A stretch of DNA of 64,000 nt, taken from positions 1,248,001 to 1,312,000 of the forward strand of contig OY769902.1 in the NCBI GenBank assembly GCA_963669175.1. The letters are read 5' to 3'. The position numbers and the translations under genes are program-made. The notes under the pieces are model-generated. The model did not search any database and was not told the origin of the DNA. It was given only the letters and a program-made list of their open reading frames with translations. Position 1 is the stretch's first letter. Every line of letters begins with the position of its first letter. Shown here piece by piece: positions 1-64,000 of the stretch. The DNA comes from a bacterium. GTDB lineage: Bacteria > Electryoneota > Electryoneia > Electryoneales > Electryoneaceae.

Positions 1-78
1 ACATCTTCTGAAAGCTGTATCAGTAAAAGAGTTGTGGACATAGCATTTTTAGAATCCCGGCGGGATTCCCTATTTTAG

Positions 79-352
79 CATAGTGTACAGGCCGTCTGTT
101 TGGCCTGTACACTATGTCAGGTATTCTAACGAATAATCAACCCTGGAAGGGTTGCATAATACGCGATTCATATTAGTACGTTCAATAAATACAGGAAATA
201 ACGCATTTTATATTCTATACAAACCAATTGGGTGTAAATTATACGTTATGCAACCCTTCCAGGGTTGAGATAAGGTTTGATCTTTTTCGTAGGGTAGACG
301 CTAAACAGACAGCGTCAACCCTACGCTAAAATATACCACCCCCTCTGGGGTG
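79..352. repeat. Family D palindromic REP-like cluster (15-bp hairpins with AAACAGAC loop; AACCCTGGAAGGGTT inverted pair)
   Basis: Perfect 15-bp stem at 79-116, second stem at 288-325, inverted pair near 139-158 and 248-268; related clusters at 40082-40328 and 50741-50905. Confidence 0.75.
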
Positions 353-537
353 GCAGAAACACGAAGATGTGAGCAAGAGACAGTGCGTAAGCGCCGGGGA
401 AACGATCATCCCCCTCATTTTGATCCCGAAGGGATCGCACAATGTTCAAGAAAATTCCACTTTTCCTGATGTGCGTCCCCTTCGGGGACGATTATTGCTA
501 ACGACTTGATATTCCCGACGCTTACGCACCGCGCTAT

Positions 538-673
538 TCAAGTGTCACCTCTTCGAGGTGGATTGCTCTACCGCAATAAGCAGTCGTTCGTCTCAAGTGT
601 CACCTCTTCGAGGTGGATTGCTCTATCGCAATAAGCAGTCGTTCGTCTCAAGTGTCACCTCTTCGAGGTGGAT
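538..673. repeat. 55-bp tandem repeat, about 2.5 units, each with a CACCTC-TTC-GAGGTG hairpin
   Basis: Units start at 538, 593 and 648; the intervening segments differ by 1 nt. Confidence 0.9.
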
Positions 674-729
674 GTCCATTCCAGCACAAGTTTGTGCTCC
701 AATCATACGTCACTTTGATGACAACATGA

Positions 730-766
730 AAAACGGGACAAATCCATAAGGAATCATCCCGTTTTT
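730..766 (-). terminator. Probable intrinsic terminator after the transketolase genes
   Basis: AAAAACGGGA...TCCCGTTTTT inverted repeat about 25 nt downstream of the stop at 792. Confidence 0.45.
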
Positions 767-791
767 AAAAGATATGTATCACCAAAGAAAA

Positions 792-1745
792 CTACCTCTT
801 TTTCCTCTTCAGCAACTCCCGGATCTTGCTGATCATATCCGTATGGCGCAGGCCGAAGGCGTCCAGTAATTCACCCGGTTGGCCGGACTTGCCATAACGA
901 TCCATCACGGCCACATAGTCCATGGGCACGGGGCAATACTGCGCTGTCACTTGCGCCACGGCGCTGCCCAGTCCGCCATAGATCTGGTGCTCTTCCGCGG
1001 TCAGGATCGCCCCGGTCTGTTCGGCAGCGTCACAAATCGCACGCTCGTCAATCGGCTTGACCGTATGCATGTTCAGCACACGCACCCCCACACCTTCTTT
1101 CGCCAGCATTTCCTGCGCGATCATGGCTTCAGCCACCATATGCCCGATCGCGATGATGGTAACATCGCTGCCCTCGGCCATGATCTGCGCCTTGCCGATC
1201 TCGAAGGTGTCATCCGTAGAGGTTACCGTCGGCACCGGCTCACGTCCGAACCGAATATACACCGGGCCGTCCACTTCATACGCGGCAACTGTGGCAATCC
1301 GTGTCTGGTTAAAATCCGCCGGGGCCAGCACAGTAAAATTCGGCAGCGCACGCACCGCCGCGATATCTTCCAGCATCTGGTGAGTCGCGCCGTCCGGACC
1401 GACACTGATTCCCGAATGAGCGCCGCCAATCTTGATGTTGCAGGGAGTGTAGCCGACGGTGACACGCAACTGGTCCAGCACACGTCCCACTCCAAACGCG
1501 CTGTACGTGACGTAATAAGGCACTTTTCCCAGGCGACTCATTCCAGCCGCCATGGCCACCATGTTCTGCTCCTGTATACCCATCTCGAAATGACGTTCAG
1601 GAAAACGCTCCATGAAATAATTAGTATTCAGGCTGCCGATATTATCGCTGACCAGCACCACGACATCATCATGCTTTTCGCCGATGTCCACCAGCCCACG
1701 TCCCCAACCCTCACGCGGAGGTTTCCAGTCTCCTGTTCCGCTCAT
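792..1745 (-). CDS. Transketolase, C-terminal (pyrimidine-binding) subunit
   Basis: GIQEQNMV, GPDGATHQ, GPVYIRFGR, AEEHQIYGGLG motifs. Confidence 0.95.
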   Translation of the reverse strand: MSGTGDWKPPREGWGRGLVDIGEKHDDVVVLVSDNIGSLNTNYFMERFPERHFEMGIQEQNMVAMAAGMSRLGKVPYYVTYSAFGVGRVLDQLRVTVGYTPCNIKIGGAHSGISVGPDGATHQMLEDIAAVRALPNFTVLAPADFNQTRIATVAAYEVDGPVYIRFGREPVPTVTSTDDTFEIGKAQIMAEGSDVTIIAIGHMVAEAMIAQEMLAKEGVGVRVLNMHTVKPIDERAICDAAEQTGAILTAEEHQIYGGLGSAVAQVTAQYCPVPMDYVAVMDRYGKSGQPGELLDAFGLRHTDMISKIRELLKRKKR

Positions 1746-1748
1746 CGT

Positions 1749-2642
1749 CTATGCCTCCGGTTCGTATAGGGTGGTCGATGTTGCCTGCCGCAAACGTGTT
1801 TTCCACGCATCATACCCGGTCCCCAGCTCTTTCAGGAAACGGTCGGCCTCATCCGGTTTCGGGGGACGGCCATGCCAGCGATAATTATCCTCGATCTCGG
1901 CAATCCCACGCCCCATTTTGGTGTGCGCCAGGATCACACTCGGCTTGCCGATGAAGGTGTTCGCTTCGTTGAAAGCGTTCAGGATGGCGTTCATGTCATG
2001 ACCATCAATCTCAAGCACATGCCAGCCGAAGGCAGCGTACTTGCCGGCGAGGGGCTCGATGTTCATGACGTCCGCAGTGGAACCGTCAATCTGGACGCCG
2101 TTGAGGTCTACTATCGCCGTCAGGTTATCCAGCTTGAAATGGGCCGCGCTCATTACCGCTTCCCAGACACTGCCTTCCTGCTGCTCGCCATCCCCCATGA
2201 TGCACCAGCAACGGCGAGGATGGTTGTCCATTTTCGAGGCCATCGCCGCCCCGATAACCACGCCCAATCCTTGTCCCAACGATCCGGCCGCGACCTCCAG
2301 GCCGGGAGTGTCATGGGTGGAAGGGTGCCCCTGGAGATGGCCCTTGAACTGACGGAAGCCCAGCAGGTCAACCGGGGGAAAGTAGCCACGCTCCGCCATG
2401 GCGCTATAAATCACCGGGGTGACATGCCCGATGGAAAAATGCCAGAAATCACGATCTGCCCATTTGGGGTTGGCTGGATCGATGTTCAACTCGTTGAAGA
2501 GTAGGGCGGTCGCGAAATCGGTGCAGGATAACGATCCGCCGGTGTGCCCGCTTCCGGCATTGGCGTTCATGGCGATGATATCTCGACGGATGTCGCGTGC
2601 TTTCGCGATCAGTTTGTCGCTGGACCAGTTCAACCGTGGCAA
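1749..2642 (-). CDS. Transketolase, N-terminal (TPP-binding) subunit
   Basis: SGHTGGSLS, LQGHP, GSLGQG, GDGE...N TPP-binding motif. Confidence 0.95.
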   Translation of the reverse strand: MPRLNWSSDKLIAKARDIRRDIIAMNANAGSGHTGGSLSCTDFATALLFNELNIDPANPKWADRDFWHFSIGHVTPVIYSAMAERGYFPPVDLLGFRQFKGHLQGHPSTHDTPGLEVAAGSLGQGLGVVIGAAMASKMDNHPRRCWCIMGDGEQQEGSVWEAVMSAAHFKLDNLTAIVDLNGVQIDGSTADVMNIEPLAGKYAAFGWHVLEIDGHDMNAILNAFNEANTFIGKPSVILAHTKMGRGIAEIEDNYRWHGRPPKPDEADRFLKELGTGYDAWKTRLRQATSTTLYEPEA

Positions 2643-2780
2643 GTGAACCTCCTCGCTTTACGGGAATGGTGGTATGGTGGCCTCGTGAAACGCGACGCCA
2701 CATCGGTTGAGACAAAGGTAGGGGAGCAGATGCCTCGTTTCAATCGGTTGAGCGGTTCTCCCGGTCAGGGTATCGCGGAA

Positions 2781-2988
2781 AATTTACAGGATGAACAAGA
2801 TAGTAAGGATGGCAAGGATGAAAAAATGAAGACTTGAACGATATGGATCGTACAACTTGTGATCTTGAATGAGGAACCCAAATTTCATCAACCTTAACGT
2901 GCTATTTCTTTTATAAATTAACCATGTTTTTAACCGGAAAATTGGTTTTATCCTTGATATCCTTTTTATCCTGTTCATCCTGTAAATT
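2781..2988. repeat. Family B element: inverted arms of AGGAT/ATCCT units at about 9-bp period around an AT-rich spacer
   Basis: AATTTACAGGATG... left arm and ...CATCCTGTAAATT right arm; similar full or half copies at about 12 loci in the window. Confidence 0.85.
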
Positions 2989-3056
2989 CTTGTGCGGCTG
3001 AACTGTAAATTCTTGTTAAGAGTCAAACTGTATACAAAAAACAACGCTACGTCGGG

Positions 3057-3152
3057 TGGCCCGATTCACAAGTGATGGAGCTTCCGTTGTGGTTGCAGTT
3101 TGAATACTGTGATGGTGTTACAACTCATGACGCAATTTCGAGTGAGTCGGGA
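3057..3152. repeat. Family H element (TGGCCCGA...TCGGGA, 95-97 bp)
   Basis: Same ends and near-identical length at 12606-12701, 13872-13966 and 19564-19660. Confidence 0.65.
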
Positions 3153-3164
3153 TTGTGGCCAACT

Positions 3165-3206
3165 GTATACAAAAAAACAACGCTGCGGGTGCTCAGGCCG
3201 CAGCGT
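3165..3206 (-). terminator. Intrinsic terminator on the minus strand
   Basis: Minus strand ACGCTGCGG-N9-CCGCAGCGT followed by TGTTTTTTT. Confidence 0.65.
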
Positions 3207-4045
3207 CTATTCCCCAGGCTTACCGACCGAAGACGGAGCCCTTGCTCATCAAGTTTTGACAGGTAGTAGGGAACAGGCGCTTCTTCTTCCGGTATCTCCG
3301 TGAAGGGCGTCAGCCCCTGTCCACTCTGTAACCTGTATCGTTCCTTCCCTAATACTATCGGCAACAAGAAGGGGATTCTTCACCCTGATAGGCCACGATG
3401 ACTCCTCGCTTACTTCAAGTTTTTTATGACTTTCAGCGCGTTCTTGAAGTATATTGGCTTCGACTTCAGTTTTTCTTATCTTCGCAGTTAAAGAAAGTTG
3501 CAAGATATACTTCAGGTTTAAAACTCTCCCCGAGAGCTCGAGGCGCAAACAGGGATATTTCGACCTTGGCAATAGTTGCAAATATGTTAGCTTTTTTGTC
3601 GCTTGCGTTTATGAAATTCATTATATCATATTGGTATTTAGTAATTTGTAAAAGAGTAGTACTAAGTGGTTTGTATGGGACTGATGATGCAGGCCATCCA
3701 GAATTTTCTACATGTAAAAGTGTACTTGAAGTATTCCTGAATCAGCGGATTCTGTTGTTCCGTAAACACGAAAAATCACAAAATTAGGTGTCAACAAGAA
3801 GTGTGCATTTTTGCAATATGTGTTAAGTTATTAATAACAGCATGTAACGACAATGAAGCTCTTAATAATTTCTTTTCAGATAAATGGGAGATCGACAAAG
3901 GGACTGTTTTTCAAGCTTAAAGTTATGCTTGTGTTTGTGTGGGTGGCGCCTGTTTCAGGGTTGGTATATTTCAGCTTCTTTTTCTTCAGGTGGATATCAA
4001 TTTTCCAGCGTTTCGCCGATTCCATTGCTATACTCGATTTAATTG

Positions 4046-4253
4046 AGATTGTCGGGAAAAGGGGACGGGATACTTTTCCTCCCTCACATACGGAATACTC
4101 TTGAAGTATTCATGGAAAAGGAAACTGTACCCCTTTTCCGTGTGATTCCTGTCTGCTCGTATTAAAAAGGGTACAGCCACCTTTCACGAACCATAAACAC
4201 TGTGGGACACCTGTATCCCAGGGAAAGGAGGCAGTCCCCTTTTTCCATATCCT
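4046..4253. repeat. Family A2 composite REP-like element (four AAAAGG...CTGT/ACAG...CCTTTT units)
   Basis: Colinear paralogue at 26971-27177. Confidence 0.85.
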
Positions 4254-4460
4254 CCCTCCCAATCACCAGTAAATCACCGTTGGATTATACCATTACGATT
4301 GTATATCGAATCCTGTTGTCGCACATCTGTCACAATGTGAGGGCTCGCATTGCTCACTTGTTACCCTGCCTGGGGTAACGTATACTCACGTGAAAAGTTG
4401 CAGCTCTTTTTTACGGAAACCGTTTGGTAGCGGGGGTGCTCGAGCGTACCTTCATCGGCG

Positions 4461-4489
4461 GGAACCGATTAACGTGATTGTGCATCTAA
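4461..4489 (+). promoter_or_regulatory. Putative ECF-sigma promoter of dsbD
   Basis: GGAACC-N16-CATCTAA 40 nt upstream of the start codon. Confidence 0.35.
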
Positions 4490-4529
4490 CTTCACAACAA
4501 AAAGTGAACCAGATGACGGGGGTGCGGAC

Positions 4530-6314
4530 GTGAAACGTACGACAACCTTTCTTTTGTCCCTTGCAATTGTAGCGATGTTGCTTCCCTTCCAAGGGGCGTG
4601 GGGGCAATTTGATTTTGAAGAACCGACCATCCCGGTAACCATTACCACAGATCCTTCACCTGCGCCGATTGGCGGTACGGTGACAGTGACTGCGACATTC
4701 GCAGTTCCGCCGGATCATCACATTACCGATAAATCCTACGACCTTTTATCTTTCAACCTGGCCCTCCCTGAAGGGTGGACGGTTACGGATACTGTCTGGC
4801 CTACAGGCGTCGTGGAACATGATGAGGAGGTCTATCGTGGTGAGGTGCCGCTTGGGTTGGTGGTACAGGTTCCCGCTTCGGTGAGTCCCGGTGACTATAC
4901 CATCACGTATGATCATTCTTATCAAGCCTGCCGTGAACTGGAGCCGGAACTCTGTTTCCCGCCGATAAGCGGTGAGGGTGAATTAACCCTGACTACTGCT
5001 GAGGGTGTTGCCGGGGGCAGTGGTGGCGCGTTGGAAGACCGTCTGACCAACGCTCTCGAGAGCGGTTCGGTGATGGCGTTTGTGCTGGTGTTCCTGGCAG
5101 GTATCCTGGTGAGCCTTACCCCCTGTGTCTACCCCATGATTCCGATCATCATCGGTTTTGTTGGCGCTGGTGCGGGCGGAAGCAAGGTGAAGGGCTTCAT
5201 CCTGTCCCTGTTCTTTGTGTTGGGGCTGGTGTTGACCTATGCCGTGCTGGGTGTGATCGCCGGGGCGACTGGCGCGCTGTTTGGCGCGTTCATGTCCAAC
5301 CCGATTGTCTTGTGGGTGATTGTCGCGATTTTCTTTGCGTTGGGCGCTTCCATGCTGGGCGCGTTTGACATTGCGCTTCCCGCATCGGTACAGGGCAAGC
5401 TGATGGGCGGCCAGAGGCAAGGGCTGTTCGGGGCGATTTTCATGGGTGGCGTTACCGGGCTGGTAGCTGCGCCGTGTGCCGGGCCGCCGTTACTGGTACT
5501 GCTCGGCTGGATCGGAAACACCAATAGCCTGGTGCTCGGGTTCTTCCTGATGGCGACCTTTGCCTTCGGTATCGGCATCCTGTTCATCTTCATAGGCACC
5601 TTCGCCGGGGCGATGACCGCCTTGCCGCAAGCCGGGCCGTGGATGGACAACATCAAGAAGGGTCTCGGCATCCTGATCTTTGCCGTAGCCATGTATTACC
5701 TGCACCTGTTGCTGCCGGATACGATGTTCATCCTGCTGTTGGGTGCGTTCCTGATCATTATTGGCGGTGCATTCGGGGCTTGGAAAAAAGTCGAGGAGCT
5801 GGGCAAGGTCGGTATGATCGGCAAGGGCTTGGGGATCGCGCTGATCGTGGCGGGCGCGTTTTATGTGCTGTTCGGCCTGGGTACCTGGCACAAGCTGCCG
5901 TTGGTGACCGGTGAAGGACTATCCGGTGGAGTCGTGGTACAGCAGGGCGGCGGCGCTGTTTCTGAAGTCCATGTCCCCTTCCGGGTGAACGACCATGATG
6001 CGGTCCTGGCCGATGCAGCGGAAACCGATATGCCTGTCCTGATAGATTTCTACGCGGACTGGTGCGCGGTCTGTGTGGAGCTGGATCACAATGTCTGGAA
6101 CCAGGCGGAGGTGATTGATGCGGCGCAGGCGTATATCCCGTTGAAGCTGGATTTCACACGTTCCGTACCCGAACTGGAAGCCTTGCGCAAGCAGTACGGT
6201 GTTGGTGGCTTGCCGACGGTGCTGATTCTCGGCCCTGACGGCAAAGAACGCAGCCGTTTCTCCTCATTCAAAACACCGGAAGAGACAGTCGCGTGGCTGA
6301 ACCAGTATAAGTAG
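4530..6314 (+). CDS. dsbD: Thiol:disulfide interchange protein DsbD (N-terminal domain, CcdA-like membrane domain, thioredoxin domain)
   Basis: Signal peptide, YQAC...CFPP, LTPCVYPMIP, AAPCAGP, DFYADWCAVC. Confidence 0.93.
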   Translation: MKRTTTFLLSLAIVAMLLPFQGAWGQFDFEEPTIPVTITTDPSPAPIGGTVTVTATFAVPPDHHITDKSYDLLSFNLALPEGWTVTDTVWPTGVVEHDEEVYRGEVPLGLVVQVPASVSPGDYTITYDHSYQACRELEPELCFPPISGEGELTLTTAEGVAGGSGGALEDRLTNALESGSVMAFVLVFLAGILVSLTPCVYPMIPIIIGFVGAGAGGSKVKGFILSLFFVLGLVLTYAVLGVIAGATGALFGAFMSNPIVLWVIVAIFFALGASMLGAFDIALPASVQGKLMGGQRQGLFGAIFMGGVTGLVAAPCAGPPLLVLLGWIGNTNSLVLGFFLMATFAFGIGILFIFIGTFAGAMTALPQAGPWMDNIKKGLGILIFAVAMYYLHLLLPDTMFILLLGAFLIIIGGAFGAWKKVEELGKVGMIGKGLGIALIVAGAFYVLFGLGTWHKLPLVTGEGLSGGVVVQQGGGAVSEVHVPFRVNDHDAVLADAAETDMPVLIDFYADWCAVCVELDHNVWNQAEVIDAAQAYIPLKLDFTRSVPELEALRKQYGVGGLPTVLILGPDGKERSRFSSFKTPEETVAWLNQYK

Positions 6315-6340
6315 TTGTTGCCATTAGATGTGTTTACAAC

Positions 6341-6590
6341 AAACCGGGACTGCTACTCTTTTTCGCGTGTGAAAACGTCGATGGTTGTGGATTTTATAGG
6401 ATATGGCTGCTCAAATGTTGATTTCCGGTATGGCATGTAGCGAAAAAGGTAGCTGTACCTGAATTTTCCCATTCGTGGTCTTTTGAGGTGAGCATCAAGC
6501 GAAAAATCCGGTACAGCTACCTTTTCGTCAAACGTGATGTGAGAGTTCAACAGCAGCGGATCTGAAAAGGTAGCAGTCCCATTTTTCGCT
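6341..6590. repeat. Family A1 composite REP-like element (reverse orientation)
   Basis: GGGACTGCTAC, AAAAGGTAGCTGTACC, GGTACAGCTACCTTTT, AAAAGGTAGCAGTCCCATTTTT units. Confidence 0.8.
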
Positions 6591-7045
6591 ACCCATTACC
6601 CATTCCTCGTTCAGGTTTTCCCAGCAAGACATACCGAAAGACGCACAGAAGAGAGACACTCCAGGAGACTGGACACGATTACAGGAACACTCCCTGAAAC
6701 TGATACTCTTTATCTTCCGGTTATACCCTCGATCCGGGCAATACGGGTACTCATTGGCCTATGTTAAGACATTCTAATCTATCCGTCTTTTCGAGTGATT
6801 TTAATGTAGAATCCATGGTTAATAAAGAATATGTGGATTATTAATATATTATAAATAATTGATAATACAGTAATGTAAGATAAGAGACTCAAGCTTGTCC
6901 AGAAGGATGAATCGCGAAACAACCTGAAATATTGTACTCAAAAAAATGAAAAATCTCCTCTCTTTTACAGCATCTTTATACTCGATGTACTATATTCCGC
7001 TGAGGACAAAACCAACCTTACAGACAACCCAGGGAGAACCCAAAG

Positions 7046-8773
7046 ATGAGTCCCAGAGGCCGCAGTCGGCGTGGTCCGCAAAAGAACAAACTTCGTATCC
7101 CGAAGGCAAAATATATCTTTATTACCGGCGGTGTGGTTTCCTCGCTGGGAAAGGGTATCATGGCCGCATCGCTGGCCTTGATGCTGAAGAGCCGTGGATA
7201 CAAGGTCACCACTCTTAAATCCGATCCCTACCTGAACGTCGATCCGGGCACGATGAATCCGTTCCAGCATGGCGAAGTGTACGTCACCGATGACGGCGCT
7301 GAAACCGACCTGGACCTGGGGCATTACGAAAGGTTCACCGGGATTTCCATGACGCGGCTGAACAATGTCACGTCCGGCCAGATTTACGAATCGGTGATCC
7401 AGAAGGAACGTGATGGTGAGTACCTGGGCGGTACCGTGCAGGTGATTCCGCACGTGACCGATGAGATCATCTCCAATATCGCGTTGCTGGCCAAGCAGAC
7501 ACCGAAGCCGGAAATTGTGATTGTGGAAGTCGGGGGTACGGTTGGCGACTATGAAAGCCTGCCGTTCTTCGAAGCTTTCCGCCAGTTCAAGCAGAAGGTG
7601 GGACCTCGTGATGTGCTGTTCATTCACCTGACCCTGTTGCCTTATGTGGCTGCGGCTGGCGAACTGAAGACCAAGCCGACGCAGCACAGTGTCAACAAGT
7701 TGCGTGAAATCGGCTTGCAGCCGGATATCATCGGCCTGCGTACACAGCACCCGGTATCCGAAGACATCAAGCAGAAGATCGCCCTGTTCTGTAGTGTGGA
7801 TGTGAAAGACGTCGTCGCGGTGCAGGACGCCAAGTCGATCTATGAAGTGCCGTTGATGCTGGAAGAAGAAGGGCTGGCGCGTTCGGTGATGAGCAAGCTG
7901 AGCCTGAAAGCACGCAAGCCGAACATGACTGAATGGGCGAAGCTGGTTGACCGGATCAGGAAGCCGTCCAAGACAATCAAGGTGGCGTTGTGCGGGAAGT
8001 ACGTCGAATTGCAGGACGCCTACAAATCCATCACGGAAGCTTTCATCCATGCCGGCGCCAAATGTGACGCTCGTGTGGAAGTTAAACGCATCGAAGCGGA
8101 AGATGTGGAAAAGTTCGGTCCGGAAGAGGTTTTCAAGGACGTTCATGGCATCCTCGTTCCTGGCGGATTCGGCACACGCGGCACCGAGGGCAAGATTATC
8201 GCAGCGAAGTATGCTCGTGAAAACAAGATTCCCTATTTCGGTATCTGCCTGGGTATGCAGATCGCGGTGATCGAGTTCGCGCGGAACGTGGCAGACCTGA
8301 AGAACGCCAACTCCAGCGAATTCCGTCGCACACGTTACCCGGTAATCGACCTGATGCCGGGCCAGCGTCGCCTGCGTCAAAAGGGCGGCACCATGCGTCT
8401 GGGCGCGTGGGCCTGCCACCTGAAACGTGGCACCAAGGCGTTTGAAGCCTACGGACAGGAGCTGATCCACGAACGCCACCGTCACCGTTATGAGTTCAAC
8501 AACAAGTACGAGCAGATCCTGACCGAAAACGGCATGATCATCTCCGGCGTCAATCCCGATGAGGGTTTGGTTGAGATGATTGAGCTGAAGGATCATCCCT
8601 GGTTCGTTGCCTGCCAGTTCCACCCGGAATTGAAGAGCCGGTTAACCGATGTGCATCCGTTGTTCTACCGTTTCATTGACGCCTCGATCAAACATCAGGA
8701 TGGCAATGGTGGCACGGTAGAAGCAGTGGAGCCCACGGAACCGGAAGAGGGGCAGGCGACCGAGGGTGCGTGA
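7046..8773 (+). CDS. pyrG: CTP synthase
   Basis: [50 protein letters not shown]. Confidence 0.99.
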
Positions 8774-9944
8774 ACTAAAGCTCAGAAAAGATGAAGAAAA
8801 GCGCATCCGCAGGGGATACCTCTGGGTGTTTGCCAACCAGGTCGCGGATGACCTGAAAGAGTATGAACCCGGTGAGGATGTATCGGTTTTTGCTTCCAAC
8901 GGCGCGCCGCTGGGATCGGGAACGGTCAGTCCGCATTCGTTGATCGCGGTACGGATGCATGACCGTAACATCAAGCAGCCCCTGGACAAGGCATTCCTGA
9001 AACGGAAGATCAAGACCGCGTGGGCTCGACGCCTGCGTTGGGGTTATGAGGATGCCTGCCGGGTTGTACACGGTGAAGCGGATGGCCTGTCCGGGCTGAT
9101 TATCGACCGTCTCGGACCTGAAATTGTAGCTGTTCAGCATGGCAGCGCGGGAATGGACCGGCAGAGCGACGTCATCCAGGGTATCGTCGAGCAGCTTTTC
9201 TCGCCGAAGACGATAATTGTCGCCGATGACACCCAGGCTCGGGCACGTGAGCAGTTACCGCTCAAGCGTGACATTATCGGTGAAGGCAAAGGCGAGCTGC
9301 GCTGGTTCGAGCTGGATGAGATGCTGTGGCCGGTGGATCTTGATCCGGAAGGTGGACAGAAAACCGGATCGTACCTGGACCAGGCGCCCTCACGGCGGAC
9401 GGTTGCGATCATGGCGGAAGGCCGTAGTGTTCTGGACGCTTTCAGTTATACCGGTGGTTTCGGGTTGATGGCGGCTGCGTTTGGTGCGACAGATGTAACC
9501 CTGGTGGACCGGAGCGAACGTGCGCTGGAGATCGCCAAAGAGGCGTTTAAGGTGAATGAGCTGCCGGAGCCACGTATACTGAAGCTGGACCTGCTGAAGC
9601 AGAGCGTACCGGCGAAGGAACTGGGCGGCCCGTTTGACTTGGTGATCAGCGATCCGCCGCCCCTGGTGAAGAGCCGGGCGAAAAAGGCGGAAGGATTTAC
9701 CAAGACTGCGCAAGCATTTCAGGATGCGCTGAGCTGGACCAAGCCGGAAGGGTTGGCGGCCTTGTTTTCCTGCAGTCATTTGGCGACCTTGGCCGATGTG
9801 CAGGAACTGGTGCGCAGAGCAGCACGCAAAGCGAGAACACGAGTCACCCAGTTGCAGGCGTTGCAGGCCGGGCCGGATCATCCTGTGGCGATGGCGCACC
9901 CGGAAACCGAGTACCTGCACGGCTCACTGGTGGAGGTAGGGTAA
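8766..9944 (+). CDS. RlmI-like class I SAM-dependent rRNA methyltransferase
   Basis: PUA-like N-terminus, [28 protein letters not shown]...PETEYL. Confidence 0.88.
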
Positions 9945-9945
9945 G

Positions 9946-10332
9946 ATGGAAGCAAACGCAGCATTTGCAAATTACGGCGATATTATCCGTGTCATTGACA
10001 TGTTGTTTCAGGGCCGTCATGGTTGTACCGCCAGCGAACGTGAAGTCGGCGCCACCTTTACCGTGAGCACGGAACTGTTCCTCGACACACGTAAAGCCGC
10101 AGAAACTGACCAGCTTGAGTATACGATTGATGTTGCTGCTGTCCATGAAGTGGTGAAGGCAGTAGTGACCGGTACGACCTGCAACCTGGTTGAAACAGTT
10201 GCAGAGAATATTGCGAAAGACCTGCTGACTGCGTTCCCCATTAACGCAGTACGAGTACGGATGCATAAGGACCGCTCCCCAATGCCGGGACCAACCAACG
10301 GATACGAAGTTGAGTTGTTCCGGAAGGCCTGA
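9946..10332 (+). CDS. folB: Dihydroneopterin aldolase
   Basis: FQGRHGC...ER, NLVETVAE, VRVRMHK; adjacent to folK. Confidence 0.88.
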   Translation: MEANAAFANYGDIIRVIDMLFQGRHGCTASEREVGATFTVSTELFLDTRKAAETDQLEYTIDVAAVHEVVKAVVTGTTCNLVETVAENIAKDLLTAFPINAVRVRMHKDRSPMPGPTNGYEVELFRKA

Positions 10333-10825
10333 GTCCGTACTGGTGTACCTTTGCCTCGGCGGCAACCTGGGAGATGTCCCAGGTGCGTTCGCCGAGGCAA
10401 ACTTACTCCTGGCCGGTTCCGAAGGGTGTGAATGCACCCGAAAAAGCCGGTTGTATCGTTCTGCGCCCTGGGGCGATCCGGATCAGCCGGATTTTTATAA
10501 CCAGGTGGTCGAACTTACATGGTGTGGCGCGTTTGAGGAACTGACCCGGTTGATGGATGAGATCGAGCAGAAGCTGGGACGTACCCGCGACAAGACACGC
10601 CGTTGGGGACCACGAACCCTGGATATCGACATCCTGCTCTATGGCGATACGGCTGTTGATCAAGATGGCTTCGTTGTGCCGCATCGGGAATTAAGAAACC
10701 GTCTCTTCGCATTGATCCCGCTGGCAGAACTGGCGCCGGATATCGTGCCGCCCGGATGGAACTTGTCGGTGAAGGATGCGATTCAGGCAACGACAGATAC
10801 GGGCTCGGTGAACGTGGTTGAGTGA
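10310..10825 (+). CDS. folK: 2-amino-4-hydroxy-6-hydroxymethyldihydropteridine diphosphokinase
   Basis: LGGNLG, QPDFYN, RWGPRTLDIDIL, PH; start codon uncertain. Confidence 0.95.
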   Translation: MSCSGRPESVLVYLCLGGNLGDVPGAFAEANLLLAGSEGCECTRKSRLYRSAPWGDPDQPDFYNQVVELTWCGAFEELTRLMDEIEQKLGRTRDKTRRWGPRTLDIDILLYGDTAVDQDGFVVPHRELRNRLFALIPLAELAPDIVPPGWNLSVKDAIQATTDTGSVNVVE

Positions 10826-10989
10826 GCGCGTGATAATGAGTGGCGTGGGCGAAAAATGGGACTTTCATGATAAGTAGAGTCAAGGGGAAGACGGAGTTTT
10901 CCCGAGTCCTTTGATTCATCTCTGAACCAGGACGATGCCTAACCTCTTCCTCAACGCGTTTTTCCTGACCTTTGCTCGCTCTCGCGTGG

Positions 10990-11150
10990 GCCGCCAACAG
11001 ACCTTACGGCCAGACATTCATGGTCTGTCTCGGGGCCATATGGCCCGTCACAGAAGATGAAGTTAGGGATCACCCGACCAGCCTCTAAACAGTTTCAAGG
11101 ATGCCCGAAGCATAGTCCCCTGTTTCGTGAGGCCTGGCGGGCAGGTCCGG
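10990..11150 (-). ncRNA. Predicted bridge/seek RNA of the IS1111-type element (boundaries approximate)
   Basis: Internal loop carrying AGGGGAC and GAAACTGT, matching the two halves of the target; CATGAATGT matches the donor junction at 8/9. Confidence 0.7.
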
Positions 11151-11178
11151 TTTACAATACGCGTTGTGGCATAGAATG

Positions 11179-12225
11179 TTAGTTTACAAGTTCTGTTGTC
11201 GTGTCGGCTTGAACAAACGGCGTTCCCCGTCGATCAACCGCCATCAGATACGCTACCAGCTTGCGTGCTACCGCCAAGGTTGCCCGGTTGGGATTGCTGC
11301 GTGCCAGTTCACGGTCATGCACAATCTGCAGCTCTGGATGCCACTGTGGCGCCAGCTTCGCCGCTTCGATCAGTTTCGTCTGCAAATGTTTGTTTCGTTT
11401 CTTGGACAACGGTCCCCGTTTCGTTTTTCCCGCTGATTCCTGCTGCGCACTACACAAACCGCAGTAACTGATTGCCTTGGAAATACTGGCAAACCGTTCC
11501 ACTTCACCCACTTCCAACGCCCATGTCAGCGCGGTCATCACACCAATGCCACGGATCGTCATCAACAACTTCACCCGATCTGCCAACAGCGAATGCGTAG
11601 CCAGCGCCTTAACCAGTTGAAGTTGCAGCGCCTCAAACAGCTCAAGGCCGGCACGATTCATTCGCAACATCTCAACCACAGTGGTCGGAATCTCATCCAG
11701 CGTATCAAGTTCAATGAGCAATTCATGGAAGTAGCGTTTGCCATGTAGACGCCTTTTCGAATACTCAGCGCCCACTTCCATCAGTAATCCGGCCGTCTTG
11801 TTCTTCAGGCTCACGGCATGCCGGACGATTTTGTTGCGAAATCGCAGCACACGGCGTAGCTCACGGATATCTGATGGTGCCATGTAACATTCCGGCAACA
11901 GGTCGATACGGAGCAGATCTGCGATACGTTTGGCGTCATCCTTGTCATTCTTTTTCTTCGCCGCCGTAATCGCCTTCAGCATCGCCGGGTGTGCCACCTT
12001 CAGTGCCGATGCATGCGGCTTCAGAAAATCATAAATCCAGCCTGTAAACAACGTCGCTTCCATCGCCGCCGCCCAGGGAGTCGGTAACTTCGCAACCCAG
12101 TTTGAAAGAGCAGGACGGGTGGATGCAACCATGCCCTGGTCAACTATCTTACCTGCCGACGTTTGAATACAATACGCAATCTTCTTCTTGTGTACGTCCA
12201 GACCGATGTAGTATACTGCCTGCAT
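11179..12225 (-). CDS. IS110-family transposase/recombinase (DEDD RuvC-like domain plus C-terminal Tnp20 domain)
   Basis: IGLDVHK, MEAT, KNDKDDA, GIG, YCGL...SAGK, AVARKL. Confidence 0.97.
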   Translation of the reverse strand: MQAVYYIGLDVHKKKIAYCIQTSAGKIVDQGMVASTRPALSNWVAKLPTPWAAAMEATLFTGWIYDFLKPHASALKVAHPAMLKAITAAKKKNDKDDAKRIADLLRIDLLPECYMAPSDIRELRRVLRFRNKIVRHAVSLKNKTAGLLMEVGAEYSKRRLHGKRYFHELLIELDTLDEIPTTVVEMLRMNRAGLELFEALQLQLVKALATHSLLADRVKLLMTIRGIGVMTALTWALEVGEVERFASISKAISYCGLCSAQQESAGKTKRGPLSKKRNKHLQTKLIEAAKLAPQWHPELQIVHDRELARSNPNRATLAVARKLVAYLMAVDRRGTPFVQADTTTELVN

Positions 12226-12337
12226 GCCAACCTCCTCGTGTAAGTACTACGGGTAACCTCGTGTTACGCCTTTAACACAAGTTAGCCCGACATGTGTGCT
12301 GCGTCGAGGTTGGCTGCTTCTACTTATGCATTATAAC

Positions 12338-12829
12338 AGTTTCCTTTTCGTGGTTCAGAATGCAGGACATTATATCCAATGATTTTGAAAAGGAAACTGT
12401 ACCGAATTTTTCGCCTGTAATCGTTGCATGTTCCTGCGCGGAAAAATGCTGGGACAGTTACCTTTTTCGCAACAAGTTTCTCAAGCTTATCAAGTCAATA
12501 GCACTGTCATACAGTATCAAGACTGTCAACCAACCTGCCAGCGAAAACGAGTAACAGTCCCCATTTTTCAATTATAGCTTCCTGTTCCCGGTGACAAAGT
12601 TTGCGTGGCCCGATGCACACGTGAGACTGGTTGAGTTGTTGGTGTTGCTTGGATACTGTGATACTGCAATGACCTGTAACACAAGTACGAGTGGATCGGG
12701 ACTGAGCAGAAAACACCGGCAAAAGGGTACAGTCACCTTTTCGATTCATTGAATCACGGGATAGCTAACTAAAGCGCGACGAAAAGGAAACAGTCCCCTT
12801 TTGCTGCCAGATTCCTGTTCCCGGTGACA
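12338..12829. repeat. Remainder of the IS-interrupted family A1 element, plus a family H element and a family A pair
   Basis: Colinear with the 19673-20009 element; 18-bp direct repeat TTCCTGTTCCCGGTGACA at 12579-12596 and 12812-12829. Confidence 0.8.
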
Positions 12830-12908
12830 TGCTGAAAAGGGAGACCCGGTGATGCGAAGCTCTCCTTCATGCCGTATTTTACGCTGAACGACAACGATGG
12901 GTTGAAGC

Positions 12909-13556
12909 TTGAGCGATCATAACTACATCGTCATCGAGGGGGTAATTGGTGCGGGCAAAACCAGTTTGGCGACCCTCATGGCAGAGCGGCTGGATGCCAA
13001 GCTGGTTCTGGAACAGCATGAAGAGAATCCTTTCCTCGTCGATTTCTATCGTGACCCGGAACATTTCGCGTTTCAGACGGAACTGTTCTTCCTGCTGAGC
13101 CGGTATCGTCAGCAGACAGAAGAGTTCACGCAGACCGATCTGTTCCAGCAGTACACGATTTCCGATTACCATTTCGCGAAAAACCGTATCTTCGCCAACA
13201 TTACCCTGGACGACCGTGAGCTGTCCCTGTACGACCATGTGGCGACGTTGCTGGAACGTGATGTCCGTACCCCGGACCTGGTGGTTTACCTGCAGTCCAG
13301 CCCGGAACGCCTGATGCGGAATATCCGGATACGGAATCGCACTTACGAACGTGAGATCAGTGGCGAGTATATCAAATCCCTCGTGGAAGCCTATAACTAC
13401 TTCTTCTTCCATTACGAAGCCTCTTCACTGCTGGTGGTCAATACCAACGAAGTGGATTTTGTCCGCAATCCGCAGCATCTGGAAGATTTGCATCAACGTA
13501 TCCTGAACACCCCGGATGGGACATCGTTCTACAATCCTTCCGGGAGGGGAAAATGA
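12909..13556 (+). CDS. Deoxynucleoside kinase (dgk/dck family)
   Basis: IEGVIGAGKTSL P-loop, NPFLVDFY, PDLVVYL, R.RTYE. Confidence 0.93.
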   Translation: MSDHNYIVIEGVIGAGKTSLATLMAERLDAKLVLEQHEENPFLVDFYRDPEHFAFQTELFFLLSRYRQQTEEFTQTDLFQQYTISDYHFAKNRIFANITLDDRELSLYDHVATLLERDVRTPDLVVYLQSSPERLMRNIRIRNRTYEREISGEYIKSLVEAYNYFFFHYEASSLLVVNTNEVDFVRNPQHLEDLHQRILNTPDGTSFYNPSGRGK

Positions 13557-13750
13557 GCCGCATTTTTCTTGCCCTGGCGGTATTCCTGGGCGTTTCCTGG
13601 TTGCTGAAAAAAACACGGATGTGGATGGCCAGCCAAGAGACCACACCAGAACCGGAACAGGAAGTGAAGGGCAGCCCACGCAATGTGAATCGTGAGATCG
13701 ACCCGGATGATATTATCGATGCCGAATACCACGACGTGGAAGAGAAGTAG
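13553..13750 (+). CDS. Small single-TM protein with an acidic IIDAEY C-terminus
   Basis: ATGA overlap with the kinase gene, N-terminal hydrophobic helix. Confidence 0.7.
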   Translation: MSRIFLALAVFLGVSWLLKKTRMWMASQETTPEPEQEVKGSPRNVNREIDPDDIIDAEYHDVEEK

Positions 13751-14011
13751 TTGACTGTACAGGATGAAAAGGACACGAAGGATAGCGAGGATAAACGGAT
13801 TACAGATTCTATTGTAATGATTCAATGAACAGCATGAAGCAATGGCAAACACAAAGAAGCATAAAGCCGCATGGCCCGATTTGCCGGTTGTCAGTGATGT
13901 ATACATGAGCTTGTTGCGATGTTCGCTGGACGTGGATTTGTGATGCAGACAATGAGCAAGTCGGGAAAAGAGCAAGAGTAACATAGAAGTCTAAACGAAC
14001 GTAAAAGTATC

Positions 14012-14308
14012 ATGGGACACAAAGTACCAGGCGATGGCGAAGGTCTAAGTTATCTTCTCCTGCAACGCAGTAAAAACAACCCGCTTCCCGGGAAAGTTTC
14101 TTCCGACAATGCCGGTGTGGAACAGGCGGCGCACAAGTGGTGTACCATCGACTGCGAACACGCCGAATGGCCGCAGGACCATGTCGATGGGGCCAAGAGT
14201 TGCCGTACCTTCAGCGCCCTCTACTGCAAACTTCTGAACGAACACGTCACCCGGAACACCCCCTGCGCGGTCGAGCATGGCCAGCGCCGCCCCAAGCCTA
14301 ACTGGTGA
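14012..14308 (+). CDS. Cys-rich hypothetical protein
   Basis: Coding-like GC-rich 3' part; CxxxCxH...C...C...C pattern; start uncertain. Confidence 0.6.
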   Translation: MGHKVPGDGEGLSYLLLQRSKNNPLPGKVSSDNAGVEQAAHKWCTIDCEHAEWPQDHVDGAKSCRTFSALYCKLLNEHVTRNTPCAVEHGQRRPKPNW

Positions 14309-14542
14309 TCCTTCAACGGATTCACAGGCCAGACACAAGGGATTCACAGGATTAACAGGATAGCTACGGATGCACAGGATATGTTTCCTGTGTGAACATA
14401 TTCAGCCATAAAGTAGTTCTCTCAAATAAGAGTAAACTACCACGTCATCCCGAAAACGCTGCCGTTTAATGTTGTTCGGGATCTACTCCCTGGGACACTC
14501 TAGCCAAAGCAGAAATCTCTTACTAATTCACGTGTGAACTTC

Positions 14543-15631
14543 CTAACGCACCACCTCCACTGATGCCGTCGCCTTTTCAATGCCGTTCACCAGGATCGTG
14601 AAGACATGTTTTCCGGGATAGTGCTTACGTGTGGTCATATCCTGGAAGGTGTATTTGCGTTCGATGGTAGAGTTTCCCGGTTGATAGTCGTTTTCCAGGA
14701 TCTGGAAGACTTTCCGTGACGTCTTGCCATTCGCCTTGACATAATCCACCGCATATTCGAGACGAACCTTGACCTGTTGATCTGTTTCAACCAGTAGCTC
14801 AAAGGCAAAGTGTCCATTATCCCCGATTTTGATTGTATCCTGCCCCAGCGAAAAATTCCGGATCTGGATCTTCGCCGGATCACCGAAGCCGAACAGCCTC
14901 ATGGCGCGTGTGTTTCCTTTTTTCAACAGGGTACGCAGGGCGTGTTTTACCAGTTTGTCCGTGTCAGCGCCGTAGTTTCCGACCCATTGCTCAGCCAGGT
15001 CGAGCACCGGCTCCGGGTGGTCTTTGGAGATATCGTTCAGGTTATTTGATACACTGCGACGGACAAACTCGGACGGGTCCGTTTTCAGACGATCCAGGAT
15101 AGGAAGGATAAGGTGGGGATCATGTTGCAGTGCCGGGATCGCCATCGCCCAGGGCAAGCGTGGACGACATCCTTCGCTGGAGAATCGGCGCACGTTCTCA
15201 TGTTCGTCCGTAGAGCATTCCTGCATAAACGCCATGGCACGTTCCAGGTCGGCGATCAGGTAGGGACGGATAGCGAATTCCGACGAGGAGAACCGGGTGA
15301 AGTGACGCATCGCCGGGAGGGATCGGTCCCAGTCGTCCATGCCATACAGTTCGACATAATCCGGCAGGCACATCGCCTCCATACCTTTGATGTCCGGTGC
15401 GATCTCTGCCAGGAGAGTAATCGCTTCCGGGTATTCAAGTGAAAGTATTTTATGCAGCCATTCGGTGGTGCGACGCATACGTGCCTTCAGCTCAAGCTCC
15501 TCCCAGTCACCGGAACGCACGTTTTGCAGGAAGCTGTCTTTATCGAAATTTGGGCGAACATGTACAATTCTCGTGGCAAATGTCGCCAGTGATTCAGGAG
15601 TCAGGAACTGGTTTTTTAGTGGCTCTGCCAT
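14543..15631 (-). CDS. DNA alkylation repair protein (AlkC/AlkD-like HEAT repeat, with C-terminal Ig-like domain)
   Basis: SSEFAIRP, VRRFSSEGCRPRLPW, VRRSVSNNLNDISKDHP, TTRKHYPG. Confidence 0.9.
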   Translation of the reverse strand: MAEPLKNQFLTPESLATFATRIVHVRPNFDKDSFLQNVRSGDWEELELKARMRRTTEWLHKILSLEYPEAITLLAEIAPDIKGMEAMCLPDYVELYGMDDWDRSLPAMRHFTRFSSSEFAIRPYLIADLERAMAFMQECSTDEHENVRRFSSEGCRPRLPWAMAIPALQHDPHLILPILDRLKTDPSEFVRRSVSNNLNDISKDHPEPVLDLAEQWVGNYGADTDKLVKHALRTLLKKGNTRAMRLFGFGDPAKIQIRNFSLGQDTIKIGDNGHFAFELLVETDQQVKVRLEYAVDYVKANGKTSRKVFQILENDYQPGNSTIERKYTFQDMTTRKHYPGKHVFTILVNGIEKATASVEVVR

Positions 15632-15804
15632 GCTTCACTCCTTGGGTTATGTTGCTGCAAAATATACATCTGTTACTTGTGAATATTCCTGTTGTAGGAA
15701 GAATTATCCGAACACGACTTCTACACCTTCACCTCCTGAGAGTTTGCGATAGAGGTCATTTCCTGCTAGCTTATGCAATTCCCCAAAGAGGAGTGTAACT
15801 GTAG

Positions 15805-16728
15805 ATGAAAATATTACTGACAGGTGGCGCCGGGTTTATCGGGTCACATGTTGCCGACTTGTTGTTTGCGCAGGGCCATGATGTTGTCGTGCTGGATAAT
15901 TTGAGTACCGGGCGACTTTCGAATGTGCCGGAGGGAGCAACCTTTGTAGAAATGGATATTCGCAGTGACGAGGTCGATGCATTCTGGGAGCAGCACAAGT
16001 TTGAAGCTATGGTGCATTGCGCCGCCCAGATGAATGTGCGCTTCAGTGTTGAAGATCCCATGTTTGACAGCGATGTGAATATCCGTGGCATTCTGAACCT
16101 GTTGGAAGCGGGACGCAAGCACGGGTTGAAAAAGGTGGTGTTCACTTCCACCGGCGGCGCGGCGTATGATGATAACGGTCCCTTCCCGACCCCGGAATCG
16201 ACACCGGCCTATCCGGTATCGCCTTACGGTATCGCCAAGGTAGCAACGGAACTCTATCTCCGTTACTACAAGATTCAATACGGTATCGATTACGTGGCTC
16301 TCAGGTTGGGGAATGTGTACGGCCCTCGTCAAAACCCTCTCGGTGAGGCGGGCGTGGTTGCCATATTTAGCCGTCGCATGTTGGAAGATCAGCAGGCGTT
16401 TATCAACGGAGATGGATTACAGACACGCGACTATGTGTTCTGCAAGGATGTTGCTCGTGCGATTCTCCTGGGTCTTGAGAGCACAAAGACCGGAGTGTTC
16501 AATATTGGCACCAGTATAGAGACGAATGTTGTTGAGCTTTTCCGCCTGGTTTGTGACGCTGCAGCCTCGACCATGGAAGAGAAACATGCTTCTGCGGCGC
16601 CGGGTGAAGTGCGTCGCAGTTGCCTCGATGCCTCCCTGGCACAAGCGGAACTGGGCTGGAAACCGGAAGTATCCTTGAAGGATGGCATTGATCAAACAGT
16701 CGAGTTTTTCCGTTCTTTCTCCGCGTGA
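15805..16728 (+). CDS. NAD-dependent epimerase/dehydratase (UDP-glucose 4-epimerase-like)
   Basis: TGGAGFIGSH, YGIAK, NVYGPRQ. Confidence 0.93.
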   Translation: MKILLTGGAGFIGSHVADLLFAQGHDVVVLDNLSTGRLSNVPEGATFVEMDIRSDEVDAFWEQHKFEAMVHCAAQMNVRFSVEDPMFDSDVNIRGILNLLEAGRKHGLKKVVFTSTGGAAYDDNGPFPTPESTPAYPVSPYGIAKVATELYLRYYKIQYGIDYVALRLGNVYGPRQNPLGEAGVVAIFSRRMLEDQQAFINGDGLQTRDYVFCKDVARAILLGLESTKTGVFNIGTSIETNVVELFRLVCDAAASTMEEKHASAAPGEVRRSCLDASLAQAELGWKPEVSLKDGIDQTVEFFRSFSA

Positions 16729-16844
16729 ATGGAAATATGTGAATCCTGTTTGCCTACTTGCTTATGCAGGTGATAAGCTGATAAATTCTGTATCAACGGA
16801 ATTCATGCTGGGGATGGAAGGATTATTCAGGTAGAGGATAGCTG

Positions 16845-17237
16845 ATGACCAGGAAAATGCGTCTGCTGTTACCTGCTGCATTGCTGTTTGTAGTATTGCT
16901 GGCGATGGGGTGTGCAAAGGGAGATCCGCCCTGGATAGCTGAGCCTGAAGGGGTGGCTTTAAACCAGATCATAGTTATTGATGGCTATGAGGCGGAACTT
17001 GCCTGGGACCAGGCGGATGAATTCCACTTCGACAGGTATCGTATTTTGTACTCGAAGAATTTTGATACTGTTGAAACATCCACAACGTATAAAGACATTT
17101 ACGACATCGGAAGACTGAGCATGACCCTTATTCTTCCCGAACCTGATGTACAGTATTACTTCGCTATTGCCGTGTATAATGATTACGGCAATTATGCACT
17201 ATCCAATATTGTTGCCGGCAGGTTGGCCAATCCATGA
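16845..17237 (+). CDS. Lipoprotein, fibronectin type III-like
   Basis: Lipobox LAMGC; LAW...YRI...YYFAIAVYN pattern. Confidence 0.7.
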   Translation: MTRKMRLLLPAALLFVVLLAMGCAKGDPPWIAEPEGVALNQIIVIDGYEAELAWDQADEFHFDRYRILYSKNFDTVETSTTYKDIYDIGRLSMTLILPEPDVQYYFAIAVYNDYGNYALSNIVAGRLANP

Positions 17238-17263
17238 TGCTACGAAGGTAACTCTTCAGATAT

Positions 17264-17286
17264 CCCGGCCCGAGGCCGGGTTTTTT
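17264..17286 (+). terminator. Intrinsic terminator
   Basis: CCCGGCC-CGA-GGCCGGG followed by T6. Confidence 0.8.
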
Positions 17287-17344
17287 ATTGCCCGGTGTTC
17301 AGGTATCACCAATTTGCTGGATATCGTGATGCACCGAAAAAATG

Positions 17345-17893
17345 TCAGCGAGTCAGAATCCAGTCCACGGCTTCACGTAGTGTGTCGCAGGTATAATCCG
17401 CTGTCACTTCGCCCTTTTCCTCCGTACCCTTGCCATACCCGGTTCTGACCAGGATGGTCACCGCGCCAGCGTTTTTTCCCGACAGGATATCCATTGCCTT
17501 GTCACCGATCATATACATGTTTCCCGTATCCGCGCCGGTGTTTGCCGCAGCATCAAGCAGCATTTTCGGGCTGGGTTTACGGCAGTCGCAGCCATCATCC
17601 GGTTTGTGAGGGCAATAATGAATGCTGTCAAGAGTGGTGTCGAACTCGCTTAATAGCTGTTGCAGCACATCGTGGATTTCCAGCAAGACGGGTTCGGGGA
17701 TAATACCACGTCCCACGCCGGATTGATTTGTGATCAGGGCAACACGGAAGCCATGATGATGGAGATCGGCCACAGCTTCCCCAGCGCCGGGATAAAGGAA
17801 CACCTGTTCCGGGTCCGCTAAGAAGTTTTTTTCCTGAATCAGTGTGCCGTCACGGTCCATGCAGACCAGTCCGGGTTTTCCGGTTGCAGGCAT
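17345..17893 (-). CDS. gmhB: D-glycero-manno-heptose 1,7-bisphosphate phosphatase (HAD-IIIA)
   Basis: DRDGTL, TNQSGVGRG, CPH...CDCRKP, IGDK; start set at the ATG after GAGGA. Confidence 0.88.
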   Translation of the reverse strand: MPATGKPGLVCMDRDGTLIQEKNFLADPEQVFLYPGAGEAVADLHHHGFRVALITNQSGVGRGIIPEPVLLEIHDVLQQLLSEFDTTLDSIHYCPHKPDDGCDCRKPSPKMLLDAAANTGADTGNMYMIGDKAMDILSGKNAGAVTILVRTGYGKGTEEKGEVTADYTCDTLREAVDWILTR

Positions 17894-18096
17894 GACAAAT
17901 TCCTCGTATCTGGTGAAATCGTGTGAATGGAAGATATCAGGATAGAGGAGGAAAGTAAACGCGTTTTCCTTCGTCACGGGGTTCTCTTTCCGAATAGAAC
18001 CACAGGGAGGGAAACGAGGTCGCTTTCGAACCTGATTTCTCTTAGATTACCTGCTGGTTCTAATTTTTGTTCGAACAGGTCAGCAACGGAAGTGCC

Positions 18097-19188
18097 ATGC
18101 ATATTCTGTCTATTGTCGGGGCGCGCCCCAATTTTCCGAAAATCGCTCCCCTGGCATGGGAGATCGCCTCTCGTGAAGGGATTTGCCATACTATTGTCCA
18201 TACCGGCCAACATTATGACCGCACCTTGTCGGACGGTTTCTTTGACGTGTTATCCATCCCGGAACCGGACCTGAACCTTGGGATCGGATCGGCGACTCAC
18301 GGTGTCCAGACCGGGAAAATCATGATCGCGCTTGAGCCGATCATGCAGGAAATGCGTCCGGACTGGGTGGTGACTGTAGGCGATGTCAATTCCACCGCTG
18401 CCGCATCCCTGGTCGCGGTAAAGCTGGGCATCAAGACTGCGCATGTGGAAGCGGGACTGCGTTCACGCGACCGTGGCATGCCCGAAGAGATCAACCGCAT
18501 GGTAACCGATGCCATCAGTGATCTCCTGTTCACCACAGAAGAAGCCGGAACCACCAACCTGCTGAACGAGGGAGTTCCGCAGGAGAAGGTTATCTTCGCC
18601 GGAAATATCATGATCGACAGCTTGGTGCATGTATTGCCGAAAGCACGTGAAGCGGCGAAATGGCAGGCCTTTGATGTGGAACCGGGGCAGTATATCCTGA
18701 CCACACTGCATCGTCCTTCGAACGTGGACACAAAAGAATCGCTGGAAGGTCTGATCCGTGCGTTGAAAGAAATTAGTCGCACGAACAAGGTGATTTTCCC
18801 GGTACACCCACGCACCCGTAAGAACCTGGAGACATTCGGCCTGCTGAATGCCCTGTCGAACGAACCCGGTATGATCCTGACCGATCCCCTTGACTATTTA
18901 ACCTTCCTGTCGCTGGTAACGAAGGCGAAAGCTTTGCTGACGGATTCGGGCGGTATCCAGGAAGAGACAACCTACCTGCAGATTCCCTGCATGACGCTAC
19001 GGCCCAATACGGAACGTCCCTCGACCATCACACTCGGAACCAATGAGCTGGTACGTCCCGAGTACAGCCCGGTGATGGAAGCGTTTGGACGTCTTGAAGC
19101 AGGCGAATGGAAAAAGGGGAAAGTGCCGCCGTTGTGGGATGGGAAAACGGCGGGGCGAGTGCTGGATGGGTTGATTCGCTTCTGTTGA
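18097..19188 (+). CDS. wecB: UDP-N-acetylglucosamine 2-epimerase (non-hydrolysing)
   Basis: GARPNF, HTGQHYD, HVEAGLRS, TDSGGIQEE. Confidence 0.95.
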   Translation: MHILSIVGARPNFPKIAPLAWEIASREGICHTIVHTGQHYDRTLSDGFFDVLSIPEPDLNLGIGSATHGVQTGKIMIALEPIMQEMRPDWVVTVGDVNSTAAASLVAVKLGIKTAHVEAGLRSRDRGMPEEINRMVTDAISDLLFTTEEAGTTNLLNEGVPQEKVIFAGNIMIDSLVHVLPKAREAAKWQAFDVEPGQYILTTLHRPSNVDTKESLEGLIRALKEISRTNKVIFPVHPRTRKNLETFGLLNALSNEPGMILTDPLDYLTFLSLVTKAKALLTDSGGIQEETTYLQIPCMTLRPNTERPSTITLGTNELVRPEYSPVMEAFGRLEAGEWKKGKVPPLWDGKTAGRVLDGLIRFC

Positions 19189-19194
19189 ACAACG

Positions 19195-19660
19195 GGATTC
19201 ACAAGATTCACAGGATATTCTACATGATGAACAGGATGATAGGATAAAAGGATATCAAGGATGACTCTGTATTGTATTTACAGAATGGAGAGGATAATGA
19301 GGAGAGTAAGGATACAAAACTGTATTTATGTAAAACCCTTGTAGTAAAGTTTGCCATGCGTTGATTAGCTTGACCGTGTGCCGGACCGTGTGGCCCGGGT
19401 GCTGGCACCCGGGATGGGTTCCAGGGAGAATCAGCGATACCAGAAAAACCTCGAGATCCCCGGTTCATCCCCGACTACAACACTCGGGACGGGGATAACA
19501 TTTCGAAGTGAAAAAAGTAGGCAGTGAAAAAAGTGAAAAAGGTGGGAATTTACAAAGAACGTATGGCCCGATTTGCCAGCAGCGGATGCATGAATACTGG
19601 AACGATTGCTATGGAAATGGATTTGTGATAGGTGAGCATAAGCTTCTGAGCAAGTCGGGA
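19195..19660. repeat. Stacked repeats: family B half, family C hairpin, family F purine run, family H
   Basis: AGGAT arrays, GAGATCCCCGG, GTGAAAAAAG runs, TGGCCCGA...TCGGGA. Confidence 0.7.
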
Positions 19661-19672
19661 ATGAACCAGTGA

Positions 19673-20009
19673 TGGGTAAGCAGGCGAAAAATGGGACTGT
19701 TACCTTTTCATGCTTTCGAATGCAGAACAATCACATCAGTATTGATGAAAAGGTAACTGTACCAAAATTTTGCCTGTTCTGTACGATGGTTCCGGACTGG
19801 AAAATGCCGGGACAGCCACCTTTTCGCAACATATCTTCCCAGCGATCAATGATTTTGCGTATAAATGAAACATGGTCAACAATATCTGGCATATTCGCAG
19901 GCGAAAAGTGTGGCAGTCCCCATTTTCCGACGGCATTTCCCCTTTTCCATCGAATTAGACCCTTATATCCAGGTTAATGGTATAGCAGAATCTTACCCAC
20001 ACGAAACAG
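19673..20009. repeat. Family A1 composite element
   Basis: Highly similar to 45390-45728; TGGGTAAG/CTTACCCA inverted pair near the ends. Confidence 0.92.
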
Positions 20010-20109
20010 CGAGGCGCCCCTTTTTTACTCCCACAGCCTGTAACTATTCCTCGGTTCTTCCTGTCTTATGTGCGGGGTGGGCGCCCCTTTTCATGATCCG
20101 GGAGGCGGG

Positions 20110-22545
20110 ATGCTGCGCAATATTCTTGTTCAATTCTGGCGTAATGTCAAGAAAAACAAGCTATATACTACATTCAATATCGCGGGTCTTGCGATTGGGA
20201 TGGCAGCGTTTATCCTGATCGGCCTCTATGTTTATTACGAGAATCAATACGATGCCCACCATCCGGACGCGGACCAGATTGTGCAGCTCACCTGTTACGC
20301 CAACCTCGGTGGCGACCAGGTTTTCAATTTCGATACCGGATCTGCGCCCATGGGGCCAGCGCTGGTGCGCGAGATAGACGCCCTCAAGGAATTCCTGCGG
20401 ATCCGCTCCTTTACCGAAAACTTCGCACTCCGTGCCGGGGAACGGGTTATCTCCATCAGCTCCGTAAATGATGCCGATTCCAGCCTGTTCGATTTTTTCC
20501 AGTATGAATTTTTACAGGGTGACCCGAAAAGGGCACTCACCGCCCCCAATTCAGTGGTTCTTTCCGAAGAGACCGCACACAGTCTTTTCGATGATACCGA
20601 TCCCATGGGACAGGAAGTGGTATTCCGAGATTGGACATCGCTAACAGTCACCGGAGTGTTCCGTACCCCGGACAAACCGACTCACCTGCCCGATTTCCCC
20701 ATGATTATGTCCTGGTCTACGAGAAAACGTGATGACGACGGTGGCTGGCTGAACAATATTTCCTACAATACCTATTTCAAGGTGCCGACGGGCACTGATC
20801 TGGCCTCCCTGCAACCCTTCCTGGATCAATCCCTGGACAAGCATGAGGGCGATGCGCTACGGATGTTGGGCGGGGAGAACATCTCGGATTTTACGGACAT
20901 CTTCCGCCTGTACCTGCGTCCTCTGCGTAGCATCCACCTTGCGGCCAACGAGCTGCAGGGTATGCGTGGCAAATACGGCCACCACCGTGACAACCTGTTC
21001 CAGTTGGGCGGACTGGGTTTGTTCATTCTACTGATCGCCTGTTTGAATTATATCAACCTCTCCACCGCCAAGAGCGCGCTTCGCAGCCGTATGGTGGGCG
21101 TAAGCAAAACACTCGGCGCGACACGTTCAATTCTCGTGCGCCAATTCCTCGCCGAATCCGTAATCCTGTCCCTGGTCGCTTTCATTATTGCGCTATTGCT
21201 GGTTTACCTGGCGCTGCCTTATTTCACCAACCTGTTACAAAAGAATCTCGCAATCTTTTTCCTGTCGACGCCGTGGCAGATCCTTGCATTGGTTGCCGGG
21301 GCGATTATCATCGGCCTGCTTGCCGGGATTTACCCTGCGTTTGTGTTGTCCAGCTATCGTCCGGTTACGGTCCTGTCCGGAGCGGTGATACGTGGGACAA
21401 AAGGTACACGCCTGCGTTCGCTGTTTGTCATTCTCCAGTTCGCCATCTCGATTTTCCTGGTGCTGAATACCTTGATTGTGGGGAAGCAGACAGAATTCAT
21501 GCGAACCAAGGATCTTGGCTATGATACGCACCAGATGCTGGTGATCCGGCTGGAGAACGGGGATCTGATGGAACAGCATCGTGTGCTGAAAACCGAAATC
21601 ATGCGCTTGCCGGGTGTGCTGGCGGCGACCACGGCCGATTTTACCCCGGACGACATTCGTAACAACAGCGTCTACCATATCCCTGGCGGGGTGGAAGAGG
21701 ATCAGAAGCTGTTCCATATCTGGCCGGTGGATCATGACGCCATTACCACGTTCGGCCTGACGCTTGTTGACGGGCGAGAATTCAACCCCGACATGGCAAC
21801 CGACTCGACCATGTCCATCATTATCAACGAAGCCGCAGCGAAACTGTTGCCCTGGGAAAATCCTGTCGGTGAACACATCGAGGAAATCGAGACGCTTGAC
21901 CCGGTGACTTACACCCCGATGGACATCATCGGCGTGGTGAAAGATTTCCATTTTCATTCGCTGCATAATGAAATCGCGCCCATGTTCATGCAGATTTATT
22001 ACGGTGAGCCGCCCTACCTGTTTTTCAAGCTTGACGGCGCTCGAATCCCGGAGACGATGGCCGAGATCGAACGGTTGTGGAAGGATTTCGCCCCACGTAT
22101 GCCGTTGCAGTACAAATTCATGGACGAAGGCTTCAACAAGATGTACCATACCGAGCTGCAACTGGGCGTGTTGATCCGTTACGCGACGGGTTTGGCGATC
22201 CTGGTCGCGGCAATCGGCCTGTTCGCCCTGGCGGCGTTCGCGGCGCAACAACGCACCCGTGAAATCGGCATCCGTAAAGTACTGGGCGCGACCTCGGAAG
22301 GCATCACACTGCTGCTGTTGCGTGATTTCCTGACACTGGTCGGGATCGCGTTTGTGCTGGCTGTCCCGCTGGGAGCGTGGGTGATGAACCACTGGCTGCA
22401 AAGCTACGCCTACCGGATCACACTCGGCCCCGGCCCGTTCCTTTTGGCGGGTGTGCTGGCCTTCGGAGTTGCAGTGATCACGGTCGGCGGCCTCGCCTGG
22501 AAAGTCGCCAATGCCAACCCGGTCAAGGCTATCCGGCATCAGTAG
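20110..22545 (+). CDS. ABC transporter permease, MacB/FtsX-like with duplicated domains
   Basis: NIAGLAIG, IACLNYINLSTA, QFAIS, RTREIGIRKVLGA, ANPV; start after GGAGG. Confidence 0.93.
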   Translation: MLRNILVQFWRNVKKNKLYTTFNIAGLAIGMAAFILIGLYVYYENQYDAHHPDADQIVQLTCYANLGGDQVFNFDTGSAPMGPALVREIDALKEFLRIRSFTENFALRAGERVISISSVNDADSSLFDFFQYEFLQGDPKRALTAPNSVVLSEETAHSLFDDTDPMGQEVVFRDWTSLTVTGVFRTPDKPTHLPDFPMIMSWSTRKRDDDGGWLNNISYNTYFKVPTGTDLASLQPFLDQSLDKHEGDALRMLGGENISDFTDIFRLYLRPLRSIHLAANELQGMRGKYGHHRDNLFQLGGLGLFILLIACLNYINLSTAKSALRSRMVGVSKTLGATRSILVRQFLAESVILSLVAFIIALLLVYLALPYFTNLLQKNLAIFFLSTPWQILALVAGAIIIGLLAGIYPAFVLSSYRPVTVLSGAVIRGTKGTRLRSLFVILQFAISIFLVLNTLIVGKQTEFMRTKDLGYDTHQMLVIRLENGDLMEQHRVLKTEIMRLPGVLAATTADFTPDDIRNNSVYHIPGGVEEDQKLFHIWPVDHDAITTFGLTLVDGREFNPDMATDSTMSIIINEAAAKLLPWENPVGEHIEEIETLDPVTYTPMDIIGVVKDFHFHSLHNEIAPMFMQIYYGEPPYLFFKLDGARIPETMAEIERLWKDFAPRMPLQYKFMDEGFNKMYHTELQLGVLIRYATGLAILVAAIGLFALAAFAAQQRTREIGIRKVLGATSEGITLLLLRDFLTLVGIAFVLAVPLGAWVMNHWLQSYAYRITLGPGPFLLAGVLAFGVAVITVGGLAWKVANANPVKAIRHQ

Positions 22546-22760
22546 GGGGACTCACAGGGGTTGACGCACGGTACATGACTCACAGGATGATAGGATAGAA
22601 GGATGGCAAGGATGAACTGAATGTATTTACAGAATTTACAGGATGCGTAAGGATTGACAGGATTGTATATGCTTGAATTTACAGGATGTGAAGGATATAA
22701 AGGATGAAAAGGATTATTTCTTGTGAAAAGACTGGAAAATTTCAAGCAAATTCTTTGGTT

Positions 22761-23162
22761 CTAGAGGAGTAATTGTATCTCATTGGAATGTCTGCCCAGT
22801 TTCTTATCAAAAGTGACCAGCGTATCGCATCCACGGGACAGGCAGCGAACGAGGATCAAGTAGTCGGAGAAGTCGGCGGTGCCCTGAGTGTAGAGGCTGA
22901 TGGCGCTATGGATCAGTTCGCTATCCTCAACGACAATCCCTTCCGATTGAGACAAGCGATGCAGAACGGAACCGATTTCCGGGCGTTTGAAGTGATAGGC
23001 GGATTCCAGCACCCAGACCAGCTCGCAGAAGACGATATCATCCACGTAGAGAGCGGTGCCGTCCTTGACCGCGCTCTCGATGACGTCCGCCGCCTGGGCT
23101 TCCTGTTTGGGATCATCCTGCACGATATAACGGACCAGCACATTGGTGTCCAGTCCGATCAT
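22761..23162 (-). CDS. vapC: VapC-family PIN-domain toxin
   Basis: MIGLDTNVLVRY, ELVWVL, DFSD, TFD. Confidence 0.92.
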   Translation of the reverse strand: MIGLDTNVLVRYIVQDDPKQEAQAADVIESAVKDGTALYVDDIVFCELVWVLESAYHFKRPEIGSVLHRLSQSEGIVVEDSELIHSAISLYTQGTADFSDYLILVRCLSRGCDTLVTFDKKLGRHSNEIQLLL

Positions 23163-23392
23163 TGCCCGCTGCCACGTTTGCGAATGGTTTCCAGGATCTC
23201 GTCCATGCTGACATGACGGTCGGCCTTCAACGCACCACGCAACTGTTCAATCGAGGAACGCCGTTGCAGGATGACGTCATCGGGCGATACCCGCAGGAAC
23301 CGTACCTTGTCGCCCGGATTCAGTTGCAAGTGATCACGCACCGCCTTCGGGATGGTGATCTGCCCCTTTTTACTTAACATCGCCCAGTCCAT
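23159..23392 (-). CDS. AbrB/MazE/SpoVT-family antitoxin
   Basis: SKKGQITIPKAVR...L.PGD; overlaps the toxin start by 4 nt. Confidence 0.92.
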   Translation of the reverse strand: MDWAMLSKKGQITIPKAVRDHLQLNPGDKVRFLRVSPDDVILQRRSSIEQLRGALKADRHVSMDEILETIRKRGSGQ

Positions 23393-23400
23393 AGGATCTC

Positions 23401-23424
23401 CTTTACTTTATTGGAAATGTAAAG
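23401..23424. promoter_or_regulatory. Putative TA autoregulation operator
   Basis: CTTTAC-N12-GTAAAG dyad just upstream of the antitoxin gene. Confidence 0.4.
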
Positions 23425-23465
23425 AATAACTATGGAAAGTGCAATATAGTTCGATGAAATGTGAA

Positions 23466-23977
23466 ACCCGACAGCGAGCAGCACGCCACGACGCACAAGT
23501 CGGGCCAAACTGTTTTACTCACAGGATGATAGGATAGAAGGATTGCAAGAATGAAAGTCATTAATTGCAGAGTATGGACGAGAGGGTAGAGGGAACACTT
23601 GGCTAAAATCAGCGACACTCTCATCCCAGCGCAGGCTGGGATCCAGTCAAATTGCGATGCCAAACAGGGGATCACACTCTCGCTGAGCGTGGGATATCAG
23701 CATTTAGCAGGGTATTTAACTCTTTTCAATGTCGATACTTGCCTGGATCCCAGCCTGCGCTGGGATGAGAGTGTAGTTGGTTCTTGTATTATCCGGAAAA
23801 TGATGTAGGAAAGGAACAAACCATGCAGAGGTCGTCTTGCCTGGCAGAGCGGCCGACGGAGTAGATCCCCGCCGCCGCGGGGATGACAGTGGGGGTTAGT
23901 TCATCAAATGATTCTGCATGTGCGAAAAGGTCGTTTGGCCCGACTTGTGCGCCGTGGCGTACTGCTTGCTGTCGGGT
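23466..23977. repeat. Nested inverted repeats: 45-bp outer pair enclosing a family C REPIN-like pair
   Basis: 23466-23510 vs 23933-23977 (42/45 inverted); 23615-23646 vs 23743-23774 (32/32 inverted). Confidence 0.85.
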
Positions 23978-24108
23978 AACCTCTCAAGCCACGATAACTG
24001 CGAAAATGGGACAGACCACGAAGGGTCAGTCCCGATTTTCGCTCCTCTTCACTTCTCTCGACAAAAAACCCGGCCATCAGGCCGGGTCATAAAATCCAAT
24101 CTCAAACT

Positions 24109-24415
24109 GGGCAATGTTGTGGCAGGTCTTGACGCGACACTCCGTTTTCGGCTTTCGCTATGTTTTCCTGAATTCACGATGATACTGAAACCGCCTCTTG
24201 CCGTGTTTTTGTCGCGTTGTGACCTGCCACCGGTATCAGCATTCTCGCCGTCGTCAGGTTACAACGTGATGCCTGATGACGATCTATCATGCGAAATAGC
24301 AGGCGTGAAGCCAGACAGATGTTTGTAATTACAGCGAGAAACAGGAAAAAGGCATCACGTCAAGACCTGACGAAACATGCTCGTCGATAGTATGCACAAA
24401 TTCTTGTTAGCAGCC
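24109..24415 (-). mobile_element. Family G MITE-like element, truncated at one end
   Basis: Reverse-complement paralogue of 31378-31709 and 49315-49646. Confidence 0.85.
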
Positions 24416-24421
24416 AAAATC

Positions 24422-24446
24422 AAAAACCCGGCCATCTGGCCGGGTC
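24422..24446 (-). terminator. Intrinsic terminator (second copy at 24063-24087)
   Basis: AAAAACCCGGCC-ATCT-GGCCGGGT. Confidence 0.7.
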
Positions 24447-24474
24447 ATTGCTGTCCAATCTTAAAACACTGCCA

Positions 24475-24984
24475 TCACTTCTTCTTCAGGGCTTCCAGCG
24501 CACGTTTCAAATCTTCCGGGTCGGCGTTGTCCAGGCTGTTTTTCAGCTCTTGGCGGAGTTTGTCGGCATCATTCGGTTCCTGCCCCGGTTCGACGATCCC
24601 CAGCAGACGGCAGACAGCCGAGACATACTTGGCGGGGGTGACCGGTTTCTCGAGGTAGACGCCTGAGCCGGACATGGTCAGCTCGTCAAAATCGACCTTG
24701 CCCAGGTCATCACGAGCGTGGCCGGTGACGATCAGGATAGGGATTTTGGACGTGGCCGGGTCTTTCTTCATGGCACGGTGGAACTGGGCGCCCGAGCCTT
24801 TCGGCATCACCAGGTCCAGCGACACCAGGTCCGGGTTGATTTCCTTGACCTTTTCCAAGGCCTGCACGCCATCCTCAGCGGTGGACACTTCGAACCCGGC
24901 ATCTTCCAGCGCCATGCTCAGATAGGCACGGATGTCGGCTTCATCGTCAACTACCAGGATATGCTTTCCTGTTTTGGTATCCAT
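24475..24984 (-). CDS. Response regulator receiver protein with a short C-terminal extension
   Basis: ILVVDDE, LDLVMP, VTG, EKP. Confidence 0.92.
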   Translation of the reverse strand: MDTKTGKHILVVDDEADIRAYLSMALEDAGFEVSTAEDGVQALEKVKEINPDLVSLDLVMPKGSGAQFHRAMKKDPATSKIPILIVTGHARDDLGKVDFDELTMSGSGVYLEKPVTPAKYVSAVCRLLGIVEPGQEPNDADKLRQELKNSLDNADPEDLKRALEALKKK

Positions 24985-25003
24985 ACGTACCCCCGTAGGT
25001 ATG

Positions 25004-26461
25004 TTAACTCTCTATGTTTTGTTCCTGATACAGTGTTTGCAGACGTTTGCGCGGGAAACGGATGGTGAAGGTTGAGCCGACATCCGTTTGGGTATTCATC
25101 TCGATCCGTCCGCCATGCTCCTGCACAATTTTCCTCGTGGTCAGCAGGCCCAGCCCGGTGCCCTTGCCGCCCTTGGTGGTGAAGAAGGTGGTGAAAATTT
25201 TGTTCTTGACTTCCTGGTCCATCCCGGCGCCGTTATCCTCGACCTGGAACACCAGCTCGTCATCCCGTTCCAGGGTACGCATGACTACCCGTTTCGGGCC
25301 TTCCTCACGCATCATTACCGCATCGATCGCGTTGGACATCAGGTTGGTCAAACAGGCTTCTATCCCTTCCGGGTCCAGTGGCGCAGGCTGGAGGGTTTCG
25401 TCCAGTTCATGCACCAGCTCCACATCCTGACGAGCCGCGGTTTCGGCGTATAGTTCGACAATATCACGGACTACCTGGTTCGGGTCGAGCAGTTTCATCT
25501 CGGGCAGGCGTCCCTTGGAAAAACTCAGGAAGCCACGCACCAGGTCGGTGGTCTTGGTGAAGTTGCGTTGCAGGACATCCCAGCCCTGGTTGATACGGTC
25601 CTTGTTATCCCGTTTAATCCCGGAATCGACCATGTACATCCCGCCTTCCAGCCCCATCAGCAGGTTCTTGATGGTGTGGGCCAGACCGGCTACGGTTTGA
25701 CCGACCGCGGCGAGACGTTCGGCGTCGATATTCTGCTTCTCCAGTTCCTTGACATGGGTAACGTCGGTCATGATCTCGATAACATGCTCAACATTGCCAT
25801 CGCCACGTGACAGCGGCGAGGTGTGGACTACGTAATAAGTCGTCTGCCCGTCCTTGGTCACGCCGACCTGCTCGCCCATGTGCTCCTGGCCGTCCTCGAA
25901 AGTACGTGCGGCCGGGCAACTGGTGCAGGGTTTGTCACGACGCTTGTTCACCTGGTAGCAGTGACGTCCGCGTCCTTCGCCAAACGTGTTACGGAATTTC
26001 TCGTTGGTGCGAGTGATCTTGAATTCACGGTCAACCACCGAGATGTAACAGGGGACACGGTCGAAGAGGACGTCGTACTGGCGTTGCCATTGACGGATTT
26101 CCGTGATATCACGGCTCAGCTCCAGCAGAAAATGGGCCTTGCCGTCATCGTCAAGGATGGGAATGGTATGGACGACGTAATGGCAGGTGCGTCCATTGCG
26201 GTCAATCCCGGTTTCATCGGATACAATGGTCTCGCCATGGGCGAAGACTTTATCCGCCTTGCAGGCGTCGCAATGCTGGTCCTTGCCCTTGTATACTTCA
26301 TGGCATTTCTTGCCCTGCCAGTCGCCGAAATAGTCACGGAAGTTTTCGTTGGCGCGGATAATATTGTAATCACGGTCAATCACCGCGAGGTTGAAAGGCA
26401 ACTGTTCAAACAGGCTGCGGTAGAGAAGCGCGTTGATCTGCGCATCGGTCGGCTGGTTCAT
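25004..26461 (-). CDS. PAS-PAS sensor histidine kinase
   Basis: Two PAS domains with C...CxxC clusters, AHTIKN H-box, NAIDA, DNGAG, GTGLGL; alternative starts to 26542. Confidence 0.92.
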   Translation of the reverse strand: MNQPTDAQINALLYRSLFEQLPFNLAVIDRDYNIIRANENFRDYFGDWQGKKCHEVYKGKDQHCDACKADKVFAHGETIVSDETGIDRNGRTCHYVVHTIPILDDDGKAHFLLELSRDITEIRQWQRQYDVLFDRVPCYISVVDREFKITRTNEKFRNTFGEGRGRHCYQVNKRRDKPCTSCPAARTFEDGQEHMGEQVGVTKDGQTTYYVVHTSPLSRGDGNVEHVIEIMTDVTHVKELEKQNIDAERLAAVGQTVAGLAHTIKNLLMGLEGGMYMVDSGIKRDNKDRINQGWDVLQRNFTKTTDLVRGFLSFSKGRLPEMKLLDPNQVVRDIVELYAETAARQDVELVHELDETLQPAPLDPEGIEACLTNLMSNAIDAVMMREEGPKRVVMRTLERDDELVFQVEDNGAGMDQEVKNKIFTTFFTTKGGKGTGLGLLTTRKIVQEHGGRIEMNTQTDVGSTFTIRFPRKRLQTLYQEQNIES

Positions 26462-26970
26462 GGCCGGTCCTCGTAATTCGCCGGTGTGGAAATCCTGGAT
26501 CAGGTTTTTCATGAAAGTATCCAGCCTGTTTGGTTTACACAAGATGCATCAGCCGTTAACGCTACAGTAAAACACGCTCCTTCACTATACTTTTCTACCG
26601 AGTTGTATAGATATTGACAACAGATTTGTATGGTTGTCGTTCCTTTACGACTGAAGGCTGATTCGCTATCTCATTCAGGATCCTTTATGTGCCACCCCTT
26701 CGGGGTTTATAGGGGGTGGTGTCAAGGTTCCCGGGGCTTACGCCCCGCGCTATTCATGTTTCGCTCCTTCGGAGCATGTGGATTCATCTTAGTCGATTCA
26801 TCGGAATCTGTGTATCTACCGTTATCATTATTACCAATAATTCTCGGAAGCGGATAAGCCTCTTCAAAGTTATTGGGACTTGCCTGGATCCCCGCCTGCG
26901 CGAGGATGAAAACCGAAGGATTGATTCTCTTATTTTTATTGCTGTTCTCGATTTTATTCCGACATAATAA

Positions 26971-27177
26971 AGATTGCCGGGAAAAGGGGACGGGATCCTT
27001 TTCCTCGCGCGCATATGAAACACTCTCGCCGAACTTGTGGAAAAGGAAACTGTCCCCTTTTCCGTGTACGTCCTGCCTGCTCTCAAGAAAAAGGGTACAG
27101 CCACCTTTCCCGGTCCATGCTCACAGCGGGAAGGCTTTGCCCCAAGGAAAGGAAACTGTCCCCTTTTTCCATATCCT
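26971..27177. repeat. Family A2 composite element
   Basis: Paralogue of 4046-4253; contains GAAACTGTCCCCT twice. Confidence 0.85.
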
Positions 27178-27283
27178 TATCCTTTATTCCAACCATATGG
27201 TTGACCTTTCACTGATCTGGCACATGACCACATGACGGAATAATAATGGGAATCGCTATATTTAGAATAGACCACCGCCGGGC

Positions 27284-27421
27284 AACCGCCTTCGCAAGCT
27301 ACGGCGTTTTCAAGCCGGCGGGGCCAAAGAACCGCCTTCGCAAGCTATGGCGTTTTCAAGCCGGCGGGGCCAAAGAACCGCCTTCGCAAGCTACGGCGTT
27401 TTCAAGCCGGCGGGGCCAAAG
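27284..27421. repeat. 46-bp tandem repeat x3 with a CGCC...GGCG hairpin
   Basis: Units at 27284, 27330 and 27376; one substitution. Confidence 0.95.
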
Positions 27422-27433
27422 AAAGAACGCGTT

Positions 27434-27817
27434 TCACCCCAAGAGTTCCTTCACTTTGGCCAAAACCAGGTCACGGTCAATCGGTTTTTCGAAGAAACCA
27501 TCCGGCTCAACAATCGTACGCCGCGTATGGATGAACTTCTTGAAATTCGGATCTTCGTATCCGGTAATGATGATGACCGGGATATTTTTGGTCGCATCAT
27601 CCTCACGTAACTGTTTGTACGCCTTCACCCCGGACTGTTCCGGCATGGTAATATCCAGCGTGACCAGGTCCGGCAGGTGTTTTTTCGCCTGGGCATATGC
27701 TTCCGCCCCGGTGGATGCCTGCACCACGTTGAAGCCGTTATCCTTGAAAAACGTTCCCAGGTATGTCAATACATCCGGCTCATCATCGACAACGAGAATT
27801 GTTTTCGGTTCACTCAT
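27434..27817 (-). CDS. Single-domain response regulator
   Basis: ILVVDDE, LDITMP, ITG, EKP. Confidence 0.92.
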   Translation of the reverse strand: MSEPKTILVVDDEPDVLTYLGTFFKDNGFNVVQASTGAEAYAQAKKHLPDLVTLDITMPEQSGVKAYKQLREDDATKNIPVIIITGYEDPNFKKFIHTRRTIVEPDGFFEKPIDRDLVLAKVKELLG

Positions 27818-27936
27818 GGGTTTATCCCCCGACACTGTATGTCATGACACCTGCGAAGAAGCCAGCAGGCATCTTGATACTTGTTGATGTTCAGGAAAAC
27901 ATTCGCAGCACAAACTTCCTGTCTGAATTGTACTGG

Positions 27937-29565
27937 TTACATCATTTCCCAGTCAAGTATTGGTTCTTCACAATCGACCATGGCGTTGACAATCAGCTCC
28001 ACCAGTCCGCCGTAATAAATGCCGCTTTTTTCCTTTGCGCCGAAGTAGTCCAGCATGTCACGGATCGAGCCCTTGCAGTTGGAGCAGGGAGCGCAAACAT
28101 ACTTCGGAGCGTCCGGGTCGTTCAGGTCCGTATCCTGGAACGCTTCAAGGATCTGGCGGAATTTGCGACGGCTGCTGATCTGGTTACGCCAGTCATTGAA
28201 ATTGAACGGCGCCATGATCGCAAAGCCGGAACCGCCACCGCAGCAGTAGTTACGGACACCGTGCGGGGTCATCTCACGGAACTGCGGGCAGAGATAGCGC
28301 AGGATTTCACGTTGCGGCTCCACAATACCCAGGTTGCGAACGATATTGCAGGGATCATGCAAGGTGACCGGGAAATCATTCTTGCTCGGGTCAAACTTGA
28401 TCTTACCACTGAATACGATATCCCGCAGCAGGGTCAGGATGCTTTCACGGTTGGGCAGGTCCACCCCGACACGGTCGGCGATGACGCCCATGGTCTTGGT
28501 TTCGTGGCCGCATTCGCCCATGACAATTTTCTTGACTCCAAGCTTCTTGGCAGAGTCGAAATGACGATGCGCTACACGAGCGAGCTGGACATCATCGTAA
28601 AACAGGCCATAATTGACACCATCATATGCGACCAGGTCGCTGCTCATGGTCCAGCTTATCCCGGCCTTGTTGAAAATTACTGCGGTGGAACCGTGGTTCT
28701 CCGGCCAGGCCAGGAACTCACCGGCGTTTTCGATCAGCAGGATATCTGCGCCCTGCACATCCCAGGGGGTGACGACTTCGAAACCGACACGCTCGGTCAT
28801 GTCTTCATCGATAAACTCGATGTTGTCCTTGACCACGATCTGGTTCATGCCGGTTGAGGAACCAACTTCCATTTGCTGAATGGTGCCCTTGTCATGCAGC
28901 TCACGTGGCGCCCAACCCAGCTCCTGGCTGAACAGCTTGCGCAGGTCGTGAGTGATCAGACCGTTGTCCACGCCAATCGGGCAGGCCTGGGCACAACGGC
29001 GGCAGAGGGTGCAACGATAGCTCAGCTCGTACAACCGTACGATCAGGTTATAGTTCAGCTCGATGTCGCCGTGCTGGAAACGGTTGAACAGGCCCGGCTT
29101 GACATACTTGAAATAGAGACGACGCAATACTTCGGCGCGATAGGTGGGACGATAGACCTCATTACGGCCGCTCTCGATATAAACCTGGCAGTCATCGACA
29201 CAGGTCTGGCAACGAGCGCAGTGTTCCATGGACAGGGTCAACGGTTCCAGGAAGGTCCAGTTGTTTTCCGGGGTGAACAGTTTTTTCAACCCGGCCAAGA
29301 ATTTGTTGACGATTTCCTGTTCCTGCTCCTTTGTCTCCGGTTTTTTGATTCCGGCGGCAAGGGTATCATCCAGGGAAGTGTCGAATGTTTCCCTGTGCGA
29401 ATCTTTTAAAGGCGCAAACGGCGGAATGTTCTCCGGTTTGTCATAAGGTGGTGGCAGCGGAGGCAGATCTTCGGCGCAAACATGGGTCAACTGCTCGACA
29501 TCCTTGCTGATATCTTTTACACTTGCCGGTTCAAGGCGTCCGCAGGTGCAGTTCGGGCATGTCAT
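27937..29565 (-). CDS. DsrK/HmeD-like Fe-S oxidoreductase (heterodisulfide reductase-related, CCG domain)
   Basis: Two CxxCxxCxxxC motifs, ECGH, HDPCN, CCGGG, CAPCSNC. Confidence 0.85.
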   Translation of the reverse strand: MTCPNCTCGRLEPASVKDISKDVEQLTHVCAEDLPPLPPPYDKPENIPPFAPLKDSHRETFDTSLDDTLAAGIKKPETKEQEQEIVNKFLAGLKKLFTPENNWTFLEPLTLSMEHCARCQTCVDDCQVYIESGRNEVYRPTYRAEVLRRLYFKYVKPGLFNRFQHGDIELNYNLIVRLYELSYRCTLCRRCAQACPIGVDNGLITHDLRKLFSQELGWAPRELHDKGTIQQMEVGSSTGMNQIVVKDNIEFIDEDMTERVGFEVVTPWDVQGADILLIENAGEFLAWPENHGSTAVIFNKAGISWTMSSDLVAYDGVNYGLFYDDVQLARVAHRHFDSAKKLGVKKIVMGECGHETKTMGVIADRVGVDLPNRESILTLLRDIVFSGKIKFDPSKNDFPVTLHDPCNIVRNLGIVEPQREILRYLCPQFREMTPHGVRNYCCGGGSGFAIMAPFNFNDWRNQISSRRKFRQILEAFQDTDLNDPDAPKYVCAPCSNCKGSIRDMLDYFGAKEKSGIYYGGLVELIVNAMVDCEEPILDWEMM

Positions 29566-29567
29566 CT

Positions 29568-30509
29568 CTATTTCTCCTTCGCTTCAGCATCTTTTTTCGC
29601 AGGCTCACCACCTGTAAATCCTACCAGGTCCACCCAGGTTTTGGACCCGTCCGCCTGGATATGCGGCGCCGCCCAGGTCGGCTTCTGGGTCAGGTTCTTC
29701 GTCAGAGCGTTGCGCATCTTGTCGCCCTGGTTGGGAGCGTCTTCCCAACGGATGTCATGCCACATGAAATACTTGGTGAAGAAATGGGTCATGTGGGTGA
29801 AAGGCAGATACAGCAGGAAGAACAGGACCACGAGAATGTGAACCATAGCTACTGTGGGGTATCCGGTTTTGTACCCGAATACCAGCACGCTGCCCACACT
29901 GGCGGCAAGATGCTCGCTGAACTGCGGGTCAGAAATAAACCAGACGATTCCGGTAATGAAGATGCCCATAATCAACAGCAGGTTGAAGTAATGACTGGTG
30001 GTGTTGTACATCTTCAGCTTCTTGCTGGTCAAACGCATGAAGAAGAGCTGTATGGTGCCGAAAGCGCCAAGGATGTACGCCACTACAGCTACCCAGGTAA
30101 ATACTGTCGTGACAGTGCCAGCCCAGGGGGCGGTCATATCCACGCCCACCAGATCAAGGACAGTAGCTCCGGCCGACGCGATCATCACCACGATCAGCAT
30201 ATACAGCCCGAAGTGCATACCCCAGGAGGGGAACCACATCTTGCGGTTATGTTCCCAGATGCCTTTCAATAACAAGATTTCCTGCATCAGGAAAGCGAAA
30301 TCCGCCATATGATTCGGATGATGGGGCTTGGTCCACCAGTCCACGTCTTCCAGACGTGAGCCACCATGCTTCGCGCGAGCGCCTTCATGCGGCACCGGGT
30401 ACAATTCCCAGCGAAGATGCATCGGGGTTTGAATGATGCGGACCGCCCGCGCCACTATGGCGATCACAAACACCGTCACCACGACATACGTCAACACATT
30501 CCACAGCAT
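29568..30509 (-). CDS. DsrM/HmeC/NarI-like membrane cytochrome b
   Basis: HLRWELYPVPHE, several TM helices, YLPFTHMTHFF. Confidence 0.83.
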   Translation of the reverse strand: MLWNVLTYVVVTVFVIAIVARAVRIIQTPMHLRWELYPVPHEGARAKHGGSRLEDVDWWTKPHHPNHMADFAFLMQEILLLKGIWEHNRKMWFPSWGMHFGLYMLIVVMIASAGATVLDLVGVDMTAPWAGTVTTVFTWVAVVAYILGAFGTIQLFFMRLTSKKLKMYNTTSHYFNLLLIMGIFITGIVWFISDPQFSEHLAASVGSVLVFGYKTGYPTVAMVHILVVLFFLLYLPFTHMTHFFTKYFMWHDIRWEDAPNQGDKMRNALTKNLTQKPTWAAPHIQADGSKTWVDLVGFTGGEPAKKDAEAKEK

Positions 30510-30547
30510 CTGCTGTCCCCCGTGTCTAAGGTTGGAATAAGGTTGTT

Positions 30548-31060
30548 CTACTGTTTGTTGCCTGTTTTGGCGCTTGACGGTAAACGTCCCTGCTTTACCA
30601 ACAAGTCAAGCACCAGCCGCTTCAAGTCTTCTGTACAAGACGCTGCCATACGATAAATTTCACACGTTCGGCATTTGTTCTGTCCACACCCGCCACGTTC
30701 GCTGTTAATCACCCAGCAGGGATCATTAACTCCCTGACGTACCGGGCATTGTCCCCATTCCTCTTCCGTGCATCCGGTCAATTCCCAGCAGGGAAGCAAC
30801 GCCCACAAGCGGCGAATCCCTTCCAGGTTCAGGCCCTTTTTTTTGATCAGGTGCTGGATCAGACGGATACGTGTGATATCTTCTTTGGACAGCAACCGAT
30901 AGCCGCTTTCGGTCCGGAAATAGACAATCAGCCCGGCAGCTTCATACTTGCGTAACGCCGACATGGACAGCCCGGTCAGCTCAGCCGCCTGTCCGATCGT
31001 ATACACCGGTTCCAGCGGGTCTGCATTGTTTGTTCCGGGGTATAAGCAAGTAGATGCCAC
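30548..31060 (-). CDS. MerR-family regulator with a C-terminal Cys-rich (two CW) domain
   Basis: YTIGQAAELTG...LRKYE..GLI...GYR; CW...C...C...CW...C...CxxC. Confidence 0.88.
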   Translation of the reverse strand: MASTCLYPGTNNADPLEPVYTIGQAAELTGLSMSALRKYEAAGLIVYFRTESGYRLLSKEDITRIRLIQHLIKKKGLNLEGIRRLWALLPCWELTGCTEEEWGQCPVRQGVNDPCWVINSERGGCGQNKCRTCEIYRMAASCTEDLKRLVLDLLVKQGRLPSSAKTGNKQ

Positions 31061-31145
31061 TGTCGTCCTTTGCCAATTGTATATTTCTTCACAAACAAGT
31101 ATAGAATTGTCTGCCGATACTCCTTTGGATCATGCCTCTGTTGCA

Positions 31146-31174
31146 AAGGTATAAAGTCTACACTTTGAAGTCAA
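31146..31174 (-). promoter_or_regulatory. Sigma70-type promoter with a dyad in the spacer
   Basis: TTGACT-N17-TACCTT; AAAGT-N4-ACTTT at 31153-31166. Confidence 0.55.
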
Positions 31175-31377
31175 GGGTTTGGATTTTCTATCTAGTTGAT
31201 AAATATATAGATAGGAAAACCTAACATCAAGTCTAGCTTATTGTGATTTCTGGATATAGTAGTCTAGAATTAAGGCTTGGACTCCGGGAGTACACTACTC
31301 GCCTGACAGGATAATAGGGTACAAGGATGCTGATGAAGAATTTACAGGACGAAAAGGATGCTAAGGATTATAAGGAT

Positions 31378-31709
31378 GGCTGCTCATAAGAATTTGTGCA
31401 TATTATCGACGAGCACGTTTCGTCAGGTCTTGACGTGATGCCTTTTTCTTGTTCTTCTCCGCAATTTCAGACACCTGTCCGACTTCACCGCTGCTATTTC
31501 GCATGATAGATCGTCGTCAGGCATCACGTTGTGACCTGACGACAGCGAGAGTGCTGATACCGGTGGCAGGTCACAACGCGACAATAACAGGACGAGAGGT
31601 GGTTTCAGTATCATGTGCATTCAGAAATACATTGCGAAAGCCGAAAACGGAATGTCGCGTCAAGACCTGCCACAACTCTGCCCGGATGCACAAATTCGTG
31701 TGAGGAACC
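31378..31709 (+). mobile_element. Family G MITE-like element, 332 bp, lying between the arms of a family B element
   Basis: Imperfect 23-bp TIRs GGCTGCTCATAAGAATTTGTGCA / TGCACAAATTCGTGTGAGGAACC. Confidence 0.88.
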
Positions 31710-31875
31710 AGTTTTTTATCCTTGATATCCTTGTTATCCTTTGCATCCTGTACATGGAACCAAGAAGCTCCCCTTGCCATCCTTCTATCCTATCATCCTG
31801 TGAGTAAGTCCTCTATGTTGGACGGGAGATTCTTGATGCGTTGCCCTGTATGAACCTTAGGGGTTACTTTCTGTC

Positions 31876-32799
31876 ATGGAACAACGAACCACACATCCGC
31901 CAGTCATTATTCTCGTTGGGCCGACAGCTTCCGGGAAAACATCGGTCGCGGTGGACTGGGCGCTACGGAATAATGCGGAAGTGGTCAATGCTGATTCCCG
32001 CCAGGTCTATCGTTATCTCGATATCGGCGCCGCCAAGCCGACCGCCGAGGAAAGGCGTGGTGTGGTGCATCACGGTTTCGACGTGGCCGATCCGGCGGAA
32101 GTCTATTCTGCGGGACGTTTCGCTACCGAAGCCCGTTCATGGATCAGGGATATCCAGATGTGTGGGAAGAGGGTAATCGTAGCTGGGGGAAGCGGACTGT
32201 ACTTGCAGGCGCTGGTGGATGGTTTTTTCGAGGGCGAGGACGGCAAAGACCCGGAAGTGCGGGCACGATTGGAGCGACGGCTGGAGCGTGAGGGATTGTA
32301 CGCGCTATGGGAGGAACTGCAACAGGTTGATCCGAAATACGGTTCCAAAACACTCCCGGCCGACCGTCAGCGAATCCTTCGTGCCCTGGAAGTGTTCTAC
32401 GTAACCGGGGAACCGTTTTCCCACCTGCATCAGCAGGATCGTGATCCTGCGTCCTTTGATGTTGCCTGGTATGCGTTGGACTGGCCTCGAGAGTTGTTGT
32501 ATGCACGTATCAACCAGCGGGTTGACATGATGCTGGACCGTGGCCTGATCGCTGAGGTTCGTAGCCTGCTGGACCGGGGCTATCGTGACGTCAACGCGAT
32601 GAAAAGTGTCGGCTACGAGGAAGTTGTTGCCTATTTCGATAATCGCTTGCCTGACCTGAAAGCGGTCAAGGAGGAGATTCGAAAGAATACCCGTCATTAC
32701 GCCAAACGTCAGCTTACCTGGTTTCGTCGTAACCAGCGTATCCACTGGCTTTCCGCTGAAGGTCAGACTGTGGAATCGTTGGTTTCGCAGATCAGTTAA
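31876..32799 (+). CDS. miaA: tRNA dimethylallyltransferase
   Basis: GPTASGKT, NADSRQVY, GGSGLY, YAKRQLTW. Confidence 0.98.
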   Translation: MEQRTTHPPVIILVGPTASGKTSVAVDWALRNNAEVVNADSRQVYRYLDIGAAKPTAEERRGVVHHGFDVADPAEVYSAGRFATEARSWIRDIQMCGKRVIVAGGSGLYLQALVDGFFEGEDGKDPEVRARLERRLEREGLYALWEELQQVDPKYGSKTLPADRQRILRALEVFYVTGEPFSHLHQQDRDPASFDVAWYALDWPRELLYARINQRVDMMLDRGLIAEVRSLLDRGYRDVNAMKSVGYEEVVAYFDNRLPDLKAVKEEIRKNTRHYAKRQLTWFRRNQRIHWLSAEGQTVESLVSQIS

Positions 32800-32910
32800 A
32801 GCATCTGCCTTCATTGTCTCCATGTAGTGTCTCTTGTCTTGAAGAACCCGGTTGCTTTCTATTTCGTGAGATGTTAGGTTTGCCTTCAACTTTCAAAATA
32901 CGGGAAAGCA

Positions 32911-33240
32911 GTGCATAACCGGAACCTGCGTATCGTTCTGACGTTGTTGTTGCTGGCGGTATATGCGCCACTGATGGCAACGCTTGACCTGCACCACAAC
33001 CACAGTCATGATATGGGCTGTTGCCGGGTGCAAGGGGATGCGTACGGGCCGGAGATTACTGAAGCTCAACACGCACACAATCCCTGTCCGGTATTATTGC
33101 TCACGCAGTCCCATGCCCCGCTGGTTACGCTGGACCTGATTCCGGATATCACCACGGCATATCTGCACCCCGAGCAACCTGTCTCTATTCTTTCACGTTT
33201 CCAGCCGGAAGCCTCCCAACGTGGTCCCCCTCTCTCCTGA
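32911..33240 (+). CDS. DUF2946/CruR-like leader protein (TM helix, His/Cys motif, C-terminal RGPP)
   Basis: N-terminal hydrophobic helix, HHNHSHDMGCC, HNPCPV, ends QRGPPLS; upstream of a TonB receptor. Confidence 0.75.
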   Translation: MHNRNLRIVLTLLLLAVYAPLMATLDLHHNHSHDMGCCRVQGDAYGPEITEAQHAHNPCPVLLLTQSHAPLVTLDLIPDITTAYLHPEQPVSILSRFQPEASQRGPPLS

Positions 33241-33251
33241 AGCTCGCAGCA

Positions 33252-33436
33252 GAATTCACAGGATTCTCAAGAAGAATTCACAGGATGAACAGGATTTGAA
33301 GGATATCACAGGATAAAAAACGTGTTAAAGGAAAACACGTAAAAACCATTCTGTTTATCCTTGGCGTCCTTTTTTATCCTTCCCATCCTGTACATGCTTG
33401 TTGAGGTAAACGTAGCCCGGCCATGCCTGGCCGGGG
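33252..33436. repeat. Family B element followed by a GTAG-type REP hairpin
   Basis: CAGGAT/ATCCTG arms; GTAGCCCGGCCATGCCTGGCCGGG, similar to 39850-39873. Confidence 0.7.
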
Positions 33437-33460
33437 TATCTCTGAGAAGGAGAAAGATCG

Positions 33461-34294
33461 ATGTTTTCATATATGCGTTGGGTAGTTATTTTGTTTTCAG
33501 GCTTGACTTTGTTATGGACCATAACCGGTTGCAGTGATGACGACAATCCGGTAGACAGCGAGAATGAATCCGAACATTTTCACGCTGTCGGTTCCAAACT
33601 GGTGTTGGATGGCGAAGATGTGATTGTTGCCACCACTTCGGACTCCGCCGATGTGACCGGCCTGATCGAACTGCATGAAGGCGAAGAAGTCGAGCTGGAA
33701 GCCTGGTTCCTGAATGACGAGGGTGAGTGGTTCTATCCGGCGGATGATGCTGACGCCCATGCCGATCACGAGCTGGAAGTTGTTATCGGTAACGGCGATA
33801 TGATTGAGGGTGATGTACACGGTTGGGAAGTCCACCTGACCGGCGCCGGAGAAGGAGCTTCCTGGGTTCGTTTACGTGTCAAACATATTGACCATTATGG
33901 ATACCTATCCCCTCATTTGCGCACCAGTATTCAACATGAGGAAGGTTATCATGGCGCTCCGGTAGGGATGTTCCTCGTAGCGGGTACGGACACCCTGGTC
34001 CATATCAACTCCAGCAATGAGGTCACCGGTTCGATCGATGTGGGCGCCGGTTCATCCACCGATGCCATCACGTTGTTCCTGTTTGACGAAAATGATGTGG
34101 TTTTTCAGCCGGGCGATGATCACTCGCTGGGGCTGGTGATTGACGATGAAGGAATCGCCACATCGACCGCACAAGATACCTGGGTATTTGTGATTAACGG
34201 GTTGGCAGCCGGGGAGACCTCTGCGGAATTTTCGATACTTCACGGCGATCATTCCCATTATGATTCGCCTGCAGTTTCCATTGTTGTCCAATAA
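33461..34294 (+). CDS. His/acidic-rich lipoprotein with two homologous domains
   Basis: Lipobox ITGC; HIDHYGYLSP and HGDHSHYDSP end the two repeats. Confidence 0.8.
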   Translation: MFSYMRWVVILFSGLTLLWTITGCSDDDNPVDSENESEHFHAVGSKLVLDGEDVIVATTSDSADVTGLIELHEGEEVELEAWFLNDEGEWFYPADDADAHADHELEVVIGNGDMIEGDVHGWEVHLTGAGEGASWVRLRVKHIDHYGYLSPHLRTSIQHEEGYHGAPVGMFLVAGTDTLVHINSSNEVTGSIDVGAGSSTDAITLFLFDENDVVFQPGDDHSLGLVIDDEGIATSTAQDTWVFVINGLAAGETSAEFSILHGDHSHYDSPAVSIVVQ

Positions 34295-34306
34295 CAGGGT
34301 TTTTCG

Positions 34307-36553
34307 ATGAAACTGAAAAACCTTGTTCTGTTGCTGTTCCTGCCATTCGCCCTGCTGTTCCCGGAGAACAGCAGGGCGAATGGGGCAGCTAATGGCTCCC
34401 TGTTCGGACGTGTGCAGGATGCAAACACACAGCAGCCGGTCGGTTGGGCGCATCTTCACCTGCTTGAACTGGAAGCAGGGGTAGTAGCGCATGCGGACGG
34501 CGCCTTCCACTTTCTGTCCGTTCCGGAAGGTGACTACACACTACGAGTAACCCATCTGGGCTATCGAGATCTTCTGCAGAAGGTTCGAATCGCGGCCTCA
34601 GATACGCTGTGCCTGCTGGTTGATCTTAGTCCTCATGCGCTGGACCTGGAAGAAGTGGATGTCGTGGTGGAACATCACGAGTCCGATGGTTCTGTTCATC
34701 ACGATCCCCTGTTGTCGATGCGGGGCGGCGCTCTCCAGCGCAACCTGGGCACTACCATCGCTGAAACTGTCAATGAGGAACCGGGCATTGCACAACGCAG
34801 TATGGGCCCGGCGCCTTCACGTCCGGTGTTGCGTGGCCTCGGCGGGGATCGCCTGCTGATGGTGGAGGACGGGCAACGTACCGGTGATCTGTCCGCCACT
34901 TCCGCCGATCATGCGGTGGCGATAGAACCGCTCACAGCCGAACGTATCGAGCTGATTCGTGGACCGGAAACATTGCTCTACGGTCCGGGCATTCTGGGTG
35001 GAGTGATTAACGTAGAACGCAACGCCATCCAGCGTCTCAAGCTGCATCGTATACAGGGATCGGCTACGTTACAGGCGGAGTCTGTGAACGAAGGATTCGG
35101 CGGAGGCGCAGAATTATCCGCCCCGGTTGGTCCTTTTGCGATACGGCTGGATGGCAGCCTTCGTGATGCAAAGGACATCAACACACCGGATGGTCGCTTG
35201 GGTAACACCGGCATCGCCACCGGAAACGGGTCAGTTGGAATCAGTCTTCCGGTTAGTTGGGGTGTTCTTGGTGTGTCGGGGACTATATACGATACTGAAT
35301 ATGGTATTCCCGGCGGCTTTGTCGGCGCTCACCCCAACGGTGTCGATATCGAGATGGATCGTCGAAATTACGCCGCGCTGGCTCAGTTCAACCTGGGAAA
35401 TGACGTGTTCAGGCGATGGGAAACTGAGTACAGTCATGCACGCTATTATCATGCGGAATTTGAATCAAACGGCGCTCTGGGGATCGAGTTTGGAGTGGTG
35501 ACGGATCATCTTACCTCGAAACTTCATCTCGGACCGCATCTGTTCTTCGATGATGGAGTTTTTGGTGTATGGGGCGAGTATCGTGATTATGCTACCGGCG
35601 GCTATACCTTCACCCCGGCAACCTCGGAGCAACAAGCTGCGGTTTTTCTTTACGAACAGAAACGGATTGGCGATACGCATGTTCAGGCGGCAATCCGTTA
35701 CGACTGGCGTGATATTGACCCCGACCGTGAGATTTACAGCGTTACCATTGATACCATCCAACAACGTGAATTCTCCGGGTTCAGCGCATCGTTGGGGGTG
35801 GAAAGACCGTTTGCGGACGGTATGACTATTGGCGCCACGGCGATGCGCAGCTTTCGTGCGCCGGGGGTTGAAGAATTGTTCAGCCGTGGCCCGCATCTGG
35901 CCGCCTATTCCTATGAAATCGGAAACCCGAACCTGCAGGCCGAAACCGGGACTGGAGGTGAAGTTTTTGTCAAACTGCGGAAGCGTGGTTGGACAGGACG
36001 TCTGGCTGCATTCATCAATGCCTTCGATAACTACATCTTTCCCGCGTTTACCGGGCAACGCAGCCTGTCTCGCTCTGACCTGTATGAATACCGCTACGAC
36101 GGCGCTGACGCCCTGATGACCGGGGTGGAGGGAAACCTGGAATGGCAGCCGTGGGAAATGTGGACCTTTCATTCGTCGTTGAGTTATGTCCGTGGCGCCC
36201 TGACTGAACGTGATGTCCCCATGCCTCAAATGCCGCCACTTTCCGGACGGTTCGGTGTGGACTGGAAGTGGGACGCTTGGACTGTGGGAGCGCTTATTCA
36301 GGGAGCGTCCGCGCAAGAGAGGTTGTATGTGGCGGATGATCCGGATGCCCGTGAAGAAGATCCCACCGCCGCCTGGGCACGACTGGATCTGCACCTGCAA
36401 TACACCCATCCCTGGCAGGGGTTGCTGCATACCATGTCAGTTGGGATCCTCAATGTTACCGATGCCTCGTACAGGAATCACCTTTCTCGGGTGCGTAGTG
36501 TGATGCCTGAACCGGGACGGAATATCAAGCTGGGGTATAAGATGTATTGGTGA
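34307..36553 (+). CDS. TonB-dependent receptor, ZnuD-like (metal uptake)
   Basis: N-terminal carboxypeptidase-regulatory-like domain, SRPVLRGL, SADHAV, IELIRGP, YRNHLS, PGRN, terminal Trp. Confidence 0.92.
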   Translation: MKLKNLVLLLFLPFALLFPENSRANGAANGSLFGRVQDANTQQPVGWAHLHLLELEAGVVAHADGAFHFLSVPEGDYTLRVTHLGYRDLLQKVRIAASDTLCLLVDLSPHALDLEEVDVVVEHHESDGSVHHDPLLSMRGGALQRNLGTTIAETVNEEPGIAQRSMGPAPSRPVLRGLGGDRLLMVEDGQRTGDLSATSADHAVAIEPLTAERIELIRGPETLLYGPGILGGVINVERNAIQRLKLHRIQGSATLQAESVNEGFGGGAELSAPVGPFAIRLDGSLRDAKDINTPDGRLGNTGIATGNGSVGISLPVSWGVLGVSGTIYDTEYGIPGGFVGAHPNGVDIEMDRRNYAALAQFNLGNDVFRRWETEYSHARYYHAEFESNGALGIEFGVVTDHLTSKLHLGPHLFFDDGVFGVWGEYRDYATGGYTFTPATSEQQAAVFLYEQKRIGDTHVQAAIRYDWRDIDPDREIYSVTIDTIQQREFSGFSASLGVERPFADGMTIGATAMRSFRAPGVEELFSRGPHLAAYSYEIGNPNLQAETGTGGEVFVKLRKRGWTGRLAAFINAFDNYIFPAFTGQRSLSRSDLYEYRYDGADALMTGVEGNLEWQPWEMWTFHSSLSYVRGALTERDVPMPQMPPLSGRFGVDWKWDAWTVGALIQGASAQERLYVADDPDAREEDPTAAWARLDLHLQYTHPWQGLLHTMSVGILNVTDASYRNHLSRVRSVMPEPGRNIKLGYKMYW

Positions 36554-36903
36554 AGTGAAAAAAGTGGGCAGTGAAAAAGGTAAAGAACGAGCCGGGATTC
36601 TGTTGAATTTACAGGATATGCAGGATACTAAGGATGAAAAGGATCAAAACCGTACGGCCGTATGAGTCAAATAAACTGGAACTCTGTAAAGAGCGAAATC
36701 CGGGACCAACCACAGAAAGCATGTCTTTTTTTTTCGTTTATCACTAAAAATGGTTTCATCCTGTTTATCCTTACCATCCTTTGCATCCTGTAAATACTGT
36801 CGTATCCCTTAAATACTGTTCTTTTCTTTGCGCCTTTGCGTCTTTGCGTGAAACCAGATTTAGTGCGACGATAGCGAGATCCCCGGTCGGAGCCGGGGAT
36901 GAC
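36553..36903. repeat. Stacked family F, B and C repeats
   Basis: Paralogous to 39796-40022 plus 40491-40600; GAGATCCCCGGTCGGAGCCGGGGATGAC hairpin. Confidence 0.8.
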
Positions 36904-37155
36904 ATCCGAACTTCATAACATCCCCACACTGTCCATCTCCGGGAGTACGTCAAAAAGTTAATCCGTGTTACAAAATCCCGGTTTCGTACGTTACTTGTGA
37001 AATATGGTATTTATTTACCTGTAGGTATAGTATTCTTGCAGAGCTAACTTCTGTATTGAACCGCTGTTTGTAATGACCTAAATTACTTATTCACACGAGA
37101 ACGGCATCCGGTTGACTTGTTCATCAGCCCTTGGGGGAGGGCACAGCGGCAAAGG

Positions 37156-39732
37156 ATGGGGTTTGTGAAAAAAATCGCGAAACATTCCCTTTTGCTGATC
37201 CTGTTTGTTGTATTGGGGTTGACGCTCTTTCAGTCCCCTGCACCCACGATGGAAAATGAAGATTGCCTGATGTGCCACAGCGATCCGGATCTGGAAGCTG
37301 AGGACGGGCGGAATGTCGGGGTCAAGGAAGATGCGTTCATGGAGAGTGTGCATGCCGGCTTTTCCTGCACGGATTGCCACATGCAGCCCGGGGACTATGA
37401 GGATCTGCCTCATTATACCGTCTATCGTAAGGTAGATTGTGGCTATTGCCATGAAGACGCGGTAAAGAGCTTCAAGGGCAGTTTCCATGAAATGGCATTG
37501 AACCAGGGTACACCCAACGCGCCAAAGTGTTATTCCTGTCATGGTGCGGCAGGTGATCCCCACGCTATTCATGGTCTGGGCAAACGTAGCGCTGAAACAG
37601 CCTGCCAGCAGTGTCATGCCAAAGAAGCCAGCCTGTACGATGGCAGCACTCATGCTCTGGCTGCCAAAAAGGGAAAGAACAGTCCCGGTTGTACCGGCTG
37701 CCACGAAACCCATTCACCGGCGTTTCCGCCTTCCGCAGGTGCGGTCAACGCCTTGTGCGAGTCCTGCCACAAGGGCGCAATGGATGAATTGGCCAACAGT
37801 GGGCACATGGGCGAAGCGCTTCAGGGGAAGATGTCCTGTTCGTCCTGTCATGATGTTCATGCGACTCACAAACCGCATGTGGATCAGACAACCCTGACCG
37901 CCTGCAATGAATGCCATCCAGGATACTGTGATTCCCTGAAGATGTCCGTTCACGCTCCGTTGATCGAAGCGAAAGAGATGAACTGTCTCTCCTGCCATCG
38001 TTCGCACCAGGTGTCCGCAGATGCGCAGGAATCGGAAGACTTCGGGTGTGGCGCCTGCCACGAGGAAGCGGAGCACGAATATCGTACCAGTGTACACCGT
38101 CGCGCACGTTTGAAGGGTGATGAAGTTGCCGCGACCTGTGGGGATTGCCATACAGGACACAAAGTGCTTCCGGCATCTGACCCGAAGAGTATGGTGAATC
38201 ACTTCAACATCCCGGACCTTTGCGGGAAATGCCATACTGATGAAAGTGTAATCACATCCGACTTCGTGCGTCTGCCGATTTCGTTGCCCAGTTATCTGGA
38301 ATCTATCCACGGCCAGGGCTGGAAGGAAGGCAAGCCTACGGCTGTATGTACTGACTGTCACGGTGATCATAACCTGGAAGCGGCCTCTTCACCGTCATCG
38401 ACCATTAACAAGAACAACCTGGCGCTTACCTGTGGCCAGTGTCATAGAACGGTATCGGAAGATTACCTCGGGTCGGTCCATGGACGCGCTTTGGCGCATG
38501 GTATTACTGACAGCCCGAGCTGTACCGATTGCCATGATGAGCACCTTATTCGTGCTACGGATGACGAACGCAGCGCAGTGAACAAGACCAACCAGGCTAC
38601 GATGTCCTGCGGTTCCTGCCATGAAGACCCGGAAATGGCGGTCCGTTATGGTTTGCCACCGGAAGTGGTATCCAGTTATGTGGATTCCTATCATGGTTGG
38701 GCGATCAAGCGTGGCGGCAAAGCGGTAGCGGTTTGCGAGGACTGCCACAATACGCATGACATCCGCAGTCGTTTTGATCCGGAATCATCGATTCATGAGA
38801 ACAATGTTGTCGCTACCTGCGGACGTTGCCATCCGAACTCGAACCCGCAGTTCGCGGCGAGTTATTCGCATGTGCTGGCTCGTGACAAGAAAATGATTCA
38901 TGACTGGGTGGCGTTGGCCTACTGGATCCTGATCCCGTTGGTGCTGGGCGGCATGCTGGTTCATAACCTGATCATCTATGTCCATGATCTGCGCATTCAC
39001 TATCGTCTTACAAAGAAGAAGCCGGCCATCAAGCGCATGACCACCAGCGAAATCTGGCAGCATGTTATCCTGGCGGTCAGTTTCATTATGCTGGGGATTA
39101 CCGGGTTTGCATTGCGCTTCCCCGATGCCTGGTGGGTGGACATTCTGACTTGGGCGGGCATGACCGAAGAGCTGCGTCGCATTCTGCACCGCGCCTTCGC
39201 CATGATGCTGGTGGCGGCCTCATTCTACCACCTGTTCTACCTGCTCTTCACCGGGCGTGGACGGTTGGTATTAAAGGCGATGTTCCCCGGCCCACGTGAT
39301 GCGCTGGAAGCCATGCAGAACATGATGTATTACTTCGGGTTGCAGAAGAAACCGCCAGTGTTCGGCATGTACGATTACACTCAGAAAGCGGAATACTGGG
39401 CCTTGATCTGGGGTCAGATCGTGATGACCCTGACAGGTTTCATCCTGATGTTCCCCGATGTGACCACGGCCTTTACTCCGGCTTGGGTGGTGCGTGTCGC
39501 GGAGACTTTCCACTTCTACGAAGCTATCCTTGCAGTGAGCGCTATCGCTGTGTGGCATTTCTTCTTCGTGATCTTTATTCCACGGGAATACCCGATGAGC
39601 TGGATCTGGGTCACAGGGCGTATGCCCAAGGATGAATGGGAACATCATCACGGACGTGAACCGGAACAGACCGGCAAGCAGCCGGAATTCCTGCCCCCGG
39701 TGGATGATGGGAAGGATGAAGAAACGCATTGA
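37156..39732 (+). CDS. Multiheme cytochrome c (19 CxxCH) fused to a cytochrome b membrane domain (CbcL-like architecture)
   Basis: 19 CxxCH motifs counted; C-terminal QH...LHR...YDYTQKAEYW...HFYEAILA...WHFF. Confidence 0.9.
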   Translation: MGFVKKIAKHSLLLILFVVLGLTLFQSPAPTMENEDCLMCHSDPDLEAEDGRNVGVKEDAFMESVHAGFSCTDCHMQPGDYEDLPHYTVYRKVDCGYCHEDAVKSFKGSFHEMALNQGTPNAPKCYSCHGAAGDPHAIHGLGKRSAETACQQCHAKEASLYDGSTHALAAKKGKNSPGCTGCHETHSPAFPPSAGAVNALCESCHKGAMDELANSGHMGEALQGKMSCSSCHDVHATHKPHVDQTTLTACNECHPGYCDSLKMSVHAPLIEAKEMNCLSCHRSHQVSADAQESEDFGCGACHEEAEHEYRTSVHRRARLKGDEVAATCGDCHTGHKVLPASDPKSMVNHFNIPDLCGKCHTDESVITSDFVRLPISLPSYLESIHGQGWKEGKPTAVCTDCHGDHNLEAASSPSSTINKNNLALTCGQCHRTVSEDYLGSVHGRALAHGITDSPSCTDCHDEHLIRATDDERSAVNKTNQATMSCGSCHEDPEMAVRYGLPPEVVSSYVDSYHGWAIKRGGKAVAVCEDCHNTHDIRSRFDPESSIHENNVVATCGRCHPNSNPQFAASYSHVLARDKKMIHDWVALAYWILIPLVLGGMLVHNLIIYVHDLRIHYRLTKKKPAIKRMTTSEIWQHVILAVSFIMLGITGFALRFPDAWWVDILTWAGMTEELRRILHRAFAMMLVAASFYHLFYLLFTGRGRLVLKAMFPGPRDALEAMQNMMYYFGLQKKPPVFGMYDYTQKAEYWALIWGQIVMTLTGFILMFPDVTTAFTPAWVVRVAETFHFYEAILAVSAIAVWHFFFVIFIPREYPMSWIWVTGRMPKDEWEHHHGREPEQTGKQPEFLPPVDDGKDEETH

Positions 39733-39762
39733 TTGCTTAATTGATAGAGATGATTCTCATGG

Positions 39763-39792
39763 CCGGTCCGGGATTCCCGGGCCGGTTTCTTT
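39763..39792 (+). terminator. Intrinsic terminator
   Basis: CCGGTCCGGG-ATT-CCCGGGCCGG followed by TTTCTTT. Confidence 0.65.
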
Positions 39793-40022
39793 ATAAAGTG
39801 AAAAAGGTAAAGAAGTGAAAAAGGTAAAGAAGGGAAAAAAGTAAAGAAAGTAGCCCGTCCATGCCCGGCCGGGTATCTGTTGAATTTACAGGATATGCAG
39901 GATACGAAGGATGAAAAGGATAAAAGCCGAAAGGCATGAGGGCTTCACGAATGAGATTCTGCCTGATTTTAAAATCCGGGACTAACCACAAATAGCATGT
40001 CCTTTATTTCGTTTATCACTAA

Positions 40023-40490
40023 CCCGAATATTTCACCAATGCAATTTCAAATTTGGTATTTGATGGAATGGCCAGTACAAGAACCACGGCAGTGGTTCTC
40101 TGTATTAGCCCACCGTCCAGCGCCGTCTGTTTGGCGCTCACGGTGGGAATAGGATGTACGCTTTGCCAACCCCGGCAGCGGGTTGCCTGAATATTTCCAC
40201 TGTATACTTTTGATATTTATCAGGTTACTCCTTCCGGAGTAAATATATGGTGCGCATTATCTCCCCGGGTAGCCGCCAAACTGACGGCGGCTGCCCGGGG
40301 CTAATACAGGTTGCCCCTGCCGGGGCGGTTGCCGATTCTCAGCCTATTTTGCCAGCGAAACAGGGAATAGACACGCAAAGGGATACCGGAGCAAACTGTC
40401 CCCTGAAAAATGCTGTATGAATCAGTTGTATTGTGTTGATATGAACTGTGTTAAGATGAATATCCATGTTCCGTTCATGAAATATTCGGG
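40023..40490. mobile_element. Non-autonomous MITE, 468 bp, with 13-bp TIRs and a CTAA duplication
   Basis: CCCGAATATTTCA / TGAAATATTCGGG flanked by CTAA; empty paralogous site near 36743. Confidence 0.8.
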
Positions 40491-40603
40491 CTAAAATGGT
40501 TTCTTCCTGTTGATCCTTTCCATCCTGTAAATATTGTTCTTTTCTTTGCGCCTTGTAGCCTGCCCCCGAATGTTGTGGTCGGGGGGCTTTGCGTGAAACG
40601 CAG

Positions 40604-42106
40604 TTAATCCCCCAGTCTGCCGAAGCGCCAGATAATCTCACGCTGCCAGTTCTTCAGCCCGTCATTCAGGTGTTCATCACCGACACGCCAGCTCCAGTTA
40701 CCGTGGGGATTGCCCGGTGTATTCATCCGGTGGAACTGGTCCAGCCCGACCAGATCCTGCATCGGCGCGATAGCATATTGTGCAACCGACTGCAAGGCCA
40801 TGCGCCACAGGTCTTCATGGGGACGATCCACTCCATGCTGCTGGTACGCAGACAGGTCGCCACGGATTTCATCGTTGATTTCCTGCCGCCACCAACCGAG
40901 CGTGGTATTGTTATCATGGGTACCGGTATAGACAACCCGGTCGTATTCATGATTATGCGGCAGGAAAACATTGTCACGTGTCCCGCCCCAGGCGAATTGC
41001 AGGATACACATGCCGGGCATGTCGAAATGCTTGCGCAGAGCGGTGACTTCTTTTGTAATGACGCCGAGGTCTTCGGCGATCAGGGGTAACTTGCCAAGTT
41101 TGTCACGTACCGCGCTGAACAACTCTTTCCCTGGTGCAGGAACCCATTCGCCAAGTTCGGCTGTTTCATGTTCAGCCGGAATCTCCCAGCAGGCGACAAA
41201 GCCACGGAAATGGTCGATACGAAGCAAGTCTACCGTCTCAAGCGCGTACTTGATCCGTTCTGTCCACCACAGGAACCCGGTTTCCAAGTGTTTGGCCCAG
41301 TTGTATATCGGATTGCCCCAGCGTTGCCCCGTGGCGGAGAAATAGTCCGGCGGCACCCCGGCGATCACGATAGGATTGCCCTTGGCATCCAGTTTGAACA
41401 GGTCTGGATTGGACCATACATCAGCGCTGTCATAGGCGACGAAGATCGGCGCGTCTCCCATAAACTGCACACCCAGTTCTTTGGCGTGAGCACGAAGTGC
41501 GTTCCACTGGTGGAAAAAGATGAACTGCTCCCATTCGATCTGCTGAATCGTATCCTGTTGGTCGGCACGGACAGCCTTCAGGGCTTCTGGATCACGATCC
41601 CGTAATTTTGCCGGCCACTGGTTCCAGACGCGGCCATCCTGGGTATCCTTAATCGTCATAAATAGCGAGTAGTCGTTCAGCCAGGGGGCGTGGTGACCCT
41701 GGAACTCAAAAAATTCTGCACGTTCCAGCTTGGTCGCGCGATCATCCCATGTTTTATACGCTTTCTTCAGGAGACGTTTCTTTTCCGGGATCAGCCCACC
41801 AAAATCAACATGATCATGCGGGAGGTTGCGCAGGGTATAAAAATCTTCTTCCGACAGGAGGCCTCGATCTGCCAGTTCACCCATATCGATCAAATAGGGA
41901 TTCCCGGCGAACGCTGAGAAGCAGGCGTAAGGACTGTCGCCATACCCGGTGGGACCAAGGGGAAGCACCTGCCAGACACGGAACCCTGCGCCTGCAATCC
42001 ATTCCAAAGTTCGATGAGCATGCCATCCCAATTCACCTATTCCATTGGGGCCGGGTAGCGAGGTGGGGTGCAGTAACAGGCCAGCTTTACGTTCTTGTTG
42101 CATCAC
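40604..42106 (-). CDS. malQ: 4-alpha-glucanotransferase (GH77)
   Basis: LHPTSLP, WQVLPLGPT, GVPPDYF, RIDHFRG, AEDLG, TGTHDN, RMNTPG. Confidence 0.97.
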   Translation of the reverse strand: MMQQERKAGLLLHPTSLPGPNGIGELGWHAHRTLEWIAGAGFRVWQVLPLGPTGYGDSPYACFSAFAGNPYLIDMGELADRGLLSEEDFYTLRNLPHDHVDFGGLIPEKKRLLKKAYKTWDDRATKLERAEFFEFQGHHAPWLNDYSLFMTIKDTQDGRVWNQWPAKLRDRDPEALKAVRADQQDTIQQIEWEQFIFFHQWNALRAHAKELGVQFMGDAPIFVAYDSADVWSNPDLFKLDAKGNPIVIAGVPPDYFSATGQRWGNPIYNWAKHLETGFLWWTERIKYALETVDLLRIDHFRGFVACWEIPAEHETAELGEWVPAPGKELFSAVRDKLGKLPLIAEDLGVITKEVTALRKHFDMPGMCILQFAWGGTRDNVFLPHNHEYDRVVYTGTHDNNTTLGWWRQEINDEIRGDLSAYQQHGVDRPHEDLWRMALQSVAQYAIAPMQDLVGLDQFHRMNTPGNPHGNWSWRVGDEHLNDGLKNWQREIIWRFGRLGD

Positions 42107-42261
42107 GTTGCCCTCCCGGCGATCAGGTTGTGTTTAGCTGCAAATGTACAGTAAGAGAGTGTGCTATTTTGCGAGCACATGGTAAAGATTCACGTCTCAA
42201 GAGAAAAGACCTCCAGATCAATTTCTTCTCCGAAAACATGTTTTCAGTTCTCCGGCAACAT

Positions 42262-42319
42262 TTGACTTTAAAAAAAAGTTGCTTATCTTAACGCGCAAAC
42301 TACTGATCATATTTTCAGT
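42262..42319 (+). promoter_or_regulatory. uvrA promoter with a downstream CTG-N10-CAG dyad
   Basis: TTGACT-N16-TATCTT; ACTGATCATATTTTCAGT at 42302-42319. Confidence 0.45.
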
Positions 42320-42342
42320 TTAAAACATAGATTGTTACCGGC

Positions 42343-45180
42343 ATGTCACCCAACGAACCAGACAAAATTCGCATCCTTGGCGCACGCGAGCATAACCTTG
42401 CCAATATTGATGTAACCCTGCCACGCAACCGTTTGTGTGTGGTTACCGGACTGAGTGGAAGCGGGAAGTCCAGCCTGGCGTTTGATACGCTATATGCTGA
42501 AGGCCAAAGGCGTTACGTGGAGTCATTATCCGCGTATGCACGCCAGTTCCTTGGCCTGATGGAAAAACCGGACGTGGACTTCATTGAAGGTTTGTCTCCC
42601 GCAATCTCCATCGAACAGAAGGCAACGCATCGCAATCCACGGTCTACGGTTGCCACGGTTACCGAGATTTACGATTACTTGCGTCTGCTTTTTGCCCGGA
42701 TTGGCGTTGTTCATTGTCCCAGTTGCGGCAAGCAGATCAGCAGGCAGACCGTACAGCAGATCACCGACGCCATTCTTGACTATCCTGAAGGCACACGTTT
42801 GCAGATACTCGCCCCGGTAGTGCGTGAACGCAAGGGCGAATACCGGAAGATGTTCAAGGAGATCGAGAGGGATGGGTTTGTGCGTGTCCGGGTTGATGGA
42901 GAGGTTTACCCGGTCACCGAAACACCCACCCTGGACAAGAAGAAGAAGCATTCTGTTGATATCGTAGTTGACCGTCTGGTGGTAAAAGATGGTATCCTTA
43001 CCCGTTTGACCGACAGCATTGAGACTGCGCTGGGCAAGGCGGAAGGTCTGGTTACGATGCTCACTGCAGACGGGGAAGAGAGGTTATTCAGCGAGCATTT
43101 TGCCTGTCATGATTGCGGTATATCACTGGAAGAACCGGCGCCACGAAATTTCTCTTTCAACAGCCCGTTTGGCGCCTGCCCGGTTTGTGACGGGCTGGGA
43201 TTCCGTCTTGAAATCGATCCACGGCGAATCGTACCCGATGAAAGCAAAACGATCGTAGGCGGGGCTATTGAACCGTTTGGCCTGGCGCGTGAAAGCTGGA
43301 CTTTACGTATGCTGGAGAAGGTCGCCGAACATCACAAGTTCAAGCTGACCACTCCCTGGCACAAACTCCCGGAAGAACATCAGAAAACCATCCTGTACGG
43401 TTCGAAGGATAAAATCCATTTTGTCTGGGAACGATCCAACGACAAGTACGAAGGCACGTGGGACCATTGGGGAAAATGGGAAGGTGTGATTACCAACCTG
43501 CAACGCCGTTACAAGCAGACCAATTCCCAGGGGATTCGTGACTGGATCGAGGGATTCATGGGGCAGGTACCCTGTGAGGTGTGCCATGGTCAACGCTTGC
43601 GTCCGGAAGCGTTGGCGGTGCGTGTACAGGGACTGAATATTGCGGAAGTCAGCGCTAAATCCATCGGGCAATCTATCGAGTATTTTAACTCGCTTCAACT
43701 TTCTGAGCGTGATGCGACCATCGCCGAGCAGATCATGAAAGAGCTGAAAGCCCGGCTAGGTTTCCTGATGAATGTGGGCCTGAATTATCTGACACTGGAT
43801 CGTAGTGCGGGTAGCCTGTCCGGTGGTGAAGCGCAGCGCATCCGCCTGGCGACCCAGATCGGCAGTCAGCTTGTCGGTGTGATGTACATCCTCGATGAAC
43901 CTTCCATCGGGCTGCATCAACGGGATAACGCCCGTTTGATTACCACGCTGGAAAAGTTGCGTGACCTGGGCAACTCGGTGATCGTCGTCGAGCATGACCG
44001 TGAAACGATCGAACGTGCCGATTATGTAGTTGACCTTGGGCCAGGCGCGGGACGGCATGGCGGCAAAGTCGTCGCAGCGGGGTCACCCGATGAGATTCGC
44101 GATGATCCCAACAGCGTCACGGGAAATTTTCTGTCCGGGCGGGAAGTCATCCCGGTGCCCGAGAAACGGCGTACCCCTTCGAAACGGTGGATCACGATCA
44201 AGGGCGCACGTGGGCACAACCTGAAGAACATCGATGTCAAGTTCCCGCTCGGCTTGTTTACCGTAGTAACCGGCGTCTCAGGCTCAGGAAAAAGCACGCT
44301 GGTCAACGAGACACTTTACCCTGCGCTGGCGCGTACGCTCAATGGATCTCGTGAGGTGCCATTATCCCATAACGATATCAAAGGGCTGCACTATATCGAC
44401 AAGGTTGTCGATATTGATCAGTCCCCGATTGGACGCACCCCACGTTCCAATCCGGCGACCTACACCGGGCTGTTCACGCTGATACGTGATCTGTATGCCC
44501 AGCTTCCTGATGCAAAAGCACGAGGGTACAAGTCCGGGCGCTTCAGCTTCAATGTCAAGGGCGGACGTTGTGAAGCCTGCCAGGGGGCGGGTATCATCAA
44601 GATAGAAATGCACTTCCTGCCGGATGTATATGTGACCTGTGAAACCTGCAAGGGTAAACGCTACAATCGTGAAACCCTGGAAGTGAAATACCGTGGCCGT
44701 TCCATCTCGGACGTTTTGAACATGACCGTGGAAGAAGGGTACGAGTTCTTCGAAAACCACCCGCCACTGGCACGGAAACTGAAGGTATTGAACGAAGTCG
44801 GCCTTGGTTATATCAAGCTGGGCCAGCAGGCGACAACTCTCTCCGGCGGTGAAGCGCAGCGGGTGAAATTGTCCACAGAACTTTCCAAGGTCAGCACCGG
44901 GAAGACGATCTACATTCTTGACGAGCCCACAACCGGGCTGCATTTCCAGGATATCCGGTTGTTGCTGCAAGTGCTGCATCAACTGGTGGAGAAGGGCAAT
45001 ACGGTGATCGTTATCGAGCACAACCTGGATGTGATCAAGACGGCTGACTGGATCATCGATCTCGGTCCGGAAGGCGGCGATAACGGCGGGACTATTCTCG
45101 CAACCGGATCACCAGAGGATGTCATCGAGGTTCCGCAAAGTTATACCGGACAGTTCCTGAAAGAGGAGCTGAACCGGTAG
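42343..45180 (+). CDS. uvrA: Excinuclease ABC subunit A
   Basis: [15 protein letters not shown], zinc fingers, two LSGGEAQR motifs, [11 protein letters not shown]. Confidence 0.99.
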
Positions 45181-45189
45181 CCTTCTGCT

Positions 45190-45356
45190 GAATTTACAGG
45201 ATGATCAGGATGTTAAGGATAATAAGGATAAAAACATAAAACTATATAATTATTTTTACAATACTAACAACGAATAGACTCATTAAGCATTTATGGGGTT
45301 TTCATGTTAGGTTGTTATCCTGAATATCCTTGTTATCCTTTGTATCCTGTAAATTC
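45190..45356. repeat. Family B element (complete)
   Basis: Four AGGAT at 9-bp period and four ATCCT at 9-bp period in inverted arms. Confidence 0.88.
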
Positions 45357-45389
45357 GATATGATTTCATTTGATTCATGCTATTTTGAA

Positions 45390-45728
45390 TGGGTAAGCAG
45401 GCGAAAAATGGGACTGTTACCTTTTCATGCTTTTGAATGCAGAACAATCACATTAGTATTGAAGAAAAGGTGACTGTACCAATTTTTTACCTGCTCTGTA
45501 AGATGGTTCAGGACTGGAAAATGCTGGGACAGCCACCTTTTCGAAACATATCTTCCCAGCGATCAATGATTTTGCGTACAAATGAAACATGGTCAACAAT
45601 ATCTGGCATATTCGCAGGCGAAAAGAGTGGCAGTCCCCATTTTCCCCCGGCAATTCCCCCCTTCCCATCGAATTGGACCCTTACATCCAGGTTAATGGTA
45701 TAGCAGAATCTTACCCACACGAAACAGT
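45390..45728. repeat. Family A1 composite element
   Basis: Highly similar to 19673-20009. Confidence 0.92.
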
Positions 45729-45773
45729 GAGGAACCATTTCATTTGGTTCACCTCGAGATCCCCGGTCAAGCC

Positions 45774-45859
45774 GGGGATGACATAGAGTGCAGGGGATGA
45801 CATAGAGTGCAGGGGATGACATAGAGTGCAGGGGATGACATAGAGTGCAGGGGATGACA
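45774..45859. repeat. 19-bp tandem repeat x4.5 (GGGGATGACATAGAGTGCA) starting in the right arm of a family C hairpin
   Basis: Units at 45774, 45793, 45812, 45831 and 45850. Confidence 0.95.
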
Positions 45860-45921
45860 GTATGCGGCATTTCTTTCGACACTCAGCATAACAAATAATT
45901 TTTGCACCATCAGAACAAAAA

Positions 45922-45947
45922 GAAAAACCCGGGTGAATCACCCGGGT
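45922..45947 (-). terminator. Intrinsic terminator of the S8 peptidase gene
   Basis: AAAAACCCGGGTGA-A-TCACCCGGGT. Confidence 0.65.
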
Positions 45948-46033
45948 CAAATATTCTACACTTCTTACGCTGCTTACTTTCTTTTCCTACTTCCTACCTT
46001 TTTCACTGTCTACTTTTTTCACTTCTTTCACTT

Positions 46034-49000
46034 CTATTTCAACAACATCATCTTCACAGTACGTTGATATCCCTGGTCGGTTTTCATCCTCAGGAAGTAC
46101 ACACCGCTGGACAAGCCGGCGCCGTCAAAATGAAGGTTGTGGTACCCGGGACGCATCTCGCCCTGTTGCAAAGTGGTGACCTGACGGCCGAGAATATCGA
46201 ATACGATCAATTCAACGTGCGCCGCTTTGGGCAGGGCGAACTGCACAATGGCGGACTCGTTAAACGGGTTCGGGTAGGGTTGATCCAGGGCAAACTCTTT
46301 CGGCAGACCGTCGTCAACCTCACTGCCCGGAACACCATCGAAATCAACGATCAGTCGCATGAAAATGCTGTCCGCCGGTTCGAACCCGTCATGCTCGAAC
46401 TTGATATACCCGGTATAGGTGCCGTTCTTCAGGGTTTCGCCATCAAAAATGGCATCAATGACATTGTATTCAGTGGGCTCCAGGTACATGTACGGGGGAT
46501 CCAGTTCCACCCAGGGCACCTGTACATCCCATTCCCAGCCAACCAGGTGATCACGTCCCTCCACCTTTGAGATTCCGAAACCTATCTGGTAGTACCCCTG
46601 GAAGCCTTCCGCGAAGGAGAATCCGTAAACCTCCTGGTTGCCGGTAGCAAGTGTGTCGACGAACACGGTTTCACCGGTTGTGGGGTTCATCTTGTATAGC
46701 TTGCCGAACAGGTTGTCCTCACGGCAGGTGATCCAGAGCGTGAAACCATCCTGGCGTGGACCGAGATAGCCCAGTCCATTGATACGGGTGTAGAGGTCTA
46801 TCTCGTCAAGTACTTCACCATCTTCAGGGTCCATAGCTACGATGTTGTGCATGTAATCGGCAACATACAGGATGTCGTTATAATCATCGTAGGCGATTGC
46901 ACGGTTGGGCGTATACGGCCCTTCGAAGCTTCTGACCGTTTCACCGTGTGTGGGGTCCATGCCATAAATCATGTTGTTATCGCTGCCCCAGAGCAAGTCA
47001 TCTCCAAACGCCAAATCATGCATCCCGGTACTGCTGGCGTCAGGGTTGTCGCTGCCTGCCTGGTCATACGATCCGAGGTATTCGCCATCTTCATTGATCA
47101 TGTAAATCTTGTTCGGATTGATATACATGTTCGAACCGGCAATGTAGAAAATCCCGTTATGATACGCGGCCCCGTTCAAGCGTGTATCACCGGTCAGTTC
47201 AGAAGCGTCAAGAGCAAAAACCGGGTCCATGAACTCATCGAGTTCAATGATCGGCAATGGTGTCATGGAAATAGTCAAGCCACCGTTGCCGTTGTTCGTG
47301 ATCCTGAACTCTTCATTGGCCGTGAATTCATTGTCAAGGGTGACAACCAGGCTTTCGGTATCTGCTGTAAAGATCCCGACCTGCAGAATTACATTGACGG
47401 TTGTAGTATCCTGTGAGATGATCTCAACGCTTTCCTCAACATGTACATGGTACGGTGGCAGATTGTACTCGACAGCTTGCGTACCCATGAGGGCATCCAT
47501 CTGGTACCAGCCATGGGCGTCGGTCAAGGATTCGTAGACAGTTCCCGGAAGGGAGACGTGTACGTTTTCAACCGGCTCACCAGTGTTTCCGTCCACAACC
47601 AGCCCCTCAAGAATACCGATAGGGAACTGGGCGTTGGCGATAGCGGAATCACACATGATACGGCCTGCGCCGTAGTCGTTATCTTTGCCCGGATTTCCAA
47701 GATCAAGCCCTGAAATCTGGAGGATAGAATCGATGTGGACAGGCAGCAATTCCCAGTTTTTACTCAACAGGAGCGCACAGACACCGGCAATATGAGGGGT
47801 TGCCATGGAAGTGCCGCTCATGGTGGTATAACCGCCATTCATTGAGCAGCTCAGCACATCTTCACCCGGCGCGGCGATATCAGGGCGAATCAGGCCCGGG
47901 TCTGCACCGTTATTGTAAACCCAGTCTTCATAATCATCTACGCTTTCCCAGGTACAGGGGCCACGACTGGAGAAGCTGGCATACATATCCTGATCATCTG
48001 TTGCGCCTACGGAAATAACACCACCACGTTCGCCTTCACCGGTCTCATCGGGGTTGCGCCAGGGAGAAGGCACATTGCCGGGGGTACGGCAGGAGTTGGG
48101 CGGTTGTGTACTGCGTTCGTTACCCGCGGCAACGATATTGGTAATGCCTGCGGCGTCGAGTACTTCATAAGCCTGACGCCAGGCGGTCTTGTCCGGGTTC
48201 CAACCTTCGATATAGCCCATGGACATGCTGGTAACATCCACTTCATGCTCCAGGGCAAAATCCTGGGCATCCCAGACCGTCTGCTGGGCGGATTCATCAA
48301 TGGACAAGGATACCCGTAGCGCCATCAACGTGGCATCCGGCGCAACTCCTGTCGCATACTGACCGGTGCCGTCTCCGCAGATACTCCCGGAACAGTGGGT
48401 TCCATGACCGTTCTGGTCCATGGGGTCATTATCATTGTCTCCGAAGTCGTAGCCATGATTGGGGTACTCATCCCCGCCATCCCACATGTGGTCAGCGAGA
48501 TCCTCATGGTTGTAATTCACACCGGAGTCAATAATGCCCACCAGAACACTGTCACCGGTAAAGCCCTGTTCCCAGACTTCCGGCGCATTAATCATCTCAA
48601 CAGACCAGACCAGCTCGTCCAGCTCATTGTTGCCCACATCCGGGCCCTGCTCAGCAAACCACAACGGACGAGGGATATCCGGGATTACTCGATCAACATC
48701 TGCACGTGCGGCCAGCTCACGGATGACTTCTTCGGTAGCGTGTATACCAACAGCATTCAAGATTTCCAGGGAACGGAAGGATTCAACGCTTCCTTCGCGG
48801 AATCGTTTGTCGAGTTGCTCCAGGATGTCCTGCTGACAACGCTCGGCACGCTGGTTAACCAGCCGCCAGACGATGCGTGTTCGTTCTTTGCGTGGCAATC
48901 CTTCCACGGCAAAGCGATACCCTTCGATGTCAGGGCCTTCTTTCATGAAAGCGACGGCGTAAAACAACTCGCCATCCTGACCATCTTCCAGCATTCTTCC

Positions 49001-49102
49001 AGCTTCAACAGTGAGATAACCAGCTTGAACGGCGACCGTCAACGTCAGCAGTAATGCAATAACTGCTGTGAGGAGGACGCCGGATCTCAGTCTCGCGTAC
49101 AT
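46034..49102 (-). CDS. Secreted S8 (subtilisin-like) serine peptidase with C-terminal beta-rich domains and a YPNPFN sorting domain
   Basis: IIDSG, HGTHC, AAGN, SGTSMATPH triad motifs; QPYPNPFN...GVYF...KMMLLK. Confidence 0.93.
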   Translation of the reverse strand: MYARLRSGVLLTAVIALLLTLTVAVQAGYLTVEAGRMLEDGQDGELFYAVAFMKEGPDIEGYRFAVEGLPRKERTRIVWRLVNQRAERCQQDILEQLDKRFREGSVESFRSLEILNAVGIHATEEVIRELAARADVDRVIPDIPRPLWFAEQGPDVGNNELDELVWSVEMINAPEVWEQGFTGDSVLVGIIDSGVNYNHEDLADHMWDGGDEYPNHGYDFGDNDNDPMDQNGHGTHCSGSICGDGTGQYATGVAPDATLMALRVSLSIDESAQQTVWDAQDFALEHEVDVTSMSMGYIEGWNPDKTAWRQAYEVLDAAGITNIVAAGNERSTQPPNSCRTPGNVPSPWRNPDETGEGERGGVISVGATDDQDMYASFSSRGPCTWESVDDYEDWVYNNGADPGLIRPDIAAPGEDVLSCSMNGGYTTMSGTSMATPHIAGVCALLLSKNWELLPVHIDSILQISGLDLGNPGKDNDYGAGRIMCDSAIANAQFPIGILEGLVVDGNTGEPVENVHVSLPGTVYESLTDAHGWYQMDALMGTQAVEYNLPPYHVHVEESVEIISQDTTTVNVILQVGIFTADTESLVVTLDNEFTANEEFRITNNGNGGLTISMTPLPIIELDEFMDPVFALDASELTGDTRLNGAAYHNGIFYIAGSNMYINPNKIYMINEDGEYLGSYDQAGSDNPDASSTGMHDLAFGDDLLWGSDNNMIYGMDPTHGETVRSFEGPYTPNRAIAYDDYNDILYVADYMHNIVAMDPEDGEVLDEIDLYTRINGLGYLGPRQDGFTLWITCREDNLFGKLYKMNPTTGETVFVDTLATGNQEVYGFSFAEGFQGYYQIGFGISKVEGRDHLVGWEWDVQVPWVELDPPYMYLEPTEYNVIDAIFDGETLKNGTYTGYIKFEHDGFEPADSIFMRLIVDFDGVPGSEVDDGLPKEFALDQPYPNPFNESAIVQFALPKAAHVELIVFDILGRQVTTLQQGEMRPGYHNLHFDGAGLSSGVYFLRMKTDQGYQRTVKMMLLK

Positions 49103-49314
49103 GATGAACTCCGGCTCGTAGATGTTCAAACGACACTGGATACCCTCTTTGTACATCCAGTGCGAATACACTAATATAAATAATATAAGGTCATCAGGAG
49201 ATTATTGCTCAGGGACACTCTCAAAAAGCAGGAAATGGCTCGAAAAAATGAAGTAACTGTCGTGGAGGATTCCGGAAGCGAAGCAGATACATCTGCCAAA
49301 AGGAAGCAAAATGT

Positions 49315-49646
49315 GGCTGTTCACAAGAATTTGTGCATATTATCGACGAGCACGTTTTGTCAGGTCTTGACGTGATGCCTTTTCTTGTTCTTCTCCGTAA
49401 TTTCAGATATCTGTCCGACTTCACACCTGCTATTTCGCATGATAGATCGTCATCAGGCGTCACGTTGTGACCTGACGACAGCGAGAGTGCTGATACCGGT
49501 GGCAGGTCACAACGCGACAATAACAGGACGAGAGGCGGTTTCAGTATCATCGTGCATTCAGGAATACATAGCGAAAGCTGAAAACGTAAAGTCGCGTCAA
49601 GAACTGCCACAACATTGCCCTGATGCACAAATTTTTGTGAGGAATT
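49315..49646 (+). mobile_element. Family G MITE-like element, 332 bp
   Basis: Near-identical to 31378-31709 with the same TIRs. Confidence 0.88.
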
Positions 49647-49652
49647 CAAAAT

Positions 49653-49691
49653 AAAAAACCCGCACCTCTAAAAAGAGATGCGGGTTTCTTT
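49653..49691 (-). terminator. Terminator downstream of tRNA-Ser
   Basis: AAAAAACCCGCA...TGCGGGTTTCTTT. Confidence 0.75.
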
Positions 49692-49717
49692 ACATGCCGC
49701 CTAAGGCGGTCTCCCGG

Positions 49718-49805
49718 CGGAGAGGGTGGGATTCGAACCCACGGTGGGCTTGTGACCCACACTCACTTAGCAGGCGAGCACCTTCGGCCTCTCGGTCACC
49801 TCTCC
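49718..49805 (-). tRNA. tRNA-Ser(GCT), long variable arm, CCA not encoded (CCG follows)
   Basis: GGAGAGG acceptor stem, CTGCTAA anticodon loop, GGTTCGAATCC T-arm, G discriminator. Confidence 0.96.
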
Positions 49806-49825
49806 GATTGCCTGCCCAAGCCGTA

Positions 49826-49854
49826 AAAGTAAGAGAATCCTCTTCCCGAGGCAA
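49826..49854 (-). promoter_or_regulatory. Sigma70-type promoter of tRNA-Ser
   Basis: TTGCCT-N17-TACTTT 20 nt upstream of the tRNA. Confidence 0.6.
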
Positions 49855-50104
49855 ATACTCTCTGGGCGAGTGGAGACAGGTCAGGGCAGCTCGCTTATCA
49901 TCCCAAAGATTCAGCCCAACACTCACGCGAAAAATAAACTTAGTGTCTACATATTAATGGTTTAAAAAAATCAGCCTTGAAGTGAGAGATAGTCAAATTA
50001 GCAAAAAGGAAATAAAATCCAAAATAATCAAAAACTGGTATATCCTTTGCCATATTTGTCAGCAACAGGGAATACCAGTCCCAATGTGATACAGGGAACC
50101 GACC

Positions 50105-50584
50105 ATGTCGCTGTCATTCGGCACAAATTCAGAAAGGGAAGTGAGCTATTCTCTTTGCAGGAGTTTTCAGGGAGATATCGATCCGGGAAAGATTGCCGAC
50201 AGTTTCCTTGCCGGGAATCAAACCCCGGATGAGTTTATCACCAGCCTGGTCAACCTGATGCCGTGCAAATTGGATCGTGCAAACGGGTGCCGAACTCACC
50301 TGGTCTCAACTCTGGACATCGCCAATATCATCATTGATGCATTGAAAGAGCGGATTTCCGGATCTGGCAAAGAAATGTTGATCGACTGGATGCACAGCAG
50401 GGGACTGGAAATGCATATTATTGCCCGAAACCGGAAACTGGATAGAATCAACCCGCTGAAGTATCTGCTTGAAGACAGTGATTTTTTTCTGCATCCCCAT
50501 GAAACTTACCTCGAACTTCTGGAAGATGTCCGGCAACTTGCAAAAGCCTGGCATATGATCCTGGCCTCCACGAATGTTCATTGA
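50105..50584 (+). CDS. Hypothetical protein
   Basis: 159-aa ORF with ATG after AGGGA; no recognised motif. Confidence 0.55.
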   Translation: MSLSFGTNSEREVSYSLCRSFQGDIDPGKIADSFLAGNQTPDEFITSLVNLMPCKLDRANGCRTHLVSTLDIANIIIDALKERISGSGKEMLIDWMHSRGLEMHIIARNRKLDRINPLKYLLEDSDFFLHPHETYLELLEDVRQLAKAWHMILASTNVH

Positions 50585-50740
50585 GTTTTGTTACAATCCC
50601 GACTTTGCCCATCAGTTTACGATTTCGAAAAGCCCTGTTTCTGAACCAGGTACACCTTGATATCAGCACCATCACTGGGCAAAATCAGGCCACCCGGTCG
50701 CAGGAGTAGGATAAGAAAGCATAGACATAGTTGTATTTTT

Positions 50741-50987
50741 ACTCCGAAGGAGTTGGATAAGATTCAAAATGAATTGTGTTGCTTCATCAATTCAACCTTT
50801 ATACAACCCTTTCAGGGTTGAAGTAGTGGTAGTTGTAATACCCCGGGTGCGTGCCAAACAGACGGCAAGTACCCGGGGCTCACCTATCCAACTCCTTCGG
50901 AGTTGCCGGGCGGAGTTGCAGGCGGATCAGCCCTTTGGAGTTGCTATTCGGATTTGCCAGACGGAGTTGCCAGGCGGAGTTGCCAGA
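50741..50987. repeat. Family D element followed by a degenerate 13-bp tandem (CGGAGTTGCC core, about 7 units)
   Basis: ACTCCGAAGGAGTTGGATA / TATCCAACTCCTTCGGAGT ends; AAACAGAC-loop hairpin at 50841-50878. Confidence 0.8.
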
Positions 50988-51241
50988 TCGCCGACAACAA
51001 TCAAGCTTTTCAGTCCTGGCAGCTCTTGAAAGAAATGTCTCCTGTTTACGAAGTCAAATTGAGATAGTCAGCAGTTTGATCTCAAACACATACTTCTCTG
51101 ATGCGATTTTTTTTCATTCAGTATAGACCAGTTTGATCCCCCTGCCCCCTCATCCTCTGAACCAATTTAACCCCACAGGAACCCCGGTTCTCGGAGTCTC
51201 TTTGTTAAACCCTTCCTGTTTGACGCGTCCATATAGAGAAG

Positions 51242-51267
51242 CTAATATGTAGCATCCTACAGATTAG
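51242..51267. promoter_or_regulatory. Putative MarR operator
   Basis: CTAATATGTAG-CATC-CTACAGATTAG dyad (10/11) upstream of the MarR gene. Confidence 0.6.
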
Positions 51268-51312
51268 GATTCGACATAGTTTTTAGTGTTTATTAATGTG
51301 GAAGATAGAGAG

Positions 51313-51756
51313 ATGCATAACAGCCAAAAGCATAACATCGGGCACACGGCGTTTCTCATGCACATGGCTTTCAGGAACCAGGTCACTGAGCGTATGAGTG
51401 AGCTTGGGCTGAACAAGGGTGAATCATTTGCCCTGATTTTCCTTTCAGTGCATGGGCCGGAATGCCTGGTTGACCTGGCGCATCATTTTGGGATTGCTCA
51501 TCCCTCGATGTTGCGTCATGTTGATACGCTCGAGAAGAATGGCCTGGTGGAGCGTGTTCCTGATCCGAGTGATCGGCGAAAAAAGAAGATCCAGATTACG
51601 GCCGCAGGGCGTGAAATGCTGCCCAAAGTCACGCAACACTTGCAAGAGGTAAACGAAGAAGCGATCAAGGGGGTAAGTCCGGAAGATGTTGAACAGTTTG
51701 TGCATGTCATGGGAAAGATTATTGCAAACCTGAAACCGGAGACAAGTGACAAGTGA
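51313..51756 (+). CDS. MarR-family transcriptional regulator
   Basis: LEKNGLVERVPDPSDRR...ITAAG. Confidence 0.93.
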   Translation: MHNSQKHNIGHTAFLMHMAFRNQVTERMSELGLNKGESFALIFLSVHGPECLVDLAHHFGIAHPSMLRHVDTLEKNGLVERVPDPSDRRKKKIQITAAGREMLPKVTQHLQEVNEEAIKGVSPEDVEQFVHVMGKIIANLKPETSDK

Positions 51757-53213
51757 AACACGCCCACTTCAGAACCCGTAGATCGTGGCTACCAGGCATC
51801 CTGCTGCTATTGTTTGCAGTAGCAGGTTTATTCCCTGGCTGTGCCGGGTGGCGATCTGTGAGGGAACCTGAACCGCTTGAAACACCAGCAGAATTTCTAA
51901 TGGCGGACAGTATACATGCCTGGCAGGATGAAGCATGGTGGCCGTCGTTCGGGGATACGACCCTGAACAAGCTGATGGATGAAGCGTTCAGTGAAAACCT
52001 GACCTTGAGCCAGAGCACTCAACGTCTGATGCAATACAAAGCAGCATTGACATCAGCCCGCGCCACCTGGTTTCCCGGCATTTCTGCTTCCGGCAGTTAT
52101 ACTGAATCGGATTACCTTGAGTCAGATAACAGCGCTCCCGCCACAGGCCAGAGCGGCGCGACAACGACTGTAAGTGTCGGCCTGACAGCGACCTATGAGA
52201 TTGATCTGTGGGGAAAGCTGCACGCCAACCGTGGAGCGGCCTACGCTTCCTATCTGGCTGGCCGGGAAGATCTGCGGGCGCTAATACTGACTACATCCGC
52301 CAATGTTGCGCGCAGTTATTACACGATAGTGGAACTGAAGCAGCATCAGCAACTCCTGCAGAAAACAGTCCAGGCTTATACGGATAATTGCAACCTGATC
52401 AGGGAACGCTACGAACGTGGTGTGTCGGCATCGTCCGATGTGTACCAGGCTCAGTCAACCCTGTCCAGTGCAAAGGCGCAACTGGCCCAGACGGAATCCA
52501 ACCTTGCTGTCGCCGAGCATGCCCTGTCTGTATTGCTGGGTCGTTACCCGGAGACGGGAATCGTACCGGCTGATATCGAGTTGCCGATAGCCATTGAGGT
52601 TCCGCAACCGGGTATTCCCAGCGAATTGCTGAAAAGGCGTCCGGACGTGCAGGCGGCATACCAGAGCATGGTAGCTGCGGACCGTGAAGCTGCTGCGGCA
52701 GTAGCCAGCATGTTTCCTTCGATCAGTCTGACCGGAACACTTACCGGAACAGGTGAAGATTTTGACGAAGCGACTGATCCCACCAATATCCTGTGGCGAG
52801 CGGTTGGCAGTGTAACCCAACCCCTTTTCCAGGGCGGTCAGTTATACGCCAATTCCAAGCGAGCAAGCGCGGTGTGGCGGGCATCGGTGGATGCCTATCG
52901 TCTGGCCGCGCTTAGCGCATTCCAGGATGTCGAGGACGCGCTTATCCAGGGCAAGAAGCAGCTCGAATATGTGCAGCATCTGGAAACGCAGACACGCGCC
53001 GCAGAAGCAACCCTGCGACTGGCAAGGGATAATTACCTGCAGGGGGTGACGAACTACCTGACGGTCGTGGTTGCGCAGAACAGCTACCTGACAGCGGAGC
53101 GAAACCTGATCAGTGGCAAGCGTGCATTGGTGGAAGCCCGTATCAGCCTGATTACCGCGCTTGGCGGCGGCTGGACGGAAGATGTGATTGAAAACCATCT
53201 GTCGATGGATTGA
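51753..53213 (+). CDS. RND efflux outer-membrane lipoprotein (NodT/OprM family)
   Basis: Lipoprotein signal, WW..FGD..L, YEIDLWG, RRPDV, ALGGGW. Confidence 0.93.
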   Translation: MKHAHFRTRRSWLPGILLLLFAVAGLFPGCAGWRSVREPEPLETPAEFLMADSIHAWQDEAWWPSFGDTTLNKLMDEAFSENLTLSQSTQRLMQYKAALTSARATWFPGISASGSYTESDYLESDNSAPATGQSGATTTVSVGLTATYEIDLWGKLHANRGAAYASYLAGREDLRALILTTSANVARSYYTIVELKQHQQLLQKTVQAYTDNCNLIRERYERGVSASSDVYQAQSTLSSAKAQLAQTESNLAVAEHALSVLLGRYPETGIVPADIELPIAIEVPQPGIPSELLKRRPDVQAAYQSMVAADREAAAAVASMFPSISLTGTLTGTGEDFDEATDPTNILWRAVGSVTQPLFQGGQLYANSKRASAVWRASVDAYRLAALSAFQDVEDALIQGKKQLEYVQHLETQTRAAEATLRLARDNYLQGVTNYLTVVVAQNSYLTAERNLISGKRALVEARISLITALGGGWTEDVIENHLSMD

Positions 53214-53229
53214 AAGAGGTGAGATAGAG

Positions 53230-54402
53230 ATGAGTCCCAAACTACGCAAATGGTTACGCCGGTTAATACCTCTGTTTATCGTTCTGTTTGGCGCAATGTC
53301 CATGATCGGCCTGGCCATGACCCGCAAGCGTCCTCAACGGCAGGAAGTGCATACAGCCGGAGCATTGGTGGATGTTATCAAGGTCAGCCAACAGAGCCGG
53401 AATGTCCTGATCGAAGGAACCGGCACTGTAGAACCACGCTACGAGATATCCCTGATTCCGCAGGTTTCCGGCAAGATCGAATGGGTGCATCCCAATTTCG
53501 AAGCGGGCGGCTGGTTCCACAAGGGCGACACGCTTGTTCAGATAGAAAAAAAAGATTATGAGCTGGCGGTACGTCAGGCCGAAGCCACAGTTGCACAAGC
53601 CCAATACCAGGAAATACTGGCGCGCGCCAATGCGGAAATCGCCAAGCGCGAATGGGAAATCATGCAGGGACAAAGCGAGGACAATGCATCCAGTTCGCCT
53701 GATCCACTGGTGCTGCATGAACCGCAATTGCGTCAGGCTGAAGCATCCCTGCAATCTGCTGAAGCAGCGTTGGACAAAGCGAAGCTGAACCTGGAACGCA
53801 CAGTTCTGACCGCTCCGTTTAACTGTATGGTTCGTTCGGAAAGCGCCGCAGTCGGGCAGTTGGTCAGCACGGCTACGGTCGTTGGCACACTGTACGACAC
53901 TGGCATCGCTGAAATCGAAGTAACCATGCCGGTTTCCGACCTGTTGTGGGTGCCGATTCCCAACGCGTATGCGCGTGTCGATTACAAAACAGGCAACAAA
54001 ACGTACTCCTGGGATGGGCGAGTTGACCGTAAGATCGGTGTTGTTGATGAAGTCGGACGTATGGCGAGGCTGGTCGTGCAGGTCAAGAATCCTTTCTTTG
54101 CCAAAGGCGGAGATCGTCCCTCGCTTGATGTCGGCTCTTTTGTCAGTGTTGAGATTGAAGGACGCGAAATCGAGAATACCGTACCGCTACCACGTGCAGT
54201 AATCCATGAAAACAACCAGGTTTGGGTTGCCTTGCCGGACAGCACTCTGGAATTCCGTGATGTAAGCCTGTATCGTCTGACCCCCGATGAAGCATTGATC
54301 GAAAGTGGTGTGAATGGCGGTGAAATGGTCGTTACAACCTCCATCACTGGCGCTGCGCCGGGTATGAAGCTCCGTATTCAGGATAACGGGGAGGAGCAAT
54401 GA
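53230..54402 (+). CDS. RND periplasmic adaptor (membrane fusion protein)
   Basis: PQVSGKI, coiled coil, LERT..APF. Confidence 0.93.
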   Translation: MSPKLRKWLRRLIPLFIVLFGAMSMIGLAMTRKRPQRQEVHTAGALVDVIKVSQQSRNVLIEGTGTVEPRYEISLIPQVSGKIEWVHPNFEAGGWFHKGDTLVQIEKKDYELAVRQAEATVAQAQYQEILARANAEIAKREWEIMQGQSEDNASSSPDPLVLHEPQLRQAEASLQSAEAALDKAKLNLERTVLTAPFNCMVRSESAAVGQLVSTATVVGTLYDTGIAEIEVTMPVSDLLWVPIPNAYARVDYKTGNKTYSWDGRVDRKIGVVDEVGRMARLVVQVKNPFFAKGGDRPSLDVGSFVSVEIEGREIENTVPLPRAVIHENNQVWVALPDSTLEFRDVSLYRLTPDEALIESGVNGGEMVVTTSITGAAPGMKLRIQDNGEEQ

Positions 54403-57400
54403 ACAGAGATAAAGGCCCAATCGCATACATGGCCTCAAACCATGTAGCGGCCAATATGCTGATGCTGGTATTGGTGATTGGCGGGCTCGTCATCGGCAGT
54501 AGTATCAAGCAGGAAGTTTTTCCTGAAACCGAACTGGATATGGTGTTAGTTTCCGTGGCCTATCCGGGGGCGACACCCGCAGAAGTGGAAGAGGCGGTGG
54601 TACGGCCGGTTGAGCTTGCCATCAGTGGTGTTGATGATGTTAAAAAGGTAACCAGCTCAGCTAACGAGAGTGTTGGAACCATCACTGTTGAGGTGCTTGA
54701 AAACGGTGATGTGGATATGGTGTTGCAGGATGTAAAAACCCAGATCGATCGTATTCGCACCTTCCCGGAAGAGGCCGAGCGTCCGGTTATCTCCAAGGTG
54801 ATTCCTACACGACAGGTATTATCACTCATCATCTTTGGTGATGTGCCGGAACGGTCGTTGCGTGAAATTGCGGACCAGGTGAAAGATGACCTGCTGGCGA
54901 AAGAAAATATCACGCAGGTTACGCTGTCCGGCGCCCGTGAATACGAAATCTCCATTGAGATTCCCGAAGACAACCTGCGTAAGTATGGCTTGACCTTGCC
55001 CACAGTGGCCAGCATCGTAAGCCAGGCCTCCCTGGATATGGCCGGTGGCACGATCAAAGATGAATCCGGTGAAGTCCTTATCCGGATCACCGAAAAACGC
55101 TACACCGGGACAGAATTCGACTCGGTGAAAGTCTTTACCATGCCGGACGGACGCGAAGTCCTGTTAAAAGATATCGGTGTCGTCAAAGACAGTTTCGAAG
55201 AAAATGACATGGAGGTTCTGTTTGACGGCAAGCCATCCATCATGGTTCAGGTATTCCGTGTCGGCGAACAAACCCCCAAAGAAGTATCGCAGACGGTCAA
55301 GGATTACGTTGCGTCTATTGAAGGACGTTATCCACCGACTGTACAGTTTGAAATCTATAATGACAGTTCCGAGGTATTGCAATCCCGGATAGACCTGCTG
55401 CTGAACAACGGTATGCTGGGATTGATCCTCGTCGTTGTCATCCTTTCCATGTTCCTGGAAATCAGGCTTGCGGTATTTGTGGCAATGGGTATTGTCATAT
55501 CGTTCCTGGGCGCCATGCTGTTTATGCCGTCACTGGATGTTTCCATCAACATGATGAGCCTGTTCGCCTTCCTGATCATCCTGGGTATCGTGGTTGATGA
55601 TGCCATTGTGGTGGGTGAAAATGTGCTGGTCCATCGAAGAATGGGCAAAAGCCTGTTGCGGGCCTCCATTGACGGTACTCGGGAAATGTCCATGGCCGTG
55701 GTTTTTGCCGGGCTGACAACCATCGCAGCCTTTGCCCCCCTGCTGTTTGTCGGTGGTTTCTTCGGCAAGTTCCTGGGCGTTGTGCCGGTGATTATCATTA
55801 CCGTGCTGATCATTTCACTGGTTGAGTCCATTTTTATTCTTCCCGCCCACCTGAATGGCTGGCCTATCACCAGCAAAGCGCCGGTCTGGGACAAGATCGA
55901 AAACCAGCGGAAGCGTTTTGATGGATTCATTGGCTGGTTAATCGACAAGACTTATGTAGATTCACTCAAATGGAGCACCCGTAACCGGTATATCACTGTG
56001 GCGATAGCCATTGCGGTCATGCTGATCACATTTGGTATGTTTGCCGGTGGATTTATCAAGTTCAGCTTCATGCCTTCCATCGAGGCGGATGAAGTTGTAG
56101 TGACCCTGGAAATGCCTCCGGGCACAACATTCCTGGAAACAAAAAAGCTGGCAGAGGAAATTGAGGCAATTGGCCGTGATCTGGTGGCAAAGTCGGACGC
56201 AGAACGTGGCGATGGACTTTCCAACCTGGAACACGTCTTTACCATTGTCGGGCAGAGTTTCAGTGGTGGTGGTCATCGTGGTGGATCAAATACGACATCG
56301 TCGAACCTGGCCCAGATTCGCCTGCTGTTGACCGACCCGGATGTTCGCACAATCAGCTCACCTGTACTGGCATCCAAGTGGCGAGAAGCCGTTGGTGATG
56401 TGCCCGGTGTCGAACGTCTGCAATTCCGTAGCGATTTGATCAACTCAAGCGCGGACATGGAAGTACAGCTAAGTCATACGGATTTTGACGTGTTACTGGC
56501 TGCTTCCGAACGACTGAAATCCATGCTGTCCGAATATGCCGGCATGCAGGAAGTGGATGACAGTTACACCGAAGGCAAGCGTGAGCTGAAACTGAAGCTT
56601 CGTCCCGAAGCAGCTTCGCTTGGCATTACGGAAGCCAGCCTGGCTCAGCAGGTGCGTGGCGCGTTTTACGGGTCGGAAGTTGCACGAATCCAGCGTGGTG
56701 AAAACGAAGTAAAAGTAATGGTGCGCTACCCGGAAGAGGATCGCAGAACCTTGATGAGTATAGAAAAAATGCGCATCCGTACAGCTTCCGGTGAAGAAAT
56801 ACCCTTCAAGCAGGCCGCCTATATTGATGAAGGACGCGGGTACAGTACCATCCAGCGAACAGACAGACGCAGGGTTGTCAGTGTAACAGCTTCGGTGGAC
56901 AAACGCACTGCCAATGTGGACGATATCATGGCGGACCTGGAATCAACCATGTTACCGAAATTGCTGTCTTATTATCCCGGGTTGGCCTACAGTTTCGAGG
57001 GACGGAGCCTGGATCAGAAAGAGTCACTGCAAAGCATTCTTCGCGCGGAAGGTTTCGGCCTGTTCCTGATCTTTGCTTTGCTGGCAATTCCATTCCGAAG
57101 CTTCTTCCAACCGTTGATCGTGATGAGCGCGATCCCGTTTGGTGTTATCGGCGCAGCCATTGGGCATCTGTTGCTTGGCTATCCGATTACCATGATTTCC
57201 ATGTGGGGTATTGTCGCGTTGACCGGGGTTGTCGTGAACAGTTCGCTGGTGATGATCGATTTCATTAATCGTGGACGTGCTGATGGAATGGATGTGGTTG
57301 AGGCGGTTCACGAATCAGGACGACGTCGGTTCCGTCCAATCATCATGACTTCGTTGACCACATTCTTCGGTCTGATCCCGATCATCCTGGAGACATCCAT

Positions 57401-57611
57401 ACAAGCGCAATTCCTGATCCCCATGGCGATCAGCCTCGGATTTGGTGTGCTGTTCTCCACGGCCATTACCCTGGTGCTGATTCCCTCGCTTTACCTGATT
57501 CTGGAGGATATCCTGAATTTGTGGCGGGCGATTTTCGGCATGGAAGTCGAAGAGATTAAAACCGATCCGGCGCAGGTTAGCATTCAAAGCGGAGGCGGTC
57601 AGATCGAGTAA
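54399..57611 (+). CDS. RND efflux permease (AcrB/AcrD/AcrF family)
   Basis: N.VAAN, GIVVDDAIVVGEN, GVVVN, RFRPIIMTSLTT. Confidence 0.96.
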   Translation: MNRDKGPIAYMASNHVAANMLMLVLVIGGLVIGSSIKQEVFPETELDMVLVSVAYPGATPAEVEEAVVRPVELAISGVDDVKKVTSSANESVGTITVEVLENGDVDMVLQDVKTQIDRIRTFPEEAERPVISKVIPTRQVLSLIIFGDVPERSLREIADQVKDDLLAKENITQVTLSGAREYEISIEIPEDNLRKYGLTLPTVASIVSQASLDMAGGTIKDESGEVLIRITEKRYTGTEFDSVKVFTMPDGREVLLKDIGVVKDSFEENDMEVLFDGKPSIMVQVFRVGEQTPKEVSQTVKDYVASIEGRYPPTVQFEIYNDSSEVLQSRIDLLLNNGMLGLILVVVILSMFLEIRLAVFVAMGIVISFLGAMLFMPSLDVSINMMSLFAFLIILGIVVDDAIVVGENVLVHRRMGKSLLRASIDGTREMSMAVVFAGLTTIAAFAPLLFVGGFFGKFLGVVPVIIITVLIISLVESIFILPAHLNGWPITSKAPVWDKIENQRKRFDGFIGWLIDKTYVDSLKWSTRNRYITVAIAIAVMLITFGMFAGGFIKFSFMPSIEADEVVVTLEMPPGTTFLETKKLAEEIEAIGRDLVAKSDAERGDGLSNLEHVFTIVGQSFSGGGHRGGSNTTSSNLAQIRLLLTDPDVRTISSPVLASKWREAVGDVPGVERLQFRSDLINSSADMEVQLSHTDFDVLLAASERLKSMLSEYAGMQEVDDSYTEGKRELKLKLRPEAASLGITEASLAQQVRGAFYGSEVARIQRGENEVKVMVRYPEEDRRTLMSIEKMRIRTASGEEIPFKQAAYIDEGRGYSTIQRTDRRRVVSVTASVDKRTANVDDIMADLESTMLPKLLSYYPGLAYSFEGRSLDQKESLQSILRAEGFGLFLIFALLAIPFRSFFQPLIVMSAIPFGVIGAAIGHLLLGYPITMISMWGIVALTGVVVNSSLVMIDFINRGRADGMDVVEAVHESGRRRFRPIIMTSLTTFFGLIPIILETSIQAQFLIPMAISLGFGVLFSTAITLVLIPSLYLILEDILNLWRAIFGMEVEEIKTDPAQVSIQSGGGQIE

Positions 57612-57631
57612 GGATTGCCAGTCTCGGGGAC

Positions 57632-57910
57632 AAGCAGGCGAAAAACGGGACTGTTACCTTTTCATGTTTCAAGTGTAGAAATGACATAGCAGTAAAGACG
57701 AAAAGGTAACTGTACCAGGTTTTCTGCCTGCTGCTACAGGCTGTTCCGTGCAGGAAAATGCCGGGACAGCCACCTTTTCGCATCATGGTTTTCAGAAATC
57801 AATAACTTTGCGTTTAAATAATAAATGGTTAACAGTTTACAACATGTTTTGCATGCGAAAAGCGTGGCAGTCCCCATTTTCCATCGGAAATTTCCATTGT
57901 CTATCGAATT
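57632..57910. repeat. Family A1 composite element (diverged)
   Basis: Colinear with 19673-20009. Confidence 0.85.
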
Positions 57911-57985
57911 TGCTCTACACATCCATAGTCAGGCATGAGAATTTCTTGATTACACGAATCAACGAAGCACTATAAACTTCAACTT

Positions 57986-58738
57986 CTATTCCCAAGTCGA
58001 TTCCACACGGGCCAGTTCATGCTGGTCCGTTTCTCGTATAAGTAGATGCCGCCATACCTGTTTCTGCTCTGAGGACTCAAGCGCTGTTTTTGAGGTCACA
58101 GTGTCATGGTATAAGGCTTCCGCGCGGAACAGGATATCCAGGTCACGTAAGCATTTCCCCTCACGAACGTCGCCCGGAATCGCCTCCATCGCCCAGTTGA
58201 CATAGTGGACGCTGTTCAGGTGATGATTGGTGTCCAGATCCTCTTCACGTACCCGGAACTTCACTTCATGCTCGGCCTGTTTCAACCCACGGACAATACG
58301 TTCCGCGTAGGTCAACGCCCGTACTGGAGTATTCGGATGCAGGTTCCGGACATTGTCCGGCATGGGGACAGCCTTGCGTGTGGTAGAATCAATGATTGCC
58401 CATGATGAGGTGCCCCACGCGATAATCTGGCCATTCGCGTGTACCAGGTAGTCACGATAAGCGCCCATCCGATCCACCCCGGAAGGCCAGGTTGTGACCT
58501 TGATCTCCTCACGCACCTTTGGCCAGGCGCTGAACCTGACACGGATACGGTTCAACACCCATGCGATGTTCTGTTCATGCAGGGTCTCAAGGGACATGCC
58601 CAGCTTGAAGGCGTGCTGACCGGCCGCTTCCAGCAACAAAAGCACAAAAGCGCCTGGGGTTATCCGGCTTTCTTTCCCGATCTCGTAGCCACGCACGGTG
58701 AATTGGGTACGATGCGCGTTTTCCGGTGGGGTAATCAT
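57986..58738 (-). CDS. Acyl-ACP thioesterase (double hotdog)
   Basis: VTTWP, YRDY, DLDTNHHLNSVHY; start moved downstream of the terminator. Confidence 0.9.
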   Translation of the reverse strand: MITPPENAHRTQFTVRGYEIGKESRITPGAFVLLLLEAAGQHAFKLGMSLETLHEQNIAWVLNRIRVRFSAWPKVREEIKVTTWPSGVDRMGAYRDYLVHANGQIIAWGTSSWAIIDSTTRKAVPMPDNVRNLHPNTPVRALTYAERIVRGLKQAEHEVKFRVREEDLDTNHHLNSVHYVNWAMEAIPGDVREGKCLRDLDILFRAEALYHDTVTSKTALESSEQKQVWRHLLIRETDQHELARVESTWE

Positions 58739-58760
58739 GGTGTGTTCCCGGAGGTTTGTT

Positions 58761-58791
58761 AAAAAGGGCCACCCCAAGCGGAGTGGCCCTT
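58761..58791 (-). terminator. Intrinsic terminator after the tectonin-like gene
   Basis: AAAAAGGGCCAC...GTGGCCCTT. Confidence 0.7.
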
Positions 58792-58813
58792 GTGATACTC
58801 TGTAAACATCGGA

Positions 58814-59584
58814 CTACTTCAGGCGGTAGATGCTCATGTCGCTGTTAGCAATCCAGGGGTTGCCATTGGCATCGACGTCGATCAGAACACCAGCGCCAAC
58901 GACCTGTTCCCAGCTATCGCCTACGAGTTTGTAGACGTTGAAGCCCTTGTCCGCTTCCTTGAAACCGATGATCCATACGCTGCCGTCGGCGCCAACGCCG
59001 ATATCCTTCGCTCGACCATTAACGGTTTCGAAACCACCGCTCAGGCCCTTGGTGGGAACCCACTTGTTGATGGTGCCGTCTTCTGCGGCGATCCAGGGGT
59101 TGCCATTCGGGTCAACGGAGATCCGGCGGCCATTGCCGAGCGCCTGATCCCAGCCGTTGATGGAGTTGTTCCAACGGAACACGCCGTAATTCTTGTCCGG
59201 GGATCCAACGATCCAGACGCTGCCATCAGCGCCAATGCCGATATCTGATGCACGACCCGGTACTTCGACCAGCTTGCCGCCCAGACCTTCGTCTGTACGG
59301 AAACGCCAGATGGCCATATCCTGGTCAGCGATCCAGGGGTTGCCGTTGGCATCAACGTCAATCCGCTTGCCTTTACCCAGGATCTGATCCCAGCCGGCTG
59401 TGGAAGGATTAAACTTGAAAATCCCGTATTTTTCCGCTGAACCGACGATCCACACGCTACCATCAGCGCCGCAGCCGATATCAGTTGCACGACCGTTGAT
59501 CTTTTCAAATGTCGGTCCCTGCGCTGGAATGGCAAGGGCGAGCATTAAGATCACTGCTGCCGCAATGGTAATATTCCTGGCCAT
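58814..59584 (-). CDS. Secreted tectonin-repeat beta-propeller protein (lectin-like)
   Basis: Signal peptide; three repeats of DIG.GADGSVWI...I.VD.NGNPWIA. Confidence 0.85.
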   Translation of the reverse strand: MARNITIAAAVILMLALAIPAQGPTFEKINGRATDIGCGADGSVWIVGSAEKYGIFKFNPSTAGWDQILGKGKRIDVDANGNPWIADQDMAIWRFRTDEGLGGKLVEVPGRASDIGIGADGSVWIVGSPDKNYGVFRWNNSINGWDQALGNGRRISVDPNGNPWIAAEDGTINKWVPTKGLSGGFETVNGRAKDIGVGADGSVWIIGFKEADKGFNVYKLVGDSWEQVVGAGVLIDVDANGNPWIANSDMSIYRLK

Positions 59585-60181
59585 ACTTAGCCTCCTTTGA
59601 ACTTGGTTGAGGGGCCTCCCCCCATGTAGCTGTTTACTGTCTTTGTTGTCGTCGTTGGTACGTTCCCTCCCTTACTACGACGGGAACGGTGTGCTAACAC
59701 TCTGCGAACACGCGTCAATCCTGAGTTTTATGTGTTCCAGAGAGTGTAATGTATACCCCTTCAGGAAGAGGAAGCAAGAGGTTTTCCTTTTGCCGATAAA
59801 TCAGTAGGACCGGAGACTAAAAGTGTGCTCCATCGGCTCGCTGCAAACATTTACGTGACATTTCCCGCTTGAGAATCATCTACTATATCATCGACAAAGT
59901 TGTTCACTGCTGCGGGGGGTAATATACTACTTTTCCCTGGAACAACGAACCGGAACCTTCAGGCTCCCAAATCCGGTTTTCCCCTCGCAGCAGTCCTTCC
60001 CCTTACAGAATTTCCGATCTACCAGTTGAAACGGCTCCTTTAAATGTCAATCAGGCGTTCACTTCCCAGTTTGAAACGCCTAACTTGTCCTTGAAGTACC
60101 GTTGTTGAACAAATGACATTCATGGTGATACCACGACAGCTTGTTGATATCGATAGTCCCGTTAAAGCCAACACTGTAAGC

Positions 60182-61309
60182 ATGATGAAGCTCAACAGAC
60201 TGACAGACCTCTTAAAACGCAGCCGCAGTGCGCTGTTGCTCCTGCTGGCTGTATTCCTGATTGCCCAGGTGGCCTGGTGGGTGATTTTCCAAATACGTGT
60301 GGATAAACGTCTGACGCTTGCCCAGCACGAACTGTGGGACCAGCAGATCGAACTCACCTCGCGTTTCATTGACGTTCACTACCGTGGCAATCCGGAAGCA
60401 GCTTCCTTTTGGTTGAACAGCACCTATCCCGACCTGGCGCTGTCGTCGGACGGTCACGTTGTCGTTCGTCCCGAGGCGCATACACGGTTGATGGAGGAGA
60501 CCCGCAAGGCTGTCCGGATGTTTGCCTACGAGGGCGGCTTTTTCTCCCTGATCGTGCTTCTCGGTATCGGGTACATGTACTGGACTTTGAGACGTGAAAT
60601 TCTGGTGGAACGTCAACAGGCAAACTTCCTTGCCGCCATTACCCATGAATTAAAAACGCCGGTGACTGCGATCAAACTGCTGCACGAAAACCTTGAGCAT
60701 GCGGATTTGCAGGAAGCGCAGACGGTTGAAGTGAATGAAGCGATACATCAAAATCTTGATCGCCTGCATCAACTTATCGAACGGTTGCTTCTTGCACGTT
60801 CGCTCACGTATAACAAACCCAGGGATCTATCCGGGAATACGGATTTGTGTGCGGTTACTACCAGGGTGGTTCAGCAATACCTGCAACGCTTGCCTGCGGA
60901 ACGTGCGGCCGATATTCAGTACTCGAAAGCAGAGGGGTGTTTTGCCCGGATTACGCCCGAATTCTGGGAAATTGTCGTCATTAATCTCCTGGAAAACGCC
61001 CTGAAATACAGCAAGACAGGGCAGAAGATCCAGGTTGCTCTCAAGGCAGAAGAGAAGCACGCAAAACTGTCTGTCAAGGATATGGGGACAGGCTTTTCCA
61101 GGAGCGAACACCGGGTTATCTTCAATCGGTTCTATCGTGTGGGCAATGAGGATACACGCAGCACAGAAGGTATTGGGCTTGGTCTGTATCTGGTGCGTGA
61201 GATTGTTCACAGTTTCAAGGGCGCCATTGATGGGCAAAGCGAGGGGCCGGGGATGGGTGCGGAGTTTATCGTTACACTGCCATTGCTGAGGGAGTCGTTA
61301 CGTGGCTGA
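60182..61309 (+). CDS. Membrane sensor histidine kinase
   Basis: Two TM helices, THELKTP, NALKY, FYR, GIGLGL. Confidence 0.93.
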   Translation: MMKLNRLTDLLKRSRSALLLLLAVFLIAQVAWWVIFQIRVDKRLTLAQHELWDQQIELTSRFIDVHYRGNPEAASFWLNSTYPDLALSSDGHVVVRPEAHTRLMEETRKAVRMFAYEGGFFSLIVLLGIGYMYWTLRREILVERQQANFLAAITHELKTPVTAIKLLHENLEHADLQEAQTVEVNEAIHQNLDRLHQLIERLLLARSLTYNKPRDLSGNTDLCAVTTRVVQQYLQRLPAERAADIQYSKAEGCFARITPEFWEIVVINLLENALKYSKTGQKIQVALKAEEKHAKLSVKDMGTGFSRSEHRVIFNRFYRVGNEDTRSTEGIGLGLYLVREIVHSFKGAIDGQSEGPGMGAEFIVTLPLLRESLRG

Positions 61310-61994
61310 AACAATCCTGATCGTGGAAGATGACCAGTCGATAGCGTTGGGATTGAAACTGAACCTGCAACGTGAAGGTTTTGACGTTGTCCACGTGGAT
61401 AACGGTAACGACGCGCTGGAAACAATCACCAACACCGTCCCGGACCTTGTGCTGCTGGATGTAATGTTGCCCGGGATGAGTGGTTTTGAGGTATGCGAAC
61501 GTGTGCGGAAAAGCGGCAGCCGTGTGCCGATCCTTTATGTCACCGCACGTAGCATGACCGATGACCGTATCAAAGGCCTCGAGCTGGGGGGAGATGATTA
61601 CATCACCAAGCCGTTCGAGTTCGTGGAATTGTTGACACGTATCCGCGCCATGCTGCGACGGCAATCATGGTATATGGCCGCGCCCGATACGGGTAACACG
61701 GTCACATTCGGCAACAACAAGGTGGATTTCACTGCGTATCATGCCTGGACCCCTGCAGGCGAAATTGACCTGACCCAGAAAGAAAACATGGTGCTGAAGA
61801 CTCTGTATGAAAACCAGGGCAAGGTGCTGTCACGTGACGATATCCTGGACAAGGTCTGGGGTTATGATGCGTATCCTTCCACGAGGACTGTGGACAATAT
61901 TATCCTGAACCTGCGACGTTATTTCGAGGACGATCCCAAACATCCACGCTTCATCCAGTCGCAATACGGTGTGGGGTATGTGTTCAGGTCGTAA
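61302..61994 (+). CDS. OmpR/PhoB-family response regulator
   Basis: ILIVEDD, LDVMLP, DDYITKPF, RTVDN, GVGY. Confidence 0.95.
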   Translation: MAETILIVEDDQSIALGLKLNLQREGFDVVHVDNGNDALETITNTVPDLVLLDVMLPGMSGFEVCERVRKSGSRVPILYVTARSMTDDRIKGLELGGDDYITKPFEFVELLTRIRAMLRRQSWYMAAPDTGNTVTFGNNKVDFTAYHAWTPAGEIDLTQKENMVLKTLYENQGKVLSRDDILDKVWGYDAYPSTRTVDNIILNLRRYFEDDPKHPRFIQSQYGVGYVFRS

Positions 61995-62317
61995 GCTTCT
62001 GCAGGGATAACTCTTGGATTCACAGGATGAACAGGATGGTGTAAGGATGCCAGAGATAAATTGCCGGATTCACAGGATGAACAGGATAGGAAAGGATGCC
62101 AAGGATATACAGCAATTTGAGGAACCTTTAACTGGCTATTGTCTGTACCTCGAATGAGTTATAGAAGGAGCACTTGAAAGATTCCAAGGCTGTACTGCAA
62201 TAACAGGGAGCCTTCAATTTGGCTTATGTTTGAACACTGAAGGAGTATTTGACAGTTGACTTGAAGGGAACAAGAAGGGTGGCTTGAAGGGATTAGAAAG
62301 GGTGACTATTATACATT

Positions 62318-62408
62318 CCCCGAAGGGGTTTAACTTGAATAGCGCGGTGGCGTAAGCCCCTGGAAAAATGGAAGATACCCCCCTTCGATCCCGAAGGGAT
62401 CGCACAAC
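62318..62408. repeat. Family D partial element
   Basis: GATCCCGAAGGGATCGCACAA identical to 422-442; GAATAGCGCGG...GCGTAAGC related to about 520-540 and 26735-26757. Confidence 0.7.
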
Positions 62409-62409
62409 C

Positions 62410-63237
62410 CTACTGCATGTTTTCCCATTCTTTCAGCTTCGCGCTGGCCTGTTTCAATCTCTTGATTTCTTCGCTGGACAGTTTATCGATCCCGATCCGG
62501 TTAATTTTATCGAGCAGGTCGTCAATCTCTTTCTGCAGCTTCTCTTTTTCCTTATCCCGGTCCCAGACAACTTTCATTTTCTTCTTTGTTTTCTGCATGT
62601 CATTCCAGCGACGGAATTTGTACCACCAGAGATCTTTTTTCAGGTAGAGGAACCCGAACAACATGCCGCCAAGGTGGGCGAAATGGGCCACGCCACGGTT
62701 CGAGCCGCTCATGGCCATGAAAAGCTCAATTGCGCCGAAGATGATTACAAAATACTTCGCCTTCATCGGGATGGGCGGGAAAAGCAGCATTATCATCTGG
62801 TTGGGGAAACTCATGCCGAACGCCAGGAGCAGGCCGAAAATCGCACCGGACGCACCCACAATCGGGATCGGGCTGAACGGTGTAACCAGAGCGTTGGTGA
62901 AGCCTGCACCGATACCGCAAACGAAATAATACGTCAGGAACTTTCGTGAACCCCAGTACGCTTCCAGGGTACGTCCGAACATCCACAACGCGAACATGTT
63001 GAAAAACAGGTGGAAGAAATTCGACTGGGAATGCAGGAACATGTAGGTGACAGCCTGGAATATCCAGCCTTTCCAGAACAAAGCCGGCACCAGGCCAAAG
63101 GTCAGCGCCCAGCTTCCGGTACCACGTTCCAGCAGCATCTGGGTAAGGAATACGGCGACATTCGCAATAATGAGATTGCGGACGACTGTCCCCATGCCGC
63201 CAAATCCCCCGCCATATCCTCCGCCGTACCTGCTCAC
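62410..63237 (-). CDS. Rhomboid-family intramembrane serine protease with a C-terminal helical tail
   Basis: TYMFLH, HLFFNM, GASG, AHLGG, IDDLLDKI. Confidence 0.95.
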   Translation of the reverse strand: MSRYGGGYGGGFGGMGTVVRNLIIANVAVFLTQMLLERGTGSWALTFGLVPALFWKGWIFQAVTYMFLHSQSNFFHLFFNMFALWMFGRTLEAYWGSRKFLTYYFVCGIGAGFTNALVTPFSPIPIVGASGAIFGLLLAFGMSFPNQMIMLLFPPIPMKAKYFVIIFGAIELFMAMSGSNRGVAHFAHLGGMLFGFLYLKKDLWWYKFRRWNDMQKTKKKMKVVWDRDKEKEKLQKEIDDLLDKINRIGIDKLSSEEIKRLKQASAKLKEWENMQ

Positions 63238-63349
63238 TACGTTTTCCCTGGTTAGTTAGATCATCTGAAAAGATAGGCAATGCCTGCGCCGTATCCAACG
63301 TATACCCGTGACATCCGTCCAGGTCCACTTGTCCCATGCTCCAACCGGA

Positions 63350-63895
63350 TCAGGGTTCCTTGATTTTCGCGTCGATCAGCTCCAGAAGTCCGGTCATGGT
63401 CTTCTGTAACGCTTCGACCTCGCTACGTATGGACATCCAGTTGGTCAGATCACGTGCGATGACCACAGCCTGTATCGGTTTCCCGGTACGTCTTGCAATA
63501 GGAGCCGCCTTGGCACGGAACAAACGTGTCGGGCCGTTCTTTTGCGGGGCTTCCCAGGTGAACGGAACCTCGCTGTTGGAACGAATCGCGGAAACCGCCT
63601 GCCCCGATATTGTGCCAGCCTTTTTGTGATAAGGGAAAACCTCTTCAGCTTTCTTCTCGATGATCTCTTTCTCTGATAGCCCCAATAAGGCTAAGCCACG
63701 AGGATTGACATCGAGGAAACGGCCATCCTTATCCATCACCGCGACAAAATCTTCGTCATAGTCACGCCAAGCGTTGTAACGTGCCTGTACACCCAGCAAA
63801 CGCTTCTCTGTATCCCGAAGCATCAGCACTTCACGCTTCACATGCTGGTAATCATCCCAGAACTCGAAATCTGTCGGGTTTACCTGATCTGTCAT
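63350..63895 (-). CDS. PAS-domain protein
   Basis: MDKDGRFLDVN, IARD; coiled-coil flanks, no output domain. Confidence 0.75.
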   Translation of the reverse strand: MTDQVNPTDFEFWDDYQHVKREVLMLRDTEKRLLGVQARYNAWRDYDEDFVAVMDKDGRFLDVNPRGLALLGLSEKEIIEKKAEEVFPYHKKAGTISGQAVSAIRSNSEVPFTWEAPQKNGPTRLFRAKAAPIARRTGKPIQAVVIARDLTNWMSIRSEVEALQKTMTGLLELIDAKIKEP

Positions 63896-64000
63896 GGTGA
63901 ACCTCTCTCTCTTTGGAGTTGGAAAGTTATAAAGTTACAAAGTTGAAAAGTTATTAAAAGAAAAACTGGGACTGATCTTTCGCGGTCTGTTATTCATTGA

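Follow-up and report, generated by a model that had tools for sequence, protein, structure and literature searches.

A stretch of 64,000 nucleotides from a bacterium of the family Electryoneaceae (contig OY769902.1; this whole stretch is called the window below) carries, on its minus strand, an insertion sequence (IS) with a long non-coding 3′ end. The question raised by this locus is whether the non-coding end encodes an RNA that guides the element to its target, and whether the sites recognised by such an RNA can be read directly from its letters. An original prediction, made from the window sequence, held that guides in the 3′ end spell both a host repeat and the donor junction of the IS, and that the element is a candidate new programmable recombinase. 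As described below, the element is very probably an intact IS1111-type member of the IS110 family, whose right end encodes a predicted bridge/seek RNA of ~70–170 nt.

Ends and architecture of the insertion sequence

The whole IS occupies window positions 12335–10861 (minus strand; 1,475 bp, one core counted). Its ends were fixed by comparing two full copies present in the same genome. In both copies, the left flank reads ...GAAACTGT and is followed by TATAATGC...; at the right boundary, both read ...CATGAAAGT, followed by CCCAT in the window copy or by CCCCT in the second copy. The termini of the window copy are ...CATGAAA+GT and GT+TATAATGC.... Since GT is present at both junctions, it can be taken as their common core, and the element as one whose insertion leaves no duplication. 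The left core (12337–12336) is part of the left target half, GAAACTGT (12336–12343, minus strand), which flanks the IS and is identical to the left flank of the second copy. The right core (10862–10861) is followed by the right target half CCCAT (10856–10862 with the core, minus strand), which has one mismatch to the guide described below.

The left end, delimited by the copy boundaries, is 110 nt long (12226–12335, minus strand). It opens with TATAAT, a perfect −10 hexamer (12335–12330), and contains the left subterminal inverted repeat ATAAGTAGA (12327–12319). The transposase gene follows (11179–12225, minus strand), and the remaining 318 nt (10861–11178, minus strand, including the right core GT) form the right non-coding end, the predicted guide-RNA region. 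The right subterminal inverted repeat TCTACTTAT (10878–10870) is overlapped by a −35-like TTGACT (10883–10878), so that the two occupy 10870–10883 of the minus strand. The subterminal repeats are 9 bp long and perfect.

This arrangement fits the IS1111 architecture as it is defined in PMC11187229 and PMC11208160. The subterminal inverted repeats are accompanied by short asymmetric terminal extensions, and a long non-coding region (318 nt) lies 3′ of the gene for a 348-aa transposase; the description in PMC11187229 gives a long downstream non-coding region and transposases of 330–350 aa.

A promoter and terminator scan of positions 10800–12400 retrieved a single promoter-like site and a single terminator-like site; each lies on the plus strand and is within shuffle expectation. 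The same scan found no minus-strand promoter-like site beside the predicted RNA, and nothing that would account for its transcription. No relevant match was obtained when positions 10500–13000 were scanned against Rfam 15 (E ≤ 1); matches to mir-5681 and psbNH were at chance level, both fell within the repeat cluster, and they were discarded as irrelevant. The IS is located just downstream of three plus-strand open reading frames (392, 128 and 171 aa; window 8766–10825); they are convergent with it, and none of them is interrupted.

The transposase

The 348-aa product, recognised from its open reading frame, Pfam and NCBIfam matches and motifs, is an IS110-family RNA-guided DEDD transposase. 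Both its N-terminal DEDD/RuvC-like domain (PF01548, 73.2 bits, cut-off 29, 2.6e-20) and its C-terminal Transposase_20 domain (PF02371, 61.9 bits, cut-off 21.3, 7.5e-17) exceed the curated cut-offs, and the NCBIfam model NF033542, “IS110 family RNA-guided transposase”, covers residues 6–336 of 348 with 176.6 bits (cut-off 140). Motifs GLDVH, MEAT, NDKDDA and QESAG at residues 8, 55, 93 and 262 align with their ISCro4 counterparts, and we infer from this alignment that D10, E56, D94, D97 and S264 are the catalytic positions. The catalytic positions of IS621 come from mutagenesis, as reported in PMC11208158. The C-terminal motif, GLCSAQQESAG, departs from the published IS1111 motif GL-P----S(t)G in that S replaces P and SA replaces SG/TG; the account in PMC11187229 also mentions an occasional TA.

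In pairwise comparisons, the protein scored 57 bits with 23% identity to IS4321 versus 30 bits to IS621/ISCro4. As judged from these scores, the transposase is closer to the IS1111 reference IS4321 than to IS621/ISCro4, yet remote from both. A tblastn search of plasmids returned 623 records. The best match, on a Desulfocapsa plasmid, was 62% identical; all of the remaining records fell within the band below 60% identity, and in a spread sample of 24 other rows, identity was at most 37.5%, or at most 31% where the match spanned the greater part of the query. The plasmid matches listed for these 623 records included no characterised element.

[quoted passage not shown]

The minimum free energy fold of the 321-nt right end contains an outer stem, an internal loop and a capping hairpin, which together make up a putative target-binding module at 11073–11141 (minus strand). 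The outer stem has 13 bp, with its 5′ arm CCCGCCAGGCCTC at 11141–11129 paired to the 3′ arm GAGGCTGGTCGGG at 11085–11073, the latter with an extra bulged T; the capping hairpin, ATGCTTCGGGCAT, is at 11113–11101. The stem, loop and hairpin of the original prediction are all recovered by this fold, while its 3′ arm, given as GAGGC-TGG-CGGG, is absent as written on account of the bulged T. The strings on which that prediction relied are all present on the minus strand at the positions it gave: AGGGGAC at 11115–11121, GAAACTGT at 11089–11096, TAAC at 11062–11065 and CATGAATGT at 11014–11022.

The first two of these strings lie on the two sides of the internal loop. AGGGGAC, on the 5′ side, is the complement of top-strand GTCCCCT and would serve as the right target guide. 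On the 3′ side, GAAACTGT is of the same sense as the left target half with its core and would, as the left target guide, pair with the bottom strand. Overlapping at GT, the two segments spell the 13-mer GAAACTGTCCCCT. The layout thus has the features of a bridge/seek RNA: an internal loop enclosed by a stem, with two sides that match opposite target strands and overlap at the core. The occupied site of the window copy, GAAACTGT|IS|CCCAT, agrees with the guide-derived word at 12 of 13 positions, and both this match and the GT core, as originally proposed, can be seen at the junctions of the window copy.

We then asked how often a match of this kind arises by chance. When the 318-nt right end was shuffled with preservation of dinucleotides, only 6 of 20,000 shuffles did at least as well as the observed 8 nt on the left plus 7 nt on the right, matched in the same order within 80 nt. 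The fold of the whole right end is only slightly more stable than that of shuffled sequences (z-score −1.79).

A second copy occupies the predicted target in a host repeat

A search of the genome with positions 10800–12400 revealed the second full copy of the IS, which is 100% identical to the window copy over 1,502 nt. Its flanks, GAAACTGT|...|CCCCT, match the guide-derived word at 13 of 13 positions. The exact 13-mer GAAACTGTCCCCT occurs 82 times in the 5.45-Mb genome (0.16 expected), and versions with one mismatch occur 116 times (6.3 expected). As a natural example, the locus is a clean one, legible in the sequence alone: the RNA predicts a 13-mer, the second copy occupies it, and 82 such sites exist.

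The 13-mer is the commonest form of a host repeat, in which it forms the centre of a palindromic hairpin, GGAAAAGG..ACTGT..CCTTTTCC. This hairpin is, in turn, a module of a composite interspersed repeat of ~325 bp, for which 115 BLAST segments were found genome-wide, many of them 83–98% identical. The composite repeat consists of two hairpins ~106 bp apart in the same orientation, and a full copy is located at window ~26937–27260. The main hairpin variants differ in the centre base (ACTGT vs ACAGT) and in the arms; a degenerate hairpin pattern gives 175 matches per strand. At least five degenerate hairpins of the same repeat family are clustered upstream of the IS (window 12340–12850, minus strand).

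The genome search also retrieved one short match to the flanking repeat and three truncated fragments, all of them remnants of the left end only: L003 (1628745–1629068), L004 (2995185–2995421) and L005 (4172435–4172595). L004 comprises the first 237 nt of the IS, is broken within the transposase gene at ...CCCGTCC, and is fused to the right half of the repeat (CCCTTTTCC...). This structure is equivalent to losing the sequence from an internal GTCC to the GTCC of the right junction, possibly the outcome of aberrant excision. L003 (324 nt) ends at no obvious motif, and L005 is an older variant, 91% identical, which has an in-frame stop and whose left flank differs.

Structure and guides covary among homologues

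Folding and covariance analysis across homologues had been put forward with the original prediction as its own check. Relatives of the element were collected from species-representative genomes (126 in total), and the best 80 of the 126, with 59–67% amino acid identity, were kept; they come mostly from Desulfobacterota genomes and MAGs. L085 and L086, two N-terminally partial matches among the 80 loci, were left out, and 77 of 79 downstream regions had at least 250 nt and were aligned. The IS ends of homologues were located by conserved end motifs, which replaced a longest-inverted-repeat heuristic that proved noisy and often picked host palindromes.

The 3′ non-coding regions of the homologues align with that of the window. 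Conservation is seen in the outer stem, in the stretch that follows the left guide and over most of the second loop; what varies are the two guide positions and the hairpin stems. A structure alignment (A1) was built from the window and those 32 of 62 unique homologue RNAs that have a short donor-loop hairpin (≤182 nt), by which a large insertion was avoided. RNAalifold applied to A1 yields the same architecture as the fold of the single sequence. Compensatory changes were seen in 17 of 33 pairs of A1 versus 7.7 ± 1.7 in column shuffles (none of 500 was as high) and 1–4 with slid partners. In the outer stem, such changes affect 9 of 13 pairs, and in the inner hairpin, 3 of 4.

The comparison of guides with flanks was confined to loci whose 14-nt flanks were complete and whose ends could be recognised (of 80 rows, 65 for the left side and 56 for the right). 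For the left guide, identity to the cognate flank was 7.47 of 10 positions versus 5.27 for non-cognate flanks (64 unique pairs), and for the right guide, 7.56 versus 6.09 (55 unique pairs); none of 10,000 permutations was as high in either case, though these tests ignore relatedness among loci and overstate significance to an unknown degree. Single loci that stand out are L012, L074 and L084, which share 10 of 10 right bases, and L037, L047 and L077, which share 9 left bases.

A close relative with changed guides provides a further comparison. Contigs of the seawater metagenome run X3 contain an element ~95% identical to that of the window, with 21 differences over 626 nt, 3 of which fall within the 15 guide bases: the left guide has substitutions at 11093 and 11095, and the G run of the right guide lacks one base, at 11117. 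The right flank of this relative, which is the part of the target that the comparison covers, begins with GTCCCTG in the unaligned end of the contig and matches the shortened guide at 7 of 7 positions but the window guide at only 5. In the contigs compared, neither a join across the IS (that is, no empty site) nor a circle junction was found. Taken together, the exact 13-mer at the second copy, the covariation with flanks among homologues and the changed guides of the close relative uphold the proposed target guides, and the view that both target-loop segments would behave as guides is supported by these sequence comparisons.

About 15 homologues from different genomes (e.g., L007, L014, L033, L038 and L063) have a near-identical left flank, ATTAAGTATACTGT, or close variants of it, with right flanks such as GTCCCCGGAAT. 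The shared left flank points to a class of repeat that many Desulfobacterota genomes have in common; at several of these loci, the left guide matches only partly.

Guides and flanks alike keep T-GT-CCC nearly unchanged across the clade: T is at position −1 in 61 of 62 unique left flanks, and the three positions that follow the core each have C in 46–53 of 55 unique right flanks. At four loci, the right junction is GA (L008, L013, L084) or GC (L065), where the left junction is GT. At each of them, the right guide spells GA (GC in L065) and the left guide GT, and the junctions keep both. The near invariance of T-GT-CCC and this disagreement between the guides on the second core base hint at a partly hard-wired target and at tolerance of a core mismatch. 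One may tentatively go further and regard the clade as a distinct IS1111-like lineage with a largely hard-wired target, in which natural reprogramming is confined to ~5 positions on the left and 3 on the right, though we consider this doubtful. If it were true, the hard-wired T-GT-CCC would point to a PAM-like constraint imposed by the protein or active site, or to a crossover that spans more than 2 nt; the latter is hinted at by the GA/GC right junctions of the four loci and by variation at −1 between copies of one IS (L059 vs L060). The clade would then provide a bridge system that is compact and natural, uses a GT core and brings its own consensus junction promoter.

The putative donor-binding loop

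Downstream of the target-binding module, the right end folds into a second internal loop enclosed by a stem, a putative donor-binding module (11014–11065, minus strand) that consists of a 5′ segment with TAAC (11065–11062), an inner hairpin (11053–11025) and the 3′ segment CATGAATGT (11022–11014). The hairpin of this module also shows compensatory changes in A1. According to the original prediction, the two segments match the donor junction, and they fared differently in the comparison.

In 54 of 64 loci, the 3′ segment is identical, at 8 of 8 nt, to the last 8 nt of the right IS end including the core. A variant, ATAGATGT, is present in both guide and right end at 5 loci, and the G-to-A change at −4 in the window's own element is likewise found in guide and right end alike. 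We accept CATGAATGT, on this covariation, as the probable left donor guide. One position differs in the window: at −1, adjacent to the core, the guide has U and the right end has A, which leaves a match of 8 of 9. L060 and L077 also show T-to-A at −1, and A is retained in the X3 relative. A search for donor guides as exact runs against the window's own right end returned no pair because of the −1 mismatch; the donor reading is therefore one drawn from family comparison.

The match of TAAC, 4 of 4 in the window, was not accompanied by covariation. In the 5′ donor segment, only AAC opposite GTT (3 nt) is constant in the clade, and no covariation was found at positions 4–5 of the right donor guide among the clade loci; at position 4, only 2 of the 7 loci with a left-end A have a guide that predicts it, and only 2 of the 12 guides that predict A belong to a left end with A. 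The 4-nt match is a weak one that, taken alone, does not go beyond chance. For comparison, the right donor pairing of IS621 is described as only ~4 bp as well (PMC11208160), and the same source reports IS1111 elements with donor complementarity in their loops. Next to TAAC, the 5′ donor segment (window 11054–11061) changes from ACTCAAT to ACTTAAT in L063 and L077, whose left ends change from TTGAATG to TTAAATG. This joint change may reflect a second short pairing with the left end, the cases being few.

The handshake-guide scheme of IS621, when applied to these RNAs, gave no consistent pattern. The U after the right target guide could pair with the donor A at −1 of the window's element, and not with the T of most homologues.

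Alternative explanations

That the target-like words might lack a guide function altogether, being pieces of the host repeat taken up into the 3′ untranslated region or chance words in a terminator-like structure, is suggested by the great abundance of the repeat, fragments of which could be picked up, and by a right end that folds only slightly better than shuffles. Yet the two halves are split by a conserved hairpin, one of them is reverse-complemented, and each is on one side of the internal loop; ~60 homologues from other hosts repeat the layout with other words, which agree with the flanks of the homologue concerned; and the shuffles seldom did as well. This reading is disfavoured, and we regard it as extremely improbable. 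A different possibility is that the RNA reads the target alone, as in the seekRNA model, while the ends are recognised through target flanks and subterminal repeats, with the second loop having a structural or protein-binding role. The absence of covariation in the right donor guide beyond its three constant bases would agree with this. So would the invariance of most of the second loop in the clade, since its match to equally invariant ends could then reflect shared ancestry, and the finding, given in PMC11187229, that circle formation by ISEc11 was blocked when target bases flanking the donor were replaced. However, the G-to-A variant of the 3′ segment is accompanied by the same change of the right end at the 5 loci, as is the −4 change in the window, and donor complementarity in IS1111 loops is on record (PMC11208160). 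Donor recognition without the RNA appears quite unlikely.

It may also be that the guide RNA was functional in the lineage and that the copy in the window is dormant or weakened and now transposes rarely. The left donor guide CATGAATGT mismatches CATGAAAGT at −1, and the 5′ donor segment could pair with its own donor beyond the core, UAACUU being complementary to six top-strand bases across the junction; for IS621, cognate handshake pairing is reported to inhibit recombination by blocking strand exchange (PMC11208158). The low number of full copies, 2 for 82 perfect sites, with three truncated left-end remnants beside them, points in the same direction. Against this, the identity of the two copies over 1,502 nt and the intact reading frame suggest a recent move. 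The ~95% identical X3 relative shows no difference in the right end, from which it follows that A at −1 is a stable feature of the lineage, and the change is shared by L060 and L077; the handshake rules of IS621 may also not hold in a distant clade. We consider dormancy rather unlikely, and prefer to view the element as an intact IS1111-type IS whose RNA would read both target and donor.

A proposed mechanism

The sequence comparisons show the anatomy of the element, its exact prediction of the target, the covariation of guides with flanks and of paired stem positions, and the presence of two identical copies; that the RNA is made, bound by the protein and able to guide recombination is inferred. 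If it works like the systems characterised so far, the transposase–RNA complex would recombine both junctions and release the element as a circle. The first loop would then read a copy of the host repeat through the 13-mer GAAACTGTCCCCT, with both guides including the GT core, and the second loop would read the circle junction: its 3′ side, CATGAATGT, would pair with the right IS end and the core, and its 5′ side with only 3–4 nt, that is, the core and the first bases of the left end. The DEDD/Ser transposase would recombine the circle junction with a new copy of the repeat at GT, without target duplication.

Circularisation would also leave 17 nt between TTGACT and TATAAT and give a putative promoter that faces the transposase gene and would be active in the circle. 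The hexamer at the −35 position of the integrated copy is CTGAAC. Junction promoters are described as known in the IS110 family.

Comparison with known systems

The comparison with described elements bears on the last part of the original prediction, that of a candidate new programmable recombinase, in which the novelty is overstated: right-end bridge RNAs, non-CT cores and the targeting of repeats have all been described. According to PMC11208160, 93% of the IS1111 elements in ISfinder have a bridge RNA predicted in their right end. Natural non-CT cores exist, e.g., AG in ISPpu9, and the targeting of REP/BIME repeats is presented as a known habit of the IS110 family (both PMC12288879); GT cores are reported to have been used with engineered IS621/IS622.

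Among IS1111 elements with a described seekRNA (ISEc11, ISPa11, ISKpn4 and ISPst6; Siddiquee et al. 2024, PMC11187229), the order of the target segments is the same as here, with the complement of the top strand 5′ of the complement of the bottom strand. As described there, the subterminal repeats usually have 11–13 bp, versus the shorter, perfect 9 bp of the present element, and the terminal extensions have 7+3 nt versus ~6+4 nt here. The C-terminal motif departs from the one published for that group. IS4321/IS5075 of plasmid R751, which belong to the IS1111 family, can be aligned over the full catalytic and C-terminal domains (residues 1–294), though identity to IS4321 is only 23% (68/297, BLASTP E 1e-13); those elements target Tn21-type terminal repeats.

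With IS621 and IS622 (ISCro4), as described by Durrant et al. 2024 (PMC11208160) and Hiraizumi et al. 2024 (PMC11208158), the element shares a two-loop RNA with a short right donor pairing and DEDD plus Ser active-site motifs that align. It differs from the published accounts of these systems in that the predicted RNA is in the right end rather than the left, the guides of each loop come in the opposite order, GT replaces CT as the core, and the putative junction promoter would drive the transposase gene first and not the RNA. The similarity of the protein to those of IS621/ISCro4 is very low and partial (E 2–4e-6). ISPpu9, ISPpu10 and ISPa11 (PMC12288879; Tobes and Pareja 2006, cited in PMC11208160) are reported to reside, like the present element, at a fixed position and orientation in clustered palindromic host repeats; as here, their core is other than CT (AG in ISPpu9, PMC12288879), and partial modules occur dispersed through the genome. 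In contrast to the repeats given for those elements, the host repeat here has a different sequence and is part of the ~325-bp composite repeat.

The element adds a further case to a mechanism that was described in 2024, and the locus leaves this known mechanism unchanged; it represents a new, well-populated clade, not a new kind of system. What it adds is this apparently uncharacterised clade of GT-core IS1111-type elements, many members of which are naturally reprogrammed in the left guide. The clade could therefore serve as a comparative data set for the guide rules of IS1111-type systems, which are less studied than IS621.
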